Assembly: GCA_003598175.1 (NCBI GenBank) | Contig: QZKN01000050.1 | Location: forward strand, 57,334-121,333 | Origin: Candidatus Omnitrophota bacterium | GTDB taxonomy: Bacteria; Hinthialibacterota; Hinthialibacteria; Hinthialibacterales; Hinthialibacteraceae | Length of the DNA: 64,000 bases | Direction of reading: 5' to 3' | Shown here: piece by piece, positions 1 through 64,000 of the stretch | How positions within the stretch are numbered: position 1 is the first letter of the stretch | Layout: each line of letters starts with the position of its first letter | Notes under the pieces: model-generated | Told to the model about the DNA's origin: nothing | What the model saw: only the letters and a program-made list of their open reading frames with translations | Database searches by the model: none | Made by a program: the position numbers and the translations under genes

Positions 1-1311
1 GGAAAGGAAGAGTATGCCACGTGGTTAACGGAAATTCTCGAGAATTATCCGGAAGAGAAAATCACCGTGATTACTCATGCATCCTTGCAGGGGAATGAAT
101 TTCTCGACGTATGGCATCCTCATTTTCGCACCGTCGGTTTGCATCGTCATCTCCTCGAATGTGATTTGACGGCGTCGGCGTTTGGAGGAATGCGTTTTTT
201 CAATTGTTTGACCGACGATCTTTATGAAATCTGGTCGCAATCTCGGCTCCATGACGTAAAAGGGATGATCGGATTAGTCGAGGGCGAAGATTTTTCCAGG
301 CTCGCCACACCGCTGCAAATGAATCTTTTTTCACTGGCGAAGATGGTTTTTCAGCCGGATATTCCTCCGGATATGATTTGGAACGAATCGATTCAACGTG
401 TTTTCGGTTTGTTTCCGGCATCGAATGAAGGGCAATCGCTGCAGGCTCTTCTACGCAATTCATTTTTTTGGTGGCGTCGGGCCGGGATGGTGAAAGGGAT
501 TCCGTTATTGAGCTATCGCGGCGACCTGCCCGAACACGCCGATTTGATCCAACCATTGAAATTGATCGATTCCGACGCTTTGCATCCGGGGATCCGGTTT
601 TTATTGGATGAACTTGAGAATCCGCGAAAACAAACGCTGATCGATCTTGCACAGGAAACCCTGGAAACCACCACCTGGTTCAATCGGGCGATTCGGGAAC
701 TGGAACATATTGCATCGAGTCTGAATCCATCCGACTATGAGTGGTTGAAACAGCGTTTCGAGCAGCAACGTCTGCTGGCGAATGTGTATTATTACATCAA
801 GCAGTGTTATTGGGGATTCCGGTATTGGGAAAAAAACAAAAGTGAAGAGGAAGCCTTGATTCTGGAAGCCCATCTGCAACGATTGCAGCAAATCGGCGAA
901 CATTTGGAACAACAAATCAATTCGACGGATGAGATTTTTTATGCGAAGCGGATTCGTGATTTCGTGGCGGACATCCGCGGGCATTTCCCACGGGTCATTC
1001 TCGGCTGGCGAGATCGCCAATGGAATTATCTGAGCGATATTCGGATCAAGCAGGCCGGCCCGGAATCGGTGGAACTTTCCTGGACGAGTGAGCAACCTTC
1101 GATTTCCCGCGTATTTGCCACCACGGGTTTTCCGATTTTTGAGATCACGAAATCTGCCGTTGAGACGCCCACGCTTGAACATCGCGTAATTTTGGACGGT
1201 CTGAAGAGGGGAGCACGCTACATTTTTAAAGTCCAATGCTCCACCGAGGATGGAAAGGTGACCAATTCCGGAGAGTACTTGTTTCAAACAATGCCAGCCC
1301 CGCTTTTGTGA
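1..1311 (+). CDS. hypothetical protein with C-terminal fibronectin type III-like domain, 5' end truncated at window edge
   Basis: Reading frame is open from nt 1 and continuous with ORF 67..1311. C-terminal ~90 aa (VELSWTSEQP...YIFKVQCSTEDGKVTNSGEYLF) has the Fn3 beta-sandwich pattern. Confidence 0.5.
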   Translation, partial: GKEEYATWLTEILENYPEEKITVITHASLQGNEFLDVWHPHFRTVGLHRHLLECDLTASAFGGMRFFNCLTDDLYEIWSQSRLHDVKGMIGLVEGEDFSRLATPLQMNLFSLAKMVFQPDIPPDMIWNESIQRVFGLFPASNEGQSLQALLRNSFFWWRRAGMVKGIPLLSYRGDLPEHADLIQPLKLIDSDALHPGIRFLLDELENPRKQTLIDLAQETLETTTWFNRAIRELEHIASSLNPSDYEWLKQRFEQQRLLANVYYYIKQCYWGFRYWEKNKSEEEALILEAHLQRLQQIGEHLEQQINSTDEIFYAKRIRDFVADIRGHFPRVILGWRDRQWNYLSDIRIKQAGPESVELSWTSEQPSISRVFATTGFPIFEITKSAVETPTLEHRVILDGLKRGARYIFKVQCSTEDGKVTNSGEYLFQTMPAPLL

Positions 1312-1617
1312 ATGCCTTCCGCGTTTTTTCCGGACGCTCCGATTCTTTCCCGCTATACAATCAGGTTCTCACCCACAAAGAATAGGATGAATCCGCATGA
1401 TCATTTCACAATTCGTTTCCTCATCGATTGACTTCATAGTAAAATCGATTTACTGTACCTTTCTGTGAATTGTTACATCTTTACATATCTTCATGCTTTA
1501 CTCGTGAGTGGATGCGGTTACATTATAATTTTGGAATATTCCTGATTTGCCTGTAATTGAATTCTCCGGAATTCTGTTATTTGGATAGAAATCATTTTGT
1601 CTGATTGGGAGGTATTG

Positions 1618-2283
1618 ATGAAAAAAGGGTTTACGTTGATTGAATTGTTGATTGTCGTGGCGATTATCGGGATACTTGCCGCGATTGCCGTTCCGAATTT
1701 TCTGAACGCGCAAACGAGAGCGAAGATCGCGCGCTGCTGGGCGGATATGAAATCCATGAACACCGCGGTTCAGCAGCTGCAATTGGATACGAACCACCTG
1801 CCTATCGACGGATGGGATGACGACACGGATGTAGGGCGTCAAATTCTAAAAGATATCTTCAACGGTGTGGGAGATTTTCCTGAAGCGGTACGCACGACGG
1901 TACACTATCTGGCCGTGCTGACCAGTCCGATATCCTACATGTCTTCGGTTCCGATCGATCCTTTTCTCAGCTATGGAAAATCGATGAGCGACTACGGATT
2001 TGGGAGCGGATACGGCACCTATATTTATGCGGATGTGGATCCACGTATTCCTGGGCGCAATCAGGGAATTCAATGCTTGAATCCCGGCGCCTTGGCGGAA
2101 GCTTATGGAATCAGACCTTTAAATGTCGGTGAATGGGCGTTTGTGGGCGTCGGTCCCGACGGCGTGGCGGGAATCGGCGCTGGTGGAACGCATGATTCGC
2201 GCGGTTTTCCATACAATTCTTCCAACGGTCTCGTGAGTTTGGGCGATATCGTCATGACCAGTGGGGGAATTGTCGGCCAGTAA
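1618..2283 (+). CDS. prepilin-type N-terminal cleavage/methylation domain protein (pseudopilin-like)
   Basis: N-terminus MKKGFTLIELLIVVAIIGILAAIAVPNF is the classic type IV pilin/pseudopilin leader plus hydrophobic helix. GGGAGG RBS lies 6 nt upstream of ATG 1618. ORF-track start 1597 judged an N-terminal over-extension. Confidence 0.8.
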   Translation: MKKGFTLIELLIVVAIIGILAAIAVPNFLNAQTRAKIARCWADMKSMNTAVQQLQLDTNHLPIDGWDDDTDVGRQILKDIFNGVGDFPEAVRTTVHYLAVLTSPISYMSSVPIDPFLSYGKSMSDYGFGSGYGTYIYADVDPRIPGRNQGIQCLNPGALAEAYGIRPLNVGEWAFVGVGPDGVAGIGAGGTHDSRGFPYNSSNGLVSLGDIVMTSGGIVGQ

Positions 2284-2310
2284 ACCAACCGATTTCCATC
2301 TTTCAAAAAT

Positions 2311-3348
2311 TTATAGAAACGGAAAAACAATTTGTTTGCCCGTTTCGGCGGAGCGGAAGATGGCTTCGGTGAATTCCATATATTTCATGCCGTCGTGGAA
2401 ATCGGGATGTACTTTTCTGCCTGTGCAAATGGCGTCGATGAAATCCTGTTCCACGCGCCATTCGTTGATCAGATTAGGGGCGATTTCGATTTTTTCCCAA
2501 GGTTGTCCTTTCCGCGAGATTTGAATTTCATCCATGTCGAAATTATATCGGACAGCGCCTTTACTTCCGTACACTTCAAGGGTGGATGCGGGAGGGGGCG
2601 CGGTCAATCCGCTCCATTCGCAACGCAGTAGAGCGCCGTTTTCCATTTCGCACAAAGCGAATACCAGATCGGGACGGGTTACCGGCATGAGTTCACCGTT
2701 TGTCGTGGGGCGTTCGGGAATGAACGTTTTCGCTTGGGCGGTCACGGTTTTTGCATACCCGAACCAGCGATGAATCACTTCCGCATAAATGCCGACGGTC
2801 AACGTGTTGACGCCGGACAAATCCTCCCGTTGACGCCAACTGATCGGGGAATGAGGATCGATATACACGCCGGACATGGCGCGCAGATGGATAGAATAGA
2901 TGGTTCCTAAAAATGGATCGCCTTTCATCAATTCCTGCATGATGGTATCCCCGGCCAATCCCATCGGCGGGGGGCAAAGCATGGCGACGCAATTGCTGCG
3001 CTCGGAGGCATCCAGCATTTCGCAGGCTTCCGCCAGATTCATGGCCATGCGCGCCTGGCAGAAGACGTGTTTGCCGGCGGCCAGCGCTTCCAGCGTCACG
3101 GTTTTGTGCAGGTAGGGCCAGGTTCCAATCCAGACCACGTTGATTTCATCGGAATGCACTAACTCCTGCCATGTTTCATGGATTTTCGGAATTCCGAATG
3201 CTTTTGCCGCCCGTTCGGACGATTCCCGTGTGCGGTTGCAGACGGAGATGAATTCCACGCCGGGTATTTTTTGCAGGTTGGGAATGTGCCGGTCGCGCAC
3301 GATTCCCCCCGCGCCCACGAAACCGATTCGAATCCGTTGTTCTTTCAT
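2311..3348 (-). CDS. Gfo/Idh/MocA family NAD(P)-dependent oxidoreductase
   Basis: N-terminal Rossmann motif RIGFVGAGGIVRDRHIPNL, CNRTRESSERAAKAFGIP, and a C-terminal alpha/beta domain. RBS AAGGTGA before MKEQ start. Confidence 0.8.
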   Translation of the reverse strand: MKEQRIRIGFVGAGGIVRDRHIPNLQKIPGVEFISVCNRTRESSERAAKAFGIPKIHETWQELVHSDEINVVWIGTWPYLHKTVTLEALAAGKHVFCQARMAMNLAEACEMLDASERSNCVAMLCPPPMGLAGDTIMQELMKGDPFLGTIYSIHLRAMSGVYIDPHSPISWRQREDLSGVNTLTVGIYAEVIHRWFGYAKTVTAQAKTFIPERPTTNGELMPVTRPDLVFALCEMENGALLRCEWSGLTAPPPASTLEVYGSKGAVRYNFDMDEIQISRKGQPWEKIEIAPNLINEWRVEQDFIDAICTGRKVHPDFHDGMKYMEFTEAIFRSAETGKQIVFPFL

Positions 3349-3504
3349 GATGATCACCTTTTATAAGAAAATTACGCGGGTAGAGCAGGCGTTCCCGCCT
3401 GCGCTGTTCGTACAAGCGAGGACGCTTGCTTTACCCACGGATGAACGAGCGCCGGTTATTTTCATCGTTCGATGTGACCAATTGGTCATTCCGGTTTCTA
3501 TGAA

Positions 3505-4680
3505 TTATAGCACGATCCGGGCGTCGTCCATCAATTTTCCCAGCTGCTCCATGCGATGGGCGAATGTATGATTGCGGGTGATTTGCCGACTGGCATGTGC
3601 AATCCATTCTTGCCGGGCGGATTCGTCACCGAGGTAATGGCGAGCGGCTTTGGCCAGCTCCTGCGGAGAGGAAAAGGAGGGAGACCACGGAAACGCGCTC
3701 AGATCGAATCGGTTTTCAGGGTCGTCGGCGTTCCAATCCTTATCATGGTCGCGGATGTGAGTGGACAAGAGGAAGCCGTTCTCACGCGGCACAAGAAAGT
3801 CGCGTTGTGTAGGCGCATCGAAACCTTGTAAACTGCGAAGGTTGATGTTGATCGACGCTGAACAAATCAAGTGCGGGTATTGATCGAACGGATCGAGCGG
3901 ACCGTGAAAACAAGGCGCGAGTGAGGTGGAACGGATTTGCGGCCGCCAGGCTTCATTTCCGAAAAGATGCAAATGAAGTGGAGCCAGCGGTTCCAGAAAT
4001 CGGAGGCGAGAGAGCCGATTGGACTCGGCGTAAAGATAATAAGCCAATTGGCCGCTCAAGTGAATTCGTTGAGACGGTGCAAAAGGGCGTCGATGCAGCA
4101 ATTCTTCAAAACCAAGCGCCGGATTTAAAAGTTTTTGGGCGATTATTTCGTCAAGATATGTCGCCATCGCGTGGTTCAGATGACGGCGCATATCCGATGG
4201 AATCATGGTGGCGCCGACGTAAGCGATGGGAATTTGATAGTCGTTTCGTTTTTCGCCAATCATCGAGATGGGGGCGGCAACCGGCAGAAAAAACGTATAC
4301 ACCGCGCCGCGCGCCTTCGCGCCGCGCGCAAAGGCGGGATCGGCAACCAGCACGACTTCATCGGCGGAAAATCGTTCCGCTCCCATGAAGAACGGATCGT
4401 CGAAAATCCATACCCACGTCCTACAGGGCATCGATTGCATGCCGATTTGACGATAAAAGTGAGACGCCGGATGATTGGCTAGCAGGATTCCATCCGGTTG
4501 AAACTTCAGGATGTCCTCTCGCAGGCGTCGCGTATGATCGGGATCATCGATTGGCAGAGGGAAAAGCCGCACTTCTTTTCCGTTGGCCTTCAATCCTTCC
4601 GCCGCGCCTCGCAGAATTGCTCGCGCGCCGTAAGAACGAGGATCGTCAAAGAGCCAGAATCGTTTGATGGTGGACCACAT
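3505..4680 (-). CDS. CgeB-like / DUF3880-type glycosyltransferase-associated protein
   Basis: About 390 aa with a GT-B-like C-terminal region. ORF-track start is a TTG placed directly after the upstream stop, so the start was moved to the internal ATG (MWSTIKRF). Family assignment is by overall resemblance only. Confidence 0.4.
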   Translation of the reverse strand: MWSTIKRFWLFDDPRSYGARAILRGAAEGLKANGKEVRLFPLPIDDPDHTRRLREDILKFQPDGILLANHPASHFYRQIGMQSMPCRTWVWIFDDPFFMGAERFSADEVVLVADPAFARGAKARGAVYTFFLPVAAPISMIGEKRNDYQIPIAYVGATMIPSDMRRHLNHAMATYLDEIIAQKLLNPALGFEELLHRRPFAPSQRIHLSGQLAYYLYAESNRLSRLRFLEPLAPLHLHLFGNEAWRPQIRSTSLAPCFHGPLDPFDQYPHLICSASININLRSLQGFDAPTQRDFLVPRENGFLLSTHIRDHDKDWNADDPENRFDLSAFPWSPSFSSPQELAKAARHYLGDESARQEWIAHASRQITRNHTFAHRMEQLGKLMDDARIVL

Positions 4681-4721
4681 TCCCTTTTGAAGACGGACCG
4701 TTGCATTCCCTCTCGATCTCG

Positions 4722-5057
4722 TCAATCCAATCCGATGATGTCCTTATTTTTCCCTTCGGGCGAGTTGGCCAGTTTGTCCCGAACAAAACGGCTGCGAGAA
4801 TCCTTGTTTACCGGTACTTTTTTTTCCTCACACCATTTGATCAATTCCGGGATGCTGATGTTGAGTTTTTGGATGGACATGCCCATTTTCTTATATCGAG
4901 CAATATCCGCGTTGGCGCCCGCCAGCCAATCGGCATGCTTGGCCGCGAGATATTTTGCATCCGTGGACGCTTTGCGAAGGCTGTCCCATTGATTGGCGCG
5001 ATACCAACCGATCCCGAGCAACATTTCCTTGTTTTGGGTTTCCTTATTCTCTTTCAT
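4722..5057 (-). CDS. hypothetical protein
   Basis: Complete ORF with a strong AAGGGAGAG RBS before ATG at 5057. No recognisable domain. Upstream of the CgeB-like gene on the same strand. Confidence 0.45.
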   Translation of the reverse strand: MKENKETQNKEMLLGIGWYRANQWDSLRKASTDAKYLAAKHADWLAGANADIARYKKMGMSIQKLNISIPELIKWCEEKKVPVNKDSRSRFVRDKLANSPEGKNKDIIGLD

Positions 5058-5613
5058 AATAGGTTCTCTCCCTTCTCGTTTCTTCATGGTAATTGAATAT
5101 TATGAATATAATACATGATGCAATTGATTCCCAACTTTGAATTCATGTTTCTTTCAATTCATCGGCGCACAGGATTACAAAAAATACGGTTTGTTCTCGC
5201 ATTGATTTTTGTATGGATTTAGAAAACCGGCGATACTCCTCTACCAGGGTTTATTCGTATAACAATCGTCATATCAGTCTGATTGATTGACTAAAATATT
5301 ACCACAAATCTCATGAATATGCAATCACAAAATCGATTTTTTCCATTTCTTTTGGAAGAAATCCGATTTTTTTGTAGACGAGCAAGGCAAAATGGGGGGG
5401 ACGCGGCAAGGAATGGCGGTTTTTGGGGGAGGAGAGCGTTTTCTTTTGATTTATGCAGGATTGCCGGATTTTTTCAACTTTTATATAGATAAGTCAATCA
5501 GCCGAACCGATGGCCGGTTGTTGCCAGCCATTCGATTGCAAATTCAAAAACATGAGTTATAGTATACCCGCAGCACTATATCACAACCGGATCAGGATAG
5601 GATCTTTTCGAAC

Positions 5614-6708
5614 ATGAACAAGCATGAAAAATATTTTTGTAAAAAAATGCAGCCGGGCGTCATTCGACCGGATCTGACTTTGAACGAGCTGGTGGATCGC
5701 TGTTTTACATCCTTTAATGGAAGAGCCTTTCGCGACGCCTGCCGTTTGTTTACCGGACCGATTACCGAACACAATACCACCGTGGGATGGAGTCTGGCCG
5801 GCGCCTTGGTTCCCGCAGGACTCGGACAGTCCTGCCTGGTTCCGCTGATCAAGAACGGAGTGGTGGATTGGATGATCAGCACGGGGGCGAATCTTTACCA
5901 CGACCTGCATTTTTGTTTGGGATATTCGATGTACGAAGGTTCGGCGGCGGCCAATGATTGCCAATTGCGCGAAGATGACGTGGTTCGTATCCATGATATT
6001 TTCTTCGAATCCGACGCGCTGTTCGATACGGACAAATTTATCCGCGATGTTTTCCGTGAAAATCCGTTGTCGGAAGCGGTTTCCAGCGCCGATATTCATC
6101 GCCGGATTGGGGATGAATTATTAAAACGATGGCCGAATTCGCATGAGTTTAGCGTGCTGGCGGCGGCGGCTTTGCTGGATGTGCCCGTGCATACGTCCAG
6201 CCCGGGGGATTCGAGCACGGGCATGAACCTGGCGGCGTTGGCGCTGGAAGGGATTCCCATGCGGGTGGATCCGAATTCGGACGTGAATCTGACAGCGGCA
6301 TGGGTCTACGACGCCAAAAAATCCGGTGGGAAAACGGCCGCCGTTATTTTGGGAGGAGGCAGCCCGAAAAATTTTCTGCTGCAAACAGAGCCACATATAC
6401 AAGAAGTGCTGGGATTGCAGGAAGCGGGGCATGATTTTTTCATCCAGTTCACCGATGCGCGCGTGGATACAGGCGGACTATCCGGCGCGACCCCCTCGGA
6501 AGCGGTCAGCTGGGGAAAAATCGATCCCTCGCAGTTGAGTTCCACCCTGGTTTGCTATGGCGATTGCACGGTCTATTTACCGTTATTTACTTCCTATATT
6601 CTAAATTCGAAATGCCGGCGGGAGCCGAAGCGACTGTGGAGACGGGGCAAGGAATGCCTGGAGCGGTTGACGAATGACTATCGAAACTCTTCGCATTGGA
6701 TGAAATGA
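5614..6708 (+). CDS. deoxyhypusine synthase family protein (DHS-like)
   Basis: WSLAGALVPAGLGQ...LIKNGVVDWMISTGANLYHDLHF and AVILGGGSPKNF match the conserved NAD/spermidine-binding segments of deoxyhypusine/homospermidine synthase family proteins. Confidence 0.6.
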   Translation: MNKHEKYFCKKMQPGVIRPDLTLNELVDRCFTSFNGRAFRDACRLFTGPITEHNTTVGWSLAGALVPAGLGQSCLVPLIKNGVVDWMISTGANLYHDLHFCLGYSMYEGSAAANDCQLREDDVVRIHDIFFESDALFDTDKFIRDVFRENPLSEAVSSADIHRRIGDELLKRWPNSHEFSVLAAAALLDVPVHTSSPGDSSTGMNLAALALEGIPMRVDPNSDVNLTAAWVYDAKKSGGKTAAVILGGGSPKNFLLQTEPHIQEVLGLQEAGHDFFIQFTDARVDTGGLSGATPSEAVSWGKIDPSQLSSTLVCYGDCTVYLPLFTSYILNSKCRREPKRLWRRGKECLERLTNDYRNSSHWMK

Positions 6709-6732
6709 TCGATAAGAAAGTGGGTGAATTTG

Positions 6733-7413
6733 CTATGGAATGAATTTATACCCCATCCGGTGAACGGTAATGATATGCTGTGGATTTTCCGCATCCCGTT
6801 CGATTTTTTGGCGCAATTTGGCAATGTGATTATCCACGGTTCGGGTGGAAGGAACCGTCGTATATCCCCACACTTGTTCGAGAAATTGTTCGCGATTGAC
6901 GACTTTGCCTTCGTTCTCGACGAACAACCGCATCATTTCGAATTCGCGAGGAGAAAGATCCAATGGCTGACCGTTTCTGGTAGCCTTGTATTTATCAAAA
7001 CTGAGGACGATAGAGCCGAAGGTATAATCGTGAATGGATGGCCGATCCTGTGTGGCGCGGCGAAGGATGACTTTTACCCGCGCCAGCATTTCCTTTAAGC
7101 TGAACGGTTTGGTGATGTAATCATCCGCGCCGGCTTCGAGGCCGGAGATTTTGTCCTCCTCCGCGCCACGCGCGGTGAGCATGATCATTGGAGTCGTTGA
7201 GCCTGATTCCTTTAATTTCCGGCAAACATCCATGCCATCCATGCCAGGCAACATTAAATCGAGGATGATTAAATCGAAATCCTCTTTCAACGCCATGCGC
7301 AGACCTTCCGTGCCGTTGGCGGTGGTTACGGTTTCGTACCCTTCGAACTCGAGATTGTCTTTCAAACCTCGCCGCATATCGGGTTCATCTTCCACAATTA
7401 AAATTCGGCTCAT
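6733..7413 (-). CDS. OmpR/PhoB-family response regulator transcription factor
   Basis: Receiver domain (ILIVEDEPDMRRGL...DLIILDLMLPGMDG...TARGAEEDKISGLEAGADDYITKPF) plus C-terminal winged-helix (TVDNHIAKLRQKI...YKF). No adjacent histidine kinase. Confidence 0.9.
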   Translation of the reverse strand: MSRILIVEDEPDMRRGLKDNLEFEGYETVTTANGTEGLRMALKEDFDLIILDLMLPGMDGMDVCRKLKESGSTTPMIMLTARGAEEDKISGLEAGADDYITKPFSLKEMLARVKVILRRATQDRPSIHDYTFGSIVLSFDKYKATRNGQPLDLSPREFEMMRLFVENEGKVVNREQFLEQVWGYTTVPSTRTVDNHIAKLRQKIERDAENPQHIITVHRMGYKFIP

Positions 7414-7631
7414 AAAGGATTCGCTTTCTTGATTGTCCTATCCATTGGTTGAAACATATTCGCAAATTATTTGACCTTCATCAACAAAAATACAGAACAT
7501 CACGGTTTTTCCATCCGGATTCGGAACGATAGTCCAACGTTAATTTTATCGGTATTTGCGTTATTTGCCTATATCTTGATGATTTGTTCGCCATGATGTA
7601 CATATGGATTATACTTGGGGAGGATTTGCAA

Positions 7632-8186
7632 ATGGTCCGGGAAGGATTTACGCTTATTGAATTATTGATCGTTGTCGCCATTATCGGGATTCTTGCGGCG
7701 ATTGCCGTGCCGAATTTTCTCAACGCCCAATTGCGCGCCAAAATCGCCGGAACGGAACAGGATTTGAAAACCTATGTCGATGCCATGCTGCAATATCATA
7801 TGGATAACAATAGTTACCATGCTCATCGCGATGGAGCGGCGCAGCAATTTCCATTAACGACGCCGGTTCCCTATCTTAACCATTTTCTAAGGGATCGGTT
7901 TCAAGGGCTCCCGGATATGAATGACCGGCAGGGATTTGAATATTCTTTTACCTATTATCATTGGATCCCTTACTCAACCCATCAGGATTTGTGGGGGCCG
8001 CCATGGCGAAGGATGGATCCGACCATCGACCAGGCGCATCAACGGGGTGCGGGATTGGTGGACGGTTGGGGACCGGCGGGGATACGCGGCGGTCCACGCT
8101 ATAATCCGACCAATGGACTGATCAGCCAGGGAGGCTTCTTCCGGTTGGTTCCAAAGGGGACGCGCATTCATCTTCATAGTCAATAG
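7632..8186 (+). CDS. prepilin-type N-terminal cleavage/methylation domain protein (paralog of 1618..2283)
   Basis: N-terminus GFTLIELLIVVAIIGILAAIAVPNFLNAQ is nearly identical at protein level to the 1618 gene, with synonymous nucleotide differences. GGGAGG RBS before ATG 7632. Confidence 0.8.
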   Translation: MVREGFTLIELLIVVAIIGILAAIAVPNFLNAQLRAKIAGTEQDLKTYVDAMLQYHMDNNSYHAHRDGAAQQFPLTTPVPYLNHFLRDRFQGLPDMNDRQGFEYSFTYYHWIPYSTHQDLWGPPWRRMDPTIDQAHQRGAGLVDGWGPAGIRGGPRYNPTNGLISQGGFFRLVPKGTRIHLHSQ

Positions 8187-8238
8187 AAATGTCCGGTTCT
8201 GAAAGAAAAATTCTCGGTTCGAGAAAAGGAAAATTATT

Positions 8239-10008
8239 ATGGCGTCTCGTAGCATCGTATGTTGTTTTTGGATCATTCTTTCTTCCCAATTTTTCATTTA
8301 CGCATGGAGTAGTACTCCGGATTTTCATTTCAATCAACCGGAAGAAAAACGTACTTCTCCCTTTTCTCCTCAAACGGTCGATGGTTTTGACGATCCGCGT
8401 TTAAGCGTTCGGGAAATGGGATTGTTCGAAGACACGGAGATGGTTCCCATGCGGGACGGAGTGCGTCTCTCGTCGACGATCTATAAACCGGTTTTGGGGA
8501 TGCCCTGGCCGGCGATCCTGATTCGTACTCCGTACGGGAAAGGAAGTTTTAGTGAAATGCAGGCGCTTGCCTATTTGGCAGGATATGCCATCATCGTGCA
8601 GGATATGCGAGGGCGATTTGATTCGGAGGGGGAGGATCGTGTATTCCAGACGGATGGATGGGGAGAATTGCAGGATGGGTATGACACGATTGAGTGGATT
8701 GCCCGGCAATCGTGGTGCAATGGCAAGGTGGGGATGTGGGGACCTTCGGCGCTGGGAATCGTTCAAGGATTGGCCGCCGGAGCGGTTCCGCCCCATTTGG
8801 TCTGTCAGGTGATCGGTTATGCGGCGGCAAAAGGCTATGGACATGCCGCGTATCAATGCGGCGTATTTCGTTTGGAACTGGTGGACAAATGGCTAAACAA
8901 ACATGGCATGGGGCATATGTATCCGGAATTTCTGCGCCATCCGACCGAGGATGATTTCTGGAAACAATACGATATTGAATCCCGCCATCACCTGATCAAT
9001 GTGCCGTCCTTGTTTATCGGTGGTTTTTACGATTGTTTTGAACAGGGCACTCTGGATGATTTTGTCGGACGCCAAACGAATGGCGCGCCCGGCGCACAAG
9101 GTCGGCAGCAACTGATTATGGGACCGTGGACCCACACCAACGAGTTCGATACGACGCAAGGTCAACTCTCATTTCCCTTGAATTCCATTTTTATCGACCA
9201 AGTGCAAACGACTCTCAAGTGGTTCAATTATTGGTTGAAAGATGAACAAAATGGCGTCAGGGATAATCCAACCGTGCAGTATTATGTCATGGGGGATGTG
9301 ACCGATCCGAATGCTCCGGGGAACGAATGGCGCACGGCGGAGATGTGGCCGCCGGAATCGCGGGAGATTGCCTTTTACCTGAATTCAGACCATTCTCTGT
9401 CTATTGTTGTTCCCTCTGTGGAAGAACAGGTTGATTCATTTGTTCTGGATCCGAATCATCCCTGTCCCACCATCGGCGGCAAGAATCTGGAGATCGCCGC
9501 GGGTCCGTATGATCAATCCGATCTCGAAGCAAGAAACGACGTGCTGGTTTTTTCGACGGAGCCGCTTCCCGAGCCGCTCGAAGTCGTCGGAAGAATACGC
9601 GCGGTTCTCTTTGCCGCATCCAATTTAACCGATAACGACTTGACAGTACGGTTGACGGATGTGTATCCGAACGGCCGTTCCATGCTGGTTTGTGACGGAA
9701 TCGCGCGGGCGAGTTTCCGGGATTCTTTTGTTGAATCCACGCCGATCACGCCGGGAGACGTGTATCGGTACGAAGTGGATTTGTGGAGCACGAGCCTGGT
9801 ATTTAACCGTGGGCATCGAATTCGCATCATTATTGCCAATACCAATTATCCGCGGTTCGATTTGAATCCGCAATACAAACAACTTGGGCAACATGGCTTG
9901 CCGGATTTTGTGGAGACGGTACTTCATTTTTCACGAACATATCCTTCTCACCTGTTGTTACCCGTAACGGCCGGAGATGTTTTTGTGAAGGATTGGAATC
10001 GCTATTAA
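8239..10008 (+). CDS. CocE/NonD family hydrolase (X-Pro dipeptidyl-peptidase S15-like), secreted
   Basis: MRDGVRLSSTIYKP...ILIRTPYGKG...IVQDMRGRFDSEGE...MWGPSALG matches the CocE/NonD alpha/beta hydrolase N-terminal region. N-terminal signal peptide present. AAAGGA RBS. Confidence 0.85.
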   Translation: MASRSIVCCFWIILSSQFFIYAWSSTPDFHFNQPEEKRTSPFSPQTVDGFDDPRLSVREMGLFEDTEMVPMRDGVRLSSTIYKPVLGMPWPAILIRTPYGKGSFSEMQALAYLAGYAIIVQDMRGRFDSEGEDRVFQTDGWGELQDGYDTIEWIARQSWCNGKVGMWGPSALGIVQGLAAGAVPPHLVCQVIGYAAAKGYGHAAYQCGVFRLELVDKWLNKHGMGHMYPEFLRHPTEDDFWKQYDIESRHHLINVPSLFIGGFYDCFEQGTLDDFVGRQTNGAPGAQGRQQLIMGPWTHTNEFDTTQGQLSFPLNSIFIDQVQTTLKWFNYWLKDEQNGVRDNPTVQYYVMGDVTDPNAPGNEWRTAEMWPPESREIAFYLNSDHSLSIVVPSVEEQVDSFVLDPNHPCPTIGGKNLEIAAGPYDQSDLEARNDVLVFSTEPLPEPLEVVGRIRAVLFAASNLTDNDLTVRLTDVYPNGRSMLVCDGIARASFRDSFVESTPITPGDVYRYEVDLWSTSLVFNRGHRIRIIIANTNYPRFDLNPQYKQLGQHGLPDFVETVLHFSRTYPSHLLLPVTAGDVFVKDWNRY

Positions 10009-10165
10009 CAATGGTTTGTATTTTTGAAGAACCGCAATATGGAGTAAACGCTTGTCGAAAACGGTCATTTTCCGTTAAATTCATACGGGTACTATTAATT
10101 CCAAGGGGAAATGATGGTATAACATTCCGAATACAATGAGATCATCAAACGAGAGGAATTCGATC

Positions 10166-12031
10166 ATGCTGAAAATAAGCGGCTTCGGCGACGAGATCGC
10201 CAAAGAATTTGAGACGCAACTACTAGAAATGCGGAAAATGAATTTGAATTATATCGCGCTGAGGAATTTATGGGGAACCAACATCCTCGACCTGAATCCC
10301 AAACAAAAAACACGCGCCAAAAACCTCTTGCGCGAATTTGGCATGGGCGTGTCCGAGATCGGCTCGCCGTTGGGAAAAATTCAAATCAACGATTCCTGGG
10401 AAAAGGAATGGGAGCGGTACGAACGGGCGATCGCAATGGCGCATTTTTTCCAATGCCCGCGCATCCGTATTTTTTCGTTTTATTTTCCGGAAGGCGATGC
10501 GCCGGAAAAACACCGCGCGTCCGTGATCACAAAATTGAAGGAAATGACGGATCGCGCGGAGAAGGAAGGGATCGTGCTGTTGCTCGAGAATGAAGGCCGA
10601 ATTTATGGAGAAGATGGCATTCACTGCCGTGATTTGGCGGAATCGATCAACTCGCCCAATTTTAAATTGATCTTCGATCCGGGTAATTTTGTCGTGTGCG
10701 GTACCAAGGCGTTTACGCAATGGTATGAGTTGATGGTGGATCACGTTGTGCATCTGCATATCAAGGATTGCACCTTCGACGGCACATTCACGCCGGCGGG
10801 GCAGGGTGAAGCCGAGATTCCCGAATTGATCGCCGCATTGAAGGAAAGGGGATTCTCTGGCTTCGCGACGATGGAGCCGCATTTGATGGAAGGCGGGCAA
10901 TTCGGCGGATTTTCCGGTCCGAAGCGGTTTGGGGAAGCGGTGGATGCGTTTCGGGACGTATGCGACCAAGCCGGAATGCCGCACCGGCAGGTTCGTGTGG
11001 GCGTGATCGGGATGGGATTCATCGGGATGTTCCATTGCCAGTGCATTCAGGAAGTGCCGCAAGCCCATCTTGTGGCCGTCGCCGATGTGCAAAAGGCGCC
11101 GAATTTGCAGAAAGCACAAGACCTTTTTAATATAGCGGCGTATGACAAACCGGATGATTTATTAAAACGAAAAGACATCGATGCAATCTCAATCGGTACG
11201 CCCAGCGGTCTGCATGGTGATCTGACCTTGAAAGCGGCGAAGCAGAAAAAACATGTGCTGACGGAAAAACCGATCGAAATCACGTTGGAAAAAGCGGATT
11301 GCATGATCAAAACCTGCCGCGAAAACAAGGTGAAACTCGGCGTGATATCACAGCGGCGAACCGATCCGGGCATGATCGAATTGATGGAGATTCTCAACGC
11401 CGGAAAGTTGGGAAAATTGATTCTCGGCGAAACGTACGTGAAATGGTATCGCAATCAGCAGTATTACGACAGCGGCGGATGGCGCGGCACCTGGAAGCTG
11501 GACGGCGGCGGATGCCTGATGAACCAGGGAATTCATTCCATCGACATGTTGCAGTGGGTGATGGGTGAAGTGGAAAGTGTGATGGCGCAAATGGACACGA
11601 TGGCGCACGAACGGATCGAAGTGGAAGATGTGGCGCAGGCGTTGCTGCGATTCAAAAACGGCGCGCTGGGAACGATCATTGGATCGACGGCGGTGTATCC
11701 GGGCATGAACGAGCGGCTGGAAATCAGTGGTACGAACGGAACCGTCGTAGTGGAAAAGAATCGTATTACTATGCGTGAGATTATGGGAGAGCAAAAAGCC
11801 GACAGCGAAACCATCGCCGATCGCGGAACCGGCGCCGCCGATGCGCAGGCGATTACCAATGAAGGCCATGTGATGCAGATCACCGATTTCATGCAGGCAA
11901 TTCTCGAGAATCGGGAACCGATGATCAACGGCGAGGAAGGGCGCAAGCCGCTGGAAATCATTCTGGCTGTTTACGAAGCGGCGAAAACCGGGAAACGCGT
12001 AAAACTGCCGCTGAAGACGAAGAAGAAATAA
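10166..12031 (+). CDS. fusion protein: xylose-isomerase-like TIM-barrel (sugar phosphate isomerase/epimerase) domain + Gfo/Idh/MocA oxidoreductase domain
   Basis: N-terminal ~290 aa are TIM-barrel-like (LKISGFGDEIAKEF...IVLLLENEG...FDPGNFVV). C-terminal ~340 aa are Gfo/Idh/MocA (VRVGVIGMGFIGMFHCQ...EKPIEITLEKAD). Single uninterrupted frame. GAGAGGA RBS before ATG 10166. Confidence 0.75.
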   Translation: MLKISGFGDEIAKEFETQLLEMRKMNLNYIALRNLWGTNILDLNPKQKTRAKNLLREFGMGVSEIGSPLGKIQINDSWEKEWERYERAIAMAHFFQCPRIRIFSFYFPEGDAPEKHRASVITKLKEMTDRAEKEGIVLLLENEGRIYGEDGIHCRDLAESINSPNFKLIFDPGNFVVCGTKAFTQWYELMVDHVVHLHIKDCTFDGTFTPAGQGEAEIPELIAALKERGFSGFATMEPHLMEGGQFGGFSGPKRFGEAVDAFRDVCDQAGMPHRQVRVGVIGMGFIGMFHCQCIQEVPQAHLVAVADVQKAPNLQKAQDLFNIAAYDKPDDLLKRKDIDAISIGTPSGLHGDLTLKAAKQKKHVLTEKPIEITLEKADCMIKTCRENKVKLGVISQRRTDPGMIELMEILNAGKLGKLILGETYVKWYRNQQYYDSGGWRGTWKLDGGGCLMNQGIHSIDMLQWVMGEVESVMAQMDTMAHERIEVEDVAQALLRFKNGALGTIIGSTAVYPGMNERLEISGTNGTVVVEKNRITMREIMGEQKADSETIADRGTGAADAQAITNEGHVMQITDFMQAILENREPMINGEEGRKPLEIILAVYEAAKTGKRVKLPLKTKKK

Positions 12032-12062
12032 CGGATCGGTTTATTGATCGAAGGGCGTTTTT

Positions 12063-13004
12063 TTATGGAATTCTTTTGAGAATCCGCCGTCGTACAAATC
12101 CACGAATCCAATAATACGGCGCTTTGGGGAATTGAGTCAGGTAGGCGCTTGCCAATGGAATGAGCTGTTGGCGAAAATTACATTCCTTGTACCATCGAAT
12201 TTCCGCAGGCAGGAACGTTCCGACAAAATAACGAATCCCGAAATTCTTCAGCAGGAATCGGATGCGCCCGCGATGATATTTGTAAAAATAGATGTGGCTG
12301 TTTTTTTTCGTACCAAATGTTTCAAAATGCAAAACCACCGAGTCGGGTTGATAGTACACGCCGAAACCGGCTTTGCGGGCGCGATAGCATAAGTCCAAAT
12401 CGTCGTAATACAGTGGAAAGCCTTCGTCCAATCCTCCCGTTCGTTCCAGCACTTCCCGGCGAATCGCCATCGATGCCCCGGTGATGTATTCCACCTCGTG
12501 AGGAACGTTGTATTTTGCGGAATCCGGTTTTCCGTATCCCTCGTGATAGGTCAGACAGTTGGGGCGCATCCAACCGCCGGCGAATTGAATATGTTTTCCG
12601 TCAAGAAAAAAGAGTTTGGAGCCGACGACGCCGATTTTCGCATCACTCATCATGGGTTCGATCAATGCATTCAGCCAGTCTTTACGGACGACGGTGTCGA
12701 TGTTCAGCAGAACAATGATGTCGCCCTTTGCCTGGCGGATACCTTGATTGCAGCCTTTGGGAAAACCATAATTCTTAGGATTTTCAATGATGGTGATTTG
12801 ATCGGCAAAAGAACGCGCCAGTTCAAGAGAATCGTCGCGCGAGGCGTTGTCGACGAGAATGATCTCCTTCGGCTCATAGGAATCCGCCAAAACGGATTGA
12901 AGGCAGCGCTGGATGAATTTATTGCCATTGAAATTCAGGATGATGACGGAAACGAAAGGAGAGGATTTCTCCGCATGTTCTTCGGATACTAACAATATAC
13001 TCAT
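12063..13004 (-). CDS. glycosyltransferase family 2
   Basis: VSVIILNFNGNKFIQRCLQSVLADSYEPKEIILVDNASRDDS is the GT2 DxD-containing N-terminal pattern. Confidence 0.85.
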   Translation of the reverse strand: MSILLVSEEHAEKSSPFVSVIILNFNGNKFIQRCLQSVLADSYEPKEIILVDNASRDDSLELARSFADQITIIENPKNYGFPKGCNQGIRQAKGDIIVLLNIDTVVRKDWLNALIEPMMSDAKIGVVGSKLFFLDGKHIQFAGGWMRPNCLTYHEGYGKPDSAKYNVPHEVEYITGASMAIRREVLERTGGLDEGFPLYYDDLDLCYRARKAGFGVYYQPDSVVLHFETFGTKKNSHIYFYKYHRGRIRFLLKNFGIRYFVGTFLPAEIRWYKECNFRQQLIPLASAYLTQFPKAPYYWIRGFVRRRILKRIP

Positions 13005-13541
13005 GGACGTCTTTCAATAACGATGCTTCAACATTTATATAAACGGTCGTGACCGATTTATCATAATGGAGGATGAATATGTGACGCCGCCGTCCTGGCG
13101 GCATTCGGAATTGCCGGTAGGATGCCGGCGTTACAGAAAACACGGTTACCGGCGATACACCCGGCGTATCCGGCGCGATCCACCATGAAACGATCTTTTC
13201 ACTTGATTTGGATGTAACGTTAGATTGACGGATAGAATTTCATTGCTCCTGATGGATTCGAATTCGACTTGATCGTACTAAATCATTGAAAGGCATGAGA
13301 ATCAAGAGTTTGGAAGTAAATTTCAAAAAAACTCCGGGCATGATTTTCTCTTTCCCCGGATTGAATCAATTTACTGTTTTTTTTCTTCTGTTTTCATTTT
13401 TTGTATGCAATCGAATGATCGAATGGATAAAGCGGCCCCCTCGCGTTTGTCATCCGCCAATACATCCGGCCAGAGAAATACCTGGGGAGGGTTGTCTCTG
13501 ATTATCGCCGGGTCCGTACCTGATTTCGGTACTTCCTATCG

Positions 13542-13805
13542 TTACAACTCCATTTCCAATATTTCTTGTTTCATTTTTTCCAATGGGATTCTTTTGCCTG
13601 CCATAAATTCCTTTCGAGATTGTTGGATAATGTTCATGAATTCATGATTAGTGCTCAATGACAGGGATTCTTCATCCATTTCTTTTAAAGAGATAATCGC
13701 AGCAATGGGTTTATGGTGAGATGTCAGAATAATCATATCCTGATCAATCTCATCGGCGACTTCTGACAAGGATTGCTTGGCCGTGGAAAGTTCAATGGTT
13801 TTCAT
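13542..13805 (-). CDS. Phd/YefM family type II antitoxin
   Basis: MKTIELSTAKQSLSEVADEIDQD-MIILTSHHKPIAAIISLKEMDE fits the Phd/YefM fold. 4-nt overlap with the upstream RelE-like ORF. Confidence 0.7.
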   Translation of the reverse strand: MKTIELSTAKQSLSEVADEIDQDMIILTSHHKPIAAIISLKEMDEESLSLSTNHEFMNIIQQSRKEFMAGKRIPLEKMKQEILEMEL

Positions 13806-14101
13806 ATGGTTATCTCTTTTCCTGCAATGAATAATTTATTGCCTTCTTTCATACCGACCGCCAATATTCTCACTACATTCGGCTCTTCAATGGGAACATC
13901 GTAAAAGACACGTAGATTCTGAATTCGTAATTCCCAGGGCGCAATCGGATTGGGACGAAGGGGTTTCCTGTTTCGGGTTTCAACAAGCGGTTCATGCAAC
14001 AGTTATTTTTCGATTGATTCGAGAATTACGACTCGTTGAAAGACAGACAATTTCTTCAATTGCATTTTCACGGATTCAGCAAATTCAATGTTGTATGCCA
14101 T
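13802..14101 (-). pseudogene. RelE/ParE family toxin interrupted by an in-frame TAA
   Basis: ATG at 14101..14099 encodes MAYNIEFAESVKMQLKKLSVFQRVVILESIEK. TAA at 14005..14003 interrupts it. The same frame continues LLHEPLVETRNRKPLRPNPIAPWELRIQNLRVFYDVPIEEPNVVRILAVGMKEGNKLF. Together about 99 aa with canonical RelE/ParE N- and C-terminal motifs. Confidence 0.65.
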
Positions 14102-14414
14102 GATAGAATTAGATGATTCATCCTGAATATTTTATTTTCATTCGAGTAATCATCAATTCTTTCTTCCCAATAGAATTCTTCGTTCCATTTCACAAATTTG
14201 AATAATTCATCATATTATGAAAATTCACTTTTTAACATGGTAATCATTATAATCCATCACAAAACAATCGTCGATTGTGGCAAGGTCATAAGAATCAATT
14301 GTTCCTAATTTTCTTCGATTCGCTATGGACAAGTAACCCCAAAAGGCGATAATACGTTGATCATTCATTCCAACTGATCCTAATTGAACTCATACGATCC
14401 GAGGTAATCGAGAT

Positions 14415-15908
14415 ATGTTCACACAAACCTGGCGACAGTATTGGGGACTAGAGGAAGATCCATTTGCCTGTGAAGACGCAGATAAGGATTTGATTCTTTC
14501 CTCGATCGATTCCTCATCGGTGCATTGGGGATTCGATCGCATTTTCGGGAATCCACGAGTGCCCGCACCGGGAATTATATTCGGGGAAAAAGGGAGCGGT
14601 AAAAGCGCCCTACGGCTGATGATGAGCCGGCGCGTCGAGGAATTCAACGCCGCCAATCCCGAAGAGAAGGTGTTTTTGATCGAGTACATCGATTTCAATC
14701 CGTTTACCGAGCGGTTTCGCAAAAGCATCGGCGCGCGGCGGGATACGCTGCAAGCGGCGCAGGATATTGTCGAACGTTGGAAAATATCCGATCATTTGGA
14801 TTGTATGCTTTCTCTCGGCGTGACGAAACTGGTGGACGAGATCATCGCGTCGGGAAAAAAGCAGAATCATCTGTCTCGCAAGCAATGCATCTATCTGCTC
14901 ATCATGACGTCGCTGTATTACAATTCCGATCAGCGCACCACCGCCGAAGCGATTCGGAAATTGTCACGGTTGTTGAAATATCGAGGTCACCAAACCAAAT
15001 TTCGGATTTTAATAAATATTCTGTTGTCCGTTATCTTTATCGGCGTTGGCCTCTTGCCGATTGTAACGGAACTGACGACGACGTTTCCGGCGTTATATTT
15101 GTATGTCGCGGGTCTTGCCAGTCTGGCGCTGACGTGGGCGTCCGCATTCGTGTTTCGTTCGGCCTGGCGCGCCAAAGCGGCGCGAGCGGTTCGCGGCGTG
15201 AAGGTTTTGCCCGGCAATGCGGCGCTTCTGCATAAACTACTGGCCGGTTTGTATCCGAAAGAACGCAAGGAATTTCTGCTGCCGACCGGTTCGGACGAAG
15301 CCAGCCGTTACAACCTGATGCATCGGTTCATCGATCTGCTCGCCGTTTTTCATTATAAGGGAATCAACGTGTTGGTGGATCGCATCGACGAACCGTCGCT
15401 GCTGAGCGCCAATGAAGGATTGATGAAGCGGTTTATCGCATCGATGATGGATATTAAACTGCTGCAATATCCGCAACTGGGGCTCAAACTGTTTCTGCCC
15501 ATTGAATTGGAGGAAATTTACCGCAACGCTTCGCCGGACGATCTCAAACGGATTCGTCTGGACAAATCGAATTTGATCCCGGAATTGAAGTGGAGCGGGC
15601 AGGAACTGTATGAAATCGCCAACCAGCGTTTTCAAGCCTGTCAAAGTGATGAGAGCGACAAACACAAACTTTTCGACCTGTTTGCCGAGGGATTCGATTT
15701 CAATCATCTCAAAGAGACCTTGAACACGCTGGGCACGCCGCGGTATGCGTTTGGTTTTCTATCCGCGCTGTTCGCGGAATACGTGAAAGAACTGCCCAAC
15801 GATTTGTCGGAAAATGATGCGGGTTGGAAAGTCACGCGCGCGCATTTCGACGTGGTGCGAGCCGCCTGGATCGATCGGACGGGATTGCTGCGGCGCGTCT
15901 TGAATTGA
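14415..15908 (+). CDS. P-loop NTPase with internal transmembrane helices (KAP-family-like)
   Basis: Walker A GEKGSGKSAL and Walker B-like NVLVDRIDE. Two strongly hydrophobic segments (ILINILLSVIFIGVGLLPIV; LYLYVAGLASLALTWASAFVF) are inserted between them, the architecture that defines KAP NTPases. GAGGT RBS. Confidence 0.5.
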   Translation: MFTQTWRQYWGLEEDPFACEDADKDLILSSIDSSSVHWGFDRIFGNPRVPAPGIIFGEKGSGKSALRLMMSRRVEEFNAANPEEKVFLIEYIDFNPFTERFRKSIGARRDTLQAAQDIVERWKISDHLDCMLSLGVTKLVDEIIASGKKQNHLSRKQCIYLLIMTSLYYNSDQRTTAEAIRKLSRLLKYRGHQTKFRILINILLSVIFIGVGLLPIVTELTTTFPALYLYVAGLASLALTWASAFVFRSAWRAKAARAVRGVKVLPGNAALLHKLLAGLYPKERKEFLLPTGSDEASRYNLMHRFIDLLAVFHYKGINVLVDRIDEPSLLSANEGLMKRFIASMMDIKLLQYPQLGLKLFLPIELEEIYRNASPDDLKRIRLDKSNLIPELKWSGQELYEIANQRFQACQSDESDKHKLFDLFAEGFDFNHLKETLNTLGTPRYAFGFLSALFAEYVKELPNDLSENDAGWKVTRAHFDVVRAAWIDRTGLLRRVLN

Positions 15909-15996
15909 TATTTTCGATAATCCTTCGTTGCTCTCCTGATCAACTGCCGGAAATTCATCTATAATTCACAATAAGAACACCCAACAGGATTTTCTC

Positions 15997-16884
15997 ATGA
16001 ACCATTCGTTTTTTCAATTACTGGAAACCAGACCGCTTCTCGTCGGCGACGGAGGGATGGGAACGATGCTGCTGCAGGCGGGATTGGAGCAAGGCAGCTG
16101 CGGCGAGTTGTGGAACGTGGAACGACTCGAGACCATAGCCGAGATCCAACGCTGTTACGTCGACGCGGGGAGCGATTTTATCCTGACCAACACGTTCGGC
16201 GGTTCTCCGCCGACGTTGGCCAAACACGGACTGGCCGGACGGACGGAAGAACTGAACGAGGCCGGCGTCAAGGCGGCTCGCGCCGCCGCGGATGGGCGGT
16301 GTCTGGTGTTGGGCGATATCGGACCGAGCGGCGAGATTCTCGAGCCGTATGGCGACAAAACCTTCGACGATTTGCGGGAAGATTTCAAACGGCAGGCGGC
16401 CGGTCTCGCGTCCGGTGGAGTCGATGCGTTTATCATTGAAACGATGATGGATATCAACGAAGTGCGATGCGCATTCACCGCTGTGCGGGACGTAAGTGAT
16501 TTGCCCATTATCATTTCGATGTGTTTCAAAGCGGCGGGAGATCGTTATCGAACCATGTTCGGAACCTCCGCCACGGATGCGGCGCGAGAAATGGAATCAC
16601 TCGGCGCCGCGGCGGCCGGCTCGAATTGCATGGTGGAGATCGAGGAGTTCATCCCCATCGTGCGGCAAATGCGGGAAGGCACTAGCCTGCCGATCATGGC
16701 GCAACCCAACGCCGGACAGCCGCGTTTGGAAGGGGATAAGGCAGTGTATGCGACGACGGCGGAAGCGATGATGCCCCATGTCCCCGCTTTGGTGGAAGCC
16801 GGCGCGCGTCTTTTGGGTGGATGTTGCGGCACGACGCCGGATTACATTCGCTTGCTGCGGCAATGGGTGGACAAAAGTAAATAA
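15997..16884 (+). CDS. homocysteine S-methyltransferase domain protein (Hcy-binding, MmuM/MetH N-terminal-like)
   Basis: DGGMGTML...ILTNTFGGS and C-terminal GGCCGTTPDYIRLL are the zinc/Hcy-binding signature of PF02574. Confidence 0.8.
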   Translation: MNHSFFQLLETRPLLVGDGGMGTMLLQAGLEQGSCGELWNVERLETIAEIQRCYVDAGSDFILTNTFGGSPPTLAKHGLAGRTEELNEAGVKAARAAADGRCLVLGDIGPSGEILEPYGDKTFDDLREDFKRQAAGLASGGVDAFIIETMMDINEVRCAFTAVRDVSDLPIIISMCFKAAGDRYRTMFGTSATDAAREMESLGAAAAGSNCMVEIEEFIPIVRQMREGTSLPIMAQPNAGQPRLEGDKAVYATTAEAMMPHVPALVEAGARLLGGCCGTTPDYIRLLRQWVDKSK

Positions 16885-16902
16885 TAGGATTGTGAGTATC
16901 TG

Positions 16903-17844
16903 ATGACAACCAATTCGAGTTCTCCGAAACAATCCAATTTCTGGTCGCGGCGAAAAAAAAAGCGTCTCGATGCAATGGAAAACACAATCCCGTCGCGGAC
17001 CGGCAAATTTCGAGTGCGCCGATTTAAACCGCGTCGCAAAGAAATTAAATTGGTTCATTTATTGCCCAATTTATTAACCTGTTTCAATGTGGCCTGCGGC
17101 GTGAGCTCAATCATTTACGGAATTGAAGGAAAATACGAAATCGCCGCCATGTTGATTTTGCTGGCGGCCTTTTTTGATCTGATCGATGGGAAAGTGGCGC
17201 GGCTATTCGGGTCCTCTTCGTCGTATGGCTTGCAACTGGATTCTCTGGCGGATGTGATTTCGTTCGGCGTGGCGCCGCCGGTGCTGATGCATACGATTTT
17301 ATATAAGGATTTGGATCGACTGGGCTTGTCCATGGTGTTGGTGTACACGCTATGTACGGCGTTGCGGTTGGCGCGGTACAATGTACAGGCGGCTCTGGTG
17401 CAAAAACGGGATCACTTCGTCGGATTGCCCTGCCCGGTTCCCGCCTGTTTCATCGCGGCGCTGGTGTTGGTTTGCCATGATTATTTCGGGCCGGTGGAAA
17501 CGATCCTGCCGCAGGCGGTTTTACGCACCGGCATTCACGTGGGTCTGGTCGTTCTCGCCTGTTTGATGGTGAGCACGATTCGCTATCCGGATTTATCGTC
17601 CTGGCAGGTCAAAAAAAGAAATATCTATCAACATACTGTTTTTATCGTTTTAATTCTGTGCGTCACGGTTTTGATCGTGAAGATCGTCATCTTGTCGTTC
17701 GCCATGGTTTTTATCGCCTCCGGACCGCTTGGCGCGATTCGTGAATTTTATAAGCGACCGTATACGGAGCCGGCGGATGAGGCCGGCGTCGATGCATCCG
17801 ACGAACCGGACGAGGAATCGGCGTTGGAAGTGAATCGAAAATAG
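16903..17844 (+). CDS. pssA: CDP-alcohol phosphatidyltransferase, phosphatidylserine synthase-like
   Basis: FFDLIDGKVARLFGSSSSYGLQLDSLADVISFGVAPP matches the CDP-OH P-transferase D-G-x2-A-R...G-x3-D-x3-D motif in its PssA-type form. Multiple TM helices. Basic N-terminal and acidic C-terminal extensions. Confidence 0.65.
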   Translation: MTTNSSSPKQSNFWSRRKKKRLDAMENTIPSRTGKFRVRRFKPRRKEIKLVHLLPNLLTCFNVACGVSSIIYGIEGKYEIAAMLILLAAFFDLIDGKVARLFGSSSSYGLQLDSLADVISFGVAPPVLMHTILYKDLDRLGLSMVLVYTLCTALRLARYNVQAALVQKRDHFVGLPCPVPACFIAALVLVCHDYFGPVETILPQAVLRTGIHVGLVVLACLMVSTIRYPDLSSWQVKKRNIYQHTVFIVLILCVTVLIVKIVILSFAMVFIASGPLGAIREFYKRPYTEPADEAGVDASDEPDEESALEVNRK

Positions 17845-17895
17845 ATGGACGGCAAAATGAAAAGACGGTTGTAACCGATGGAAAGGGGATATGAC

Positions 17896-18183
17896 ATGAC
17901 GGAATATGGAGTTTGTACGAAATGCGGGTTGACCGTGTTTGCGGGACAAAACGATTGTCCATCCTGCGGCGCGGAAACCATGCCCGAACCCGATGCTTCG
18001 TTGATTGAGGAATGGCACGAGAAACGCGAAGGCGTTTGTATCGGCTGCGGCAAAACGGGACGGGTTCGGCGGCTGGTCAAAGCCAAAGACTATAATGGAA
18101 AAACTAAAATTCCCGAATTCAGATGCTACGAATGCAGTTTAAATAAATTGGATGAAATCCGCGCCCGAGGCGTCCCGGTGTAA
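17896..18183 (+). CDS. zinc-ribbon domain protein (two CxxC pairs x2)
   Basis: CTKCG...CPSCG and CIGCG...CYEC. AAAGGGGA RBS before ATG 17896. Confidence 0.5.
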   Translation: MTEYGVCTKCGLTVFAGQNDCPSCGAETMPEPDASLIEEWHEKREGVCIGCGKTGRVRRLVKAKDYNGKTKIPEFRCYECSLNKLDEIRARGVPV

Positions 18184-18208
18184 CTATCGTGTTGCGCGAT
18201 TCCCGCTT

Positions 18209-19003
18209 TTACAAGTTTTTCCCCTCGATAACCAATCCCCAACGTGAGGTAAAATAACGTCTTGCCTCAATCCGCACTGACAAATGGCATGTCAGTGCTA
18301 CGGCTCCGGCCAATAAATAAAGAACGATGATTTGATAACGAACCGCTTCCTGGGGGATGACGCCGGATAGCATTTGTCCTGTCATGATGCCGGGCAATTG
18401 CACCACTCCCATCAGCATCATGCTGTTGATCATGGGAATCAAGGCGTTCTGCATGGTTTGAGCGAGATAGGGTTCGAGCGCTTTTTGCGGCGTAGCGCCC
18501 AATGCCAGCGCCGTTTCGATTTCCCCGCGATGGCTTTCGATTTCCCCTCGTAATCGATGCAAGGCGAGCGAAGCGCCGTTCGCGCTGTTGCCGATCACCA
18601 TGCCCATCAATGGAATAAAGAGATGCGGATACTCCGCCAGGTCCACGCGGAAAATCGCGATAAAAAGAAATCCGCCCAAAAACAGGGCAGAGAAATGCAA
18701 GGCAAGCCATAGCGCCAGATAGGTCTTGAAGGTGGTTTGTTTTTGCCTCTGGGCGGCGGTTACGGCGGCGACGAGGATCATGATTTCCACGACGCCCAGC
18801 AACAAAAGGGGATTACGGGACTGAAACAACCAAAACAAGAGATAGCCGACAAGCCACAATTGAAAAAACGAACGTAGCGCGCCGATCACATATTGCCGTT
18901 CCAACCGCGCGTGATTCAACCAGGATAACAGGATGGCGAGAACCACCATCAGCGAGGACAGGAGAACCTGCTGGGCGGAAATAGTCAGATACGTTGTATT
19001 CAT
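18209..19003 (-). CDS. fetB: ABC transporter permease, FetB/YbbM (UPF0014) family
   Basis: About 260 aa multi-TM protein with the YbbM-like pattern. 4-nt overlap with the upstream ABC ATPase, as in fetAB. Confidence 0.55.
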   Translation of the reverse strand: MNTTYLTISAQQVLLSSLMVVLAILLSWLNHARLERQYVIGALRSFFQLWLVGYLLFWLFQSRNPLLLLGVVEIMILVAAVTAAQRQKQTTFKTYLALWLALHFSALFLGGFLFIAIFRVDLAEYPHLFIPLMGMVIGNSANGASLALHRLRGEIESHRGEIETALALGATPQKALEPYLAQTMQNALIPMINSMMLMGVVQLPGIMTGQMLSGVIPQEAVRYQIIVLYLLAGAVALTCHLSVRIEARRYFTSRWGLVIEGKNL

Positions 19004-19737
19004 GGGAGTTTCCCTTCCAGAAAATCTTTCGTTCGGGATGATGCCGTGCGAAGCAAGTTGTCTATCGATCCTTCTTCAACGATTTGTCCGTCCATTAAAA
19101 TCAGCGATCGGCCGCCCAAGCGGCGGGCCACGTCAACATTGTGCGTCACTATGAGTAGCGTCAGTTTGTGTTGTTCATTCAATTTTCGTATCAATTCGAC
19201 GATTTGATTGGCCGCGGTGGGATCCAGCGCGGCGGTGGGTTCGTCGAGCAGCAAAACGTGTGGGTTGTTGGCCAGTGTGCGCGCCAATGACACCCGCATT
19301 TTCTGGCCGACGGAAAGGTCGGATGCATTGCGGGATTCCAATTCAAGTGGCAGCCCTGCTTGTTCCATCATTTTGTGTACAAATGTGGTTTCGTTATCGA
19401 TCGGTTGTTTGTGGATTCTCGGACCATATAGAATATTGTCCCGTACCGTTCCTGCAAAAAGGTAAGGAATTTGAGATACCATGCCAATTTCCCGGCGTAA
19501 AGTGACAATTTCCCACGCAAGGATGTTTTTCTCACGAAAAAGGATGCAGCCTCGGTCGTGGGCGTCCAATCCGATCAGTACACGCAGGATGGTGGATTTT
19601 CCCGAACCGGATGGCCCCAGAATCGTCACGATTTCGCCGGATTCGATGGAAAACGTCAATTCGTTGAGAATCTCAATTTGCTTCTGCATCGTTTCTTTGC
19701 TGCAATGTACTTCGTTAAAAGCAATCAATGCGTTCAT
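19000..19737 (-). CDS. fetA: ABC transporter ATP-binding protein (FetA/YbbL-like)
   Basis: Walker A GPSGSGKST, signature LSVGQKMRVSLAR, Walker B LLLDEPTAALD. Start taken at MNALIAF; ORF-track start at 19773 is less likely. Confidence 0.8.
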   Translation of the reverse strand: MNALIAFNEVHCSKETMQKQIEILNELTFSIESGEIVTILGPSGSGKSTILRVLIGLDAHDRGCILFREKNILAWEIVTLRREIGMVSQIPYLFAGTVRDNILYGPRIHKQPIDNETTFVHKMMEQAGLPLELESRNASDLSVGQKMRVSLARTLANNPHVLLLDEPTAALDPTAANQIVELIRKLNEQHKLTLLIVTHNVDVARRLGGRSLILMDGQIVEEGSIDNLLRTASSRTKDFLEGKLP

Positions 19738-19905
19738 GGTTTGTTCCGTTTGGCAAAGGATTGGGCGTATCAAATCTTATCGGTTGCGCGATTGAAGGAG
19801 AAGTCGGCCTATTTTGTACTCTTCGTATTCGACGGCGACTCAATCATAATTGATGGTTACAGAACGCAGGTTGAGTCGAATCGACCGATAAAGGAATTTT
19901 TTCGT

Positions 19906-21435
19906 ATGGATTCTTTAGACGCGAACGAATCGAATCGAAATCCGCTTTTCCAACAGCACATCATCCCGGTGGCTTTCGGCATGTTGCAATCCGCGCTCCT
20001 AAGGCATTTGCTGCAAACGCGCGGTGTGTCCGAATCGCAAGAGGAAAAACAGCGATTTGAGAATCAATTGCAGGATTTGTTTTTCAATTTGGAATCGTTG
20101 GTCTTTCTCGACGGCGAGCATCGGGCGGATGCGATTTTAAGCCGGTTTCTGCGCTGGAGCGGCCCCGGTTTTTCACGGCGTTTTTTTCTGGACGACGCGC
20201 CCTTGTCGCAAAACTCTTTCAACCGCGATGCGCATTTCATTTCGACGCAGATGGAAGAGATGTTGGAAGCGGCGCATTATAAAAAATTGCCGATCGAGGC
20301 TCTCGAAAAGGCGTTGGAGGAAAGTTCGTTCGAAAAAATTTTTGTACGGCTGCAAAATATCGATTTTCTCAATTATTACGTGCGTGGGTCATATATCACG
20401 GAACAACAGGAGAATCTGACGCGAAAAATGATCAAACGGTTTCATGCCGACAAAAAATGGATGGATGCGTTTGTCGCTCCGCAATCGGTGGAAATTTTCG
20501 AGGAAGTCGTCGTGATCGTCAGCGAATTGATGAATCCGGAAATCGAGGAAAACAGCGGAGTCTGCTGCGAGAAGGATCCGGAAACGATTCAGCGGGAAAT
20601 CCAACAAAATAAAGAGAAAATCGACAAGATTCTCTCGAAATACATGAAAAAAGGAAGGAAAAAACGGTTACGGCCCATTTCCAAACGGCGCAAAGCCATA
20701 CAAAAAACGGTTGAAGAAAAAATGCAGCAGCTGTTGGACAAATCGTTGGACGATTTTATCCGGGATCGCGATGCGGACCGTTCCGTGATGAAACAACTAC
20801 ATATTTATGTATACAACGATATCCCCGAAACCGATCTCGAATTGCTGTTGCCCAACGCGCAGGTGTCGTTAGGGGTGAAGGAATACATCCGACTTTGCGC
20901 ATCCGGCACGGTGACAAGCACCACAGTTGGTCGAGCGGTATTGATGCGCGGGATGAAGCGCCTTTTGACCGTCTTCAATCCGGTCTTGTTCGGCGCGATG
21001 CGATTTATCAATCGCATGAATTTCGTGCGCATTGACCAAAAATACAAACATGCGCAATACATGCTCAAACGGCGAAAGGGATGCGACGCCAAAGCGCTCA
21101 GCCATCTGGCCGATGATTATGAAAACGTCTTGAAGCGGGAAATTTTGCTTGTCTACACTTTGCTTTTATCGCAAATACGACTCTCACAAACGAACGATGT
21201 GGGACTGACGCGGAATGACTTGGAAAACCTCGCTCGACGCTTCGTTAGAGAGACGTTCGGCGTTGATTTTACGCCCGAATTCAAAAAAACACTGTCGATC
21301 ATGCACTCGTGGGGAATTTTGGAAAAGAAGGATATGGCAAATCAAACCTATTTTTACGCGGTTTCCGTCGATCAGGCCGTGGACAACACCCTCATCAATC
21401 GAATGAGTGTTAAGAATAAGATCACTCTCTCTTGA
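19906..21435 (+). CDS. hypothetical protein (~509 aa, Lys/Arg-rich central segment)
   Basis: ORF-track start 19558 overlaps the ABC ATPase on the opposite strand. First ATG with an AAAGGA RBS is 19906. No recognisable domain. Confidence 0.45.
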   Translation: MDSLDANESNRNPLFQQHIIPVAFGMLQSALLRHLLQTRGVSESQEEKQRFENQLQDLFFNLESLVFLDGEHRADAILSRFLRWSGPGFSRRFFLDDAPLSQNSFNRDAHFISTQMEEMLEAAHYKKLPIEALEKALEESSFEKIFVRLQNIDFLNYYVRGSYITEQQENLTRKMIKRFHADKKWMDAFVAPQSVEIFEEVVVIVSELMNPEIEENSGVCCEKDPETIQREIQQNKEKIDKILSKYMKKGRKKRLRPISKRRKAIQKTVEEKMQQLLDKSLDDFIRDRDADRSVMKQLHIYVYNDIPETDLELLLPNAQVSLGVKEYIRLCASGTVTSTTVGRAVLMRGMKRLLTVFNPVLFGAMRFINRMNFVRIDQKYKHAQYMLKRRKGCDAKALSHLADDYENVLKREILLVYTLLLSQIRLSQTNDVGLTRNDLENLARRFVRETFGVDFTPEFKKTLSIMHSWGILEKKDMANQTYFYAVSVDQAVDNTLINRMSVKNKITLS

Positions 21436-21502
21436 TTTAAATACGCATTGAACCAGTCGAATTTTGTTATTTCATAGGTAAGAACTATCCGTAATCCATG
21501 AC

Positions 21503-21580
21503 GCGCCGGCAAAAAGTCGGATTCAATTTTGGAACCGGTACATATTGTAGTATCAATCAACAATCTGCCACTATATATAT
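21503..21580. repeat. MITE/REP-like intergenic repeat, copy A (5' half only)
   Basis: atgacgcgccggcaaaaagtcggatt...attgtagtatcaatcaacaatctgccactatatat shares about 85-90% identity with 32617..32700 and 63792..63872. Confidence 0.7.
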
Positions 21581-21601
21581 GGCCATGCTGAATAGGAATA
21601 G

Positions 21602-23959
21602 TTATGATCCGTAGCGGCGGAGGCGACAATACGGCAGCAATGCCAGTATTTTAATACCGACAAAAATATAAAAAACAGCCGCCAAACCGACGATGGGGAT
21701 CAAGAACGCGCCCAATAAAAGAGCGCCCACCGCGCCGCCGAAACAGTCGCTCATATCCACTTTTCCCGCCACCGCCGTCAGATCGTCAACGGACTCTTCG
21801 ACTGCCCGCGAAACCAACGGAAACAAAACGCCGGCGGCGAAAGCAATGAATCCGATCCAGCCCAGCAGAAGAATTTCCGTTTGAATGACGGATAACGAAA
21901 AGAAATCCGTTGCGGCAAGGATCAACGGCGAAATCGCCAACAGCGTAATCAGGCCGGAATCCGTTCGCAGAAGCAAGGCATGGCAGGAGTTCTTTCTCGT
22001 GCGCAACAGGTGATTTCCCGCCGCCGCCCCCAACGCCAATCCGAGCATGAAAAACGCCAGAAAAATGCCCACATGTTGATACAGGTATCCCACGCGGCTT
22101 TGGAAAAAGAGCAGGATGGCGATTTCCGCCCCGATTGAGGCGAGTCCAGCGGCGGCCAACAGTAAAAGCGGCGAAAAACCGGAAACCATATTTTTCGGAA
22201 GTGAAATCCGGATTCCGAAAGCGAGCAGTCCGTAAAGAAAGAGGATAATCACACAACTCAACAGCAATAAAGACAAACCGGATGCGGAGAAACGTTCGAT
22301 GGAAAGATGTTTAAAAAAACCATATTGTTTCGAATGGATGATCAAATCATACAGGTAACACAATGGCCGCAGATCCGTGTTCCGTGGGAGTTCCTGATAC
22401 GAATCCAATACCGGTTGCAGTTGTTCGATTCGCAGTTCATCGAAATAAAGAGAGTACAATTCCGGCGCAAATCGATCACACTGCACGTCCTGTTCCCGCA
22501 TTCGATTCGCCAAAACGTCCGGATCGGCGCAAAAACGATGGGACGGGCCGGCAAAAAACCACCACTGCACGCCCGGAACCGCCATCACGTTGGGAAAAAC
22601 ATCCCGCAGGGTCCAATACAACGTTCCGCAAAAGACGCCGATATCGCCAAATTGATAGTTCGGCGTGCCGGTCGCGGTGATGACGAAAACGCCGCCTGGT
22701 CGTAACCGCTCGTTTGCGAGTGTGAAAAATTCGCGGGTGTAAAAACGATTGAGCAGCCCGTTGGATGGATCGGGTTGATTGATTGCAATCACATCGAATT
22801 TCTCTCCATCCTTCAATTCTGATAAATATCGGCGAGGGTCGGAATAGACCCATTCGACTCCGTCGATCGGTTGCATGCGGGATTCCTCTGCTTCCATCAT
22901 GATCGTTTGAATGCCGGCATCGATTTCCACGCAAACGAACCGTTGCGGCCGATGTTCGAGAATATGCTCGATTAAATCCCTGCCCCCGCTGCCGATCAGC
23001 AGGACCGAATCCGGATTCGGCAATTGGGACAGCGCCACGTGCGCCCAATGCGACGATTCGTACGCATTCGGATACGAAAACAGAAACGCGCCGCTTCCGA
23101 ATACCGTAAACTGTCCATCCCGCTCTCCGATTTCAAGGCGTTGATACGGCGTTTCCAATGATCGCACAGCTCGATATCCGTCATGGCGAGCGTCCCATCG
23201 AATCGAAGCGCTCCACGCATCGAGCCGATTCGGAATCTGGAATAGAATGGCCATCGCCATTGCGAGTAACAAGATTCCCCAGATTCGGCCAGGGGATTGC
23301 CGGCGTTTTCGTTCAAAAAGCAACAAAAGGAAAACACCTGTCAACATAAAAAACACAATTGAAAAGGGATCATATCGCGGCGTCATTTTCAACATGATGA
23401 GCAGGCCGCCGAAAACGCTGCCGAAAGACTCCCAACCAAAGATAGCGCCGATGGAAATCGCATCTATATGACTATCCATATTTCGTTCGCAACGCGCTCG
23501 TTTGTAAGCAAGCGCCATCACCGGAAACGCGAAACCGATTCCAACGCCGATCGGCAAAACCGATTCCATCGAAATGAGAAACATGGAAAAAGGCGACGGT
23601 TTTTCTTCAACGGGAAGAGCCAAAAACCACGGCGACATGCGGGTAACAACCACCGACGCCGCAAGCAAAAGCGGCGTCGCGATGAGCACGGACGGAAATA
23701 ACAGGGGAAGCCGTTTCTCCGCGCCGAATCGTTTCGGCAACAACGCGCCGAAAGAAATCCCGATCAGCCACCAAAACAATAAAAGCGACAAGGCGAGTTC
23801 GTTTCCTTCCAGAATGATCAATTGCTCGCGAAAGAGAATGACTTGCGCCAGCGTGGCAAAGCATCCGAGAAGAAACGCGGCGGTCAGGACGGCGACATAC
23901 GAATGCGATTGCATTCGCTTGGAGTGATCTCCTTTACTTTTATAAATTATATTATTCAT
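21602..23959 (-). CDS. fused MFS-type membrane domain / spermidine synthase-like methyltransferase protein
   Basis: N-terminal and C-terminal polytopic membrane regions. Central domain VLLIGSGGRDLIEHILEH...FDVIAINQPDPSNGLLNRFYTREFF...GGVFV resembles the spermidine synthase family SAM-dependent fold. Confidence 0.6.
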   Translation of the reverse strand: MNNIIYKSKGDHSKRMQSHSYVAVLTAAFLLGCFATLAQVILFREQLIILEGNELALSLLLFWWLIGISFGALLPKRFGAEKRLPLLFPSVLIATPLLLAASVVVTRMSPWFLALPVEEKPSPFSMFLISMESVLPIGVGIGFAFPVMALAYKRARCERNMDSHIDAISIGAIFGWESFGSVFGGLLIMLKMTPRYDPFSIVFFMLTGVFLLLLFERKRRQSPGRIWGILLLAMAMAILFQIPNRLDAWSASIRWDARHDGYRAVRSLETPYQRLEIGERDGQFTVFGSGAFLFSYPNAYESSHWAHVALSQLPNPDSVLLIGSGGRDLIEHILEHRPQRFVCVEIDAGIQTIMMEAEESRMQPIDGVEWVYSDPRRYLSELKDGEKFDVIAINQPDPSNGLLNRFYTREFFTLANERLRPGGVFVITATGTPNYQFGDIGVFCGTLYWTLRDVFPNVMAVPGVQWWFFAGPSHRFCADPDVLANRMREQDVQCDRFAPELYSLYFDELRIEQLQPVLDSYQELPRNTDLRPLCYLYDLIIHSKQYGFFKHLSIERFSASGLSLLLLSCVIILFLYGLLAFGIRISLPKNMVSGFSPLLLLAAAGLASIGAEIAILLFFQSRVGYLYQHVGIFLAFFMLGLALGAAAGNHLLRTRKNSCHALLLRTDSGLITLLAISPLILAATDFFSLSVIQTEILLLGWIGFIAFAAGVLFPLVSRAVEESVDDLTAVAGKVDMSDCFGGAVGALLLGAFLIPIVGLAAVFYIFVGIKILALLPYCRLRRYGS

Positions 23960-24076
23960 TATTATAATTCTCCATCGTTTCTGATCCTATCCGAAACCGT
24001 GCAGGGATTCAAAGACAGGAAATCATGGATATGCTACACTTAATTCCTGACAAATCGGATGAGAGGAGGAAAACCG

Positions 24077-25741
24077 GTGAGGATCTTTTGTCATTTCCGC
24101 GTATTTCCGATCACGTTGATTCACGCGGTTTTCTTTTCGTTGGCCGGTTTCGGCCAACCGATCGATTTGAACTACCTACCTGAAGGTTCCGTGCGAATCA
24201 TCGGCGGCAATCCGGCCGCCGGCAGAGGGCTGATCGTAAAAAATATCGGCGATTTCAACGGCGACGGCCTGGATGATTTGATCGTCAGCGCCCCTTTTGA
24301 GGATCGCGTATTTATGATTCTTGGCAAGCATCGATTTTTACCAACGATCGATCTTAATAACCTGGCGTTGAGCGGCGGATTCCCCATCATTGGAAATGAG
24401 AACAGCGGATTCGGATTCTCCATTTCCGCGCTGGGCGACTTCGACGGCGATGGAAGAAAAGATGTTGCCATCGGCGCGCCTTTCGAAGGCGAAGGCGGGC
24501 GAATTTATATTTTAAAAGGAACCCCCGGATTTTTTACGTCCCTTCCGGTGACGGACGAAGATCGATTTTCACTCATCATCGAAGGCGGGCCGGGTGAATT
24601 GCTGGGGCAAACGATCGGCGAAGGCGTCAAAATCGATGAGGATCGATTCAACGATCTTATTTTCGGTAATCCATATACTCTCGTTGAACGGGACGGAAGT
24701 TGGCTGTCCGGCTCGGTCCACATCATTTATGGCCGATCCACATTTGACAATCGCATCGTGAACGTGCATGAACTCGATCCGGCGTCGTCGATGACGATCT
24801 ATGGGCCGGGCGAGGATACCGATCCTTACTTCGGATTCGGGGAAGTCTTCAGTCCCGTCGGCGACTTGACTCGAGATGGAAAAACCGATCTGGGATTGTA
24901 TCTCGGCATTCCCGCCGGCGCGGGAAATGAGAGCCGTCTTCTCATCCTTCCCGGCGGTGAAAACTATGTGGGGAATTATACGTTGGATCAAATTCCTTTT
25001 CCTACGATTCCCATCATTTTTCGCCTTTTCCCCGATCCCGACATGCATAAAATCGACGCGCTTCTTGCCGCGGACGTCAACGGCGATGGTTTTGACGACC
25101 TCATCTGCGGTTTCGGATTGGCGAATCTATATGGCGGGACATCTCCGACGGGAGCGGTGGCCATCATTCCCGGCCGGAACGAACCGATTTCCGAACGGAC
25201 GATCACAACGGTCGAAGAATCGGAAGTGATTTGGCTCGGCCATTGGCAAGTCGGTTCCGGATTTGGCCAATTCATTTCCACCTATGGCTCCTACATCGGT
25301 TTTGGAGCGCCGGGTGTGATGTCTCCCTTTCGTCTCTCGCAAAACGCCGGTGCGGTTTACGTGATTCAAGGAAATGCTCTCAATTACGGAAACCGATTCG
25401 ATCGTATATCCACAATCGCTTCCTCCGCGATTTACGGACGGGCAGCCGGCAATCGATTGGGAATTTCATTGGATATTCTTGGCGATATCAACAACGACGG
25501 CATGCTCGAATTATTTGTCAGTACTCCCAGCGACGGCGAAGACGACGCCCCCGCCGCTTATATAATACCGGCTCGGCCGATTCGAGGCGATATCAATGGC
25601 GATCATCGATTGAATAAACAGGATATCTTCTTCTTCAGCGCCAATTGGCAAAACGAATCTCCATCTGGCGACATCGATCAAAGCGGACATGTCGACGGAT
25701 ACGATCTTCTCAACCTGCTTTTCGATTTACGGCTCAACTGA
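24077..25741 (+). CDS. FG-GAP repeat (integrin-alpha-like beta-propeller) protein with C-terminal dockerin-like Ca-binding repeats
   Basis: Repeated GDFNGDG(L/R/F)DDL FG-GAP motifs. C-terminus DINGDHRLNKQD...GDIDQSGHVDGYDLLNL is dockerin type I-like. GAGGAGG RBS 7 nt before GTG 24077; upstream ATG 24059 has no RBS spacing. Signal peptide present. Confidence 0.7.
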   Translation: MRIFCHFRVFPITLIHAVFFSLAGFGQPIDLNYLPEGSVRIIGGNPAAGRGLIVKNIGDFNGDGLDDLIVSAPFEDRVFMILGKHRFLPTIDLNNLALSGGFPIIGNENSGFGFSISALGDFDGDGRKDVAIGAPFEGEGGRIYILKGTPGFFTSLPVTDEDRFSLIIEGGPGELLGQTIGEGVKIDEDRFNDLIFGNPYTLVERDGSWLSGSVHIIYGRSTFDNRIVNVHELDPASSMTIYGPGEDTDPYFGFGEVFSPVGDLTRDGKTDLGLYLGIPAGAGNESRLLILPGGENYVGNYTLDQIPFPTIPIIFRLFPDPDMHKIDALLAADVNGDGFDDLICGFGLANLYGGTSPTGAVAIIPGRNEPISERTITTVEESEVIWLGHWQVGSGFGQFISTYGSYIGFGAPGVMSPFRLSQNAGAVYVIQGNALNYGNRFDRISTIASSAIYGRAAGNRLGISLDILGDINNDGMLELFVSTPSDGEDDAPAAYIIPARPIRGDINGDHRLNKQDIFFFSANWQNESPSGDIDQSGHVDGYDLLNLLFDLRLN

Positions 25742-25761
25742 TCCTATTCCCATAACATAAA

Positions 25762-25790
25762 ACTCCCGCACGAGGGAGCGATGTGCGGGA
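25762..25790 (-). terminator. candidate intrinsic terminator hairpin for the 25892..26692 gene
   Basis: ctcccgcac-gagggagcgat-gtgcgggag has a 9-bp GC-rich stem, followed on the minus strand by ttttatgtt. Confidence 0.4.
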
Positions 25791-25891
25791 GTAAAGAAGA
25801 AGAACTTTCCACTTGAAACTGTCGAATGATTGTATGTCACGCCCTGTAAGCAAACAACGAAATCTCCTCTATTTCACCAAACGATTCCCGG

Positions 25892-26692
25892 TTAAAAGTT
25901 GTAACCAAAACTGATCGTCGCGTAAAAATCATCTTCGTCATTGACGACATCGTTGAAAGAAAATTGATAATTCAAGGACGGCGTCAAATAGACATTGTTC
26001 CATTCGAACGTCGTGGAGACGCCGATCGTGGAGTAACTCCAATCCGAATCCGTGTTGAAAGGACCATCGTTGTAAGCGATATCCCATTTCAAGCTGATCG
26101 CCTGCTCTTCCTGTTCGGGAATCAACGCAGGAACCGGGATGTCGTACGAAAGTCCGAATATGTGATAAAATCCGTCGAAGTGAGGCGTTTCCCCCTGCAC
26201 GCCATCCCATAGATACCCCAACGCGTAGCTGGGAACCAGCGAAGCAGGTCCAAGCGGAATCAAATTCGGCATGGAAATTATAAAATCCACTTCCTGGGCG
26301 TCCAAATTGGCTTTATGGCTGACTTTGGGAAAAGTAAAATAGGTATACAGGATCGTCGCATCCACCGCATAGGATTCTTCCTCGAAAAAGGTGCGGCCAT
26401 ACCCGATATATAAATCGATCTCCGACAAATCTTCAGATCCGCTTGTATCCGGATACGATGCCCATATCCCCGCAATAAATCCCATATAATCGAAATTGAT
26501 ACTCGGTTGAAAGGCGCCGTTGCCTCCGAATATGTCATACCCATGCCACATGTATTTCGACGCATAGGTAAAATTCAAATTGATCCCGAGTTCTTCCCCG
26601 GCGACCTCCAACGCCAATGCGCCCGATGTACTCATCATGACGATGAGAACTCCCAACATCACAAAACCAGCATTGCGAACCGTCCTTTTCAT
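25892..26692 (-). CDS. putative outer-membrane beta-barrel protein
   Basis: Signal peptide, alternating amphipathic beta-strand pattern rich in Y/G/F, and C-terminal ...ISFGYNF ending in Phe. AGGCAGGAGA RBS before the MKRT start. Confidence 0.5.
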   Translation of the reverse strand: MKRTVRNAGFVMLGVLIVMMSTSGALALEVAGEELGINLNFTYASKYMWHGYDIFGGNGAFQPSINFDYMGFIAGIWASYPDTSGSEDLSEIDLYIGYGRTFFEEESYAVDATILYTYFTFPKVSHKANLDAQEVDFIISMPNLIPLGPASLVPSYALGYLWDGVQGETPHFDGFYHIFGLSYDIPVPALIPEQEEQAISLKWDIAYNDGPFNTDSDWSYSTIGVSTTFEWNNVYLTPSLNYQFSFNDVVNDEDDFYATISFGYNF

Positions 26693-27025
26693 TCTCCTGC
26701 CTCTTACCATGAGACGCTCCTTTCAGATTCCAATTATTCAAGATTTAACTTCCCGTTTATTGTCAACTATAAATAACAATAAATGTGCCAACATTATATC
26801 AATCCTGATGATGCTTGCCTATACGTTCCGCTCATGAAAATGAAAAGAATCTTCATTTTTATTATCAACATAACTCGCTTGATTTATTCAATTTAAAGCG
26901 CAGAAAGATTGTTGGGCGGAATGATCGTGGAATAAAAAATGGAAAGGGTTCCATTTGGACATTGTTCAGATAAAAGCAAATCCATGTAGCAAATTCAACA
27001 GATGCCCCGGTTTCGCATATATTCC

Positions 27026-27358
27026 TTACCTTTTCTGTAACTCTTTCCCCATCTCCTTTAATTTATCCGTGATTTCATTGAATGCATTCTTGAATTCGGA
27101 TGAATCCGGATAGTGCTGCAAATCTGTATACCCACGGCGCACCAAACCTTTGAGAATGTTCGGATGATCGATGTATTCAAGAAGTCCCCATTCGCGCACA
27201 TCGACGTAAATAGTTGAGAATTCAAATTTCTCTTTGGGCAGCGTCAAAAATTCTTCGTCGGTGCGTACGATGACGTAATTTCCCGTGAACCAGGCGGCGT
27301 ATGCGATGATGGCCAGAAAAACCACGCTGATTATCCACTTTTTGATCTTGTGAAACAT
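27026..27358 (-). CDS. hypothetical membrane-anchored protein
   Basis: Single N-terminal TM helix. Stop/start overlap (TAATG) with the upstream SLT gene. Confidence 0.4.
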   Translation of the reverse strand: MFHKIKKWIISVVFLAIIAYAAWFTGNYVIVRTDEEFLTLPKEKFEFSTIYVDVREWGLLEYIDHPNILKGLVRRGYTDLQHYPDSSEFKNAFNEITDKLKEMGKELQKR

Positions 27359-27921
27359 TATGAACCTCTTTCTTCATAAATCGATTGCGCTTTGAGTTTT
27401 TCGCTGATGGAAAGAACGCGCGACACGTAATTTCTCGTGCTGCGATGAGGGGGCATTTTTCCGCCGTATCGTCGCACCCGTCCCGGACCGACTTTGTAAG
27501 CCGCTATGGCGGCGTTCATGGAATATTGATCCAACAACTGCGCCATATAGCAAATCCCCCCGCGAACGTTATCACGCCAATCGTTTCCCTTAACGCCCAT
27601 TTTTTGGGCGGTTTTCGGCATCAATTGCATCAATCCGAGCGCGCCGCCTTTTGATCGCGCCTTCGGATTGTATTTGCTCTCGACCTGAATCAGCGATTCC
27701 ACCAGATAGGGACACATGCCGGTTCGCTCGCATTCCTGCAAAATGAAAATACGCAATTCTCCGATAAAGTGGTTATACAAATCTGTCCTGGTCGACAAAT
27801 ACGGAAATCGTTCGAGAATTTCCTGCACGGCAGCCTGCTCGAAATGCTCGCGTGAAATGTCGGCAAAGGCGGAATAAGACAAACACAGAATGAGGATGGG
27901 GAATAAAGAAATCCATTTCAT
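27358..27921 (-). CDS. lytic transglycosylase (SLT domain) protein
   Basis: ESLIQVESKYNPKARSKGGALGLMQLMPKTA is the SLT catalytic motif. Signal peptide MKWISLFPILILCLSYSAFA. GAAGGTGA RBS. ORF-track start 28098 judged an over-extension. Confidence 0.8.
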   Translation of the reverse strand: MKWISLFPILILCLSYSAFADISREHFEQAAVQEILERFPYLSTRTDLYNHFIGELRIFILQECERTGMCPYLVESLIQVESKYNPKARSKGGALGLMQLMPKTAQKMGVKGNDWRDNVRGGICYMAQLLDQYSMNAAIAAYKVGPGRVRRYGGKMPPHRSTRNYVSRVLSISEKLKAQSIYEERGS

Positions 27922-27976
27922 TGAGTCACCTTCGAAAAAAATGTATGATATGGAACAACGTGTTTTGATAGGCGGA

Positions 27977-28786
27977 TTACGATCGGGATTGATAATGCCG
28001 CATGGCTTCCGGCAGGTATTGTTTGATATTTTCGATGCGGCTGTCCGGCGCGGGATGGGTGGACAAGAATTCCGGCGGTCGCGAATCGCTGAGCGCATTC
28101 ATCCGCTGCCAGAAGGGAATTGCCGCATTGGGATCGTATCCCGCCATGGCCATGATGGTCAAACCGATGCGATCGGCTTCCGATTCGTGCAATCGGCTGT
28201 ATGGAAGAAGCAAGCCGATTTGTGTTCCCGCGCCGTACGCCTGGAAAAACAGGTCTTTCGTCTTTTCCGGTTGTTCTTTCACGGCATACGCGAGAGCCAC
28301 GCTTCCCAATTCCGCCAACATACCCTGGCTCATGCGTTCGTTGCCGTGATTGGCGATCGCATGGGCGATTTCGTGCCCCATCACTACCGCCAATCCGGTG
28401 TCATCCTTCGTTATCGGCAGAATACCGGTGTACACGGCGATCTTCCCACCCGGCATACACCACGCATTCACTGTCTCGTCATCTTTAATCACGATGAATT
28501 CCCACGCGTAATCCGCCGTCGGCAAATTTTGCTCTTTCAGATACCGCATAGTCGCATCGGCCAGCCGCTTACCGACCCGCAGGACCGGTTCGACTTCTCT
28601 TGGATCGGTCGAGAGTTTCGAATTATTTTTCACTTCGCCATAATTGCTCAAACTCATTTGCATGAGCTGAGACGAAGGCAAAAGAACGAGTTGGCGTCGT
28701 TGTGTCAATGGCGTCGTGGCGCAGGCGGCTATCAAAAACAGCAGAAAAAAGGGAACCAATTTCACTGGCGTGCATTGAATTTTCAT
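27977..28786 (-). CDS. M48 family metallopeptidase lipoprotein
   Basis: HEIAHAIANH (HExxH) and downstream ESEADRIGL. Lipobox LIAAC in the signal peptide. GGAGGAAG RBS. Confidence 0.8.
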   Translation of the reverse strand: MKIQCTPVKLVPFFLLFLIAACATTPLTQRRQLVLLPSSQLMQMSLSNYGEVKNNSKLSTDPREVEPVLRVGKRLADATMRYLKEQNLPTADYAWEFIVIKDDETVNAWCMPGGKIAVYTGILPITKDDTGLAVVMGHEIAHAIANHGNERMSQGMLAELGSVALAYAVKEQPEKTKDLFFQAYGAGTQIGLLLPYSRLHESEADRIGLTIMAMAGYDPNAAIPFWQRMNALSDSRPPEFLSTHPAPDSRIENIKQYLPEAMRHYQSRS

Positions 28787-28935
28787 AGAGTATCTTCCTC
28801 CACCAAAACCAATGGAATGATTCGGTTTTGTTTTGCTAAGCCACATCATTATAGAACCTTTTTTGTGAAAATCAATTTAATATTTTTATTATGGCCCTAA
28901 AACCAAAACACGGCCTTTGCCTTCCAACCACAATA

Positions 28936-29448
28936 CTATTTCCAACGTTCTCTCATGACAATCGTATTCAACGGCAAACGGTTTTTCGGCAATCCTTCAT
29001 CCGCCGGATAACCTACCGTCAGCAGTTCCACCACCCGCACGACGTGGGGGATTCCGAGAATCTTTTTTACCCGATCTTCATAAAACGCTCCGATCCAGCA
29101 GGTTCCGAGTCCTTCCTCCACCGCCTGCAGCGTGATGTGGTCGATGGCGATGGACACGTCGATGGGATAACACGGCTGCCCGCACGTCATCACGTGATTG
29201 TCCGTCACCGCGCAACAGGCCACGATTACCGGCGCCTGTCCGACGAATTCCTGTTCTCTCGCCGCATGCATCAATTGTTGACGGGTTACCGCATCCTTGA
29301 CAACCACAAACCTCCATTCCTGCCGATTGTTGGCCGACGGCGCCAACCGCGCCGCTTCAAACAAGCGCAACAATTTTTCTTCTTCCACATCCTGCATTTT
29401 GTAGCTACGCACGCTGTAACGCGCCTGAATCGCGTCGAAAACGTTCAT
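28936..29448 (-). CDS. nitroreductase family protein
   Basis: RYSVRSY...APSANNRQEWRFVVV...GLGTCWIGAF is the nitroreductase fold signature. GGAGGA RBS before ATG 29448. Confidence 0.8.
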   Translation of the reverse strand: MNVFDAIQARYSVRSYKMQDVEEEKLLRLFEAARLAPSANNRQEWRFVVVKDAVTRQQLMHAAREQEFVGQAPVIVACCAVTDNHVMTCGQPCYPIDVSIAIDHITLQAVEEGLGTCWIGAFYEDRVKKILGIPHVVRVVELLTVGYPADEGLPKNRLPLNTIVMRERWK

Positions 29449-29637
29449 GTTGTCATTCCTCCATGTGCTCATAAGGTTTTCGATAATCCATACGACTACC
29501 GCATTCTTTCTTATCCCTGCGTTTTGCATTGCAGAGGATTCTCGCGTAAGACGATTTGAATGAAATGATGTTTTGCGATACGATGGTCTATCCATATTTT
29601 GAAAACGATCTTTCAAATTGTAAGGGGAGAAGCAGGA

Positions 29638-31691
29638 TGAACGCAAAACATTTCATATTCACCGCATTCTTGATTTGTGTAGGGATGGCGCAAATAAGCC
29701 CGGCCGATCAACTTCCCATCCAAACCAGACCGGCGCTGGATCAGGACAACAGCATTTTGAATTATCTTCAGCGAGCGGCCAGCGAGGTGACTCATCATTC
29801 GCTCGACGGGATCGACTCGCTGGACGCTTGGAAACGGGTACGGGAACAGCGATACAATGAATTTCTGGAAATGATGAGTCTGACCGACGTTCCCATGACC
29901 GGCGAGCGTCCGCCGCTGAACGTTCACGTCGTCGATACCATTCAGCAGGATGGTTTTCGCATCGTCAAACTCTATTATGAATCGCTGCCGAATCTTTATG
30001 TGCCCGCGGATTTGTACATTCCCGACGGAATCACCAAACCGGTTCCCGGCGTGCTGTACGTTTGCGGGCATTCTCGCATCCAGAAAGTGCATTATCAGCC
30101 GTTTTCCCGTCGTTTTGCACAACTGGGCTTCGTCTGTCTGATCATCGAAACGATTCAATGGGGCGAAGTGTTGGGTTCGCATTGGGGATGCTATTCGGAA
30201 GGCCGCTTTCATTGGTACAGCCGGGGGTACACGCCGGGCGGGGTGGAACTGTGGAACTCGATTCGTGGGCTCGATTTGTTATGTTCCCGCGAGGAAGTCG
30301 ATCCGGAAAAGCTGGGCGTGACCGGAATTTCCGGCGGAGGCGCATACACGTGGTATCTCGCCGCCGCCGATCCGCGTATTAAAGTCGCCGCGCCGGTCTG
30401 CGGCACGGGAACCGTGGAAGCGCACGTCCATCAGCGCACGATTGACGGGCACTGCGACTGCATGATGCCGATCAACACCTACCTGCGCGACGTGCACGAC
30501 ATGGGCGCGCTGATTGCGCCGCGTCCGTTGATGGTGGCATCCGCCAATCGCGACGGACTCTTCTCCATCGAATCCATCCGCCAATCGGTTGCTTACATCA
30601 GACAAATATATAACCTGTACGGCGCGGATGATAACCTGAAACTGGTGGAAACGCCCGGCGGACATTCCTATCATGAAACGTCCCGCACCAAAATTTTCTC
30701 GTTCTTCATCCACCATTTGATGGGAAAAGACGCGCCGCCCGAAACCGTCGGCGATATTGAATTGGATAAAGAAAAATTACTTTCCGTCGATCAACTTCGG
30801 ATTTACGTTGACGGTCCACCGGCGGATGATCGGACCACGACCATTCAGGACTCGTTTCAAAAAATGGCGGAGCCGCCGGTCATCGAAAATCTCGATGCGT
30901 TGAAAGCGCATCGGGAAAAAGTCGTGGCGTTCCTGCGAGAAAAAACTTTTCGCCATTTCCCCGAAAATCCCCCCGATCCGAAAATCCGCCTGGAATTTCG
31001 CGACGGCGAAGGCAATGGCGGCAGCGATGATGTAAGTTTTATCTCGGAAGAAGGGTACCGGCTGAAGGTTTCGCTGCAATGGCGTCACAATCACAATGAA
31101 AAAAATCCGACGTTGCTCGTTTTACGCAGCCCCAACGAAAATCGTTGGGAGTCGGAAGGCTTTTCGGGTGGATTGCCGAACAACTGGAATCGAGCCTTTT
31201 TCGAAACGCGAGGCATCGGCGAAACCAGCTGGGGACCGGAATTGCAATGGCACATCCGCCGCGCCGCGGCATGGGCGGGGCGCACGGTCGCCTCGATGCG
31301 GGTCTATGACGTGCTCCGCTGTTTGCAGACCCTGCGCGAATTGGAAAGTGTGGACGGCGAAACCATCGCCATCGCGGCGCGCGGGGAAATGTGCGTCATC
31401 GCGTTATACGCGGCGCTCCTCGATGGAAAAGTACACACGCTGTTATTGCAGAATCCCCCGCCGACCCAAAACGCGGAAAGCGCCAAGGACGGCCGCGGAG
31501 AAGCAATCGAGATGCTGAATTGCCTGCGCATCACCGATTTGCCGCAGGTCGCGGGAATCGTATGGCCGACGAAAGTGTTCTTTATTGGAAAACCGCATGA
31601 AAATTATCAGTGGGCGATGGAGACCTGTCAAAATATAGGGCAAAAAGAACGGATCGGCGTCTTGCAGGGAATAGCGGATTGGAAACCGTGA
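29638..31691 (+). CDS. alpha/beta hydrolase family protein (acetyl-xylan-esterase / S9-peptidase-like), secreted
   Basis: Nucleophile elbow GISGGG, dienelactone-hydrolase-like core, signal peptide. AGGGGAG RBS before ATG 29638. Confidence 0.65.
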
Positions 31692-32114
31692 GATAGGCTG
31701 AAGGCTAAACTATAAACACTGAATACTGCCGTACACAAAGAAATCTTTTTTTTCGAATCGATTGTTTCAGAATTCAGGAGTCAGAAGACAGAATTCTGAA
31801 TCACGGATTTCGCGGATTATTTGGATTACATGGATTTTTTTTTCAGGTTTATGAGTGCAACCTTCAGTCCTCTGTCTTCAGCCTGAACTCCTACCAACAG
31901 ATATGAAAAAAACGGCCTTTCTTTGTGTCCCCGAATTGTAGATCAAGATCAGGCTTAAACTCCTCGTGAGAAAAAAGAACAGCGTCGTTTCTGTCCATGT
32001 TCAAAGCCTTTCAGGTTTTAAAAATATCTATTGCATGATAAAATGAAATCCAGTTCATATTTATAAGAGCAATCAAAATTTTACGATTTCAGCAAACAAA
32101 TTGAGGTGTAGAAG

Positions 32115-32333
32115 ATGGAAACATCGTCCTTGCAACGGGCTATCGATACGGTCGAAGCCTTGTCTTGTGAAGATCAGGAGATACTGTTTGAATTGATCAA
32201 GAAACGCCGAGTTGAGCAGCGTCGAAGCGAAATTGCCTTGAATGCCAAGAAAACTTTGCTGGCTCTTCATGAGGGGCGAGCGAGAATCGGCGCGATTGAT
32301 GACCTCAAAAAAGATCTTTTAGATGAATCATGA
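32115..32333 (+). CDS. type II antitoxin (partner of YafQ/RelE-like toxin)
   Basis: 72-aa protein immediately upstream of the toxin with a 4-nt overlap. GAGGTG RBS. Confidence 0.55.
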   Translation: METSSLQRAIDTVEALSCEDQEILFELIKKRRVEQRRSEIALNAKKTLLALHEGRARIGAIDDLKKDLLDES

Positions 32334-32614
32334 GAAAACTGGTTTGGGGAAATAGTTTTCGGCGTGAACTCAAACGCCTGATACACGATCATCCACACTT
32401 GTCGAATAAAGTTTTTTCTGTTTTGGAAAAACTATTGGTTAATCCTTATAATCCCTCCTTAAAAACACATAAACTAAGCGGAAAATTGGAAGGATTGTGG
32501 TCCTGTTGGGTCGAATACGATTGCCGGATTGTGTTTACTTTTTCAAACAATCCCACGACAAATGAAGATTTAATTGTTTTGATTGATATAGGCAAGCATG
32601 AAGATGTGTATTAA
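32330..32614 (+). CDS. YafQ/RelE-family mRNA interferase toxin
   Basis: LKTHKLSGKLEGLWSCWVEYDCRIVFTF...DLIVLIDIGKHEDVY matches the YafQ/RelE C-terminal catalytic region. Confidence 0.7.
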   Translation: MRKLVWGNSFRRELKRLIHDHPHLSNKVFSVLEKLLVNPYNPSLKTHKLSGKLEGLWSCWVEYDCRIVFTFSNNPTTNEDLIVLIDIGKHEDVY

Positions 32615-32616
32615 TG

Positions 32617-32745
32617 ACGCACCGACAAAAAGTCGGATTATATATAGAATCGGCACATATTGTAGTATCAATCAACAATCTGCCACTATATATTGTGCAG
32701 ACAGGATGTCCGCACCACAATTTTCGACTTTTTTTACCAGGGCAT
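32617..32745. repeat. MITE/REP-like intergenic repeat, copy B (full length, ~129 bp)
   Basis: Imperfect terminal inverted repeats gacaaaaagtcgg / cgactttttttac. Internal hairpin acatattgt-agtatcaatca-acaatctg. Followed at 32757..32782 by a caagggcag...ctgcccttg hairpin. Confidence 0.7.
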
Positions 32746-32809
32746 CATTAAAGAATTGTGCGGCAAGGGCAGAGTCGTTTCTGCCCTTGCTTTGGCAGCC
32801 TTATCATTT

Positions 32810-34231
32810 TTAATAAATCGACCACTGACCGACGTACGTATCGCCGATCACGTACCGGCCATACCCATACACCTGACTCAAATACAGAATCTCACAAGCG
32901 CCGTCGGCATAGCCCGGCTGACGGTACACTTTCACCTGGCTCATGATTCCATTCCACACGGCGGCGAGATTGGAGGCGGCGGAAGGCTCGTCGGATTCAG
33001 CCGGCGGGCGTTCCTTTGTGCTTCCGAATATGACATCGCCTAAAAATGCTCCCACCGGCGGATCGCCCACGACGGAATAGGCCGTGACAAAGCCAGGTTT
33101 GTCGAATTCGTTGGCATTGGTTTGCTGACCCCAACTTGGCGAGGTGGCCACGACGATATAATCCAAATCCGGATGCGTGGCGACATCGCTGGCCCAGCGA
33201 TTTGGAAGCGCATGGTTCCAGCCGTCTGCGCCTTCCGGGGCGGTTGGCTTAAACAATTCTTCGGAATCTTGAACATAGGAAACGCCGTCCCAAATATACC
33301 GGTCGATTCGATTGCTGCTGACATTACTGGCCTGATAAATCACTTCCTCGCCATATTCATCGATCACTGGCACACTGCAGCCGCCCGTTTCGCCGAAGCA
33401 GCCATTTTTCGTATTGCCGTAATCGCCCTTGATCGTCCACGTGTTGGTGGTGGCGTCCACGTCGAACACACGAATGCGCATGCCGTTGCGCCAGGTTTTT
33501 CCGCTCGCGATAACGCGCGTGTTCGCGCCGGAGCCGATGACTTCTATGTCTCCGAACCGCCATTGCGATAAACGATTCGTTCCGCCGTAATTGCGGTAAT
33601 CGTGTTCATAGGCGATTGTCGGCCCCGTAAAGCCGCCCTGGCCATCCGGATCCCAGCGAAGAATCATGTACCAATACCCCAGATAAATGACGCCGTCGTC
33701 GGATACGTCGAAATTCATATATTCCGGCGCGCTTTGTGGGCCGGAAACGAACCGCCGGTTTTTCGGATCGGCCCATCCCTCGATGGCCGGATTTCCCGAA
33801 CCGCCGTCGATCATGGATTCATACTCGTCCGACAATGCAACCGGCTTGAAACCGACGTGAATCGCCACGCCCAGCGGCGACCCATCTTCCGGATTGATCC
33901 AAATGATGGATCGATCCGGATATTGCGCCGCCAGCGCGGCATTGTGATTCGGATCGGTTTCGTCGATGCCGTTGTCGCGGATTCCCAGCATGAGCCGGTT
34001 TTCGTCGTAGCGTATAAAACCGTCGTATTGGTCGTGAAGGTTTACTCCGTACCACGGTCCATCCTCCGGATCGCCATCCCAGCGCGGATCCGCCGGTCCA
34101 TTCACCAAAATCGGCAGAACACTGCCGCCGTCGATGAGGGTACGCTCCCAAACAGGAGTGATATCGAGCGCATACGCGACCGGCATACTCAAACACCCAA
34201 TCAGGAGCACAAAATAAATTGCTTTTTTCAT
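32810..34231 (-). CDS. hypothetical secreted protein
   Basis: Signal peptide MKKAIYFVLLIGCLSMPVAYA. No recognised catalytic motif. Confidence 0.5.
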   Translation of the reverse strand: MKKAIYFVLLIGCLSMPVAYALDITPVWERTLIDGGSVLPILVNGPADPRWDGDPEDGPWYGVNLHDQYDGFIRYDENRLMLGIRDNGIDETDPNHNAALAAQYPDRSIIWINPEDGSPLGVAIHVGFKPVALSDEYESMIDGGSGNPAIEGWADPKNRRFVSGPQSAPEYMNFDVSDDGVIYLGYWYMILRWDPDGQGGFTGPTIAYEHDYRNYGGTNRLSQWRFGDIEVIGSGANTRVIASGKTWRNGMRIRVFDVDATTNTWTIKGDYGNTKNGCFGETGGCSVPVIDEYGEEVIYQASNVSSNRIDRYIWDGVSYVQDSEELFKPTAPEGADGWNHALPNRWASDVATHPDLDYIVVATSPSWGQQTNANEFDKPGFVTAYSVVGDPPVGAFLGDVIFGSTKERPPAESDEPSAASNLAAVWNGIMSQVKVYRQPGYADGACEILYLSQVYGYGRYVIGDTYVGQWSIY

Positions 34232-34265
34232 CGAATTTTCCTTTCTATTAACATATAATACCCAT

Positions 34266-34295
34266 CGTAGGGGCGGTTCGCGAACCGCCCCTACG
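34266..34295. promoter_or_regulatory. 30-bp perfect palindrome cgtaggggcggttcgcgaaccgcccctacg
   Basis: Exact dyad symmetry read directly from the sequence. It lies 35 bp upstream of the 32810..34231 gene start and about 120 bp downstream of the radical SAM gene stop. Followed by the aatgtaacgccggcatcctgccggc motif. Confidence 0.5.
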
Positions 34296-34412
34296 ATAAT
34301 GTAACGCCGGCATCCTGCCGGCTTTGCCGTATCATGTTGCAGAGATGTTTAATGAGAATTAATATGGTACAATTCAAGTTCATTTATTCAAGTAACAAAA
34401 TGGCGAATGTAT

Positions 34413-35312
34413 TTACAAATCGAATCGATTCAATCCACTCTGCAAAGCCACTTCCCTTGCCTGTTGAATCTCGGATACACGCGCTGGCCGATTGATTTCT
34501 TCCACCGCATTCGCTTTCCAGCAAGGCCGGTATTGTCCCATGATATTGACGAATGTGTTTGGCGATATCTTTTCGGCCAGAAACCGCATGATTTCTTGCG
34601 TTCCCGCCTGGTTGTTGGGCAAAACCAAATGGCGGATCAAAAGTCCCCGCCGGGCGATGCCATGATCGTCCAACACCAAATCCCCCACCTGCCGATGCAT
34701 TTCTTTTACCGCGTTGCGCGCGATTTCCGGATAGTCGCCCGCCTGCGAGAAGCGTTCGGCGACCGTGGAATCCCCATATTTGAAATCGGGCATATAGATA
34801 TCGATAATGCCTTCCAATAAGCGCAGAACTTCGACCGAATCGTACCCACCGGTGTTGTAAACCAACGGAAGTTGAAAACCGTTTTCCACGGCAATCGCCA
34901 CCGCATCAAGAATTTGCGGTACGACGTGAGTCGGTGTAACAAAATTCACGTTGTGGCATCCCATTTTTTGCAGTTGCAGCATGAACACGGCAATCAATTC
35001 ATCGGTCGCTTCATCTCCTTCGTGAAGATGGCTGAGCGTATAGTTTTGGCAGTAAATGCAGTTGAGATTGCAGCCGGAAAAAAAGATGGCGCCCGAACCG
35101 TGAACGCCTCGCAGGCAGTTTTCCTCGCCATGATGGGGAAATGCGGACGAAACGAGAGCCGTCGCGCCGATTCCACAGACGCCTTGTTCGTTTTTCAGGC
35201 GATTGATTCCGCAGGCGCGCGGGCATAGACGGCACGATTCCAACATATCCCACGCCTGCCGCGATCGTTCTCGAATCGTTTCGATGGCAAGTGTGGCGCA
35301 AAATGGTTTCAT
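34413..35312 (-). CDS. radical SAM protein, PflX-like (COG1313)
   Basis: GCNLNCIYCQNY (CxxxCxxC) preceded by the extra N-terminal cysteine cluster CRLCPRAC...C. AGGTGG RBS before the MKPFCATLAIE start. ORF-track start 35480 judged an over-extension. Confidence 0.7.
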   Translation of the reverse strand: MKPFCATLAIETIRERSRQAWDMLESCRLCPRACGINRLKNEQGVCGIGATALVSSAFPHHGEENCLRGVHGSGAIFFSGCNLNCIYCQNYTLSHLHEGDEATDELIAVFMLQLQKMGCHNVNFVTPTHVVPQILDAVAIAVENGFQLPLVYNTGGYDSVEVLRLLEGIIDIYMPDFKYGDSTVAERFSQAGDYPEIARNAVKEMHRQVGDLVLDDHGIARRGLLIRHLVLPNNQAGTQEIMRFLAEKISPNTFVNIMGQYRPCWKANAVEEINRPARVSEIQQAREVALQSGLNRFDL

Positions 35313-35478
35313 GGCATTCCACCTGTCAAAATGTAACTTTGGCATCCTGCCGGCACAGACGCCAAGGGCAGCATCGTTTCTGCCCTTGCGGATTTCACGT
35401 AATCTTATCATGATTCCTGCAGGAATCCAAACAACGTTGCCGTTGCAACCGGCGCCAAAGAGATCATAGAGGGAAACC

Positions 35479-35994
35479 ATGGATAATCATAACCGTTACG
35501 AAAAATACTCGTTATGGATTATTTTTCTATCCAACCTCGTATCTCTCTCAATTTACGCGATCGGAATTTATATCGTTGCGATTTTTGGAACTCCGTTTTT
35601 GGTTTGTTATCTTTTGTTTTGTGGTTGGATTGAAATGAACGTAATGAGATGGAGTTGTCGAAGCTGTTATTATTATGGAAAAGTATGCGCTTTCGGAAAA
35701 GGAAAATTATGCTCCTTCCTGTTCAATCGGAAAGATGGAAAAGAATTTACGGAGAGAAAAATTCGTTGGTACAACATCCTGCCGGATTTTATGGTGTTTC
35801 TGATTCCCCTGTGTTTAGGTATATTCTCACTTTTTCGCAATTTCAGCTGGTTGATTGGATTGCTGCTTCTATTGTTGCTGTTGCTTTCTTTCGCGGGAAA
35901 TGCATTCATCCACGGTTCGCTCGCCTGCAAGTATTGCAAACAGCAGGATATGGGATGTCCGGCGCTGGAACTGTTCAATAAGAAGAACGTTTGA
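35479..35994 (+). CDS. hypothetical Cys-rich polytopic membrane protein (AT-rich gene)
   Basis: 3-4 TM segments, poly-Leu tract, and cysteine clusters CRSCYYYGKVCAFGKGKLC and CKYCKQQDMGC. Visibly lower GC than neighbours. Confidence 0.45.
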   Translation: MDNHNRYEKYSLWIIFLSNLVSLSIYAIGIYIVAIFGTPFLVCYLLFCGWIEMNVMRWSCRSCYYYGKVCAFGKGKLCSFLFNRKDGKEFTERKIRWYNILPDFMVFLIPLCLGIFSLFRNFSWLIGLLLLLLLLLSFAGNAFIHGSLACKYCKQQDMGCPALELFNKKNV

Positions 35995-36057
35995 TTGCAC
36001 AGCGCCGATGCAGACGGCAAGGGCAATGGCGTTCTAGCCCCCCTATTCTTTTTTCGT

Positions 36058-38295
36058 TCATGAACCGGGTGATGAAATCAGATCACAATACCTGCCTAGC
36101 CAATACGGCAGAAGCCAGAAGACTCCGCAGCTTTCCAATCGCCCCTGCGCATCATGAAAATCGCCGGAAACGGCTTCCCACGGATTTTTATCCCAGCGCA
36201 TGACGCCGCGTTCGCTTGGCGGCAACATGCGGTCGAGTTGCAGCGGCTCGAGCATCGGCCTTCGGACTAATTGGATATCCTCGCGTCGGGAATTGTCGAC
36301 TGTCCACTGCCGTAAGTCGAGAGGGCAATCGCGCAAAAAGGCAACGCTATCCTCGAGATGAAAATTTGTCCCGCCGACAAGCGCGAAAATGAAATGGTTG
36401 AACGGATTCTGATCCTGTTCGATGGTACGATAGGCCCAGGTCAGGCCTTCCAGATAAATCGAGCGTAGTCGAGGATCGTTTTCATATAGCAACAGCCCGG
36501 GCGCGGCCAACGCCAGCAGCTCGTCGTCGATATGCGTGCGTTCGGACAGACCGTAGGCCTTTGGCCGACGCACGTTTTCCGCATACCCGTGATTTTCGAT
36601 CAAGTTGATATATTCATGCTGGTATTTTTCATTCGATGTAATATGATAAGTTGTTTTTAAAAACGACAGGATTTCAAACGAATTGATGGGACGTTCGACC
36701 TGCCAGTCCGGATCGTGATTCAGTTTTTCCGGCGACCACACGCCCCAGCGTGTGGCTTCGCCGTCGAGATCACGCAGGACGTAGCCGCCGTCGATGATAT
36801 GATCCATGATTTTTCCGACGTGACGGCGAATCCTCTCCTTCTGCGCATCGTCCGCCGCCAAATCATAATAAAACAGGTAGCCGAACATATGCCCGGTGAT
36901 TTCGTCGGAACTGGTGTCGCCTTTCCAAAGCCATTTGCCGTCCACCGATGGCCGCCAACGGGTTTCCACGACTTTATAACGTGGATCGTGGACGCGGCGT
37001 TCCACCGCTTCCGCAGGGGAAACCTTCTCGTTCGCGTCCGCCATTTCCGTCCAGGTTGCGGGGACGACTGTACGCGCCACGAATCCGTCTGTTTGGGTGA
37101 CGGTTTGCAGAAATTCGAGCGCATCGTAGGCCTGATCCGCGTTCGCCTTGGCCTGTGGATCTTTGGTTACGGCAAAACGCAGGCTTTCCATCGCCAAATA
37201 CATTGCGGTGTATTGCCCATCGTTGTCGTCGTCGCGCGGTAGAAATTGCGTCAAGTCGTTTGGATCGGGGAAAAAGCATTTTTCCACGAGTCCGGGCGGG
37301 CGCACGTGACGTTTCAAACAGATATCGAGGTAGTATTCCGCTTTTTCGGCGAGCGTCATTACGCGCTTTTTGATCGCGCTGACGCCGCCGGCGGTGGCAA
37401 TCCACACCGCTCCTTCCGCGTCGAAGGCAATATCGCGCACGTCGTCGCTGAGCAACCATCTGCGGCTATGCCGAAGAGACCAATTCACGCCGTCAAAGCG
37501 CGCAACGCCCAACGCCGTGCCGGCCCAAAGCGTTCCGTCCGGCGCGAAGGTTAATGAGCGTACGTCATAATACGGCAAACCTTCCTTGTTGGTAAAAGAA
37601 GCCGTTCGCGTCCCGTTTTCGTAAACATCGATCCCTCCCAAACCGCCGATCCACAGTCGGCCGTCCTCCGCAACCGCCAACGCATTGAGTTCCGCGGAAA
37701 TGAGTTCGTCGCCGCGATAATAGCGGCGCAAACCGTCTGCGTTTTGCCGGTACAAACCTACGCCGGTTGCAATCCATAAATCTCCATTCGGATCCAGCGC
37801 CGCAGCGCGCACGTTACGCGACCATCGCTCGTCGATTCTTCGCCATTCGTTTTGGTTCTGCTGACATGCGCCATCCGGTCCCATCACTATCATTCCATCC
37901 GCGGTCGAAACAATAATCGTAATGGGTAAATCCACGTCGGCAATTTTCGACGTCCCGGTTTTGTTTATACGATACAAGCCATCCCACGCTCCAATCCAAA
38001 CATCCCCGTTTTGATCGACGAACAGATTGAACACCGGCCCATTCGTAACGCCGGAATCCTTGATCCATTCGCCATTTCGCATAGTGAACAGACCATTTTT
38101 CGTTGCGGCATAAATCCATCCGTTTTGATCCACCGCAATTGCGCGCACATCATTGGCCGCGTCGCTCGCCGGGATCGGATAGGCTTCCCGATACTCCTGC
38201 AGGAACGGATCGTCGGCGATGGATGCGGCGGGGGATGTCGGATTCCCCACGCAAAAAACGGTAATCAGCCCCCATAATAATAATGGATGGATCAT
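36058..38295 (-). CDS. secreted protein with N-terminal two-component-regulator-type beta-propeller repeats and a large C-terminal domain of unknown function
   Basis: Repeated DxNGxxWIGTxxGLxxx propeller blades. Signal peptide MIHPLLLWGLITVFCVG. Start set at MIHPLL. Confidence 0.55.
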   Translation of the reverse strand: MIHPLLLWGLITVFCVGNPTSPAASIADDPFLQEYREAYPIPASDAANDVRAIAVDQNGWIYAATKNGLFTMRNGEWIKDSGVTNGPVFNLFVDQNGDVWIGAWDGLYRINKTGTSKIADVDLPITIIVSTADGMIVMGPDGACQQNQNEWRRIDERWSRNVRAAALDPNGDLWIATGVGLYRQNADGLRRYYRGDELISAELNALAVAEDGRLWIGGLGGIDVYENGTRTASFTNKEGLPYYDVRSLTFAPDGTLWAGTALGVARFDGVNWSLRHSRRWLLSDDVRDIAFDAEGAVWIATAGGVSAIKKRVMTLAEKAEYYLDICLKRHVRPPGLVEKCFFPDPNDLTQFLPRDDDNDGQYTAMYLAMESLRFAVTKDPQAKANADQAYDALEFLQTVTQTDGFVARTVVPATWTEMADANEKVSPAEAVERRVHDPRYKVVETRWRPSVDGKWLWKGDTSSDEITGHMFGYLFYYDLAADDAQKERIRRHVGKIMDHIIDGGYVLRDLDGEATRWGVWSPEKLNHDPDWQVERPINSFEILSFLKTTYHITSNEKYQHEYINLIENHGYAENVRRPKAYGLSERTHIDDELLALAAPGLLLYENDPRLRSIYLEGLTWAYRTIEQDQNPFNHFIFALVGGTNFHLEDSVAFLRDCPLDLRQWTVDNSRREDIQLVRRPMLEPLQLDRMLPPSERGVMRWDKNPWEAVSGDFHDAQGRLESCGVFWLLPYWLGRYCDLISSPGS

Positions 38296-38476
38296 ACTAG
38301 ACTGCTCTTTCTTATGATTACAAGTCATGGTCATCTCCTGAAGAGTGCGGGCGTCACGAGTTTTATGCAAATGGTTATAACGGTTCGGTTGTCATGATCG
38401 GCGTCCATACTTTTTTATACACTTCATTCCCTCAGGAAAGGGCAGGGAAGTGATGTTCCGCCTTGCATGAACTGTT

Positions 38477-39658
38477 TTATCCATGATGATTATCCAAAAT
38501 CCGTCGTACACCCTCTACCAGCAGTTCCGCCTGCCAGCGCATCATCGCACAGTCTTCCATCATGGCTTCGATCGTCCGCGGCCGTTTCCGCGCCAGCGAT
38601 GCCAGCATCGCCCGCGGCGCCAATACCGCCGGATCGATCCCCAAAGTTTCTGCTATCCGATAACATTCATCCCACAACGCCTCGACCACGCGGCTGCAAT
38701 CGGGTTCGCGATTTGGCGACGGCCGCGCTTTCCTTTTTTCCGGCCATTTCGACAGCGGCGTTTCCAACGCTTTTCGAATCGCACGTTCCAATGCGCGCAA
38801 CCGTCGTCCCTGACAATGCCGCGGCAGTCGCGGACCGTGCGCCAAGGATACGGACGGATGTGACGCCGCCCAAATCGCCAATTCCAAAATCGCCGGATTC
38901 CCCATGATCTTGAACGGCGGGCGATCGGCCCTTTGCGCCTCGTCTTCACGCCACCGCCAGATTCTGCGAACATAATTCATCACCCGCGGCTCCAGCAATC
39001 CTGTTCCTTTGATTCGCCAGGCATCATCCGGATCGCGAACCGCGTTGTTTTCCGTCGATAAAACCACGCGTTTGCACATTTCTCGATGCCATTCGAGTCG
39101 TCCCAATCCCTCCAATTCCCGCGTCAGCCGATCCGCCAGCGGTTCGAGGTATCGCGTGTCGTCACAGGCATAATCCAGCTGCGCCTCTGTCAACGGTCGC
39201 TGCGCCCAATCGGATTTTCGTCCTTTTTTCGTCAACGTCACGTCCAACAAGCGCTGCAGCAGATCCGCCAAGCCGAACAACTCATACCCCAGCAATTTTG
39301 CCGCCAGCATGGTATCGAATATGGCGTTCCGCGGGCGGAAACCGAACGAGTCGCGCATCATGCGCAGATCGTAATCCACGCCATGCAAAATCAACGGTTT
39401 CTCTACCAATTCGTTTAAAAAGGATTCGAGTTCCACTCCCGCCAACGGATCAACGATGTAACTCTCGTCGCCCATCGATAATTGCATGAGGCATACTTTT
39501 TGATAATAATAGTGCAATCCATTGCCTTCCGTGTCGAGAGCGATTCGCTCCGTCTTCCGCATCCGCGCAATCAAGAGATTCAACGCTTCTTGCGTATCAA
39601 CATAAATATAAGATAATACTTCCTTCCGATTCAACCCTAGTCCTTCCTTATTTTTCAT
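38477..39658 (-). CDS. rnd: ribonuclease D-like 3'-5' exonuclease (DEDDy + HRDC)
   Basis: IALDTEGNGLHYYYQKVCLMQLS...IVDPL and downstream Y-x3-D. C-terminal HRDC-like helical region. Start uncertain (M at 39658 or 39673). Confidence 0.6.
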   Translation of the reverse strand: MKNKEGLGLNRKEVLSYIYVDTQEALNLLIARMRKTERIALDTEGNGLHYYYQKVCLMQLSMGDESYIVDPLAGVELESFLNELVEKPLILHGVDYDLRMMRDSFGFRPRNAIFDTMLAAKLLGYELFGLADLLQRLLDVTLTKKGRKSDWAQRPLTEAQLDYACDDTRYLEPLADRLTRELEGLGRLEWHREMCKRVVLSTENNAVRDPDDAWRIKGTGLLEPRVMNYVRRIWRWREDEAQRADRPPFKIMGNPAILELAIWAASHPSVSLAHGPRLPRHCQGRRLRALERAIRKALETPLSKWPEKRKARPSPNREPDCSRVVEALWDECYRIAETLGIDPAVLAPRAMLASLARKRPRTIEAMMEDCAMMRWQAELLVEGVRRILDNHHG

Positions 39659-39744
39659 ATAAAAGAATTGCATTGCGGATATTCTATCCGCATTACTGCC
39701 GATTATCGATTTCTTTACGTCATGATTGCATTCGCTGAGAGCAT

Positions 39745-41943
39745 TTACTCCTCTTCGATCTGATTTTTCAGACAGGCCATGCAAATCCGTATATCGTCAT
39801 ATGACACCTCGCCGTTCAGCGAGTCGAAAATCGGTTTCAACCGCTCCTCATTTATTGTTTTCGCGGCATCGGCCACCCGCTGAAACACGGCGTCATCCAC
39901 CCAAGGAGACGGGTGATCCACGCCCTCTCTTTTTATAAACTCCACCAGATACTGCTTCGCCGTGGAATCTTTGCGATCGACCGCAACGGCAACTTCTTCC
40001 GGCGAAATCCCCTGCGCAAACAGGGCAAAAGCCTTTTGTCTCGCTTGACTGGGGACCGATAGAGATTCCTGATCGCTCTCATAGGGAGACATTACGCGAA
40101 CAGGCGTAATGTCCATCGGTAAGGAATGCTCTGCGCAATACGTGTTGATCGCAGCAAGAAAAATAGAACCATACTCGTTCGATTTTTTTTCTCCCACTCC
40201 ACTCACTTGCAGAAATCCATCGCGCATGGATGGCCGCCTTCGCGCCATATCGCGCAAGGCGGCGTCGCCGAACACGATAAACGCCGCCACATTTTTCTCA
40301 TCCGCGATCTCCCGCCGCAGCGTTCGCAAGTGATCGAACAATCCGCGATCCACTCCTTCCCATGATTGCCTGCCGATTTTGGATTCCTTCGCCGCTTCCT
40401 TCGCGGCTTTCTTAGCCGGTTTGAGCAGGCGCGGCGTTTCCAATCCCTTCAACACCAGCCGCCCTTTTTCCGTGACCTTTAAAATATTATATTCTCCTAT
40501 TTTTTTCGCATATCCCTGCGCCGCCAGCTGCTCGATCCAATCCCGCACGATCCGCTTCGAATGCTGGGAAAGAAGCCCGTACGTGCTTAAATGATCATGT
40601 TGATTTTCAAGAATCCGTTGTTCCCGCGAGCCGACCAGCACGGTCGCGGTATAATCCGCGCCGAATCGTTCGTCCAGGCGTTTGATGCAAGACAAAATCT
40701 TCTGTGCAGGAATCAACGAATCTTCCAAACAATCGAGTTCGCCGAGACACACGTCGCATGCCGAACAATTGTCTTTATCCAATTCCTGGCCGAAATAGTG
40801 GAGAATCGCCCGATGCCGGCAGGTCACACCTGTGCAAAAATCGTACATATCTCGCAATTTATTCAGCGCAATGGATTTCGCATTCGGCTCCATGCCTGTG
40901 ATGATGCTCTGCCAGACGCCATAATCGCCGCCGGAATAGAACAAACAACACTCCGCCTCCAATCCGTCGCGTCCCGCCCGCCCGCTTTCCTGCTGATAAT
41001 GTTCCAGCGTTTTCGGCATCCCCGCGTGAATGACGTACCGCACGTTCGACTTGTCGATCCCCATACCGAACGCGACGGTGGCGACGATGGTGTTTACTTT
41101 TTCCTGTATAAACGCCTCTTGATTTTTTTTTCGGTCGTCATCCGCCATCCCCGCATGATAGGGCAAGACGCGATACCCTCGCCGACTCAATTCCTCGCAC
41201 ATTCCATCCACGTCAACGCGGCGGATACAATAAATCACTCCCGATTCATTGGCGTGGCGGTCCAACACCGCGCAAACCTGCTGCATTACATTTTGGCGGC
41301 GTTCGATTTTATAAACCAGATTGGGACGATCGAACGAACCGACCAGAATTTCCGGATTTTCCAGCCGCAGTTGTTCGGCGATATCCTTGCGAACCGGCTC
41401 CGTCGCGGTCGCCGTATACGCATGAATGGCGATGCCCGCAAACGCCTCCTTCAACATTCCCAATTTGCGGTATTCCGGTCGAAAATCGTGCCCCCACATG
41501 CTCACACAATGCGCTTCATCCACTACAACAAATGAAAGTTGGCTTTTTTTTAGATAGTCGATGAAACCATCAGAAAAAATGCGTTCCGGAGAAATGTACA
41601 GTAGTTTGAGAACTTTATGCTCGATGAGTTGATAGACCACTTCCCGCTCTTTACCCGGCAGCGCGCTGTCAAGTCGCGCCGCATACACGCCGCATTCCGA
41701 TAACGCATCCACCTGATCCTTCATCAGGGAAATCAGAGGCGAGATCACCACCGCCATGCCCGGCGTCGTCACCGCCGGCGCTTGAAAACAGAGCGACTTC
41801 CCTCCACCCGTCGGCAAGACCACAATCGAATCCCGACCACGTACGACCGCTTCCATCGCCGGCCGCTGTAATGGCAGGAATTCCTCATATCCCCAATATT
41901 TCTTCAACACCGCTTTTAAATTCTCGATCATATCATCCATCAA
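39745..41943 (-). CDS. recQ: ATP-dependent DNA helicase RecQ
   Basis: LPTGGGKSLCFQ (motif I), DEAHCVSMWGHDFRPEY (DEAH), RQC zinc-binding cysteines, and C-terminal HRDC. Confidence 0.9.
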   Translation of the reverse strand: MMDDMIENLKAVLKKYWGYEEFLPLQRPAMEAVVRGRDSIVVLPTGGGKSLCFQAPAVTTPGMAVVISPLISLMKDQVDALSECGVYAARLDSALPGKEREVVYQLIEHKVLKLLYISPERIFSDGFIDYLKKSQLSFVVVDEAHCVSMWGHDFRPEYRKLGMLKEAFAGIAIHAYTATATEPVRKDIAEQLRLENPEILVGSFDRPNLVYKIERRQNVMQQVCAVLDRHANESGVIYCIRRVDVDGMCEELSRRGYRVLPYHAGMADDDRKKNQEAFIQEKVNTIVATVAFGMGIDKSNVRYVIHAGMPKTLEHYQQESGRAGRDGLEAECCLFYSGGDYGVWQSIITGMEPNAKSIALNKLRDMYDFCTGVTCRHRAILHYFGQELDKDNCSACDVCLGELDCLEDSLIPAQKILSCIKRLDERFGADYTATVLVGSREQRILENQHDHLSTYGLLSQHSKRIVRDWIEQLAAQGYAKKIGEYNILKVTEKGRLVLKGLETPRLLKPAKKAAKEAAKESKIGRQSWEGVDRGLFDHLRTLRREIADEKNVAAFIVFGDAALRDMARRRPSMRDGFLQVSGVGEKKSNEYGSIFLAAINTYCAEHSLPMDITPVRVMSPYESDQESLSVPSQARQKAFALFAQGISPEEVAVAVDRKDSTAKQYLVEFIKREGVDHPSPWVDDAVFQRVADAAKTINEERLKPIFDSLNGEVSYDDIRICMACLKNQIEEE

Positions 41944-42246
41944 AACCGCAATGTAACGCCGCCGTCACGACGGCATTTTCCTTGAAAGCCGGCGGAATGC
42001 CGGCGTTCCATTTTTACATAAACCTTCATGATTATTAAGTCACAGCGAAGGATAAAAAGTGGTTGTGGCGCGGATCTCCGGTCTGCACATGCGAGCAGGA
42101 TGCCTACGCGACGGCTTTTCATGTTCACTCAGTAGAGATTATAGTTGCGAAATGGCGGCGCGAAATACCCTTTCGAGGAAAGAAAAGCAAATCCATTTCC
42201 TGAGAACATTTCTTACTGGAATCATCCGCAACGAATACGTTTCATA

Positions 42247-43320
42247 TTAAAACAAATCCCAATCCACCGTTCCCGTTTCTCCACCCAGCGGATTGTTCGT
42301 ATTGAACTCCAACGCCCCCCAATTCGGCGCATAAAAGATATCCGTGATGCTCTGCGCGAGTGTGGTTCCACCGCTTGCCGTCGTGCTCTGCGCCCAATCC
42401 ATGAATTGGATGCTGCCGCCGCTGCTGTCGTCCACATCGCGCCAAAAAACCGTAAAGCCGACAGCATGATCAGGCGTGAATCCGTCCACCAAACCGAATT
42501 TCACTCTCAGCTCAATGACATAGCCCCGGAATGTCAATCCCGGATTTTCCGCAATCACCACATTGGGAGCCCCCACCGCCCGCAAATCCGCAAACGTCCT
42601 TGCCGCAATATCCGGACCGGGCGTCGCATTCATCGTTTCCTGAAACGAACCGTCGCCGAAATTACCCGAACCGAGCAGATCGCGGTTTCCCGAACGAATT
42701 ATACCCATCACGACTCCGAAACCACCCTGATTTTCCGGCACAACCGCATCGAACAAATCGTTCAGCCCCGCGCCGATTTGAAAATCGTCCACGTTTGGTT
42801 CCACGTCGTCGATGTTGGGAAATTGAATATCGGAAATGCTGTCGTCGCTGTCGTTTTTCGCATCGAAGAAAAACTCGAGACCGTCGTTGAGATAAGGCTG
42901 GCTGCCAAAATCGCTGACATCATGATAGCCGACGATTTCATCATCGATAAAGATCGAAAGGATATATAAATACTCCGCATCGTAAGCAAAATACGTATTG
43001 ACCTCAAAATCGAGATGGGGATCGTCTTCCGATACCACGCCGCGCGCGGTATTAAAGAATCCCACACGATCGGGATCATAAACGATGTAATCGCCGCGCG
43101 CGTCCGTCGTTTCCTGATCCTGCCCCTCCGGAAACAGCGGCTGAACGGAAGGTTGTTCGAATCGATTCAACGGCCAATCATCGAAATTTCCGTCAATGGT
43201 GATACTCACACCCACGCCCAACGGCCGGACGATGATCACTCCTTTCGGTCCCGCCACCGCTGCCATGGTCAATCCCAACGAAACCAAAGCCAAACTCAAA
43301 ACCACCTTTTTACGAATCAT
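42247..43320 (-). CDS. hypothetical secreted protein (possible DOMON/CBM9-like sugar-binding fold)
   Basis: Signal peptide and an Asp-rich beta-sandwich-like sequence. AAGGGAGA RBS before the MIRKK start. Confidence 0.4.
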   Translation of the reverse strand: MIRKKVVLSLALVSLGLTMAAVAGPKGVIIVRPLGVGVSITIDGNFDDWPLNRFEQPSVQPLFPEGQDQETTDARGDYIVYDPDRVGFFNTARGVVSEDDPHLDFEVNTYFAYDAEYLYILSIFIDDEIVGYHDVSDFGSQPYLNDGLEFFFDAKNDSDDSISDIQFPNIDDVEPNVDDFQIGAGLNDLFDAVVPENQGGFGVVMGIIRSGNRDLLGSGNFGDGSFQETMNATPGPDIAARTFADLRAVGAPNVVIAENPGLTFRGYVIELRVKFGLVDGFTPDHAVGFTVFWRDVDDSSGGSIQFMDWAQSTTASGGTTLAQSITDIFYAPNWGALEFNTNNPLGGETGTVDWDLF

Positions 43321-43395
43321 TGTTTTGTTCTCCCTTGACAAATAGAATGTTCCCCATCGATTTCGCTGAGATTATCTGAAAAATCAGCAGGATTG

Positions 43396-43710
43396 TCAAT
43401 CATTTTTTTTCGCAATGTTCGGATCCACGATGCGGACCACTTCACCGGGCTTCATTCCGGTCAGTTTTTCATACTGTTCCGCACTCAATCTCTCCGCCAA
43501 GGAACGTTGAAACCGAAAACTCAATTCATTGATTTGATGAGCGAGTTCCTCGCCTTGCACTCCCGACTCGATGATTTGTTCCTTTTCGGTAAGAAATTCA
43601 CAATGAAGATCTTCGAAAACAGAGGGATCGACATCCGGAATAGCCTGTCTGGTCATACTTGCCGCTTGCTTCACGATGATTTCATTTGCGCGAAATTTGA
43701 ATCGGAACAT
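43396..43710 (-). CDS. hypothetical protein
   Basis: ORF only. Start ambiguous (43761, 43710 or 43656) and no clear RBS. Confidence 0.25.
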   Translation of the reverse strand: MFRFKFRANEIIVKQAASMTRQAIPDVDPSVFEDLHCEFLTEKEQIIESGVQGEELAHQINELSFRFQRSLAERLSAEQYEKLTGMKPGEVVRIVDPNIAKKND

Positions 43711-43797
43711 TGATGAAACGGGTTGTTGTATGCTACTCTGTCGGCATGATTTCAATTTCAATCTCTTCTAACAAATAAAAAAGGGAGGAAAAGGGAA

Positions 43798-44649
43798 ATG
43801 AAAATCGGATTGAACCTGTTGTTGTGGGACGGGACCATCACGGAAAAACACGTCGCCGTGCTTGAAGAACTCGCCGCGTTGGGCTATGACGGTGTGGAGT
43901 TTCCTATTTTTAGTTTTGACCGCAACGTCGCCAAGAAATTACGCACCCATTTGGATCGTTTGAAATTGAAATGCACGATCACATCATGCGTACCGCAAGA
44001 TGGATCAGCCAATCCCATCAGCGAGGATAAAAAAATTCGCCAGGCGGCGTTGAATCACATGAAAAAAACCATCGGCATCGCTGAAATTTTAGGCGCGGAA
44101 GTGATCGCCGGACCATTCACTTCTCCCGTCGGACGTCTCGTCGGGCGTCCGCGAACGGACGAGGAATGGAAATGGGGCGTGGAGGTCATGCAAAAAGTCG
44201 CGAAAGCAACGGAAAACAGCGGCGTATTGCTGGCGCTGGAAGCATTGAATCGATTTGAGACTTATTTCATCAACACCGCCGCCGACGCCTGCAAATTCGC
44301 GGAAGAAGTGAACCATCCCAATTTCGGCATCATGTGGGATACGTTTCACGCCAACATCGAAGAGAAAAATATTCAAAAAGCGATGATGGCGGTCGCGCAC
44401 AAAATCGTTCACGTGCATATTTCCGAAAATCATCGCGGTATTCCGGGCGCGGGCCACATTCGATTCGGCGATGTCTTCAATTGCCTCAAAAAAATGAAAT
44501 ACGACCGCTGGCTGACGATCGAAGCGTTTGGCAGCGCGCTTCCCGAACTCGCCGCGGCGACGTGCATTTGGCGAGAACTCTTTCCGAGCAGCCACGATCT
44601 GGCGGAAAAAGGCCTGCAATTCATCAAAAAACAATGGGAAAAAGGATAA
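43798..44649 (+). CDS. sugar phosphate isomerase/epimerase (xylose-isomerase-like TIM barrel)
   Basis: MKIGLNLLLW...GYDGVEF...LALEALNRFE...FGIMWDTFH is the characteristic pattern. Very strong AAGGGAGGAAAAGGGA RBS. Confidence 0.8.
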   Translation: MKIGLNLLLWDGTITEKHVAVLEELAALGYDGVEFPIFSFDRNVAKKLRTHLDRLKLKCTITSCVPQDGSANPISEDKKIRQAALNHMKKTIGIAEILGAEVIAGPFTSPVGRLVGRPRTDEEWKWGVEVMQKVAKATENSGVLLALEALNRFETYFINTAADACKFAEEVNHPNFGIMWDTFHANIEEKNIQKAMMAVAHKIVHVHISENHRGIPGAGHIRFGDVFNCLKKMKYDRWLTIEAFGSALPELAAATCIWRELFPSSHDLAEKGLQFIKKQWEKG

Positions 44650-44714
44650 TCACGAATCCATTCACACATTGTATAACAGCAACAAAACCAATTCCACCGT
44701 AGGCTCTCTCACGC

Positions 44715-45953
44715 ATGATTCCGAAGCCGTGTAATCGTTATTTAAAACGAGTTTATTCATTTTTCATTGCACTTTTGCTTGTATTGGCGTCGTCCGCGTT
44801 CGCCCTCCTGCTGATAGAAGGTTGTATGCGGATTACGGGCATTTCCGACCGCGATGTCGTGCTCAGCCGCGGCTTCATAACCGATCCGCATTGCGGATTT
44901 CGCCTGCGGCCGAACGTGCGGCAAAAAGGGATTGACGGCATTCTGTCCGCCGTCCACATCAATTCGCTGGGGATGCGCGATCGGGAATATTCCACGACAA
45001 AGCCGCCGGGAACCATTCGAATTTTGGCGTTGGGCGATTCTTTCGCCTACGGCCGCGTCGATTATGAGTTCAATTTTCTTACGTTGCTGGAAAATCAGCT
45101 CAACCAGACGCAAACGAATTGCGCCGTCGAATTGCTGAACGCGGGCGTTCCCGCCTATCAACCCATCAACGAACTGGCCTATCTGCAACATTACGGTTTT
45201 GCCTTCCATCCCGACATTGTTCTGCTCTGTTTTTATGTGGGCAACGATTTGCGGGCAAACGATGCGCCGGCAAGCGAGACGCATCCGGAAATTCCGTTTC
45301 AGCGAATGGAGAAGGAAGCCGACACACTGCCGTTTCACTCGTTGTTATCGTGGTCGGAATTGTATTGGACGCTCATGAATCTTTATATTCGTTCGCAGGT
45401 CGTGTCCGAAATTCAACAACGGATTCCGGATGCGCGTGAACGAAAACGGGACGATCCACGCCGCCTTTTTCCTGATTTCGGTTTCATGACAGAAGAGCAG
45501 TTTCGCGAAACGCTCGCCACACAAATGCGGAATCATCTGCTTCCGCAACACCGCAACGACTGGGATCGCGAGAATTTCGCCAACACCGTCGCGGTGATTC
45601 GGGCAATGGCGGATTTGTGTCGTGAGCGGAGCGTTCGGTTCGGCGTGGCGCTCTTTCCGGCGGAAGTGCAGGTCGATGAAGAAATCCGCGAACTGTTTTT
45701 TGAGATCATCGAAGGCATTATCACGTTGCCCGAACTAAGCGGAGAAGAACCACAGCAAACGTTGAAACAATTATTGAGCGAATCGAACATCGAAACCATC
45801 GATTTGCTGCCGGCGTTCATCGAAAAAGGGAAGATGCAGAAACTATATCTTCTTCGCGACACGCATTGGAATGAGGCGGGAAACCAATTGGCCGCCGAGG
45901 TCATGTACGAGATAGTGAATGGTTGGGTAAGGGAACGCTTTGAACGAGAGTAA
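44715..45953 (+). CDS. SGNH/GDSL-type hydrolase family protein, membrane-anchored
   Basis: IRILALGDSFAYG (block I GDS) and C-terminal DTHWNEAG (block V DxxH). N-terminal TM anchor. Confidence 0.65.
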   Translation: MIPKPCNRYLKRVYSFFIALLLVLASSAFALLLIEGCMRITGISDRDVVLSRGFITDPHCGFRLRPNVRQKGIDGILSAVHINSLGMRDREYSTTKPPGTIRILALGDSFAYGRVDYEFNFLTLLENQLNQTQTNCAVELLNAGVPAYQPINELAYLQHYGFAFHPDIVLLCFYVGNDLRANDAPASETHPEIPFQRMEKEADTLPFHSLLSWSELYWTLMNLYIRSQVVSEIQQRIPDARERKRDDPRRLFPDFGFMTEEQFRETLATQMRNHLLPQHRNDWDRENFANTVAVIRAMADLCRERSVRFGVALFPAEVQVDEEIRELFFEIIEGIITLPELSGEEPQQTLKQLLSESNIETIDLLPAFIEKGKMQKLYLLRDTHWNEAGNQLAAEVMYEIVNGWVRERFERE

Positions 45954-45989
45954 AGGCAAGGATTATTTTTTCACAGGTTTAATTGATTA

Positions 45990-46038
45990 TGGTCGGGGCG
46001 ACTGGATTCGAACCAGCGACCACCTGAACCCCATTCTT
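45990..46038 (-). other. tRNA 3'-end fragment (T-arm + acceptor 3' strand + CCA), no matching 5' half
   Basis: Reverse complement reads ...ggtcgctggttcgaatccagtcgccccgacca, giving a GGTTCGAATCC T-loop, 7-nt acceptor strand and CCA. No complementary 5' acceptor strand (cggggcg) or D-arm within 120 nt upstream. Confidence 0.55.
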
Positions 46039-46183
46039 GCGGTGTATGGTTTCTCTGCTACTTTGGCATTTCGCTAAACCCCATTTTTATTGGCTTTTTT
46101 GCATTTTACTACTTGTAGAGTACTAACGTTTACGGTACAATGTGCTAGCTCAGTGGTAGCTCAGAAAACGGAAGGGGAAAATC

Positions 46184-46531
46184 ATGAGAGAGTCAATAGA
46201 AGGGATTGAGCAGTTATTTAACGATGACACTTTGGAATATCCGGCGGCGGCGACGGCGACGGGCGAACGGTTCGGCGCGGCGGTCAAGGAACCGGATTCC
46301 ATCAGGGCGGCGGGCGCAATCCGGGAAATCATGAGGATACTTGCGGATGTTGACGAGAAGTTCCATCAACCGATCTTCCAGGCGGTGGAATCGCTTAGGC
46401 GCGTGACGGCGGGGGAATCGGTCCAGGCAATCGGTAACCAACTGGATGAAATCGACCGGGCACGGCGGCGACGGGCAAACGGGCGAACGGCGCGGCGGCG
46501 GTGGTTTTATCTACGGCTTGACCATTCTTGA
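46184..46531 (+). CDS. hypothetical Ala/Arg-rich protein containing a ~40-nt internal direct repeat
   Basis: ggcggcgacggcgacgggcgaacgg at about 46243 and ggcggcgacgggcaaacgggcgaacgg at about 46461. Coding status uncertain. Confidence 0.25.
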   Translation: MRESIEGIEQLFNDDTLEYPAAATATGERFGAAVKEPDSIRAAGAIREIMRILADVDEKFHQPIFQAVESLRRVTAGESVQAIGNQLDEIDRARRRRANGRTARRRWFYLRLDHS

Positions 46532-46701
46532 TCCCTCCCGGCGGTCCCCCGGAAAATCCTTCCCGAAAAAAAACAAAACTCCCCAAAAAAAATTCGAAAA
46601 AATCTTAAATTCGTGCAAACTTAAGTTAGTATGCAGTTATTACTCATATAAATTATAATATTAAGTACTATTTGCGTAACGCAAATGATAAAGGAGTAGA
46701 C

Positions 46702-46908
46702 ATGATGGAAAATTTGTTGAATGAAAAACAGGTTGGCGAAAAAATCGGTGTTTCTCAAAGAACGCTGCAACAGTGGCGGTTGTGTGGACGCGGTCCAAAA
46801 TTTGCAAGAATTTCCGGGCGGTGCGTAAGATATTTGCGGATTCCGGCGCCGATTCACGATGGCGCGTCATTTCAGACGGGTGGCAAGGGCAAGCGAAGCA
46901 GCCCTTGA
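46702..46908 (+). CDS. AlpA/excisionase-like helix-turn-helix DNA-binding protein
   Basis: LLNEKQVGEKIGVSQRTLQQWR...GRGPKFARISGRCVRY matches the AlpA/Xis MerR-like HTH pattern. AAAGGAG RBS. A 13-bp palindrome ttgcgtaacgcaa lies about 20 bp upstream of the ATG. Confidence 0.6.
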   Translation: MMENLLNEKQVGEKIGVSQRTLQQWRLCGRGPKFARISGRCVRYLRIPAPIHDGASFQTGGKGKRSSP

Positions 46909-47149
46909 AGGATCAATAAAAATAATAGAAATTATCTCACGAGAGAATTCCGTGTTTTATATCGAAGCAGGTGACCGTCGAGAAGGTTTAATTGATAGAA
47001 AGCCCTATCCGGAATTTGAAGCCTTCGCGACTCTGAAAACCAGCGAGGAGTTCGAATCCATTCCGAACGATCGATATTGCATCGAAGGGAATTTTGGCGC
47101 GTACTTTCCGCCGATACCATTGAAGCGAGAGGGGAAACGGCGTCGATGA
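46859..47149 (+). CDS. hypothetical protein encoded largely within direct-repeat copy A
   Basis: The 96-aa ORF overlaps the AlpA-like gene by 50 nt. A degenerate, stop-containing homolog lies in repeat copy B (47688..47819). Confidence 0.3.
   Translation: MARHFRRVARASEAALEGSIKIIEIISRENSVFYIEAGDRREGLIDRKPYPEFEAFATLKTSEEFESIPNDRYCIEGNFGAYFPPIPLKREGKRRR
46875..47105. repeat. ~230-bp direct repeat, copy A (partner 47656..47880), about 70-80% identical
   Basis: gacgggtggcaagggcaagcgaagcagcccttga...atagaaattat...gagagaattccgtgtt aligns with gacggatggcatgggtaagcgaaacaacccttga...atagaaattat...gagagaattccgtgtt. Confidence 0.7.
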
Positions 47150-47212
47150 TCAATAAAGCAGCCATCGTATTACAGGATTCGAGAGAAATTCGAAAGAAAT
47201 TTGAGGTAATCC

Positions 47213-47428
47213 ATGAAATTTACAGCAATAATTGAACGCGAAGGTGAAGGATACGTATCGCTCTGTCCGGAGTTGGATATCGCAAGTCAAGGGAATAGCG
47301 TCGAACAGGCCAGAGACAATCTTCGTGAAGCTCTGGAACTTTTTTTCGAGACCGCATCACCCGAAGAAGTCAAAGAGCGACTTCATGATGAGATCTTTGT
47401 CACCCAACTTGAGGTGCTATATGGGTAA
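47213..47428 (+). CDS. hicB: HicB family antitoxin
   Basis: MKFTAIIEREGEGYVSLCPELDIASQGNSVEQARDNLREALELFFE matches HicB/UPF0150. GAGGTAA RBS. Confidence 0.8.
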   Translation: MKFTAIIEREGEGYVSLCPELDIASQGNSVEQARDNLREALELFFETASPEEVKERLHDEIFVTQLEVLYG

Positions 47429-47642
47429 ATTGCGTATCCTTTCCGGAAAAGAGGTATGCTCCATCCTAAAAAATCATGGTTTTGAGGAAATTCGCCAACG
47501 CGGGAGTCACGTTGTCATGCAGAAGAAATTATCGCAAGGCACGATAACGGTTCCTGTTCCGGACCATGATGAAATTCGAATGGGAACACTGCAATCCATA
47601 ATCCGGCAGTCCGGATTGCCTCGAAGTGAATTTGAATCATAA
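47421..47642 (+). CDS. hicA: HicA family mRNA interferase toxin
   Basis: LKNHGFEEIRQRGSHVVMQK...TVPVPDHDEIRMGTLQSIIRQSGL matches HicA/YcfA. 8-nt overlap with hicB. Confidence 0.8.
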   Translation: MGKLRILSGKEVCSILKNHGFEEIRQRGSHVVMQKKLSQGTITVPVPDHDEIRMGTLQSIIRQSGLPRSEFES

Positions 47643-47655
47643 CTCCTTGGCATCT

Positions 47656-47880
47656 GACGGATGGCATGGGTAAGCGAAACAACCCTTGAGAAATCTATGC
47701 AAATCATAGAAATTATTTTGCGAGAGAATTCCGTGTTGCCTATCAAAGCCGAAGACGGAAGAGAAGGCTTATTAGACGTCAACCCCCTATCTGGAATCCG
47801 AAACTATCGCGCCGCTGAAGAACGGTGATGAGTTCGAGCGAATTTATAATGGAACCTATTTTTCAAATCGAGTTTACCTT
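47656..47880. repeat. ~230-bp direct repeat, copy B (degenerate)
   Basis: See copy A. Its internal ORF MQIIEIILRENSVLPIKAEDGREGLLD... is terminated early relative to copy A. Confidence 0.7.
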
Positions 47881-48011
47881 TTGGGGAGGGAGATTCCCAT
47901 CCCGGATTTGCGGGGAAACGGTGTTTTTGTATATACAGAGGGCTTTTACGGCGTTATGATAGGGAGTGATTGTCCGGACGTTTCAGTTTGAGGAGAGTGG
48001 AGGAACAAACC

Positions 48012-49346
48012 ATGTATGATCAAGACGGAGTTTCCCGGCGAGGTTTTTTGAAGACGGTTTCCGGCGGTTTTTTGGCGGCCGGTTCGCTTCCGCTGTTGAT
48101 TCCCGCCGGCGCCATCGGGCGGGAAGGGAAGACGGCGGCCAATGATCGCATTCATATCGGCTGCATCGGCGTGGGGCCGCAGGGGACGCATGACATGCGT
48201 CAAATTTTGAAACACGACGTTGCGCGGGTCATCGCGTTGAGCGACGTGAAGAGCAACGTGCTGGAGGAAAAGCGGCGTTTGGTGAATGAATTTTATGGCG
48301 ACGAGGACTGCGTCGGGTATCACGATTTTCGCGAATTGGTTGCGCGGGAGGATATCGACGGTTGTCTGGTGGCGACGACGGATCATTGGCACGTGTTGGC
48401 CTCTTTGGCGGCGGTGCGGGCAGGGAAGGACGTGTATATGGAGAAGCCGATGGGGTTGACGCTGGAGCAGGATCAGGCCATGCGGCAAGCGGTGCACGAG
48501 CATCAGCGTATTTTTCAATTCGGCACGCAACAGCGGTCGGATCCGGAGTTCCGTCAGGCTTGTGAACTGGTTCGGAATGGCAAAATCGGCGAGTTGAAAA
48601 CCATCAACGTGTGGTCGCCCGGCAGTTCTTCCGGCGGGCCGACCGAGCGCGCGCCGGTTCCGCCGTGGCTGGACTACGAAATGTGGCTGGGGCCCGCGCC
48701 TTATACACCATATACAACGGATCGTTGTGAGAATGCGTGGTGGTGGTTTATTTCCGATTATGCGTTGGGATTCATTGCCGGCTGGGGAATCCATCCCATC
48801 GATATCGCGTTGTGGGGGGCGGAAGACAAGTTTGCCGGTCCGTGGGAAGTGGAAGGGAAAGGGTGGTTTCCGAGCGAAGGCGTGTGCGACACCGCGATGA
48901 ATTGGGACGTGAAAATCAGACTGGGGAGCGGTGTGGTCATCGATTTTCGCGGGGATCCCTATCCGGACGAATGGAAGCAGCGTTATGAGGACGATTCCAG
49001 CCACGGCACCGCTTTCGAAGGCAGCGAAGGATGGATCAGCGTGCGGCGCGGCAAGATCAACGCGCATCCGAAGAGTATACTGGAGACGAAGCTGGGGCCG
49101 AACGATACGCCGCTGTATTACAGCGAGCATCATGCGGGGAATTTTCTGGATTGTATTCGCAGCCGTAAGGAAACGGTGTGCCCGGTGGATGCGGCGGTGC
49201 GAGGGGATACGCTGTGCCACATCAGCGATATTGCCATTCGATTGCAGCGGAAACTGGTTTTCGATCCGGAGACGGAGACGTTTGTCGGGGACGAGGACGC
49301 GAATCGGAAACTTTCGCGTCCGATGCGCGCGCCCTGGCATTTGTGA
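48012..49346 (+). CDS. Gfo/Idh/MocA family oxidoreductase with twin-arginine (Tat) signal
   Basis: SRRGFLKTVSGGFLAAGSL Tat motif. IGCIGVGPQG Rossmann motif. EKPMGLTLEQ. GGAGGA RBS before ATG 48012. Confidence 0.85.
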   Translation: MYDQDGVSRRGFLKTVSGGFLAAGSLPLLIPAGAIGREGKTAANDRIHIGCIGVGPQGTHDMRQILKHDVARVIALSDVKSNVLEEKRRLVNEFYGDEDCVGYHDFRELVAREDIDGCLVATTDHWHVLASLAAVRAGKDVYMEKPMGLTLEQDQAMRQAVHEHQRIFQFGTQQRSDPEFRQACELVRNGKIGELKTINVWSPGSSSGGPTERAPVPPWLDYEMWLGPAPYTPYTTDRCENAWWWFISDYALGFIAGWGIHPIDIALWGAEDKFAGPWEVEGKGWFPSEGVCDTAMNWDVKIRLGSGVVIDFRGDPYPDEWKQRYEDDSSHGTAFEGSEGWISVRRGKINAHPKSILETKLGPNDTPLYYSEHHAGNFLDCIRSRKETVCPVDAAVRGDTLCHISDIAIRLQRKLVFDPETETFVGDEDANRKLSRPMRAPWHL

Positions 49347-49421
49347 TTTTTTGTCAGAAAATTGATATGAAGAGTGATCGTGTGCTGACAGGATGTCTGC
49401 GTTACAATCGAGGAGACAGTA

Positions 49422-50117
49422 TTACAATTCCGGATCGACGCCCAGGGCGCGAAGTTTTGCCGCCAGTTTTTCCTTGATTTTTCGTTCCTGTTCGGCGTAT
49501 ATTCGTTGCTCAAAGGCGGTTGGATACATGACGCCTTTCCGGTCGCACCAGCGCAGCCAGAGGGCCGGGTATTGTTCGTAGTCGCCTTCCCACAGGGTCA
49601 ATCCCAATTCCACTTTGTCCAGCCAGTGAGTTTGTTTACGATGGTATTTTTCATCCTGCAGTTCATACACCAGCAGAACGGTATCGAGAATCTCATGATC
49701 GGGATCGAAGATGACGTAGTAGGGAACGCCGATTTCCTGATAAATGCGGAATTTCCGGTCGTTTTCTTCGCCTTCCCGATTGGAGACGACTTCCACGACC
49801 ACATCGGGCGGTTTGCCGAAGACCCAGGTGAAGTAGACGCGATTTTTTTTGGCGCGTTTGTCTTTGGCCGGTTTCACATCGAGGCTCAGCAGCATGTCGG
49901 GAACCAGGGGAGGTTCGTGCGGGTGATAGTATAAACCCACGTTGGTGCAGGCCAGAAACTGCCGGGGGCAGTTCCAGGAGGAATATAACGACTCTACCAA
50001 CAATCGATGTTGTTTGTCCGCAAACACGCTGTCCACCGGTGTATCGTCCTCTGTGATGAATTGTTCGTAATCGATTTCGTCCAAACGGGGAAACGACGCC
50101 ATTGTAATGGAGTTCAT
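49422..50117 (-). CDS. Uma2 family (DUF820) restriction-endonuclease-fold protein
   Basis: PDVVVEVVSNREGEENDRKFRIYQEIGVPYYVIFDPD is the PD-(D/E)xK-like Uma2 core. AGGAAGCAG RBS. Confidence 0.7.
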   Translation of the reverse strand: MNSITMASFPRLDEIDYEQFITEDDTPVDSVFADKQHRLLVESLYSSWNCPRQFLACTNVGLYYHPHEPPLVPDMLLSLDVKPAKDKRAKKNRVYFTWVFGKPPDVVVEVVSNREGEENDRKFRIYQEIGVPYYVIFDPDHEILDTVLLVYELQDEKYHRKQTHWLDKVELGLTLWEGDYEQYPALWLRWCDRKGVMYPTAFEQRIYAEQERKIKEKLAAKLRALGVDPEL

Positions 50118-50530
50118 GGTTTTCTGCTTCCTGTCGATTCAAGGTCTTGAGAGAAAGTATACAGCGAAATGAGGAGAACGGGAAAGGGAGAATTTTTTAT
50201 TTGGCTCTTATTTCTTATAGGTTTCCAAATTATCTTCTCCGGGAATCATGAATTTATGGCTTGATCTTCTTTTTTCCTCTCTGTGGGGGCTATCGTCTAT
50301 TATTTTTTTGATATTATTCGGATTGACTTGTTCCAACGCTGCGCTATACTTTCCATGCGAATAGAAAAGAAGCGGTGATCAAAAAGTCTGATTTCAATTC
50401 AAATCGGTTGCATGTGTCAGCGCTTGACTTCATTCCCTACCAACATTGTGCATCCTGAGTGTTTGCGTCTCATTGATTGATTTTTTTGTGGCATCAGATA
50501 TTATTAATCGAGCCAGGAGGAGAACACCGT

Positions 50531-51415
50531 ATGGATTACCAGCAGAATGAAATGATTATGGATTTTTATAAAACGATCATGGATTATTTGGATATCGGCG
50601 TGTATCACGTCGATAGAAATCGGCAAATCATTTATTGGAATCATGGCGCGGAGTTGTTGACAGGGTACAAACGGGAGGAAATCATTTCCAAACACTGCCA
50701 GGATCGTCTTCTCGAACACGTCGATGAACATGGAACCTGCCTGTGTCTCGAACTTTGCCCGCTCGCCGCCACGATTGAAGACGGACAATGCCGAAAAGCC
50801 AACGTTTTTCTCCACCACAAAAACGGACATCGCGTGCCCATTACGGTCCAAACCTTGCCCATTAAAGGGCTAGACGGCAATATTTCCGGCGCTTTTGAAA
50901 TCTTCATGGACAATCCGGCCAAGGAAAATGAAAGCGAAAAAATCAAGGAATTGGCGAAGTTGGCGTTTTTGGATCACAACACCAATTTGCCCAATCAGAA
51001 TTATCTCATGATGAAACTCAAAACCATCCTTACGGAAGTGAATCAATTGAAATGCCATTACAGCGCGATCATGATCCGCATCGATAATTATACGTTTCTG
51101 TGTGATACATTCACACAGGCGGTTGTCGATCGCATCCTGAATACGGCCGGGATTACCGTGCACAACAATATTCCCTCCACCTGCATCCTCGGCCGATGGG
51201 ATCATCAAACCTTTTTAATCATTGTTCCAACCCTTTCCCCGAAATTGGCGGAATTATTAGGAAAGAAGCTGTGTCGTCTGATTGAACAATCCACGTTTTC
51301 GATTCAGAAAATGACGGTTCGCAGCGACGTGTCTTTTCGATGCGGTCAACTGCAATCGGCGGCGGATGAAACATCCTTTATCGAGCCGATTCTGCAGGCG
51401 CCTTATGTCAAATAA
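50531..51415 (+). CDS. PAS domain protein with degenerate GGDEF domain
   Basis: PAS segment IGVYHVDRNRQIIYWNHGAELLTGYKREEII. The GGDEF-like C-terminal domain carries GRWDHQTF where GG(D/E)EF is expected. AGGAGG RBS. Confidence 0.6.
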   Translation: MDYQQNEMIMDFYKTIMDYLDIGVYHVDRNRQIIYWNHGAELLTGYKREEIISKHCQDRLLEHVDEHGTCLCLELCPLAATIEDGQCRKANVFLHHKNGHRVPITVQTLPIKGLDGNISGAFEIFMDNPAKENESEKIKELAKLAFLDHNTNLPNQNYLMMKLKTILTEVNQLKCHYSAIMIRIDNYTFLCDTFTQAVVDRILNTAGITVHNNIPSTCILGRWDHQTFLIIVPTLSPKLAELLGKKLCRLIEQSTFSIQKMTVRSDVSFRCGQLQSAADETSFIEPILQAPYVK

Positions 51416-51442
51416 GAAATCCGGATCAAATTCACGGCCTTT

Positions 51443-51862
51443 TTATATCTTGTCGAGATTATCGTCGGTTGATAAAACTCCTTTTTGTTCCAAATAGATT
51501 TTTATCCTTTTGGAAAAATTTCTGGCGTCTCGAACCATCACTTCCGCATCCTCTTTTTCGATTTCCGATGAGACAATATAATCGGCAATATCTCTTTGAA
51601 TCTGTTCATGAGCCAATATTTCAGCCCATTCCTTCTCGATTTCACCTTTTTGAACAGGTAATTGACCAAAAAGTCGTTTTGCAGAAGCATGTCTTTTTAC
51701 ATCAATGCCATGAACCAAAAGAGCTGCTTTGGTCGCGTGCAAAACAGCATAATAGGAACGTGAAATGGAATCTTCGAATTATTCCAATGATAAAAGTGCT
51801 TCAGCGGATTTCAATGATTTTATAGAACGATTCCACTCGTCCACTATCGCCTCTTGATTCAT
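51443..51862 (-). pseudogene. HEPN domain toxin interrupted by an in-frame TAA
   Basis: ATG 51862..51860 encodes MNQEAIVDEWNRSIKSLKSAEALLSLE. TAA at 51781..51779 interrupts it. The same frame continues FEDSISRSYYAVLHATKAALLVHGIDVKRH...RDARNFSKRI. ATGA overlap with the upstream MNT gene. Confidence 0.6.
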
Positions 51863-52194
51863 GCGAATGAAATCCCTTCTTCTTGAATCCGATCACAAAA
51901 CACCGATTTACGGAGTTTAAGACGTTCCCACTCTTTGATCGTAAAAACAAAAATGGAGGGAACCACATTCGTTCCGATCGAAGGCCGAATCCCGATACTG
52001 GCGACTTGCTTTTTTAGTTTACGATCACCTTCGCGAATCAAAATTAGCAAATCCAAATCCGAATCACGTCTCGAATCCCCTCTTGCCTTTGAGCCATAAA
52101 GAAGAATATTTTCGACTAAATCCGGAAATCGATCATATAAATTCTCTCGATAGGAATTTAACCATTTTTTTTCTTCTTCATTCAACATTACCAT
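51859..52194 (-). CDS. minimal nucleotidyltransferase (MNT) family antitoxin
   Basis: LYGSKARGDSRRDSDLDLLIL carries the GS-x9-DxD nucleotidyltransferase motif. Confidence 0.75.
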   Translation of the reverse strand: MVMLNEEEKKWLNSYRENLYDRFPDLVENILLYGSKARGDSRRDSDLDLLILIREGDRKLKKQVASIGIRPSIGTNVVPSIFVFTIKEWERLKLRKSVFCDRIQEEGISFA

Positions 52195-52208
52195 TTGCGT
52201 TCTCCATT

Positions 52209-53369
52209 TTATTTATCCAACCGTTTCATTCGCACATTGCGAAACGCCATCGTTCCGTCGTAATTCTGCAAACCGATAAATCCCTTTCGTGGGCGTTCCT
52301 TCAGCGGTTTGGCGTCGGTCGTAGATTTTTCGTATTCATCCAGATTCGCATCGACGACGATGACGCCGTTGATGTAAATCGTGATTTGGGCGCCGTTTGC
52401 GACGATTTGCATCGTTTGCCAGTTTCCAGCCGTTTTCGTGGCTCGCACGGCCGGCGCGATTTCGTGATACACCGAGCCGGTTTTCTGCCAATCCTGCAGT
52501 TTTCCCCAATGCACAGCGTCATCGTCGAGGATCTGGATTTCCATGCCTTCATATGAAGCGCGGCCTTTTCCGGGATAGCGGATATAGACGCCGCTGTTGC
52601 CTTCTTTCGGCACATTGTATTCCAAACTCAACACGAAATCGGAATAGTCGTCCGTTTTTGTGCCGATCCATCCTCCTTTTTCACCGCTGCAGACAAGTTC
52701 GCCATTCTCATTCAGGCTCCATGCTTCTTTCGATCCTTCCTGGACCATTAGATGCTCGAATTCCTTGCCATGCCCTGTCAGCAAATTCACGGCTCCGATT
52801 TCCTGAATGCGAATATTGCGAAACTCGAAGGATTTGTTTTCCGCCTGGATGCCGATCAGCCCTCGCTGCAGGTCGATCATGTCCAGCATGTCCGTTTCCC
52901 ACACTTCCTCGTCGTTCAACTCCAATTTTCCGTTGATCCCGTTGGCGGTCAAACGAAATTTCATCCACTCGCCGACAGGAAGCGGTTCGACTTCGGATTT
53001 CAGCACCGCGCGATTGCCGCGCACCAGCGCGCCCAGCATATCATTCTTTAAATTGATCTGCAGACCCGCATCCGGCCAGGGTTTGCCTTCGAGTCCCGAG
53101 CGAATGAAAATGCCGCTGTCGTAATTCTCCACCAGCGCCTTGCATTCGAATTCGAGTATGAAATCGTCGTACACCTGCTCGGTGCGCAGCCAGCCCATGC
53201 CTTTGATCAGCCGCAGATTGCCGTCGTGCACGTCGAAATCGACATCATGCACGCCGGTCCAGCCGGTTAAATCTTTTCCATTAAACAAATTGAGCCATTT
53301 GCTGTTATCGGTCGATCCCGTCAGTACAAACGATGAAACAAACAACATGAATACAACAAATTTTTTCAT
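52209..53369 (-). CDS. tandem DUF1080 (3-keto-disaccharide hydrolase-like) domain protein, secreted
   Basis: Two copies of LFNGKDLTGW...SGIFIRS...GLIGIQAENKSFEFRNIRIQE / GFIGLQNYDGTMAFRNVRMKRL. Signal peptide. GAGGAA RBS. Confidence 0.75.
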   Translation of the reverse strand: MKKFVVFMLFVSSFVLTGSTDNSKWLNLFNGKDLTGWTGVHDVDFDVHDGNLRLIKGMGWLRTEQVYDDFILEFECKALVENYDSGIFIRSGLEGKPWPDAGLQINLKNDMLGALVRGNRAVLKSEVEPLPVGEWMKFRLTANGINGKLELNDEEVWETDMLDMIDLQRGLIGIQAENKSFEFRNIRIQEIGAVNLLTGHGKEFEHLMVQEGSKEAWSLNENGELVCSGEKGGWIGTKTDDYSDFVLSLEYNVPKEGNSGVYIRYPGKGRASYEGMEIQILDDDAVHWGKLQDWQKTGSVYHEIAPAVRATKTAGNWQTMQIVANGAQITIYINGVIVVDANLDEYEKSTTDAKPLKERPRKGFIGLQNYDGTMAFRNVRMKRLDK

Positions 53370-53673
53370 GGATTCCTCGCGTATTTATTTGATTTTTCGA
53401 CTCGAATAAGTTGATTTATTTTACACCAAAAATTTGGGGAGTTTAGGACATCAGCCTCCTTTCCCTCCGGTCCGTGTTTTCACTCCCTACAATCCGGAAG
53501 ATGTGTGGAGCCGGTATACGAATCTCTTGTATCACGCGATTGTTGATTGAGGGAAAAATTTTGTTGGCAAGGTTCCAATTTCAATAACAACAATTCCATG
53601 ATATTATAAAGGTATATCATAAAAATCATACAGCTAATGTGGAGATTGTCGGGTGGAATGAATATCGATGGAA

Positions 53674-53706
53674 AAGGTGGGTTTCGCTTTGCTCAACCCA
53701 CCCTAC
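53674..53706. repeat. 33-bp hairpin-containing repeat aaggtgggtttcgctttgctcaacccaccctac, copy 1 (identical copy at 55755..55787)
   Basis: Exact 33/33 match. Stem ggtgggtt / aacccacc. Confidence 0.85.
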
Positions 53707-53715
53707 ATAGATAAA

Positions 53716-53883
53716 ATGAAAGTCAGTGAAATAATCAAAATTCTAAAAGAAGACGGCTGGTATCTTGATCGTACGCGGGGAAGCCATCGGCAATTCAAAC
53801 ACCCGATCAAACGGGGGAAGGTGACCGTTTCGGGTAAAGAATCGGACGATATGCCCATAGGATTGAAGTTCAGCGTTTTTTAA
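53716..53883 (+). CDS. hicA: HicA family toxin
   Basis: MKVSEIIKILKEDGWYLDRTRGSHRQFKHP is the canonical HicA N-terminus. The ORF-track start 53668 reads through the 33-bp repeat; true start is uncertain (53668 or 53716). Confidence 0.7.
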   Translation: MKVSEIIKILKEDGWYLDRTRGSHRQFKHPIKRGKVTVSGKESDDMPIGLKFSVF

Positions 53884-53912
53884 CAAGCGCAAATCGATAG
53901 GAGAAAATTACA

Positions 53913-54140
53913 ATGAAATATGCGGTTGTGATTGAAAAAGCGGAAAATAATTACGGGGCCTACGTTCCCGATCTTCCCGGATGCGTGGCGACAGCCGGCG
54001 CCGTCGAGGAAACCCTTCACATGATTAAAGAAGCCATCGAATTTCACATTGAAGGGTTGAAACTGGACGGCGAGCCAATCCCCAAACCATCCGCGATCTG
54101 TGATTACGTCGAAACCGAAGACATTTCTCACATCGCCTGA
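53913..54140 (+). CDS. hicB: HicB family antitoxin
   Basis: MKYAVVIEKAENNYGAYVPDLPGCVATAGAVEETLHMIKEAIEFHIEG. TAGGAGAAA RBS. Confidence 0.85.
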   Translation: MKYAVVIEKAENNYGAYVPDLPGCVATAGAVEETLHMIKEAIEFHIEGLKLDGEPIPKPSAICDYVETEDISHIA

Positions 54141-54434
54141 CATCTTACACCTCCAACCGGATCGGCGCCGTTTCCGGCGGTTCGGATTCAGTAATCTCTC
54201 GCAATTCCCGTTGAGTCAAAAAAAATTAGGTTCATCCGGGAATTGGATCAAGTTATCGAAGGACTCAATGAACTTATTGGGAATTAATCAATTTGTAAAC
54301 TATAATTTACTGCAACTCAACAATTTCCCTACGCCGGCCGCCATAATTCCTCCCCGATACCAGTAAGCGTTTGTTCCGCATCCGGAAATATCGATCCCAA
54401 AATCCGCGCGGAGCTATGGTATATCGATAGTCAC

Positions 54435-55595
54435 TCACTCGCCGGTGAGGTACTTTTCGATGATCATTTCACAGACTTTATCCACGCCCTCCGGCGCGCC
54501 TTTTCCGCCGCGGTTGACGGCAACAAGCACGGCAAAGTTCTTTTTCGGCGCGATCCAGACGACGCTGAAATTCATGCCGTTGCTTCCCGCGTGAGTCAAT
54601 ACGGTTCCTGCGCCCCATTTCCGCTCGTGGAGCTCCCATCCCAGCGCGTAGTTCTCACCGAACGGCGGTTCAGCGGATGAGGGATCCATCATTTCCCGAT
54701 AGATTTCCGATGGAAGTAAGTCTTTTTCATCGCGACAGGCTTTCAAGACTCTCTGTATATATTTCGCCCAGTCTTCTATCGAGCAATGAACAAGCCCTGC
54801 CGGCGCGATCATGTCGGGATTATCGCTGTTCGGTCCGGGATTGATGGGCTTGATCGTTTCGTCATCCATTGTATGTTGCCACGGCGCGTCGATGGTATCC
54901 CGCGTTCCCATCGCGCCGAATCCGGCGGTTTTCATGTCCAGCGGTTCAAAAAGATACCGCCGCATCAGGCTTTCCCACGATTCGTCCATTGCTTTTTCCG
55001 CCATGGCGCCGGCGATGGTGTAGCCGAAATTCGAATACTCATAGTTCTCGCCCAGCGGAAACAATGGCGTATGTAGTAAAACGATCTCCATGGCGCGCAG
55101 TCGCTGTTGACGCGGATCGTCGATAGCCAGCACTGTTATTTGCTGTTCGCCCTGCAGGGGATACAAACCCGCCGTCATTTTCGGCGCTCCCGCGCGATGC
55201 GACAACAGATGAACCAGAGTCGCCCGGCGATAGCCTTCGTGCATGAGGTCTTTCCATTCGGGGAAGGTTTCCGCCAGCGTTTGATCCCAACGCAGTTTTT
55301 CTTCATTTACCAAACGAGCGATCAACGAAGCGGTCATCGCTTTGGTGCAGGAACCCAGGTGAAACGGATCGTCGAGTTCCGCCTGGATTTCACTCCCATG
55401 CTTCCGTACGCCCACGACGCCGATGGCGCGCAGTTCGCCTTCCAGAATCATTCCGGCGGCCAGCGCGGGGAAATGATACTCTTCTCGTATGGGCTGCAAT
55501 TGATTCGTCAAGTCAATCCGTTCTTCCGCGTTCGCGTCGGCGATAACCAGCAGGTATAACGGAACCAACCAACATAGTTTTCTTGAACGTATCAT
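54435..55595 (-). CDS. serine hydrolase, beta-lactamase/PBP-like family
   Basis: SCTK (SxxK) in HLGSCTKAMTASL and a class C-like fold. Signal peptide. Confidence 0.7.
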   Translation of the reverse strand: MIRSRKLCWLVPLYLLVIADANAEERIDLTNQLQPIREEYHFPALAAGMILEGELRAIGVVGVRKHGSEIQAELDDPFHLGSCTKAMTASLIARLVNEEKLRWDQTLAETFPEWKDLMHEGYRRATLVHLLSHRAGAPKMTAGLYPLQGEQQITVLAIDDPRQQRLRAMEIVLLHTPLFPLGENYEYSNFGYTIAGAMAEKAMDESWESLMRRYLFEPLDMKTAGFGAMGTRDTIDAPWQHTMDDETIKPINPGPNSDNPDMIAPAGLVHCSIEDWAKYIQRVLKACRDEKDLLPSEIYREMMDPSSAEPPFGENYALGWELHERKWGAGTVLTHAGSNGMNFSVVWIAPKKNFAVLVAVNRGGKGAPEGVDKVCEMIIEKYLTGE

Positions 55596-55754
55596 TCCAT
55601 TCTCCTTCCTCAGGGCATCGACGGGGACGCACTCAGATTATAAGGGATTCCATGATTCTTCGTCATCGAGGTTATACGAATGTTTTGAGAGATTGTAGAT
55701 TGTTGGGTCGGGTGTATGCAATGCATCCTGTTTGTTTTTGAAATGGCAATCGTA

Positions 55755-55787
55755 AAGGTGGGTTTCGCTTTGCTCAACCCACCCTAC
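55755..55787. repeat. 33-bp hairpin-containing repeat, copy 2
   Basis: Identical to 53674..53706. Confidence 0.85.
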
Positions 55788-55820
55788 GATACTACTACGT
55801 TATAAAAATTAATATATGAA

Positions 55821-57101
55821 TTATGATCGGCGGGAGGGGAGCGTTTCTTTCATCCCACAGGCGGCGATGAAGGCGAGGATTGCGCATAATACGTATAGTT
55901 GAAACGCCTGTCCGTAGGCCGCGGCGGAATATCCTGTCGCCGCCTTTCCATCTGCGTCCAGGACATAGCCCACGAGCGGCTGCAGGATGGCACCGCCGAG
56001 GAAGGGAAACAGGTTGATCAAACCGACGGCCGTTCCCGCGATTTCCATTGGAAAGGATTCCTTCGCGGCGGCAAAGCCGACCACCACCACCGCGCTGCCG
56101 AACATGCCCAAGAGAAAACTCCATACGTATAAAACCGGCAAGGGCATGTCGGCGGTGAAAAAAGCGAGTGGGATCGAGAGCATCCCGACGATGGCGGACG
56201 ACAGAATCAATGTTATTTTGCGGGAGCGCAGGATATGGTCGGAAACGTAGCTGAATAACGGGCCGCCGATGATGATGGCCGCGGCCGGCATACTCAAAAT
56301 CGATCCGGCCTGGGTTTTGCTCAATTGATAGATTTCCATAAAATAGGGGCCGCCCCATAAGCCGCTGAAACTGAAAAATATGCCGAATGTAAAGAAGAAC
56401 CAGGCGGCCAACGGCCAAAAACGGGCGGCGCGCAGCACGACGCCGACGCCTTCCCACAGGCCGATGATTGGTTTTGGAGACGGTTGAGCCGGATCGCTTG
56501 TTTCCACGGCGGCCAATCCCATTTCTTCCGGCGAATTGCGTACGAACAACCAAATGGCGGCCGCCGAAAAGAGGGTGATGATTCCGATGGCAATAAAACT
56601 TCCGCGCCAGCCGATGGCCGCACTGAGATACGCCAGGGGATACGCCGCGATCAGGCCTCCCAAGCCGCCGATAGCCATCAGCAGGCCGGTCATGAAAGAA
56701 AATTCCGACACGGTGAACCAGCGCGTCAATATTTTCATGATGGGAACGAACAGCATGGACACGCCGATTCCGACGAACACGCGCGCGGCGATGGCGCCGG
56801 TCGCAGTGTGAGCCAGTCCGAATCCCATCGATGAAAAACCGGCGAGTATAAAGAAACCGGTGATTGTTTTGCGCGGTCCCCACGAATCGGATAAGAGGCC
56901 GGATGGGATTTGCATGAACGCGTAGGGATAGAAGTAGGCGGACGCGAGCAATCCCACCAGCCATCCTCCCGCTTGCAAATCTTGCATTAAATCCAACGCC
57001 ACCACCGCCGGGCAGAGGCGATGAAAATTGACGAGCAAATATCCGATCGCCAATAATCCAAACACCAGCCAGCGATACTGCGAGGGTTTTGTATCATTCA
57101 T
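55821..57101 (-). CDS. MFS transporter
   Basis: 12 predicted TM helices and conserved loop GLLSDSWGPRK (motif A-like). GGAGAGGGG RBS before MNDTKP. ORF-track start 57122 is a TTG. Confidence 0.8.
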   Translation of the reverse strand: MNDTKPSQYRWLVFGLLAIGYLLVNFHRLCPAVVALDLMQDLQAGGWLVGLLASAYFYPYAFMQIPSGLLSDSWGPRKTITGFFILAGFSSMGFGLAHTATGAIAARVFVGIGVSMLFVPIMKILTRWFTVSEFSFMTGLLMAIGGLGGLIAAYPLAYLSAAIGWRGSFIAIGIITLFSAAAIWLFVRNSPEEMGLAAVETSDPAQPSPKPIIGLWEGVGVVLRAARFWPLAAWFFFTFGIFFSFSGLWGGPYFMEIYQLSKTQAGSILSMPAAAIIIGGPLFSYVSDHILRSRKITLILSSAIVGMLSIPLAFFTADMPLPVLYVWSFLLGMFGSAVVVVGFAAAKESFPMEIAGTAVGLINLFPFLGGAILQPLVGYVLDADGKAATGYSAAAYGQAFQLYVLCAILAFIAACGMKETLPSRRS

Positions 57102-57154
57102 GACATCAATTCCCCTCTCCAATCCGTCAACGGGGAGTGAACAAATTGGTTTGT

Positions 57155-59218
57155 TTATTCTTTTTCGGGATTATGCAAATCCGCTTCCGTCCAGGCCGGC
57201 TCCCATCCCCATCCCAAATCCAGCATCGGGCCGTTTGGGGCGGTTGGATGTTGTTTTCGCAGCGTTTCGCTATGGTCGCCGATCATGGGTGTATCTTCCA
57301 GGCGAACGATGGCGATGCGGGTGCGTGAGTTTTTCACCGCGCCCAAATCCTCTTCGCTGCGGGTGAATACCACGTATCGATCTAGCGGAGAAAGCGCGCC
57401 GCCGTACATATTCCGTCGTTCTTCCGCGTAAATCAAGCGTCTCTCCCGGCCATCCCCGTTTACCATCCACAATTCCGCCCAACCGCCTTTTTCCGGAACG
57501 ATTCCTCGCGAGTAGATGATTCGCTCGGCGTCGTTGAACCAATCGGGCGTGCAATTGTATCTTTCCAATTCGCTGACTGCGTTCATTTCGCCCGTGAGCG
57601 CGTTCATTCGACCGATGTTCCAATATTTGCCCAAGCCGTTGGCGGTACCACAGAACCATTTTCCGTCCGGCGACCAGCCCAATTGCTGCACCATCCCTTT
57701 TCGCGGCAGGGTGCGAATGATTTTCTTACTTTCCAGGTCGATGATTTGCATCCCTATTTTATCCAAACAGGCAAATTGGTCGCTATGCGGTCCCCACGCC
57801 GCCCACGGGAATACGTCGCCATAGACGTTGGCGTCGCTGCCATCCGCATTGGCGAGGATCAGCGTGAACAATCCATAGGTGTTATTATCCAGCGGCGTAT
57901 CCTGGCTCATGCGATAAAACAACATTTTTTTTCCGTCGCGAGAAAAGCGTACGCCGCCCTCATTCCAATCCGGTGAGTTGGTGATGTTGCGCCGATCCGA
58001 TCCGTCCGGGCGCATTAAGAACAAGTCCCAATCGCCTCGTTCCGTTTCCGCGCTATAAGCAATCCAGCCTTTGTCGTGTAATTCACGCGCCAACGAATCG
58101 CTGGTATTCGTCGGTGATGATTGCGTGGTTTCGGTTGGTTCATTGGCCACGATTTCCGCGAATGTCCAGCACGGTTCCCATCCATTGGGTAATACCAAAA
58201 CAGGTCCATGACCAGCGTTGGGATATAATGCCCGCAATTCCTGACTTTCATCGCCAATCAGTGGGGCATCCGCGAGACGCATCAATCCCATCGGCGCGCC
58301 GCTGTTTTCCGGATCGCCGTCTTCCTTCATATTTCCTGTAAATACAACATATCGGCCGTCGGGAGAGACCTGGCCACCGTAAACATGCCGCCCATCTTCG
58401 CCATAAACCAATTGCCGTTCCTTGCCTTCGATATCGGCCCGCCACAGCTGCGTCCAACCATAGCCGTTGTTTCCTTTTTGTCCCGGCGGGCGGTTGCTAA
58501 AAATGAGATTTTTCGAATCCGGAAACCAATCCGGGGTGCAGCAATCCACGCGACTCACCGCATTCGTCTCGCCGGTAGAAATTTCCATGCAGGCGACGCT
58601 CCAGCTCGCGCCGAAATTGTTCGCCACCCCGCAGAATCGCAGTCCGTCCGGCGACCAGATTAATTGTTGAAAAAAACCTATGCGTTCCAACCGTTGCATA
58701 ACCTGTTTTGTTTCGATATCGATAAAGAGAATCCCTTGGGGCGTCAAACACGCGATTTGTTTTCCGTCCGGACTCCAACTTGCCCAAGGATATTCACCCT
58801 TACTACCGAAAACCTGCGGTTCCGTTCCATTCCCGCGTGCAAAAACCAATTCGCCCTGCGCGCCGTAATAATTGCCGTCGATTTTCTCATCACGGCGTAT
58901 TCTCCGATACAGTAAATTGCGGCCATCGCGTGAAAATTGTGGGGCGGCTTCATTCCAGGCAGGTGTTGAAGTCAGGTTTTGCGGATTGGAGCCATCCGGC
59001 CGGCAAAAAAACAAGTCCCAATCTCCTTTTTCGGAGCGGGCGCAGAACACGATCCAGCCGTTCTTTGCCACTTCCTCGGCGAGTTGTTCTTCCGCTTCGT
59101 TTTTTTTATCCGCAGGAGAGAGAAGTGGATTCATTACATATAGCAAAACTCCAAAAAACATAAAATACCACCAAACTACCCAATTCATCCCCAGCTTCAA
59201 TCTCAAATATCGCAACAT
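57155..59218 (-). CDS. TolB-like tandem beta-propeller (PD40/WD40-like repeat) protein
   Basis: Two homologous halves (PAWNEAAPQFSRDGRNLLY... / PDWNEGGVRFSRDGKKMLF...) of PD40-type blades. N-terminal TM/signal. Start may be at 59188. Confidence 0.6.
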   Translation of the reverse strand: MLRYLRLKLGMNWVVWWYFMFFGVLLYVMNPLLSPADKKNEAEEQLAEEVAKNGWIVFCARSEKGDWDLFFCRPDGSNPQNLTSTPAWNEAAPQFSRDGRNLLYRRIRRDEKIDGNYYGAQGELVFARGNGTEPQVFGSKGEYPWASWSPDGKQIACLTPQGILFIDIETKQVMQRLERIGFFQQLIWSPDGLRFCGVANNFGASWSVACMEISTGETNAVSRVDCCTPDWFPDSKNLIFSNRPPGQKGNNGYGWTQLWRADIEGKERQLVYGEDGRHVYGGQVSPDGRYVVFTGNMKEDGDPENSGAPMGLMRLADAPLIGDESQELRALYPNAGHGPVLVLPNGWEPCWTFAEIVANEPTETTQSSPTNTSDSLARELHDKGWIAYSAETERGDWDLFLMRPDGSDRRNITNSPDWNEGGVRFSRDGKKMLFYRMSQDTPLDNNTYGLFTLILANADGSDANVYGDVFPWAAWGPHSDQFACLDKIGMQIIDLESKKIIRTLPRKGMVQQLGWSPDGKWFCGTANGLGKYWNIGRMNALTGEMNAVSELERYNCTPDWFNDAERIIYSRGIVPEKGGWAELWMVNGDGRERRLIYAEERRNMYGGALSPLDRYVVFTRSEEDLGAVKNSRTRIAIVRLEDTPMIGDHSETLRKQHPTAPNGPMLDLGWGWEPAWTEADLHNPEKE

Positions 59219-59563
59219 AACGACTCATCCTTTCATTGCCATATTACTGCCAATCTTTCTAAAGACTACAATTTCTACCCGACACAGATTGAACTCGAAT
59301 CGGGTAAAGCAAGCGTCTCGCTTGCACGTACAATGCAGGCGAGGACGCCTGCTTTACCCACGAATTGAAAAACTAAAATTATAGTGGATAAAGTTTCTCT
59401 GCATATGCAATGATCCTATTATCCGGTTGACGCTGGGAACGTTGTATCATATCATCCCCTCCCAATCAATAGTCGTATACAATATCATTTCATCAATTGA
59501 ATAAATAAAGATGGATCGATGATCTGAGAAGAGATATCGTAGTAAAAAAGATTGGGGAAAACC

Positions 59564-62359
59564 ATGAAACATAGGATCGGATTCATTTTTTTAACCATAG
59601 CCCTTTTCACTGTCGGATTATCTCCGGCGAACACTCAGAATCAACTCCCTGTTCAAATCAGCTGGGGGCATGAATCTCCGAACCAAAGTTCATTTTTTAT
59701 CAAATTGACAACTGTTGATGTAGCCATTGAAAACAACCAGGGCTTTTCATTGGAAACGGACGATCATTTTGAAAACGGAGTGTGGCAAACACAGGCGGGA
59801 AACGGCGATATCGACGGGGTGGAAGTGATGTTGGATTATCCGGACGCGCCCGTCAAGATCATTCAAAACCTGCATATCATTTGGGCCGATCTGATTACGC
59901 AGAGTGATCCGGATACCGCCCGGCGGCTCACTCTTGATCCTGCTTATCGCCGAGATTCACGCAAGTTAACCATTCAAACGGACAGTGAAGGGATAAAAGG
60001 GTTCTCCGTAACTGTCGATCAGCTACTTCAAAACAAGGTTTTTTGGATTCCATCGCTGGATATTTTTCTAAGCGCCGGAGATCCGCCGGTTTCATTTTTC
60101 AATCATCAAAAACAGATCGGAGAATGGAAAGGGAAGAGAGTATTGCAGCAGGTTCAGGTGGAACCGGAAGCGACATACGAGCAATACACTTCCCGCTGGG
60201 AAGATATGGGCGATCCGCATTACACCCATCCGGCCCAGCCTGCGCCGGGCCACATCGTCTGTCTGGCGTGGGACAGCGCCATTTATAAATTCGGCGTTGA
60301 TCGCGGCGCGGGGGTGTGGAACGATTTGGGAAATCCTGATCATTTCCGTTTTTGGTACGATTTCGGCGACCTGGCGCAGGGCATAACAAAAACATGGAAA
60401 AACCAGAAATTGGAAAACGGGCTTCCCATCATCATTACTTTTTTCGAGAAGAACGGCGTGCGTTATGAAGTCGAGCAATTCGCCTATCCTCTCCACGGGC
60501 CGCCGCGGGAACGGCGCGGCGACATCCCGATGGCGCTGCTGCAAAAGGTGAAACTGACGGAATTGACGGGGAAAGAACAGTGGGCGTCCTTTACGATGAG
60601 TCATCGCAGAAAATTGGCTGCCGACGTGAATATCCTGGCGGACAAATCCGGACGTTCCACTTTTTTCAAAACAGACAAACGACAGGACATTTTATTTACG
60701 ATTGAAGAAAACGAGAATCCTATCGCATGGAGCGGCGTCCATGACTACCAAAAAGAGATGAAGCGAATCGACGTGACGGTATTCACAAACCTTCCCGCAA
60801 ACGGTTCTCGTGAATGGGTGGTGAAATTGCCTTCGCCGGTTGTTTCCCATGAAAATCAATCCATACTGTTCGCATTGGATTATGAAAAAACTCGCGAAGA
60901 GACACGAAATTTTGGGGAATCGTACCTTTCCCGCGGCGCACAATTTCTCGTCCCGGAAAACGTGGTAAACGAACTGTTTCGGGCGAATTTGTGGCACGCC
61001 TTGCGATTGCCGCGACGAGCCACGGATCTACAAAACAAGGTTACCATCGATCTTCCTTACTCGAACTTCGCCTATGGACAGAATGGAACGCCGTGGCCGG
61101 TCAATCAGGCGGTATATGTCGACTACATGCTTTATGATCTGCGAGGATACCACGATATTGCCTTGGAAGAACTCGCCGCCATCTACGACAATAACCAGGA
61201 AACGAATGGGCATGTGCGGGGCTACGCGAATTGGGTGGTGTACACGCCGGGGATGATGGTCGCCGCGGCGAAAAACTATTTATTATCTCAGGATCGCAAT
61301 GCGTTCGAAACGATACTGCCGCAAACGCTGAAAGCGCTGAAATGGTGTCTTTCGGAAATCAAAAACGGGCAGGAACATGCTGAACAAACCGGCGGCCTTG
61401 TGAAAGGACCGCTGAACGATGGCACCGGCGATGGGCTCTGGGCGTTTAATCAGGCCTACATATATGCGGGTTTGCAGCTTTTGGGGCGTGCATTACAACA
61501 AATTGACCATCCTCAAGCGGAGGAATGTATAGAAACCGCTCAAATATTCAAAAAAAAGGTGGAAAACGAATTTAACAAAGCGGCCATGCGATCGCCCTTA
61601 GTGCAACTGCGGGATCACAGCTGGATTCCGTATGTACCCTGCGAGGCAGCCACGTTTGGGCGGATTTTCGAGCAGTGGTATCCGACCGACGTGGACACGG
61701 GCGCGTTGCATCTTATCCGGCTGAAAGCGCTACCCGCCGACGGCGAGCTGGCGAACGCGTTGTTGAACGATCACGAGGATAATCTCTTCCTGCATGGCTG
61801 GGGAATCGCCAACGAGCCGGTGTATAACCAGCAGGCGACGGCGTATCTGTTGCGCGACGATCCCAAGGCCGCCATTCGTGCTTTTTATAGTTATATGGCG
61901 AGCGGATTCAGCCACACCGTGCTCGAGCCGGTGGAGCACCGCTGGACGCATGGACAGTATTTCGGGCCGCCCAGTACGGACGGCGCCTGGTTCGAGTTGT
62001 ATCGCCATATGCTGATTCATGAGTGGGAGGATGATTCGTTGTTGTTGGCGCAGGCGACGCCGCGGGCTTGGCTGGAAGCGGGGAACGTGATCCGTGTGGA
62101 ACGAGCGCCGACTTATTACGGAAAAATTTCTTATCAAATCGAGAGCCGCGCCGACGCCGGACAAATCCGCGCGGAAATCGAAATGCCCACGCATTCTTCC
62201 CCGAATCAGCTTCTGGTGCGCTTGCGGCATCCGCGAAGCCAATCCATGCAATCCGTCGCCGTCAATGGAGAAATGTGGAATGATTATGATGTGCATAAAG
62301 AATGGGTGCGAATCGAACATCCATCGCGCCGGCATTACGTCATCCTCGTGAATTATTAA
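59564..62359 (+). CDS. large secreted hypothetical protein (~930 aa; possible (alpha/alpha)6-barrel glycoside-hydrolase-like C-terminal region)
   Basis: Signal peptide MKHRIGFIFLTIALFTVGLSPANT. No confident family assignment. Confidence 0.45.
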   Translation: MKHRIGFIFLTIALFTVGLSPANTQNQLPVQISWGHESPNQSSFFIKLTTVDVAIENNQGFSLETDDHFENGVWQTQAGNGDIDGVEVMLDYPDAPVKIIQNLHIIWADLITQSDPDTARRLTLDPAYRRDSRKLTIQTDSEGIKGFSVTVDQLLQNKVFWIPSLDIFLSAGDPPVSFFNHQKQIGEWKGKRVLQQVQVEPEATYEQYTSRWEDMGDPHYTHPAQPAPGHIVCLAWDSAIYKFGVDRGAGVWNDLGNPDHFRFWYDFGDLAQGITKTWKNQKLENGLPIIITFFEKNGVRYEVEQFAYPLHGPPRERRGDIPMALLQKVKLTELTGKEQWASFTMSHRRKLAADVNILADKSGRSTFFKTDKRQDILFTIEENENPIAWSGVHDYQKEMKRIDVTVFTNLPANGSREWVVKLPSPVVSHENQSILFALDYEKTREETRNFGESYLSRGAQFLVPENVVNELFRANLWHALRLPRRATDLQNKVTIDLPYSNFAYGQNGTPWPVNQAVYVDYMLYDLRGYHDIALEELAAIYDNNQETNGHVRGYANWVVYTPGMMVAAAKNYLLSQDRNAFETILPQTLKALKWCLSEIKNGQEHAEQTGGLVKGPLNDGTGDGLWAFNQAYIYAGLQLLGRALQQIDHPQAEECIETAQIFKKKVENEFNKAAMRSPLVQLRDHSWIPYVPCEAATFGRIFEQWYPTDVDTGALHLIRLKALPADGELANALLNDHEDNLFLHGWGIANEPVYNQQATAYLLRDDPKAAIRAFYSYMASGFSHTVLEPVEHRWTHGQYFGPPSTDGAWFELYRHMLIHEWEDDSLLLAQATPRAWLEAGNVIRVERAPTYYGKISYQIESRADAGQIRAEIEMPTHSSPNQLLVRLRHPRSQSMQSVAVNGEMWNDYDVHKEWVRIEHPSRRHYVILVNY

Positions 62360-62373
62360 AAAAGGAGAATGTT

Positions 62374-63762
62374 ATGTTTACCCGAACGTTGTCTGTTATT
62401 CTGTTTTGCCTGTTTTCCACTCTCGCCTATTCCCAATCTCAAAACGCAATGATTACGGTTGATTTCAATCAGAGGTTGGGACCGCTTGAAATCGATCGTT
62501 TCGCGCTGGGACAAGGCGGATTATCGGAAGAACCGATGTGGGAAAATCGCGTCGCTGAAATACGCGCCCTGCGCCCCCGGCTGATTCGGTTGTTTATTCA
62601 GGAATATTTCGATTTGTTGCCGGCTCGCGGGCGCTATCATTTTGATACACTCGATCGTTCCGTCGATCTGATCCTCGCCACCGGCGCAACGCCGTTGATG
62701 TGCATCGTCTTCAAACCTCGTGTGCTGTTTCCTGTCGTGGATCAGGATATTGTGGAGCCGAACGATTTTGGGGAATGGGAAACATTGATATTCAATCTTG
62801 TAAAACATTACAAAGAACGGAATGCAGGGATCCGCTATTGGGAAATCATCAACGAACCGGATATCGGCGAGTCGGGCGGCTGTCCGTATCGTTTCCGTCC
62901 TGAAAATTATCCCCGATTTTATCAGCGCACAGTCAACGCCGTCCTCCGCGCCGATCCGGACGCACTGGTCGGAGGGCCGGCTTTGGCCAATTCGAATTCA
63001 CTGATTTTACCCGCATTATTGGATTATTGTGAACAACAAAAGACGCCCTTGCATTTCGTTTCCTGGCACATCTACAGCAGCGATCCACTGCACATTCGAT
63101 CGACGATTGACAACATGAAAACGCTTCTCAAAAACTATCCCTCTCTCAAACCGGAAACGATTTTGAACGAATGGAATATGTCGCTTGGCAATCCATCCAA
63201 CGATCCGCGTTTTCAACCCTGCTTTATCGCCGAAACGGCCTGGCAGATGTTCGATGCGGGATTGGATTATTCCTGCTATTATCATATTCGTGATTACCAC
63301 GTCTCGTTCGAGCGTTTCGCGCAATTCATGTCCCCCGGCGGAACCGCCTTTATGGCGAAATGGTGGAATCGGGCGCCGCAATATGACGGATTGTTCGATT
63401 TTCAAAATACCATGCGCCCTTCCTATTTTGTTTTTAAATTGCTTTCCCGTTTGACGGGAGAGCGCCTGGCTCTGGTTTCCGATCATTCCACGATTCACGG
63501 ATTTGCCGCGTATGATGAAACCTATCAACTGTACAATCTGTTGGTATGGAATTTCTCAAACACGGCAGCGCATGTTGATCTGGCATGCAATAACTTGCCA
63601 TCCGATATGATCGCCGTTCCGATCGTTTTGGACGCGATGACGGCAAGCAATGATGAAAACATCCGTTTGCGGCGCGAACGTGTAATGGAAATCAAAAGAG
63701 AACATGCAACAATAAGAGGTTTGTTTGAGCCATATGGTGTGAAGTTCTGGTCGATGGAATGA
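62374..63762 (+). CDS. putative clan GH-A (TIM-barrel) glycoside hydrolase, secreted
   Basis: RYWEIINEPD (NEP acid/base motif of GH-A families such as GH5/GH39), signal peptide, AAAGGAGA RBS. Overlaps the preceding gene only through the over-extended ORF-track start 62302. Confidence 0.45.
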   Translation: MFTRTLSVILFCLFSTLAYSQSQNAMITVDFNQRLGPLEIDRFALGQGGLSEEPMWENRVAEIRALRPRLIRLFIQEYFDLLPARGRYHFDTLDRSVDLILATGATPLMCIVFKPRVLFPVVDQDIVEPNDFGEWETLIFNLVKHYKERNAGIRYWEIINEPDIGESGGCPYRFRPENYPRFYQRTVNAVLRADPDALVGGPALANSNSLILPALLDYCEQQKTPLHFVSWHIYSSDPLHIRSTIDNMKTLLKNYPSLKPETILNEWNMSLGNPSNDPRFQPCFIAETAWQMFDAGLDYSCYYHIRDYHVSFERFAQFMSPGGTAFMAKWWNRAPQYDGLFDFQNTMRPSYFVFKLLSRLTGERLALVSDHSTIHGFAAYDETYQLYNLLVWNFSNTAAHVDLACNNLPSDMIAVPIVLDAMTASNDENIRLRRERVMEIKREHATIRGLFEPYGVKFWSME

Positions 63763-63791
63763 TATTAGCGGCGGCAACCGTCCGTATGCAA

Positions 63792-63918
63792 AAATGCGCC
63801 AGCAAAAAGTCGGATTACATTTTGGAACCGGCACAGATTGTCGTATCAATCAACAATCTGTCACTATATATTGTGCAGACAGGATGTCCGCACCACAAAT
63901 TTTGACTTTTTGCCGGGG
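63792..63918. repeat. MITE/REP-like intergenic repeat, copy C (full length)
   Basis: Terminal inverted repeats gcaaaaagtcgg / tgactttttgcc. Internal hairpin acagattgt-cgtatcaatca-acaatctgt. About 88% identical to copy B. Confidence 0.7.
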
Positions 63919-64000
63919 TGTTTTCAAAGCCCTTTCTGCTGTTCGAACTCCCGCGTCCATGCAATCGATTTGGGAATCCCTTCCGACAGCGACGTTTGCG

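Follow-up and report, generated by a model that had tools for sequence, protein, structure and literature searches.

The literature documents degraded toxin-antitoxin (TA) pairs well, and with them toxin pseudogenes and antitoxins left as orphans (PMC7192599; PMC7354431). They include a parE pseudogene lying beside parD in Caulobacter crescentus and a frameshifted yacB in Shigella, as well as the thousands of orphan antitoxins of Klebsiella, many of which sit in degraded TA contexts (PMC7354431, PMC7192599). The locus described here resembles such degraded type II TA loci in that a point lesion appears to disable the toxin while the antitoxin stays intact in its original context, leaving the pair recognisable. 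It differs from them in that three families are affected within 40 kb, by one TAA each and without other damage, and in its host, an uncultured Omnitrophota bacterium.

Each of the three affected pairs has described counterparts. The first compares with RelE/ParE toxins that are paired with Phd/YefM antitoxins: by profile its toxin probably falls in the same superfamily, it is a 99-aa protein, and a Phd-type gene adjoins and overlaps it. It differs in that the interrupted RelE scores slightly under the cut-offs of the curated RelE/ParE models, in that the toxin gene comes first, as is usual in its subfamily, and in that this copy is interrupted at all. The second is built like the pairs of a minimal nucleotidyltransferase (MNT) and a HEPN-domain protein (AF0298, HI0073/HI0074 and type VII HepT/MntA), with an MNT gene followed by an overlapping HEPN-domain gene. 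In contrast to HepT-type toxins, the HEPN protein studied here has R-x4-Y in place of Rx4-6H and its gene is interrupted, and the MNT protein scores 27 bits against the cut-off of 60 for MntA. The third is a HicA/HicB type II system, with clear matches to both the HicA and the HicB profile, the toxin gene first, and overlapping genes; unlike other such systems, its HicA stops 10 codons early, a TAA replacing a conserved Lys/Arg.

Our analysis covered a 64-kb stretch of DNA (the window), which is ordinary chromosome, with genes for RecQ, RNase D, deoxyhypusine synthase, a response regulator, sugar-active enzymes and similar proteins. It holds five TA modules, and in three of these the toxin is cut by a premature TAA. 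A sequence-only reading of the window had described the stops in RelE and HEPN, each lying in a single frame with the rest of its toxin, and we confirm its coordinates for both; the truncation of HicA is a third case, which that reading did not contain. The modules and their stops are as follows.

13542..13805, minus strand: Phd/YefM-type antitoxin gene, 87 aa, intact; its ATG overlaps the RelE stop as ATGA.
13802..14101, minus strand: RelE/ParE-family toxin gene, 99 codons, cut at codon 33; probably now a pseudogene.
14003..14005, minus strand: in-frame TAA at RelE codon 33, probably derived from CAA (Gln) by a C-to-T change.
32115..32614, plus strand: YafQ-type TA module, a 72-aa upstream gene and a 94-aa YafQ/RelE-type toxin; apparently intact.
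47213..47642, plus strand: HicB-like/HicA module; apparently intact, with Pfam HicA_toxin matched over positions 1-58 of 58.
51443..51862, minus strand: HEPN-domain gene (PF05168/UPF0332 type), 139 codons, cut at codon 28; probably now a pseudogene.
51779..51781, minus strand: in-frame TAA at HEPN codon 28, probably derived from TTA (Leu) by a T-to-A change.
51859..52194, minus strand: minimal nucleotidyltransferase (MNT) gene, 111 aa, intact; its stop overlaps the HEPN ATG as ATGA.
53716..53916, plus strand: HicA toxin gene, by its frame originally 66 codons, cut at codon 56 by a TAA at 53881..53883.
53913..54140, plus strand: HicB antitoxin gene, 75 aa, intact; Pfam HicB_lk_antitox, 57.5 bits.

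The RelE-like frame runs on the minus strand from an ATG at 14101..14099 through 32 codons to the TAA at 14005..14003, and on through another 66 codons to a TGA at 13804..13802. The open reading frames on the two sides of the stop give products of 32 aa and 65 aa, the latter with a TTG start, and both lie in the same frame. When the stop was masked and the two pieces were joined, Pfam ParE_toxin aligned to residues 5-83, crossing the TAA, with 21.4 bits against a cut-off of 23, and NCBIfam RelE_StbE gave 19.1 against 27.9. The family is large and highly uniform: we found 1351 homologs, many of them with precomputed PF05016 matches and RelE/ParE names. Among the 119 examined, 102 are exactly 99 aa long, and the nearest ones show 70-75% identity. 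The profile built from this family matches Rv2866 RelE2 and YoeB with E = 1.5e-3 to 6e-3, and the nearest solved structures by sequence are those of M. tuberculosis RelE2 (Rv2866, PDB 3G5O) and YoeB (PDB 7V5Y). Gln occupies the stop column in 102 of the 119 homologs, and in the two whose DNA was read the codon is CAA (L087) or CAG (L085). Outside its TAA, RelE retains all invariant alignment columns and is free of frameshifts and further stops.

The adjoining Phd gene (13805..13542) is intact, as is MNT (52194..51859), which agrees with what the sequence-only reading had claimed for the two partner genes; each overlaps its toxin gene by ATGA. The Phd product matches Pfam PhdYeFM_antitox with 32.6 bits against a cut-off of 29.8 and is 46-57% identical to the products of genes downstream of homologous RelE genes at two loci. 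One of these loci is on a cyanobacterium-like 242-kb contig and the other in another metagenome-assembled genome, and in both an overlapping gene for an 83-84-aa Phd homolog lies downstream. The toxin-first order with its ATGA overlap had been taken for unusual, a view that we do not share: since homologous RelE genes likewise precede an overlapping Phd-like gene, this order appears to be the norm of the RelE family, as judged from the two loci checked. The assignment to RelE/ParE comes with an adjoining cognate antitoxin gene and with pairing and order that are the same in homologs; an uninterrupted frame over the full domain is absent, owing to the TAA at codon 33.

The HEPN frame, also on the minus strand, starts with an ATG at 51862..51860 and continues for 27 codons to the TAA at 51781..51779 and for 111 more codons to a TAA at 51445..51443. 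The two pieces, of 27 aa and 99 aa (the latter within the 111 sense codons from stop to stop), are in one frame, and Pfam HEPN aligned to residues 10-121 of the joined protein, again crossing the TAA, with 62.1 bits against a cut-off of 22. HEPN has fewer homologs than RelE; they are 116-154 aa long and uninterrupted, the best intact one being 50% identical, and in 23 of them the stop column holds Leu (17), Phe (3), Cys (2) or Trp (1). All invariant alignment columns outside the TAA are retained here too, without a frameshift or further stop. Since the profiles cross the masked stops, RelE and HEPN each form one single domain and not two genes. Homologs of both run uninterrupted across the stop positions, and none is naturally split, contrary to the possibility named in the sequence-only reading that the N-terminal peptides and the downstream parts might normally be separate genes. 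At both stops the homologs carry a sense codon, mostly for Gln in RelE and for Leu in HEPN.

The HEPN profile match, together with an adjacent minimal nucleotidyltransferase gene and an ATGA overlap, places this module among the MNT-HEPN pairs. The MNT protein matches Pfam NTP_transf_2 with 32.6 bits against a cut-off of 21, and scores 27.2 bits in the MntA equivalog model, under its cut-off of 60. The Rx4-6H motif of HEPN RNases is absent from HEPN, which has R90-x4-Y95 and no His. Because of this R-x4-Y in place of Rx4-6H, and because MNT stays under the MntA cut-off, HEPN is called a toxin here by analogy; circumstantially, it is also HEPN rather than its MNT partner that has been lost. The closest solved relative of HEPN is AF0298 (PDB 2HSB). 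Across the HEPN family, the R-x4-Y motif (R90, A93, D94, Y95) is conserved along with a Ser-His pair at residues 57-58.

HicA, the third of the interrupted toxins, matches Pfam HicA_toxin with 59.8 bits against a cut-off of 27, and the match covers only positions 2-48 of the 58 in the profile. Its homologs are 61-65 aa long. Among 20 that were aligned, the stop column holds Lys in 14, Arg in 5 and Gln in 1, so that a change from AAA (Lys56) to TAA, A-to-T, is likely. The ten in-frame codons past the TAA encode QAQIDRRKLQ, which aligns with the C-termini of homologs and includes an invariant Gln57 and a nearly invariant Ala. A TGA closes this extension and overlaps the start codon of hicB (ATGA). 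A 46-nt repeat occurs in two copies that are 89% identical (53661..53706 and 55742..55787) and contains a hairpin, GGTGGGTT...AACCCACC; the copy just upstream of the true HicA start inflates the automatic HicA call to 71 aa. Short GC-rich hairpin repeats similar to this one lie at 3413 and 59336 and at 32761 and 35360.

For comparison, the two remaining modules of the window appear to be undamaged. The 94-aa toxin at 32.1 kb matches positions 2-86 of the 88 in Pfam YafQ_toxin. A copy of an intergenic repeat family of about 96 nt (21483..21578, 32598..32693 and 63776..63871; 64-84% identical to the reference copy) directly follows this toxin gene. The HicB-like/HicA module is flanked by a 124-nt direct repeat (46872..46995 and 47653..47776, 77% identical), both copies of which are overlain by spurious open reading frames that give similar peptides; this module could be a small cassette that was acquired, or could lie within a repeated element. 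Among about 30 other window genes with full-length Pfam coverage we found no truncation. The neighbouring Uma2 and oxidoreductase genes (47946..50138), which are adjacent and share a frame, were considered as one broken gene and set aside, having separate starts and domains. To the right of the window, about 9.8 kb of new sequence (L088) contains no further TA module. Uma2-family (putative restriction-endonuclease-like) genes are found both in the window (49422..50117, minus strand) and in L088 (16307..16864), about 17 kb apart, each adjoining a GFO/IDH/MocA oxidoreductase gene, and immediately past the right end of the window come genes for a Fic-domain protein and a type I methylase (HsdM).

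The lesions appear to be reproduced in a second assembly of the same organism. Copies of the source contig at NCBI (JAGUZP010000123.1, GCA_020060745.1) and IMG (3300038436, Ga0394679_026397) are identical to the window. The second assembly, also at NCBI and labelled Candidatus Omnitrophota bacterium, has a 133,102-bp contig with RJP31xxx proteins, and we compared it with the window through its protein records. Its Phd (RJP31371.1), MNT (RJP31405.1) and HicB (RJP31407.1) proteins are identical to those of the window. Its HicA is 55 aa long and ends at the same residue (RJP31429.1), and its HEPN was called only from just past the stop, with a rare start (RJP31404.1, 107 aa). No RelE protein is recorded in it between the consecutive RJP31371.1 (Phd) and RJP31372.1 (the next gene). 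These protein records point indirectly to the lesions a second time, in assemblies that may share one sample. Exact-pattern scans with the flanks of the RelE stop in a metagenome collection and with those of the HEPN stop in a genome collection returned no match, the source contig included, and a literature search with the assembly accessions was likewise without result.

We asked how TAA is otherwise used in the window and how often such a pattern would arise by chance. As the sequence-only reading had it, TAA is an ordinary stop elsewhere: it ends 28 of the 46 window open reading frames that reach 100 aa or more, the gene that stops at 2281..2283 among them, and is thus the commonest genuine stop. 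Since it terminates most window genes, we discarded a global reassignment of TAA. Selenocysteine and pyrrolysine are encoded by TGA and TAG, and their decoding was discarded on this ground. About 2.6% of the window codons belong to toxin genes, and two random nonsense hits would both fall in toxins with P of about 7e-4; with three broken genes, all among five toxins and set against about 30 to 50 other genes, P is 4e-4 to 1.5e-3. This restriction of truncations to toxins argues against random error and points toward selection acting on toxins. In RelE, HEPN and HicA alike, a single base separates the stop from the sense codon that predominates in homologs. The genes are AT-rich (37-45% GC), and about half of the single-base routes to a stop in them yield TAA, so three TAAs are expected by chance with P = 0.12; we attach no significance to all three stops being TAA. 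A single mutational signature, such as deamination, was dropped as well: the changes differ (C-to-T, T-to-A and A-to-T), and three different substitutions do not imply any single mutational process.

We also looked for the HEPN locus in related species. Searching species-representative genomes with MNT as the query, we found a single syntenic locus, L005 (contig CAZXSQ010000107.1), which shares with the window an intact MNT, 72-73% identical, and the 3-keto-disaccharide hydrolase gene that flanks it. Between the two species, MNT has a dN/dS of about 0.15 at a dS of about 1, and purifying selection has thus acted on the MNT partner over a long period. At L005 the DNA similarity covers the first 24 codons of HEPN and then ends abruptly; the remainder of HEPN is gone, and unrelated sequence lies beyond. 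From these alignments, HEPN seems to have been lost twice, independently in the two species and by two different lesions. A constrained partner and two different lesions are the expected signature of a decay that begins with the toxin and argue against a stop that is conserved for a purpose. The parallel loss is also a circumstantial sign that HEPN of the PF05168 type, though it lacks the canonical RNase motif, is the harmful partner of MNT. In the L005 region 4084..4700, the unrelated DNA past the 24-codon stub contains a minus-strand open reading frame (122 aa) whose product is hydrophobic over a stretch close to the N-terminus, and at about 4513..4692 a HicB-like one without an adjoining HicA, another orphan antitoxin.

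Our combined findings make it probable that the three toxin genes were inactivated by recent, genuine nonsense mutations while their antitoxins were retained. Such inactivation was among the three explanations put forward in the sequence-only reading, next to assembly error and bypass of the stops; it is favoured by the homologs, the restriction to toxins and the second assembly, and the other two have lost ground. One base change in each gene would have produced the TAA, from CAA (Gln33) in RelE, TTA (Leu28) in HEPN and AAA (Lys56) in HicA. Translation would then stop early, giving 32 aa of RelE and 27 aa of HEPN, both without nearly the entire domain, and a HicA minus its last 10 residues, conserved ones included. 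Losing the toxin would be harmless or beneficial to the cell, and losing the antitoxin beside a working toxin would be lethal. Because the former would be tolerated and the latter lethal for as long as the toxin works, the decay of a TA pair would be expected to begin with the toxin, leaving an intact orphan antitoxin that may persist as a regulator or an anti-addiction factor. The truncated products would presumably be non-toxic and the orphan antitoxins still useful. All of the antitoxin or partner genes (Phd, MNT and HicB) are full length. The broken copies have their stops at columns that are sense codons in full-length homologs, next to partners that are intact and, for MNT, constrained, and in these respects they belong with toxin pseudogenes. 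RelE and HEPN being otherwise undamaged, the mutations, if that is what they are, would have to be young; frames that are clean apart from one stop would fit a very recent mutation and, equally, continued translation. Three toxins with exactly one lesion each, all of the same type, make a slightly odd snapshot of steady decay, which counts against this explanation.

The same observations were weighed for other readings. The stops might be artefacts of sequencing or assembly, or minority alleles carried into the consensus, in toxins that are really intact. The source is indeed a metagenome-assembled genome, and the two assemblies might share reads. However, consensus errors strike at random and 97% of the codons lie outside toxins, yet all three hits are in toxins. 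In addition, the second assembly, at 133,102 bp against the 132,294 bp of the source contig, has the same short products of HicA and HEPN and lacks a RelE protein, and the NCBI and IMG copies do not depart from the window. We thus regard an artefact as very unlikely. A role for the fragments themselves is improbable, too: the 55-aa HicA could be active, or the C-terminal pieces of RelE (65 aa) and HEPN (99-107 aa) could act as attenuated toxins or as decoys that bind the antitoxin. HicA is missing merely 10 of its 66 residues and, being only that much shorter, may retain some activity, and start codons follow soon after the RelE and HEPN stops, where gene callers did call the downstream pieces. 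Yet those downstream starts, as read from the sequence, lack anything resembling a Shine-Dalgarno sequence, a third of the domain, at the N-terminus, is missing from the RelE piece and the first helix from the HEPN piece, the residues lost from HicA include the invariant Gln and the nearly invariant Ala, and no homolog is naturally split or equally short.

That the stops are bypassed is a more elaborate proposal, in which low-level UAA readthrough, or a suppressor tRNA of the host or of a phage, would give a little full-length toxin, or give it conditionally, with TAA as a throttle or trigger. Several features agree with it: all three interrupted genes keep their conserved residues and a clean frame past the stop, the HicA extension keeps its ATGA overlap with hicB, and the same type of lesion recurs in three of five toxins. 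Moreover, C is the next base after two of the three stops. In E. coli a stop followed by C is a comparatively weak terminator, whereas TAA-T is a strong one, and the HEPN stop is of the latter kind. In-frame stops inside otherwise intact coding sequences are also what programmed readthrough and stop-recoding phages have in common with these genes. In contrast to those systems, the stops here are not conserved, none of the 119 RelE, 23 HEPN and 20 HicA homologs having a stop at the corresponding column, and the related species carries a different lesion at L005, as plain decay predicts. Neither is there a stimulatory structure or a shared motif: the 86 nt from each stop fold like shuffled sequence (z = 0.42, -0.35 and 0.72), and the contexts (AAA TAA CTG, GAA TAA TTC and TTT TAA CAA) have nothing in common. 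Neither tRNA genes, and with them a suppressor tRNA, nor Rfam elements were found in the 64-kb window, TAA is its main terminator, and three TAAs out of three are compatible with chance. Bypass is accordingly an improbable explanation, to which we give little weight. Its most specific form is that the TAAs are kept on purpose, holding the toxins silent until UAA is decoded by the suppressor tRNA of a recoding phage or by stress-induced readthrough. This conditional switch is left with a very slight chance by the otherwise undamaged state of the genes and by the specific targeting of toxins. If it were true, full-length toxin would be made solely on infection, and the modules would constitute a suppressor-sensing abortive-infection switch, a new kind of phage sensor.

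Inactivation by nonsense mutation, the reading that we prefer, is an instance of a known phenomenon and a fresh one, mildly notable for its density, with three families hit within 40 kb, and for the parallel loss of HEPN. Its value is mainly corrective: the stops point neither to a changed genetic code nor to recoding. For annotation, it would mean that the three toxin genes are to be recorded as pseudogenes rather than as short hypothetical proteins. For the biology of TA systems, the locus would offer a natural snapshot of their decay, in which a single nonsense hit removes the toxin first and the antitoxin is kept.

Follow-up and report, generated by a model that had tools for sequence, protein, structure and literature searches.

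A probable MITE-like repeat with an inner REP-type hairpin in the intergenic DNA of a Candidatus Omnitrophota bacterium

We report a small repeat in the genome of a Candidatus Omnitrophota bacterium that is probably a non-autonomous, MITE-like element carrying a REP unit, assembled as a modular mosaic in the manner of BIMEs. The repeat recurs at several loci and in several samples, is bounded by inverted ends, is non-coding, lies between genes and is accompanied by modular derivatives, and its inner hairpin, H2, belongs to a REP-like class. An initial annotation of this DNA had taken it for a non-autonomous mobile element or REP-type family; the further copies, the 21-nt inverted ends, the absence of coding, the derivatives and the REP-class hairpin described below uphold that classification, in which transposition itself is what we infer.

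The stretch of DNA analysed here, referred to as the window, comprises 64,000 nucleotides of contig QZKN01000050.1 and has a G+C content of 49.9%. A second contig, JAGUZP010000123.1 (L018, assembly GCA_020060745.1), overlaps its last 11.6 kb exactly and continues for another 9.8 kb. This contig is 132 kb long and was reached through the GH39 gene beside copy 63792, whose product shows 100% identity to a protein recorded under "MAG: Candidatus Omnitrophota bacterium" (locus tag C4527_08170). The 73.8 kb of window plus extension past the window end were scanned for hairpin units, and about 84 kb of the lineage was read in all. By Pfam, the window carries ordinary chromosomal genes, namely glycoside hydrolases, GFO/IDH/MocA oxidoreductases, RecQ, an ABC transporter and several toxin–antitoxin genes; Pfam searches of the window, its 10-kb extension and a further contig, L025 (~84 kb in all), turned up neither a transposase nor a RAYT, and the window and extension gave no integrase. 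Toxin–antitoxin and related small genes are dense, at window positions 13542-13805, 32115-32614, 47232-47642, 49422-50117, 51859-52194 and 53668-54140, with further members in L018 at 16307-16864 and 18395-19492. This small-gene set is made up of a Phd/YefM antitoxin, a YafQ/ParE-type toxin whose 72-aa partner lies upstream, two HicA and a HicB, together with two Uma2-family genes, a nucleotidyltransferase and Fic/DUF4172. The contig of a 75%-identical GH39 homologue (L022) comes from a 60% G+C organism and has neither synteny nor the element, so GH39 homologues offered no route to relatives.

Three composite copies (two full, one left module) and two solo hairpin units are present in the window:

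32614-32748, minus strand: full composite copy (copy 32617), the strand being set by the REP tag and the more stable fold on the minus strand.
32614-32634: 5' inverted end of this copy, ATGACGCACCGACAAAAAGTC, whose initial A also closes the TAA stop codon of the toxin gene.
32694-32720: REP-type unit of this copy, preceded by a left module with two hairpins.
32726-32748: 3' inverted end of this copy, GACTTTTTTTACCAGGGCATCAT.
63776-63924, minus strand: full composite copy (copy 63792).
63776-63793: 15-18-nt 5' extension of this copy, common to copy 21503 and the variant L023a.
63794-63811, 63872-63898 and 63904-63924: 5' inverted end, REP-type unit and 3' inverted end of this copy.
21483-21578, minus strand: left module only (half copy 21503), with 5' extension, 5' inverted end and hairpins H3 and H1.
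49378-49408, minus strand: solo REP-type unit, ATTGTAAC GCAGACA TCC TGTCAGC.
42062-42092, plus strand: solo REP-type unit, GTTGTGGC GCGGATC TCC GGTCTGC, newly found.

The two full copies are 91% identical over 109 nt, the half copy is 89-91% identical to them over 76-81 nt, and a profile of the copies recovers them with nhmmer at E = 1e-30 to 1e-50. The solo units match the hairpin unit at 22/27 positions (49381) and, in the opposite orientation, at 23/27 (42063-42089), where the best match in any of twenty shuffles of the 73.8 kb reached at most 20/27. Four sites had been listed originally, and the expected sequences are present at every one of them. The list was nevertheless incomplete, since the second solo unit at 42062-42092 has now been added, and the site at 49380, which had been described as a 3'-half-like fragment, is real by the shuffle control yet is a solo hairpin unit and not a broken 3' half.

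The copies lie mostly in gaps between convergent genes. Copy 63776-63924 occupies nearly the whole gap from the stop of the GH39 gene (63762) to the stop of a convergent epimerase gene (63924-63926), and the solo unit at 49378-49408 begins 14 nt past the stop of a Uma2 gene, again in a convergent-gene gap. The exception is the unit at 42062-42092, which is oriented opposite to the other copies and is flanked by two minus-strand genes. All four originally listed sites do stand directly after stop codons, as had been pointed out, and all four are convergent-gene gaps. We counted about 13 convergent junctions among the window's 58 gene junctions on the ORF and Pfam map, and on that map an outcome of four out of four appears unlikely by chance (roughly 0.002). 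A replication-linked orientation bias was considered and rejected, as the GC skew tracks gene strand only.

One copy directly follows a toxin–antitoxin pair, and we therefore also considered that the repeat might be an integron attC site of the kind found behind gene cassettes. The location directly after stop codons, the strand-specific folding and a YafQ/ParE-type toxin gene as one neighbour would all suit such a site. None of the full copies, however, has RYYYAAC / GTTRRRY core sites at its ends, the copies are spaced 10-30 kb apart among ordinary chromosomal and housekeeping genes with no cassette array, and Pfam found no integrase in the window and extension; we accord this reading a practically negligible probability.

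The anatomy of the element is best read from its four full copies, 32617, 63792, L025 and L024, which measure ~135 nt, or up to ~150 nt with flanking extensions. Their ends form a 21-nt inverted repeat, 5' ATGACGCGCCGGCAAAAAGTC ... GACTTTTTGCCGGGGCATCAT 3', with 19 of 21 positions complementary in the consensus; it is found in all four (diverged in 63792) as well as in the deletion variant L023a. The inverted termini recognized originally are hence present, and the repeat is longer than had been described. Between the ends lies a left module of ~80 nt with hairpins H3 and H1, followed by the 27-nt unit TGTGCAGACAGGATGTCCGCACCACAA that forms H2. An internal hairpin acagattgt(n11)acaatctgt had been reported as conserved; it is perfect in copy 63792 but only there, the other copies pairing at 7 of 9 positions.

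The derivatives of the element, which include truncated, internally deleted and tandemly amplified forms, break along these module boundaries. The half copy at 21483-21578 ends exactly at the junction where the REP-type unit starts in the full copies, and both solo units start at the very position where this half copy stops. The L021 copy comprises the left module and H2 without the 3' end. Two variants share the contig L023: L023a keeps both ends and H2, has lost ~30 nt of the middle and is without hairpins H1 and H3, and L023b carries H2 five times head to tail with a period of 40 nt. The array in L023 (751-952) amounts to 5.1 tandem copies of a 40-nt unit with the REP-type hairpin, at 91% matches, and stands directly after a left module; the 965-bp contig ends 13 nt past it, the repeat having probably broken the assembly at this point. 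Outside the inverted repeat, a 5' extension of ~15 nt (AACTATCCGTAATCC-like) is shared by 63776-63793, 21483-21497 and L023 at about 300-320 (L023a); it could be a target that insertion prefers, an additional module, or the mark of a longer subfamily. Target-site duplications, a check that had been proposed for a mobile element, gave a divided picture: a TA stands at both ends of 32617 and L024 (two of the four full copies) and is lacking in L025 and 63792, and a palindromic TA is indistinguishable from an extension of the inverted repeat.

Beyond the window, further copies were recovered on four other contigs from four samples (L021, L025/L026, L024 and L023), in answer to the initial annotation's stipulation that an absence of further copies genome-wide would count against a repeat family. 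The route to them was provided by spurious ORF calls in the public annotation of the element. The public record calls a 48-aa ORF (P0121) across copy 63792, and its sole relative, P0122, led to L021; a profile of the translation of the ATG frame, run against 1.84 billion protein representatives, retrieved P0125, P0126 and P0127, whose contigs yielded L025/L026, L024 and L023. The L021 copy sits between divergent genes and the L025 copy between co-directional genes; the contigs L023 and L024, both short, stem from other samples. Half copy 21503 and the L025 copy are 97% identical over the 78-nt left module, counted from the 5' inverted end with the extension excluded, a similarity that suggests recent copying. 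L025 also holds copies, 88-97% identical, of two other small repeats of the window, and on this ground we assign it to the same or a very close lineage.

Scans by DNA pattern were run on collections from which the source contig was absent. An 18-mer scan of genome representatives, a collection outside which the source genome lies, returned 17 matches, equal to the number estimated by chance, with none extending beyond ~20 nt. A gapped two-anchor scan of metagenome contigs, in a collection without the source contig or L021, returned L019, a chance match within coding sequence, and L020. The pattern would have been matched by L021, had the scanned collections contained it. We rejected L020 as a copy and read it as chance, given its C4A4 telomere-type repeats, like those of a ciliate nanochromosome. 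This contig (Ga0075467_10213596, 1066 bp) ends in CCCCAAAACCCCAAAACCCC, a ciliate-type telomere, and the 20 + 12 nt that it shares with the element, more than the pattern requires, are treated as coincidence. Three scans of viral contigs gave no match, nor did blastn when run on plasmids, on phages and on 5,426 complete genomes of E. coli, and a full-text literature search found no paper naming both Omnitrophica and REP sequences. The proposal that the family is specific to this lineage is plausible from these sequence searches, the collections scanned by DNA pattern being ones without the source contig. As a separate observation, P0129 (257 aa, from the representative library) gave a weak match of alternating VLNAFRHHRFPR and CAQRLSASQIST and resembles a translated DNA repeat array, possibly CRISPR, of an unrelated organism.

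The ORF calls raise the question of whether the element encodes a small protein starting at an ATG in the 5' end (MTRRQKVGFNFGTGTYCSINQQSATIYCADRMSAPQ...). This ATG and its open frame are kept in 63792, 21503, L021, L025 and L023, and public annotations call ORFs across several copies. Yet the differences between copies are spread evenly over codon positions 1, 2 and 3, and copy 32617 has a 1-nt indel that shifts the frame. The annotations disagree over the frame as well (P0121 and P0122 versus P0125-P0127), and within L023 P0127 reads the same DNA unit in three frames. A small protein is consequently very improbable: the element is non-coding. The "hypothetical proteins" P0121, P0122 and P0125-P0127 (NCBI, JGI, ENA), which lie on L018, L021, L025/L026, L024 and L023, are translations of the repeat in various frames and are annotation artefacts.

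The link to REP sequences comes from H2. Read on the window's minus strand, it is ATTGTGGT-GCGGACA-TCC-TGTCTGC, that is, a GTGG tag, a stem of 7-9 bp and a TCC loop; written as RNA, the hairpin GUGCGGACA-UCC-UGUCUGCAC has 9 bp including one G-U and agrees with the published dimensions of REPs (20-40 nt, 6-13-bp stem, short loop). We defined a class pattern from TGTRRY, a 7-nt stem, a TCC or TCA loop and a second 7-nt stem, with at least six pairs. It matches 10 times in 73.8 kb, versus 0.03 times per shuffle and twice in 145 kb of unrelated loci; the 10 include an AT-rich, doubtful match at 20773 that lies inside ORF 19558-21435. Class members are the three H2 units of composites (two in the window, one in L021), the two solo units, and the following additional units:

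13078-13137, spanning both strands: inverted pair of class units with the tags outside, TGTGAC GCCGCCG TCC TGGCGGC and, on the other strand, TGTAAC GCCGGCA TCC TACCGGC.
34298-34328, plus strand: class unit, AATGTAAC GCCGGCA TCC TGCCGGC, adjoining a GTAG...CTAC palindrome at 34267-34294.
35330-35360, plus strand: class unit with 6/7 stem pairs, followed directly by a copy of another repeated hairpin at 35360-35389.
41950-41980, plus strand: class unit, AATGTAAC GCCGCCG TCA CGACGGC.

The REP-like class of which H2 is a member is strongly over-represented in this genome. The stems of the additional members (13078 and 13107, which make up the inverted dimer, 34298, 35330 and 41950) are GCCGGCA/TGCCGGC, GCCGCCG/TGGCGGC and GCCGCCG/CGACGGC; across the class the stem sequence varies and pairing is maintained, a hallmark of REPs. 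The units fall in gaps of the ORF map, except for 35330, in the listed 5' end of an ORF whose true start is uncertain, and 20773. Their tags are GTGG (composites, 42062), GTAA (34298, 35330, 41950, 49378) and GTGA (13078), each with one extra base; GTGG is accepted in one published family, and GTAA and GTGA are not among the degenerate forms listed for the GTAG superfamily (PMC3733652).

Between copies, H2 is 89-100% identical and the left module 73-97%, and H2 is by this measure the most constrained part of the element. The same contrast between the hairpin and its surroundings could be accounted for if the repeat were a host binding-site cassette comparable to the BIMEs of E. coli, its unit kept by a chromosomal protein (a nucleoid protein, gyrase or polymerase) and spreading only rarely. 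The occurrence of the unit alone, in dimers and in tandem clusters, as described for BIME components (PMC2817692), also accords with such a cassette. The binding protein is, however, purely putative, and a recognition site for a transposase would predict the same conservation; we judge the binding cassette quite unlikely and favor a mobile, MITE-like repeat.

The folding of the element was assessed by structure prediction. On either strand, both full copies fold far better than their shuffles (z of -3.7 to -5.5). With RNA parameters, the minus strands reach -41.7 and -46.5 kcal/mol versus -33.1 and -36.9 kcal/mol for the plus strands, and the consensus folds show the same order for three sequences (minus -34.6, plus -17.8 kcal/mol) and for seven (minus -21.1, plus -14.6 kcal/mol); DNA parameters give a difference of the same sign and smaller size. 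The minus-strand structure contains 27 G-U cells that correspond to A-C on the plus strand, with the caveat that the structure was predicted on the minus strand, and the structure predicted for the plus strand has 10 G-U cells of its own. Covariation is not significant, being reached by 111 of 500 shuffles with three sequences and having a term of about zero with seven, and there is one clean compensatory change, from G-C to A-U, in H3. We conclude from these predictions that the element has a genuine fold and that the minus strand is the one that probably matters, in agreement with the orientation of the REP tag.

These properties invite an explanation in which the repeat is a functional structured RNA, transcribed from the minus strand as a 3' UTR terminator or stabilizer or as a multicopy small RNA, with its fold under selection. 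The better folding of the minus strand in single copies and consensus, its G-U cells that would be A-C mismatches on the plus strand, the compensatory change in H3 and the position of all window copies just downstream of a co-oriented minus-strand gene would be expected of such an RNA. Several observations weigh against it. The covariation lies within the shuffle control, and the strand asymmetry is partly built in through the choice of strand for the prediction. Truncated, deleted and tandem versions are typical of selfish repeats and not of RNA genes; L023a, in particular, is without H1 and H3 yet retains both inverted ends. Related solo units at 34298, 41950 and 42062 are antisense to their flanking genes, no conserved promoter or terminator was found at the copies, and there is no Rfam match. 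We consider a functional RNA unlikely and retain the non-autonomous repeat as the preferred reading. No Rfam family reached its gathering threshold anywhere in the window, where the only signal was tfoR noise (E = 2.1, 11.9 bits versus 70), and a known ribozyme, riboswitch or small RNA was accordingly rejected.

Other small repeats share this stretch of the genome. REPIN-like inverted dimers with GTAG/GTAA tags outside occur in the window at 3380-3434 and 59304-59357, which are about 82-89% alike, and in L025 at 9359-9466, where the copy is 88% identical; an example reads GTAGA GCAGGCG TTCC CGCCTGC, with GTAAA GCAAGCG TCCT CGCTTGT on the other strand. The inverted pair at 13078-13137 is also REPIN-like. 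Perfect GTAG...CTAC palindromes are found at 34267-34294 of the window, at 12651-12679 of L018 (1,024-1,052 bases past the window end) and at 9279-9310 of L025, with sequences such as GTAG GGGCGGT TCGCGA ACCGCCC CTAC and GTAG GGGCAGG TTTGAAA CCTGCCC CTAC. They have the appearance of canonical GTAG-tagged REPs and so imply that the genome encodes a RAYT. A GTAG hairpin with an 11-nt loop has two 89% identical copies, 53661-53706 and 55742-55787 (on the minus strand, GTAG G GTGGGTT GAGCAAAGCGA AACCCAC); the copies are direct repeats at a distance of 2 kb, with a HicA/HicB pair and a beta-lactamase-family gene between them. Another small repeat, a hairpin with a stem of 11 bp, GGCAAGGGCAGA...TCTGCCCTTGC, is located 13 nt past the full element ending at 32748 (32761-32790), abutting the class unit at 35330 (35360-35389) and in the convergent gap 35994-36058 (36015-36040), and may be terminator-like. 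Direct-repeat pairs were seen at 46872-46995/47653-47776 (77%, near a HicA gene) and at 1625-1730/7642-7747 (82%), the latter being the N-terminal region of two proteins with a prepilin-type N-methylation motif.

Compared with known families, the element resembles the ERIC/Correia MITEs and the REP/BIME repeats but, by sequence search, appears to share no sequence with them. MITEs are defined as small (less than about 200-400 bp), bounded by terminal inverted repeats and without a transposase gene (Delihas 2011, PMC3184786). Our repeat has a length of 135-150 nt, no transposase gene, terminal inverted repeats round a core and multiple dispersed copies. With the ERIC/Correia type (PMC3184786) it further has in common a length of ~100-160 nt, inverted repeats enclosing a non-coding core, folding into a long stem-loop, many copies at gene 3' ends and the presence of truncated or variant copies. 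It differs in sequence, as blastn found no match in the 5,426 E. coli genomes, which carry ERIC, in having a TA flank at only two of four full copies, and in the REP-type unit inside.

For this inner unit, the survey of Di Nocera et al. 2013 (PMC3733652) offers what we regard as a direct precedent by analogy: REP tags degenerate to GYAG and GTRG, with GTGG in Opitutus (Opitutus terrae), stems contain G-T pairs, REPs favor gaps between convergent or unidirectional genes, REP dimers are embedded in longer palindromes, and tyrosine transposases can have long flanking inverted repeats. The GTAG REPs and BIMEs (PMC3733652; Nunvar et al. 2010, PMC2817692) resemble the present units in the unpaired tag, the G+C-rich stem of 7-9 bp with G-T pairs, the 3-nt loop, the extragenic location, the complementary stem changes and the arrangement as solo units, inverted dimers and tandem clusters. 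Here, in contrast, the tag is GTGG, GTAA or GTGA plus one base and not GTAG, and no RAYT was found in the sequence read. Comparable composites are Anabaena variabilis GTAG-15, Halothiobacillus CGTC-1 and the "TIRtrons" (PMC3733652), in which a REP resides inside a longer, repeated element with unrelated inverted repeats. They are unrelated to ours in sequence; our element has one REP unit where they have a dimer, and ~80 nt more of conserved sequence with two further hairpins. REPINs, in which a single long hairpin forms from two inverted REPs (Bertels and Rainey 2011, PMC3116915), are likewise non-autonomous REP-based repeats thought to move as a folded single strand. The composite contains a single REP unit with unrelated modules and takes its long-range pairing from the unrelated 21-nt ends; with only one REP unit, its identification as a REPIN was rejected.

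Taken together, we envision that the element, which has no transposase of its own, would be mobile and copied in trans into further intergenic sites, the enzyme being encoded elsewhere and recognizing the inverted ends, the REP hairpin or both. Candidates are a DDE transposase, which would act on the ends, and a tyrosine (HUH) transposase of the REP/TIR-associated type, which would work on the folded single (minus) strand. Copies would persist at sites that tolerate an insertion, for the most part the gaps of convergent gene pairs, and would then decay or rearrange one module at a time, as when an end or the REP unit is lost, the interior is deleted or the REP unit is amplified in tandem. Transcripts entering a full copy are predicted to fold stably (-33 to -46 kcal/mol) and could stall exonucleases or polymerase, which in this scheme would be a side effect; any part played in blocking transcripts between convergent genes is likewise hypothetical. 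More speculatively, the class of TGTRRY, 7-bp stem and TCC may form a REP superfamily in its own right, found in Omnitrophota and related lineages and served by a dedicated single-strand (HUH) transposase, the 135-nt composite being its preferred vehicle, or the composite may have been co-opted by the host, for which it would form a strand-specific structure, in RNA or DNA, where convergent genes end; we think either version unlikely, although if one of them were true, the near-invariance of the hairpin across samples amid drifting surroundings would reflect a specific protein partner.

The element opens no new mechanism. Its practical value lies in annotation, where at least five public "hypothetical proteins" are merely translations of the repeat, and in assembly, which the repeat probably breaks, several copies being on short contigs or near contig ends; it also provides a marker for tracking this uncultured lineage across samples. 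For the biology of the group, it adds an Omnitrophota example to the repertoire of small repeats (MITE, REP, BIME), and, as a case of a REP unit carried within an element that has inverted repeats at its ends, it is relevant to the exchange of modules between REPs and MITEs.

Follow-up and report, generated by a model that had tools for sequence, protein, structure and literature searches.

The 1.9-kb patch between 45990 and about 47925 of the 64,000-nucleotide stretch analysed here (the window) probably represents, at a rough probability of 0.6, what erosion has left of the distal (attR-side) border of an integrative, prophage-like element that once sat in a minus-strand tRNA-Pro(GGG) gene. 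From a neighbouring GDSL gene inward, the patch displayed a 47-nt piece of tRNA-Pro, a helix-turn-helix (HTH) gene of RDF/AlpA type preceded by a palindrome at an operator-like position, and a toxin-antitoxin cluster in which hicBA looks intact and two paralogs of the DUF2442 antitoxin family are damaged (Table 1). An eroded island border had been proposed in a sequence-only reading of this DNA, and it survived in part, its central idea being largely supported: the tRNA-Pro fragment with its typical boundary and the RDF/AlpA-type HTH gene just inside it spoke for such a border, while the repeats proved to be no signature of one, the HTH gene appeared clipped, and the partner att site was not found in the 64 kb of the window plus 9.7 kb.

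The patch is an ordinary kind of genomic scar and carries little weight beyond annotation. It would record that prophages or integrative elements once passed through a tRNA-Pro site in a genome of Omnitrophota, a phylum whose mobile elements have rarely been studied. In annotation, tRNA-Pro fragment is the fitting label for the 47-nt piece, and probable pseudogene that for the HTH gene and for each of the two DUF2442 copies.

Table 1. Coordinates of the features of the patch, with strand and basis of assignment
Feature	Position	Strand	Basis or remark
tRNA-Pro(GGG) 3' fragment	45990..46036	-	match to intact tRNA-Pro(GGG) genes
115-aa ORFan, reality uncertain	46184..46531	+	no family match
Perfect 8+1+8 palindrome ATTTGCGTAACGCAAAT	46670..46686	.	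sequence read; one occurrence in window
RDF/AlpA-type winged-HTH gene, 68 aa	46702..46908	+	PHROG, PDB and L025 similarity; Pfam below cutoff
Repeat copy A, DUF2442-family gene plus 44 nt upstream	46872..47145	+	family-homologous part 46916..47125
hicB-like antitoxin gene, 71 aa	47213..47428	+	PHROG 497; short form, DNA-binding domain none detected
hicA toxin gene, 73 aa	47421..47642	+	Pfam HicA_toxin full profile
Repeat copy B, DUF2442-family pseudogene	47653..47925	+	tblastn in two frames; copy A alignment; corrected translation

The tRNA-Pro(GGG) fragment

The tRNA piece encompassed the 3' 47 nt of the molecule, namely the anticodon loop, variable loop, T arm, 3' acceptor strand, discriminator A and CCA. 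It matched intact tRNA-Pro(GGG) genes at 45 of 45 nt (L048) and 47 of 48 nt (L082); across such genes 45-48 nt were identical or nearly so, while the 5' side of the fragment was unrelated, with a sharp break of identity at 46036, within the 5' strand of the anticodon stem. The minus-strand tRNA 3' piece lacking a 5' half that had been noted earlier at 45990..46038 was therefore real, its end having been placed 2 nt too far. ARAGORN returned no tRNA gene in the window, and a complete cloverleaf (acceptor, D, anticodon and T arms) was not found at 45990..46036. No gathering-level match was obtained with Rfam (best, an 8-bit partial tmRNA/tRNA-like 3' match), and no remnant of a tRNA 5' half rose above shuffled controls. 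A T-loop-like 15-mer inside DUF2442 copy A (47049..47063) was judged a chance match, since it encodes the EFE motif conserved in that family and GGTTCGAATCC, allowing one mismatch, was not enriched in the window.

The orientation of the piece fitted attR, since the core GDSL/SGNH gene adjoins it on the 3' side (36 nt separate the tRNA 3' end from the GDSL stop codon) and the accessory genes lie on its 5' side; 45990..46036 was accordingly read as an attR-like scar. An anticodon-loop class of tRNA integration sites was reportedly described by Williams in Nucleic Acids Res in 2002.

The break position coincided with that of other tRNA-Pro fragments. The 29-nt 3' end of the piece was used as a query, and its exact copies in public contigs (n = 164) lay in intact tRNA-Pro genes in 99 cases and in fragments in 56; the same 29 nt were present in 41 IMG/VR viral contigs. 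In 48 of the 56 independent fragments, tRNA identity stopped 13-19 nt upstream of the 29-nt pattern, a range that includes the 15 nt of the window, so the boundary is better accounted for by site-specific integration than by a random deletion.

The HTH gene and its palindrome

The product of the HTH gene resembled excisionases and recombination directionality factors. Pfam HTH_17 matched it at 17.1 bits (cutoff 27; profile positions 2-40 of 51), PHROG 66 ('excisionase and transcriptional regulator') at E 4.6e-5 and the excisionase PHROG 1553 also; the best solved-structure match was RdfS (PDB 8DGL; E 1.2e-5, residues 5-44), and the JGI annotation was AlpA. A word-indexed protein search returned the protein itself only. 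Compared with RdfS/AlpA/Xis directionality factors (8DGL; Pfam HTH_17 and Phage_AlpA), the protein shared the helix-turn-helix and wing region over residues 5-44, but it scored below the Pfam cutoff, left the C-terminal part of the domain unmatched and had no cognate integrase.

Relatives of the HTH protein were found only in two environmental prophages, L010 (IMGVR_UViG_3300047160_032576) and L025 (IMGVR_UViG_3300047160_020864), where an HTH_17/AlpA gene that reads inward comes after a tRNA-Pro(GGG) 3' fragment, within about 60-200 nt. Over 42 aa the window protein was 40% identical to the L025 homologue (pairwise E 3e-10, the alignment ending at residue 44) and 29% identical to that of L010. 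In both prophages the HTH gene is complete and followed by Prim-Pol/AAA_25 genes, with a terminase and a portal in L010 as well, whereas in the window an ORFan separates fragment and HTH gene, and toxin-antitoxin genes come next. The arrangement was not general: an inward-reading HTH_17 gene occurred within 1 kb at 2-3 of the 48 fragment-bearing loci, so the notion that AlpA-type genes generally accompany tRNA-Pro fragments was unsupported and was dropped. One iterative-HMM match (L119) was discarded as well, being by eye an unrelated AbiEi-type protein.

Homology of the HTH protein was confined to about residues 3-46, the C-terminal 22-24 residues being unrelated and overlapping the DUF2442-A unit. 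As similarity ends at residue 44, the gene looks clipped and was probably truncated or replaced at its 3' end. The AlpA/Xis-like gene of the sequence-only reading was thus present, and of excisionase/RDF type by weak matches (Pfam below cutoff), though it appears cut after residue 44. The palindrome proposed upstream of it was also real, and longer than first described: it reads ATTTGCGT-A-ACGCAAAT and lies between a TATAAT hexamer (46654..46659) and AAGGAG (46691..46696), the ribosome-binding site of the HTH gene, of which it is a candidate operator.

Integrase, partner site and surroundings

No integrase or recombinase domain was detected in the ORFs tested or in the Pfam gene calls covering window positions 36.7-73.8 kb, in line with the earlier remark that no integrase lies nearby. 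From position 1 of the window to 9.7 kb past its right end, neither a second att copy nor an intact tRNA-Pro was found, and the att core occurred as a single copy in the window and in L164, not as the two copies (attL and attR) of a complete element. The sequence-only reading had made its case depend on a second copy of the tRNA 3' segment; as no partner site was found in the 64 kb plus 9.7 kb, the case for an element is unproven within that range, yet not refuted. Compared with the tRNA att scars of tyrosine-integrase prophages and islands, the window shared a fragment that begins in the anticodon stem-loop and extends to the 3' end, core DNA on the 3' side, accessory genes on the 5' side and a break where other tRNA-Pro fragments break, but it contained one of the two repeats, no integrase, and no intact tRNA over a distance of at least 27.7 kb on the side where one would be expected. 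No DNA similarity was obtained between 46037..47960 and GenBank phages or PLSDB plasmids.

Formation of the patch as an integration border would have involved a tyrosine integrase recombining attP with the block of the tRNA gene from anticodon stem to 3' end, so that a duplicate tRNA piece remained at the element's far end. A deletion at a later stage would have taken away the integrase and the rebuilt tRNA along with the genes for replication and structure. The HTH gene would have been clipped at about 46834, and small addiction-type genes may have persisted or accumulated and would now be decaying too. Decay of the element was supported by the end of the HTH alignment at residue 44, by ATA at the start position of DUF2442-A and by the frameshift in DUF2442-B.

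A resident tRNA-Pro gene could also have been reduced to a stump, its 5' half lost when an unrelated deletion occurred or when the toxin-antitoxin and HTH genes inserted, with no site-specific integration; we regard this as a possible but clearly less probable history. The single copy of the segment and the lack of an integrase and a partner site in the ranges searched agreed with it, as did toxin-antitoxin islets elsewhere on the contig that lack tRNA pieces. The break, however, falls within the boundary cluster of 48 of 56 independent fragments, where a random break in this 7-nt range of a 77-nt gene would be expected about 1 time in 10, and an RDF-type gene lies just inside, as in prophages L010 and L025.

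Base composition favoured an element border, in that G+C dropped to 0.40-0.47 between 46.4 and 48.0 kb, the flanks having 0.52-0.58. Low-G+C toxin-antitoxin islets without a tRNA piece, however, occurred elsewhere in the window (HEPN/MNT at about 51.4-52.2 kb and a second hicAB at 53.7-54.1 kb), so the toxin-antitoxin genes of the patch may be unrelated to the scar. The 115-aa ORF between tRNA piece and HTH gene had a G+C of 0.58 and contained a GC-rich direct repeat of about 33 nt (46251-46285 and 46463-46500), read in two frames; it matched no Pfam, NCBIfam or PHROG family and only itself among 5.8 billion proteins.

It is unlikely that the scar belongs to a larger composite island (>28 kb) extending rightward past the contig end, with the intact tRNA and the integrase beyond the sequence. 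Mobile or defence-type genes are indeed scattered to the right (two Uma2, HEPN/MNT, the second hicAB, Fic/DUF4172, and HsdM at the contig end), and the sequence examined stops ~1.2 kb before the contig end. Against this, 48-70 kb encoded mostly housekeeping-type carbohydrate and oxidoreductase functions, and G+C over 48.0-49.6 kb was as high as in the left flank.

A chimeric contig of the metagenome-assembled genome (MAG), joined at the tRNA piece, appeared very improbable. tRNA genes and repeats are frequent points of misassembly, but the proteins of the locus are on record from two contigs (132,294 and 133,102 bp, possibly non-independent assemblies), and a chimera would leave unexplained the RDF-type gene and the decayed toxin-antitoxin genes beside the piece. 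The source MAG belongs to a sparsely sampled part of Omnitrophota. The left-flank GDSL protein retrieved one locus in a scan of genome contigs (56% identical, no shared neighbours, no tRNA) and no match in a metagenome scan.

The direct repeats as DUF2442-family paralogs

Sequence comparison indicated that the two repeats are old, diverged paralogous genes of the antitoxin-like DUF2442 family. The sequence-only reading had described direct repeats of about 230 bp bracketing hicBA; they were real, diverged and longer (about 270 bp each, the right ends near 47145 and 47925 being approximate), with about 78% column identity and indels. As coding paralogs with near-saturated synonymous divergence (dS about 1.2, dN/dS about 0.3), they were rejected as structural boundaries of a hicBA cassette or of the element. 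Direct repeats around a toxin-antitoxin pair can thus be merely two diverged paralogous genes.

The family assignment was obtained with sensitive searches. In phmmer, nine proteins matched (E 3.7e-6 to 8.5e-4), eight of which pass the DUF2442 (PF10387) cutoff, and tblastn displayed DUF2442-family similarity in both copies. A direct match to PF10387 was absent for copy A even at E 10 and stayed below the gathering score for the corrected copy B (E 0.12, 13 bits). With the 96-aa ORF of copy A as query, the word-indexed protein search returned that ORF alone, the link to DUF2442 being revealed by the full HMMER scan only.

Both copies were damaged in different ways, and the earlier description of an ORF of 96 aa in copy A and a defective counterpart in copy B held. 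Copy A carries ATA at the position of its relatives' ATG, with the frame open from an ATG at 46859 and the 96-aa ORF running to 47149. Copy B kept its ATG (47697) and acquired a +1 frameshift in a C5 run around 47783-47787, with deletions in its C-terminal part; its tblastn matches were split over two frames (47697..47789 and 47785..47862).

The DUF4160-DUF2442 two-gene module is a candidate toxin-antitoxin system and a plasmid persistence module in Thermus (PMC12724237). Both repeat copies correspond to its DUF2442 side. In relatives, DUF4160 lies directly upstream with an ATGA stop/start overlap, whereas the window locus had no DUF4160 gene and both of its DUF2442 copies are damaged. The junction of copy A (GATCAATAA), set against that of L165 (GATCAATGA), was suggestive of such an overlap; a DUF4160 remnant upstream of each copy was nevertheless discarded, as tblastn detected no DUF4160 similarity in the window and a possible tail of no more than about 15 codons was not significant. 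It is conceivable, though improbable, that the DUF2442 genes stayed long under purifying selection after loss of DUF4160, as orphan 'anti-addiction' antitoxins or as regulators recruited beside the RDF-type HTH gene and hicBA, copy A being expressed from a new upstream start overlapping the HTH gene; the dN/dS of about 0.3 at that dS and the 5' boundary common to both copies would support such selection.

The run of five or six short same-strand genes, separated by short spacers, recalls an integron-like cassette array (CALIN) with the repeats as cassette boundaries, and toxin-antitoxin genes are common in integron cassettes, but this origin was rejected as the least probable of all, since a simple motif search (not a covariance model) gave 0 attC-like R''(RYYYAAC)...R'(GTTRRRY) pairs 50-150 nt apart on either strand of 45950..48050, and the repeats are coding paralogs.

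The hicB-hicA pair

The hicB-hicA pair looks intact and is likely the only part of the patch still active. In this family, HicA is a ribosome-independent mRNA interferase restrained by HicB. The proposed pair was borne out for HicA, which matched Pfam HicA_toxin (PF07927) over the full profile (1-58 of 58; E 8.5e-20, 71 bits against a cutoff of 27) and PHROG 353 toxin (E 1.1e-14), and weakly for HicB (PHROG 497 HicB-like, E 5.4e-6; PDB TTHA1756, E 0.01; Pfam UPF0150 and HicB_lk_antitox below cutoff). The full-length HicA_toxin domain and the small upstream HicB-like gene, overlapping by 8 nt as read directly in the sequence, are shared with HicAB type II systems; in contrast to these, the antitoxin comes first and HicB, at 71 aa, is of a short form in which no DNA-binding domain was detected. 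The second hicAB of the window (53668..54140) showed the opposite gene order to the pair described here.

Locus organization and proposed origin

The locus consisted of a 1.9-kb stretch flanked by genes for a GDSL/SGNH hydrolase and a Gfo/Idh/MocA oxidoreductase, with every ORF inside it on the plus strand. G+C content was lower over most of this stretch (0.40-0.47 over 46.4-48.0 kb vs 0.52-0.58 in the flanks). The components of the eroded integrative-element border described in the sequence-only reading were confirmed overall, while its interpretation was partly supported, the direct repeats being paralogous genes instead. With a probability of roughly 60%, the locus is the fossil attR-side edge of a prophage-like element in tRNA-Pro(GGG), left with decaying addiction-type genes after a later deletion. 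After integration into tRNA-Pro(GGG), the integrase, most of the element and the rebuilt tRNA would have been lost in this deletion; small genes of addiction type would have stayed, the majority of them now decaying. Such a locus would be a familiar kind of genomic scar. No close relative for synteny comparison was found in the collections searched.

Features of the locus and of the downstream region (window positions unless L164, the source-contig sequence reaching 9.7 kb past the right end of the window, is indicated)
Feature	Position	Strand	Remarks
GDSL/SGNH hydrolase gene	44715..45953
13-nt direct repeat	45975..45987, 46984..46996		AGGTTTAATTGAT
tRNA-Pro piece	45990..46036	-	last two bases of anticodon stem 5' strand, anticodon loop (anticodon GGG), anticodon stem 3' strand, variable loop, T arm, 3' acceptor strand, discriminator base, CCA
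115-aa ORF	46184..46531	+
~33-nt direct repeat	46251..46285, 46463..46500		GGCGACGGGCRAACGG...CGGCGCGGCGG
Palindrome	46670..46686		perfect 8+1+8
HTH gene	46702..46908	+	68 aa
DUF2442 copy A	46872..~47145	+
hicA	47421..47642	+
DUF2442 copy B	47653..~47925	+
Gfo/Idh/MocA oxidoreductase gene	47970..49346 (ORF)		start about 48010
Uma2-family genes	49422..50117; L164 16307..16864	-; -
HEPN/MNT-type pair	51443..52194	-
Second hicA-hicB pair	53668..54140	+
Fic/DUF4172 and HsdM genes	L164 18395..21389		about 70768..73762, beyond the window

A tRNA-Pro fragment broken in the anticodon region

The partial tRNA indeed lacked its 5' half: ARAGORN called no tRNA in the 64-kb window, Rfam gave nothing at gathering level, and the sequence upstream of 46036 was related to no tRNA. 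Read on the minus strand from 46036 to 45990 (GAATGGGGT TCAGG TGGTC GCTGG TTCGAAT CCAGT CGCCCCG A CCA), it was identical at 45/45 positions to the intact tRNA-Pro(GGG) gene of the comparison locus L048, and at 47/48 to several others. The duplicate 3' segment expected as an att partner was not found in the window, nor was any trace of the 5' half, and both were also absent from the 9.7 kb to its right.

The exact 29-nt 3' end occurred in 41 IMG/VR contigs and >120 metagenome contigs. All 164 exact matches in the fetched loci were classified: 99 lay within an intact tRNA-Pro, 56 were fragments only, and 9 were too near a contig end to be judged. Of the 56 fragments, 48 kept tRNA identity up to a point 13-19 nt upstream of the 29-nt pattern, within the anticodon stem-loop; for the window fragment this point lay 15 nt upstream. 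This extent is the identity block expected for integrases whose recombination site is the anticodon region of a tRNA gene. A spacer of 36 nt separated the tRNA 3' end from the stop codon of the core GDSL gene, and the accessory genes lay on the 5' side of the tRNA, an orientation consistent with an attR-type copy. The main rival, breakage of a resident tRNA-Pro gene by an unrelated event, appears unlikely.

Metagenome contig L090 carried an intact tRNA-Pro(UGG) directly followed by a tandem duplicate of its own 3' end (5272..5381), and a third copy of this end 6.4 kb away (11772..11800), an arrangement that has the clear appearance of an attL/attR pair plus one additional scar. In the window, one copy of the exact 13-nt repeat was separated by 2 nt from the CCA terminus of the fragment, and the other fell within DUF2442 copy A; chance alone would give about 0.07 matches of this kind in 3 kb. 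The corresponding site of copy B matched at only 8/13 positions.

HTH gene and palindrome

The HTH gene scored below the Pfam HTH_17 cutoff (17.1 bits vs 27; profile positions 2-40 of 51), matched PHROG excisionase families (E 4.6e-5), and was annotated as AlpA by JGI. Residues 5-44 matched RdfS (8DGL), a solved recombination directionality factor (E 1.2e-5). Of the loci fetched, only two IMG/VR prophage contigs, L025 (40% identity) and L010 (29%), contained a relative. In each, it was the first gene on the inner side of a tRNA-Pro(GGG) fragment, read inward and preceded Prim-Pol/AAA_25 genes; L010 also had terminase and portal genes downstream. tRNA-Pro fragments and HTH_17 genes were not generally paired in this way (2-3 of 48 fragment loci). 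Both alignments ended at residue 44, past which the relatives carry a conserved last helix and the window protein an unrelated tail running into the next repeat unit; the gene is therefore read as probably clipped near 46834. The reported palindrome, a candidate operator, was perfect, occurred once in the window, and had a TATAAT hexamer on one side and the ribosome-binding site on the other.

DUF2442 paralogs, hicBA and the 115-aa ORF

The direct repeats around hicBA were real and longer than first described, with about 78% column identity and indels between copies. When 1.84 billion representative proteins were scanned in full with HMMER, residues 21-82 of the 96-aa ORF were linked to nine small proteins, eight of which were above the Pfam DUF2442 cutoff. 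By tblastn, the first DUF2442 residue fell at 46916 in copy A (codon ATA) and at 47697 in copy B (codon ATG), where a second frame took over after a five-C run around 47785. With dS about 1.2 and dN/dS about 0.3, the copies are old paralogs on which purifying selection acted for most of their history; these values ruled out recent structural repeats. An integron-like array was also rejected.

In relatives, a DUF4160 gene lay directly upstream of DUF2442, with an ATGA stop/start overlap. The likeness between copy A and the comparison locus L165 at this junction (GATCAATAA vs GATCAATGA) and in the upstream frame (DGWQGQAKQPLKDQ* vs DWQLAVNGKKPFAIRGLDQ*) gives a hint that a lost toxin gene may have left its tail as the 44 nt preceding each copy; tblastn gave no support for such a tail. 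On Thermus plasmids, the DUF4160-DUF2442 pair acts like a toxin-antitoxin module and improves plasmid persistence (PMC12724237), and DUF2442 is noted in a preprint as frequently occurring in antitoxins (10.1101/2023.12.08.570793). The DUF4160 partner appeared degraded upstream of a DUF2442 gene (P0003) in another comparison locus (L167 200..744), with only '...LPPGRHKLIGAWIEIHHEDL' left in frame and no gene called. Toxin loss with DUF2442 kept may be a recurrent event.

HicA was verified by a full-length HicA_toxin domain (E 8.5e-20); the 71-aa gene upstream, overlapping it by 8 nt, was HicB-like on weaker evidence. The 115-aa ORF had no relatives at all, and its reality as a gene is doubtful given its internal GC-rich ~33-nt repeat, whose copies lie in different reading frames, the second encoding an odd Arg-rich tail.

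Other mobile or defence-type genes nearby

A larger island extending beyond the contig end would accommodate the mobile or defence-type genes scattered rightward (Uma2, HEPN/MNT, second hicAB, Fic, HsdM), and is improbable, more so than tRNA breakage by an unrelated event. The HEPN/nucleotidyltransferase pair, another toxin-antitoxin-like module, occupied a low-G+C islet (0.38-0.42) amid core genes, without an adjoining tRNA piece. The second hicA-hicB pair, also in a low-G+C pocket, had the toxin first, opposite to the order in the hicBA described here. Each of the two Uma2-family genes (putative restriction endonuclease-like) adjoined a Gfo/Idh/MocA oxidoreductase gene on the opposite strand, a pairing repeated 20 kb apart. 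The source contig ended in a Fic/DUF4172 gene and a type I restriction-modification methylase gene (HsdM), possibly a defence island and possibly the cause of the assembly break there.

Follow-up and report, generated by a model that had tools for sequence, protein, structure and literature searches.

We determined that the HEPN toxin frame of an MNT–HEPN toxin–antitoxin (TA) module, located in a 64,000-nucleotide stretch of Omnitrophota DNA (hereafter, the window), is interrupted by a single in-frame TAA codon, and that the MNT antitoxin gene preceding it is complete. We consider it probable that the locus arose through a recent single-base nonsense mutation and now consists of an intact MNT gene and a HEPN toxin pseudogene. 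Set against the intact toxin ORF of a functional TA system, the HEPN frame falls short, as its TAA occupies codon 28 of 139.

Organization of the MNT–HEPN locus

An earlier note on this DNA had described an MNT gene overlapping a HEPN frame by ATGA, and a HEPN frame divided by TAA into 27 and 111 codons; upon re-reading the sequence, we found both descriptions to be correct, and the coordinates and counts to be exact (Table 1). The MNT start codon has a GGAGA sequence about 8 nt upstream of it on the minus strand. The older GenBank and JGI gene calls describe truncated products, from which it follows that both annotations contain the same stop, and the HEPN position has no CDS in the more recent NCBI annotation. 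A search for repeats flanking the MNT–HEPN module, as a signature of mobility, found none, and a scan for promoters and terminators returned matches at or below the number expected from shuffled sequences.

Table 1. Coordinates (window positions) of the MNT–HEPN locus and of the other TA genes
Feature	Position	Strand	Remarks
MNT antitoxin gene	52194..51859	minus	ATG start, 111 aa, intact; GenBank RJP31405.1
ATGA overlap (MNT TGA stop/HEPN ATG)	51862..51859	minus	Read from the sequence; translational coupling
HEPN codons 1–27	51862..51782	minus	Encode helix alpha-1
In-frame TAA, HEPN codon 28	51781..51779	minus	Next base is T
HEPN codons 29–139 (111 codons)	51778..51446	minus	Encode helices alpha-2 to alpha-4
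Natural HEPN terminator TAA	51445..51443	minus	
Truncated ORF, 107 aa	From ATT at 51766, to 51443	minus	GenBank RJP31404.1
Truncated ORF, 99 aa	From TTG at 51742, to 51443	minus	JGI gene call
ParE/RelE toxin	14101..13802	minus	TAA at codon 33 (14005..14003)
Phd/YefM antitoxin	13542–13805	minus	Downstream of ParE/RelE, ATGA overlap, intact
HicA toxin ORF	53668..53883	plus	Premature TAA, 53881–53883
hicB	53913–54140	plus	Intact; ATG overlaps the HicA-frame TGA as ATGA (frame to 53916)
YafQ/RelE toxin gene	32330..32614		Intact
Second HicA	47424..47642		Intact
TA modules	13.5–14.1, 32.1–32.6, 47.2–47.6, 51.4–52.2, 53.7–54.1 kb		

HEPN similarity before and after the stop

The two parts of the frame had been treated in the earlier note as a single HEPN ORF, a reading that held up when the concatenated translation was compared with HEPN profiles. 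With the stop read through, the joined 139 aa match Pfam PF05168 (HEPN) with an E-value of 7e-17 and 62.1 bits (cutoff 22), residues 10–121 aligning with profile positions 5–115 of 117 and thus covering the whole domain; the part that follows the stop matches the same profile on its own with an E-value of 1.5e-12. A protein search over 5.8 billion sequences yielded 23 full-length homologues of about 133 aa that are 42–53% identical to the joined sequence, and all 23 share the Met1 start position and align uninterrupted across the stop. The window's own truncated ORF aside, this search returned nothing above about 50% identity, and a DNA pattern consisting of the exact flanks with NNN at the stop had 0 matches in JGI metagenome contigs.

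The 27-aa head also carries a family signal of its own. Scored against an HMM built from the homologues only, it reached 22.1 bits, compared to 5.9 bits for the best of 1000 shuffles; the same HMM gave 165 bits for full HEPN vs 134 bits for the tail, a contribution of about 31 bits from the head, in which the conserved residues R12, L17, A20, and L23 are all present.

The remainder of the HEPN gene is undamaged: we detected no frameshift, the coupled start is intact, and the family-invariant residues are all present, with D31, R35, H58, R63, R90, D94, and Y95 retained in the part that follows the stop. Departures from highly conserved columns (at least 90%) were confined to S57R, L69P, and D88I (3 of 34 columns), a number that lies within the range of 0–4 seen in intact homologues and is therefore uninformative with regard to further decay of HEPN.

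Predicted fold and subfamily of the HEPN protein

The AlphaFold2 model of the joined HEPN sequence (pLDDT 88.5, pTM 0.84) contains helices at residues 3–25, 30–49, 58–70, 77–95, and 103–126, and the stop falls in the loop (residues 26–29) that joins helix alpha-1 to helix alpha-2. The best structural match of this model is AF0298 (2hsb; Foldseek E-value 2.4e-5, TM 0.81/0.88), with an rmsd of 1.7 Å over 122 columns; the next matches are other HEPN proteins, including HepT toxins of type VII systems.

The Rx4-6H motif of canonical HEPN RNases, for which the earlier note had proposed to look, is not found at the canonical site, which instead reads R90-D-I-A-D94-Y95; the family consensus at this site is RxxADY, and both R90 and Tyr95 are invariant. 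A string in helix 2 that resembles the motif, R35-x6-H42, was rejected as a catalytic motif because it lies outside the catalytic site. A second histidine, His58, is at least 90% conserved and starts helix 58–70, which is inserted between helices 2 and 3. This arrangement has a described counterpart: in the AF0298-like family, the motif keeps its basic residue but not its histidine, and another conserved histidine lies N-terminally (Anantharaman et al. 2013, PMC3710099), where it may form part of an alternative active site (PMC3710099). By both sequence and fold, the HEPN protein belongs to the AF0298/UPF0332-type subfamily.

The MNT partner and conservation of the module

The MNT protein matches Pfam PF01909 with 32.6 bits (cutoff 21) and is thus a member of this family. 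The earlier note had read its catalytic motif as GS-x9-DxD; the GS and DxD elements are indeed present, but the spacer comprises 10 residues rather than 9 (G34-S35-x10-D46-L47-D48). In an alignment of 46 sequences (the window protein and 45 homologues), the motif residues are at least 93% conserved, and every MNT residue that is at least 80% conserved (G34, S35, R38, G39, S45, D46, D48, and G107) is present in the window protein.

A scan of GTDB, with one genome per species, identified 80 loci with 82 HEPN hits, distributed over many phyla, the best of which is 49% identical. An MNT gene similar to that of the window is found directly upstream, on the same strand, of 69 of the 82 homologous HEPN hits. 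On the basis of these genomic sequences, the locus is a two-gene MNT–HEPN module that is conserved across genomes. Against NCBIfam NF047752, the equivalog model for type VII MntA, the MNT protein scored 27.2 bits, below the cutoff of 60, and the alignment was limited to the motif region (residues 27–57). As the protein falls below this cutoff, we do not claim membership of the MntA equivalog family, and a mode of action like that of type VII HepT/MntA can only be presumed.

Origin of the stop codon

In the column occupied by the stop, 17 of the 23 homologues have leucine, and the others have phenylalanine, cysteine, or tryptophan. Among these four residues, only leucine, as TTA, has a codon that is one base from TAA. 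Since leucine predominates in this column and TTA is a single change away, TTA to TAA is the simplest origin of the stop; most parsimoniously, codon 28 would thus have been an ancestral TTA (Leu) that underwent a second-position T-to-A change at window position 51780.

The following sequence of events can be envisaged. By analogy with HEPN/MNT systems that have been characterised, intact HEPN would have acted as an RNase toxin that MNT neutralised, possibly by nucleotidylylating a tyrosine. A single base substitution would then have converted HEPN codon 28 to TAA, so that translation would stop once helix alpha-1 had been made, leaving the cell with no functional toxin. This knock-out appears to be evolutionarily recent, given that the coupled ATGA start is still in place and that neither the MNT gene nor the remaining HEPN frame has been damaged. 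The locus therefore probably stands at the first of the two known steps of TA decay, with its toxin gone and its antitoxin still present.

Of the 82 homologous HEPN genes, 3 also contain in-frame stops, which differ in both position and codon. One homologue (L003, 2295) has TAG at codon 15, a second (L016, 3283) has TAA in the column of the invariant Tyr95, and a third, from a Dehalococcoidia MAG (L030, 3082), has TAA in column 28, as in the window. We found no in-frame stop among the 45 full-length homologous MNTs.

Other toxin–antitoxin pairs in the window

The window encodes five TA pairs; a premature TAA is present in 3 of the 5 toxins, and all 5 antitoxins are intact. The earlier note had pointed to a second toxin with the same pattern, a RelE, and this pattern is real: the TAA of the ParE/RelE gene lies in a conserved column, where at least 90% of the aligned homologues have glutamine, which points to CAA to TAA as the lesion. 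More than 1300 ParE/RelE homologues were identified, and the best of those listed are nearly all 99 aa long, reach up to 75% identity, and align over the full joined sequence.

HicA looks like the third toxin hit by a premature TAA. Its stop lies 10 codons before the TGA that overlaps the hicB ATG, and when it is read through, the Pfam match extends from profile positions 2–48 to profile positions 2–58 of 58 and rises from 60.5 to 67 bits; the lesion is probably a change from AAA (Lys) to TAA.

TAA accounts for 51–59% of the possible nonsense changes in the damaged toxin genes (36–41% GC, compared to 50% for the window), so that finding TAA in three out of three cases is unremarkable (p ~0.16). 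That each of the three toxins carries one lesion, that all are nonsense TAA codons, and that there are no frameshifts is a little tidier than random decay predicts. In Photorhabdus laumondii, 50 of 80 predicted TA systems were validated and the remaining 30 were non-functional, mostly with truncated toxin ORFs (Belot et al. 2026, PMC13617665), and a two-step TA decay that begins with loss of the toxin has been documented in Photorhabdus (PMC13617665). As 3 damaged toxins of 5 is within this base rate (30/80), toxin erosion explains them.

Several additional observations were made on these modules and their surroundings. The window is dense in TA modules, with five in 64 kb, and the TA genes are AT-rich, mostly 36–46% GC vs 50% for the window, which is consistent with horizontal acquisition. 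The intact HicB/HicA module (47213–47642) is flanked by a 124-nt direct repeat (46872–46995 and 47653–47776; 77% identity, spacing 781 nt), which suggests that a small inserted cassette carries the module. Just upstream of the module is an HTH_17-like ORF (46672–46908). Furthermore, a 96-nt intergenic repeat occurs in three copies (21483–21578, 32598–32693, and 63776–63871), one of which directly follows the YafQ/RelE gene, and a 46-nt intergenic repeat with a GGTGGGTT...AACCCACC hairpin occurs in two copies (53661–53706 and 55742–55787), one of which is directly upstream of the truncated HicA. Both repeat families look REP- or MITE-like.

Alternative explanations for the in-frame TAA

As the sequence is the consensus of a metagenome-assembled genome, the TAA might have been introduced in error during sequencing or assembly, or might represent a minor strain allele, in which case most cells would have an intact HEPN gene; that the rest of the HEPN gene is perfectly intact would agree with this. 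We nevertheless consider it unlikely that the stop is unfixed or artefactual. The same stop is implied by RJP31404.1, by the JGI data (a 133,102-bp contig), and by the NCBI data (a 132,294-bp contig), although these may share reads; over 20,336 bases, the window is identical to NCBI JAGUZP010000123.1. Gap and ORF analysis of the window revealed no other interrupted gene among about 40 large ORFs, and random errors would be expected to confine three hits to about 1.4 kb of toxin coding sequence with a probability of only p ~1e-5. Moreover, substitution errors that create stops are rare in consensus sequence.

It is less likely still that the gene remains functional through an internal start, yielding a HEPN protein of 107 aa (from the ATT) or 99 aa (from the TTG) that serves, for example, as an RNA-binding protein or as a partner of MNT. 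GenBank and JGI annotate precisely these ORFs, and the shortened products would keep R90, D94, Y95, and H58, but both would lack helix alpha-1 and two residues of the family, the near-invariant E30 and D31, an invariant acidic residue of helix 2, and the 99-aa form would additionally lack R35, Y37, and Y38. Inspection of the sequence by eye revealed no Shine-Dalgarno sequence before either the ATT (I33) or the TTG (L41). A sigma-70-like pair, TTGAAA and TATCAT with a 16-nt spacer (10/12 matches; 51814..51787), does lie just upstream of the stop; however, this is one promoter-like match where 2.4 are expected from shuffles. Finally, the start of all 23 homologues at the Met1 position argues against initiation within the domain.

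We regard as highly improbable a functional recoding by which the toxin would stay silent pending a trigger, be it by low-level or conditional read-through, by an ochre-suppressor tRNA of host or phage, or by a ribosome hop from GAA to GAA. Such a reading is invited by three toxins in 64 kb each having exactly one in-frame TAA, with no frameshift and an otherwise conserved frame, as well as by the homologue from another phylum (L030) that has TAA in the same alignment column. The geometry of a short hop is also present, in that the codon before the stop recurs two codons later (GAA TAA TTC GAA; 51770–51787, minus strand); since the second GAA encodes the conserved Glu30, this recurrence is most likely due to chance.

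Several lines of evidence weigh against recoding. TAA is the tightest terminator with respect to release-factor recognition, and it is the commonest stop in the window, ending 24 of 40 large genes; counted from these TAA codons, the next in-frame stop lies at a median of 15 codons, and a back-up stop within 5 codons is found in only 3 of the 24. As TAA thus serves as a normal terminator without a tandem-stop signature, we rejected a reassigned genetic code and efficient constitutive suppression. The T that follows the HEPN stop creates a strong termination context (TAA-T). No Rfam element was detected around the stop, and RNA folding there is no better than that of shuffled sequences (z = -0.48). 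No tRNA gene was found in the window; a suspected tRNA-like fragment near 45,990 was supported by neither ARAGORN nor Rfam and was discarded. Furthermore, the three stops lie at unrelated places (codon 28 in HEPN, codon 33 in ParE/RelE, and, in HicA, 10 codons before the C-terminus), and those of the homologues are scattered and include TAG.

We give almost no credence to the broader proposal that the TAAs in HEPN, ParE/RelE, and HicA together form a safety catch, with the toxins made only upon UAA read-through, in which case an ochre-suppressor tRNA from a phage or mobile element, or stress-impaired termination, would lead to growth arrest or abortive infection.

Significance and comparison with known systems

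A recent nonsense mutation in a formerly intact toxin gene thus remains our preferred explanation, and the locus is properly labelled an MNT antitoxin gene with a HEPN toxin pseudogene, not a 99-aa or 107-aa "HEPN domain protein". Beyond annotation, its importance is small, as it represents an ordinary and previously described stage of TA erosion, and the locus would be of interest in its own right only if the stops were conserved or read through. With 3 of 5 toxins nonsense-hit and all antitoxins kept, the window does provide a snapshot of the first step of TA erosion in the little-studied Omnitrophota. The AF0298-type HEPN subfamily also gains a member, and for this subfamily the pairing with MNT has been solved structurally (9xbd); we found no published mechanism for it, nor a publication for PDB entries 9xbd and 9xbc.

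The closest solved relatives of both proteins are 9xbd and 9xbc (HEPN E-value 1.2e-20, MNT E-value 9.6e-5). In 9xbd, a HEPN domain protein is complexed with a nucleotidyltransferase domain protein, and these entries show that HEPN–MNT complexes are formed in the AF0298-type subfamily, albeit by full-length proteins from another organism. The HEPN chain of 9xbc has phenylalanine where that of 9xbd has the tyrosine equivalent to Y95, which hints that this tyrosine is a residue of interest and possibly a modification site.

AF0298 itself (2hsb) and the AF0298-like HEPN-T proteins resemble the window HEPN in that the arginine is kept (R90), the motif histidine is missing (D94-Y95), and a conserved histidine, H58, is located N-terminally; the family profile matches 2hsb with an E-value of 1.4e-12. 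However, the window HEPN shares only about 24% identity with AF0298, its gene carries the TAA at codon 28, and it differs from its family in having arginine in place of the near-invariant serine before His58, as well as in L69P and D88I.

The module is also similar to type VII HepT/MntA systems, as it consists of adjacent, co-oriented MNT and HEPN genes, the former encoding GS...DxD; the HEPN folds are related (Foldseek probability ~1.0, TM 0.5–0.6), and a conserved tyrosine that lies beside the arginine motif could be the modification site (PMC7641770). In contrast, the HepT toxins of type VII systems are DUF86-type proteins with a true Rx4H motif, whereas the window HEPN has R-x4-Y and is truncated.

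With regard to its state of decay, the locus most closely parallels the eroded TA loci of Photorhabdus, which likewise combine a truncated toxin ORF with an intact antitoxin gene and make up a large share of the predicted loci. These belong to other TA families and to another phylum, and while most of the truncations described there are larger, those in the window are caused by single nonsense codons.
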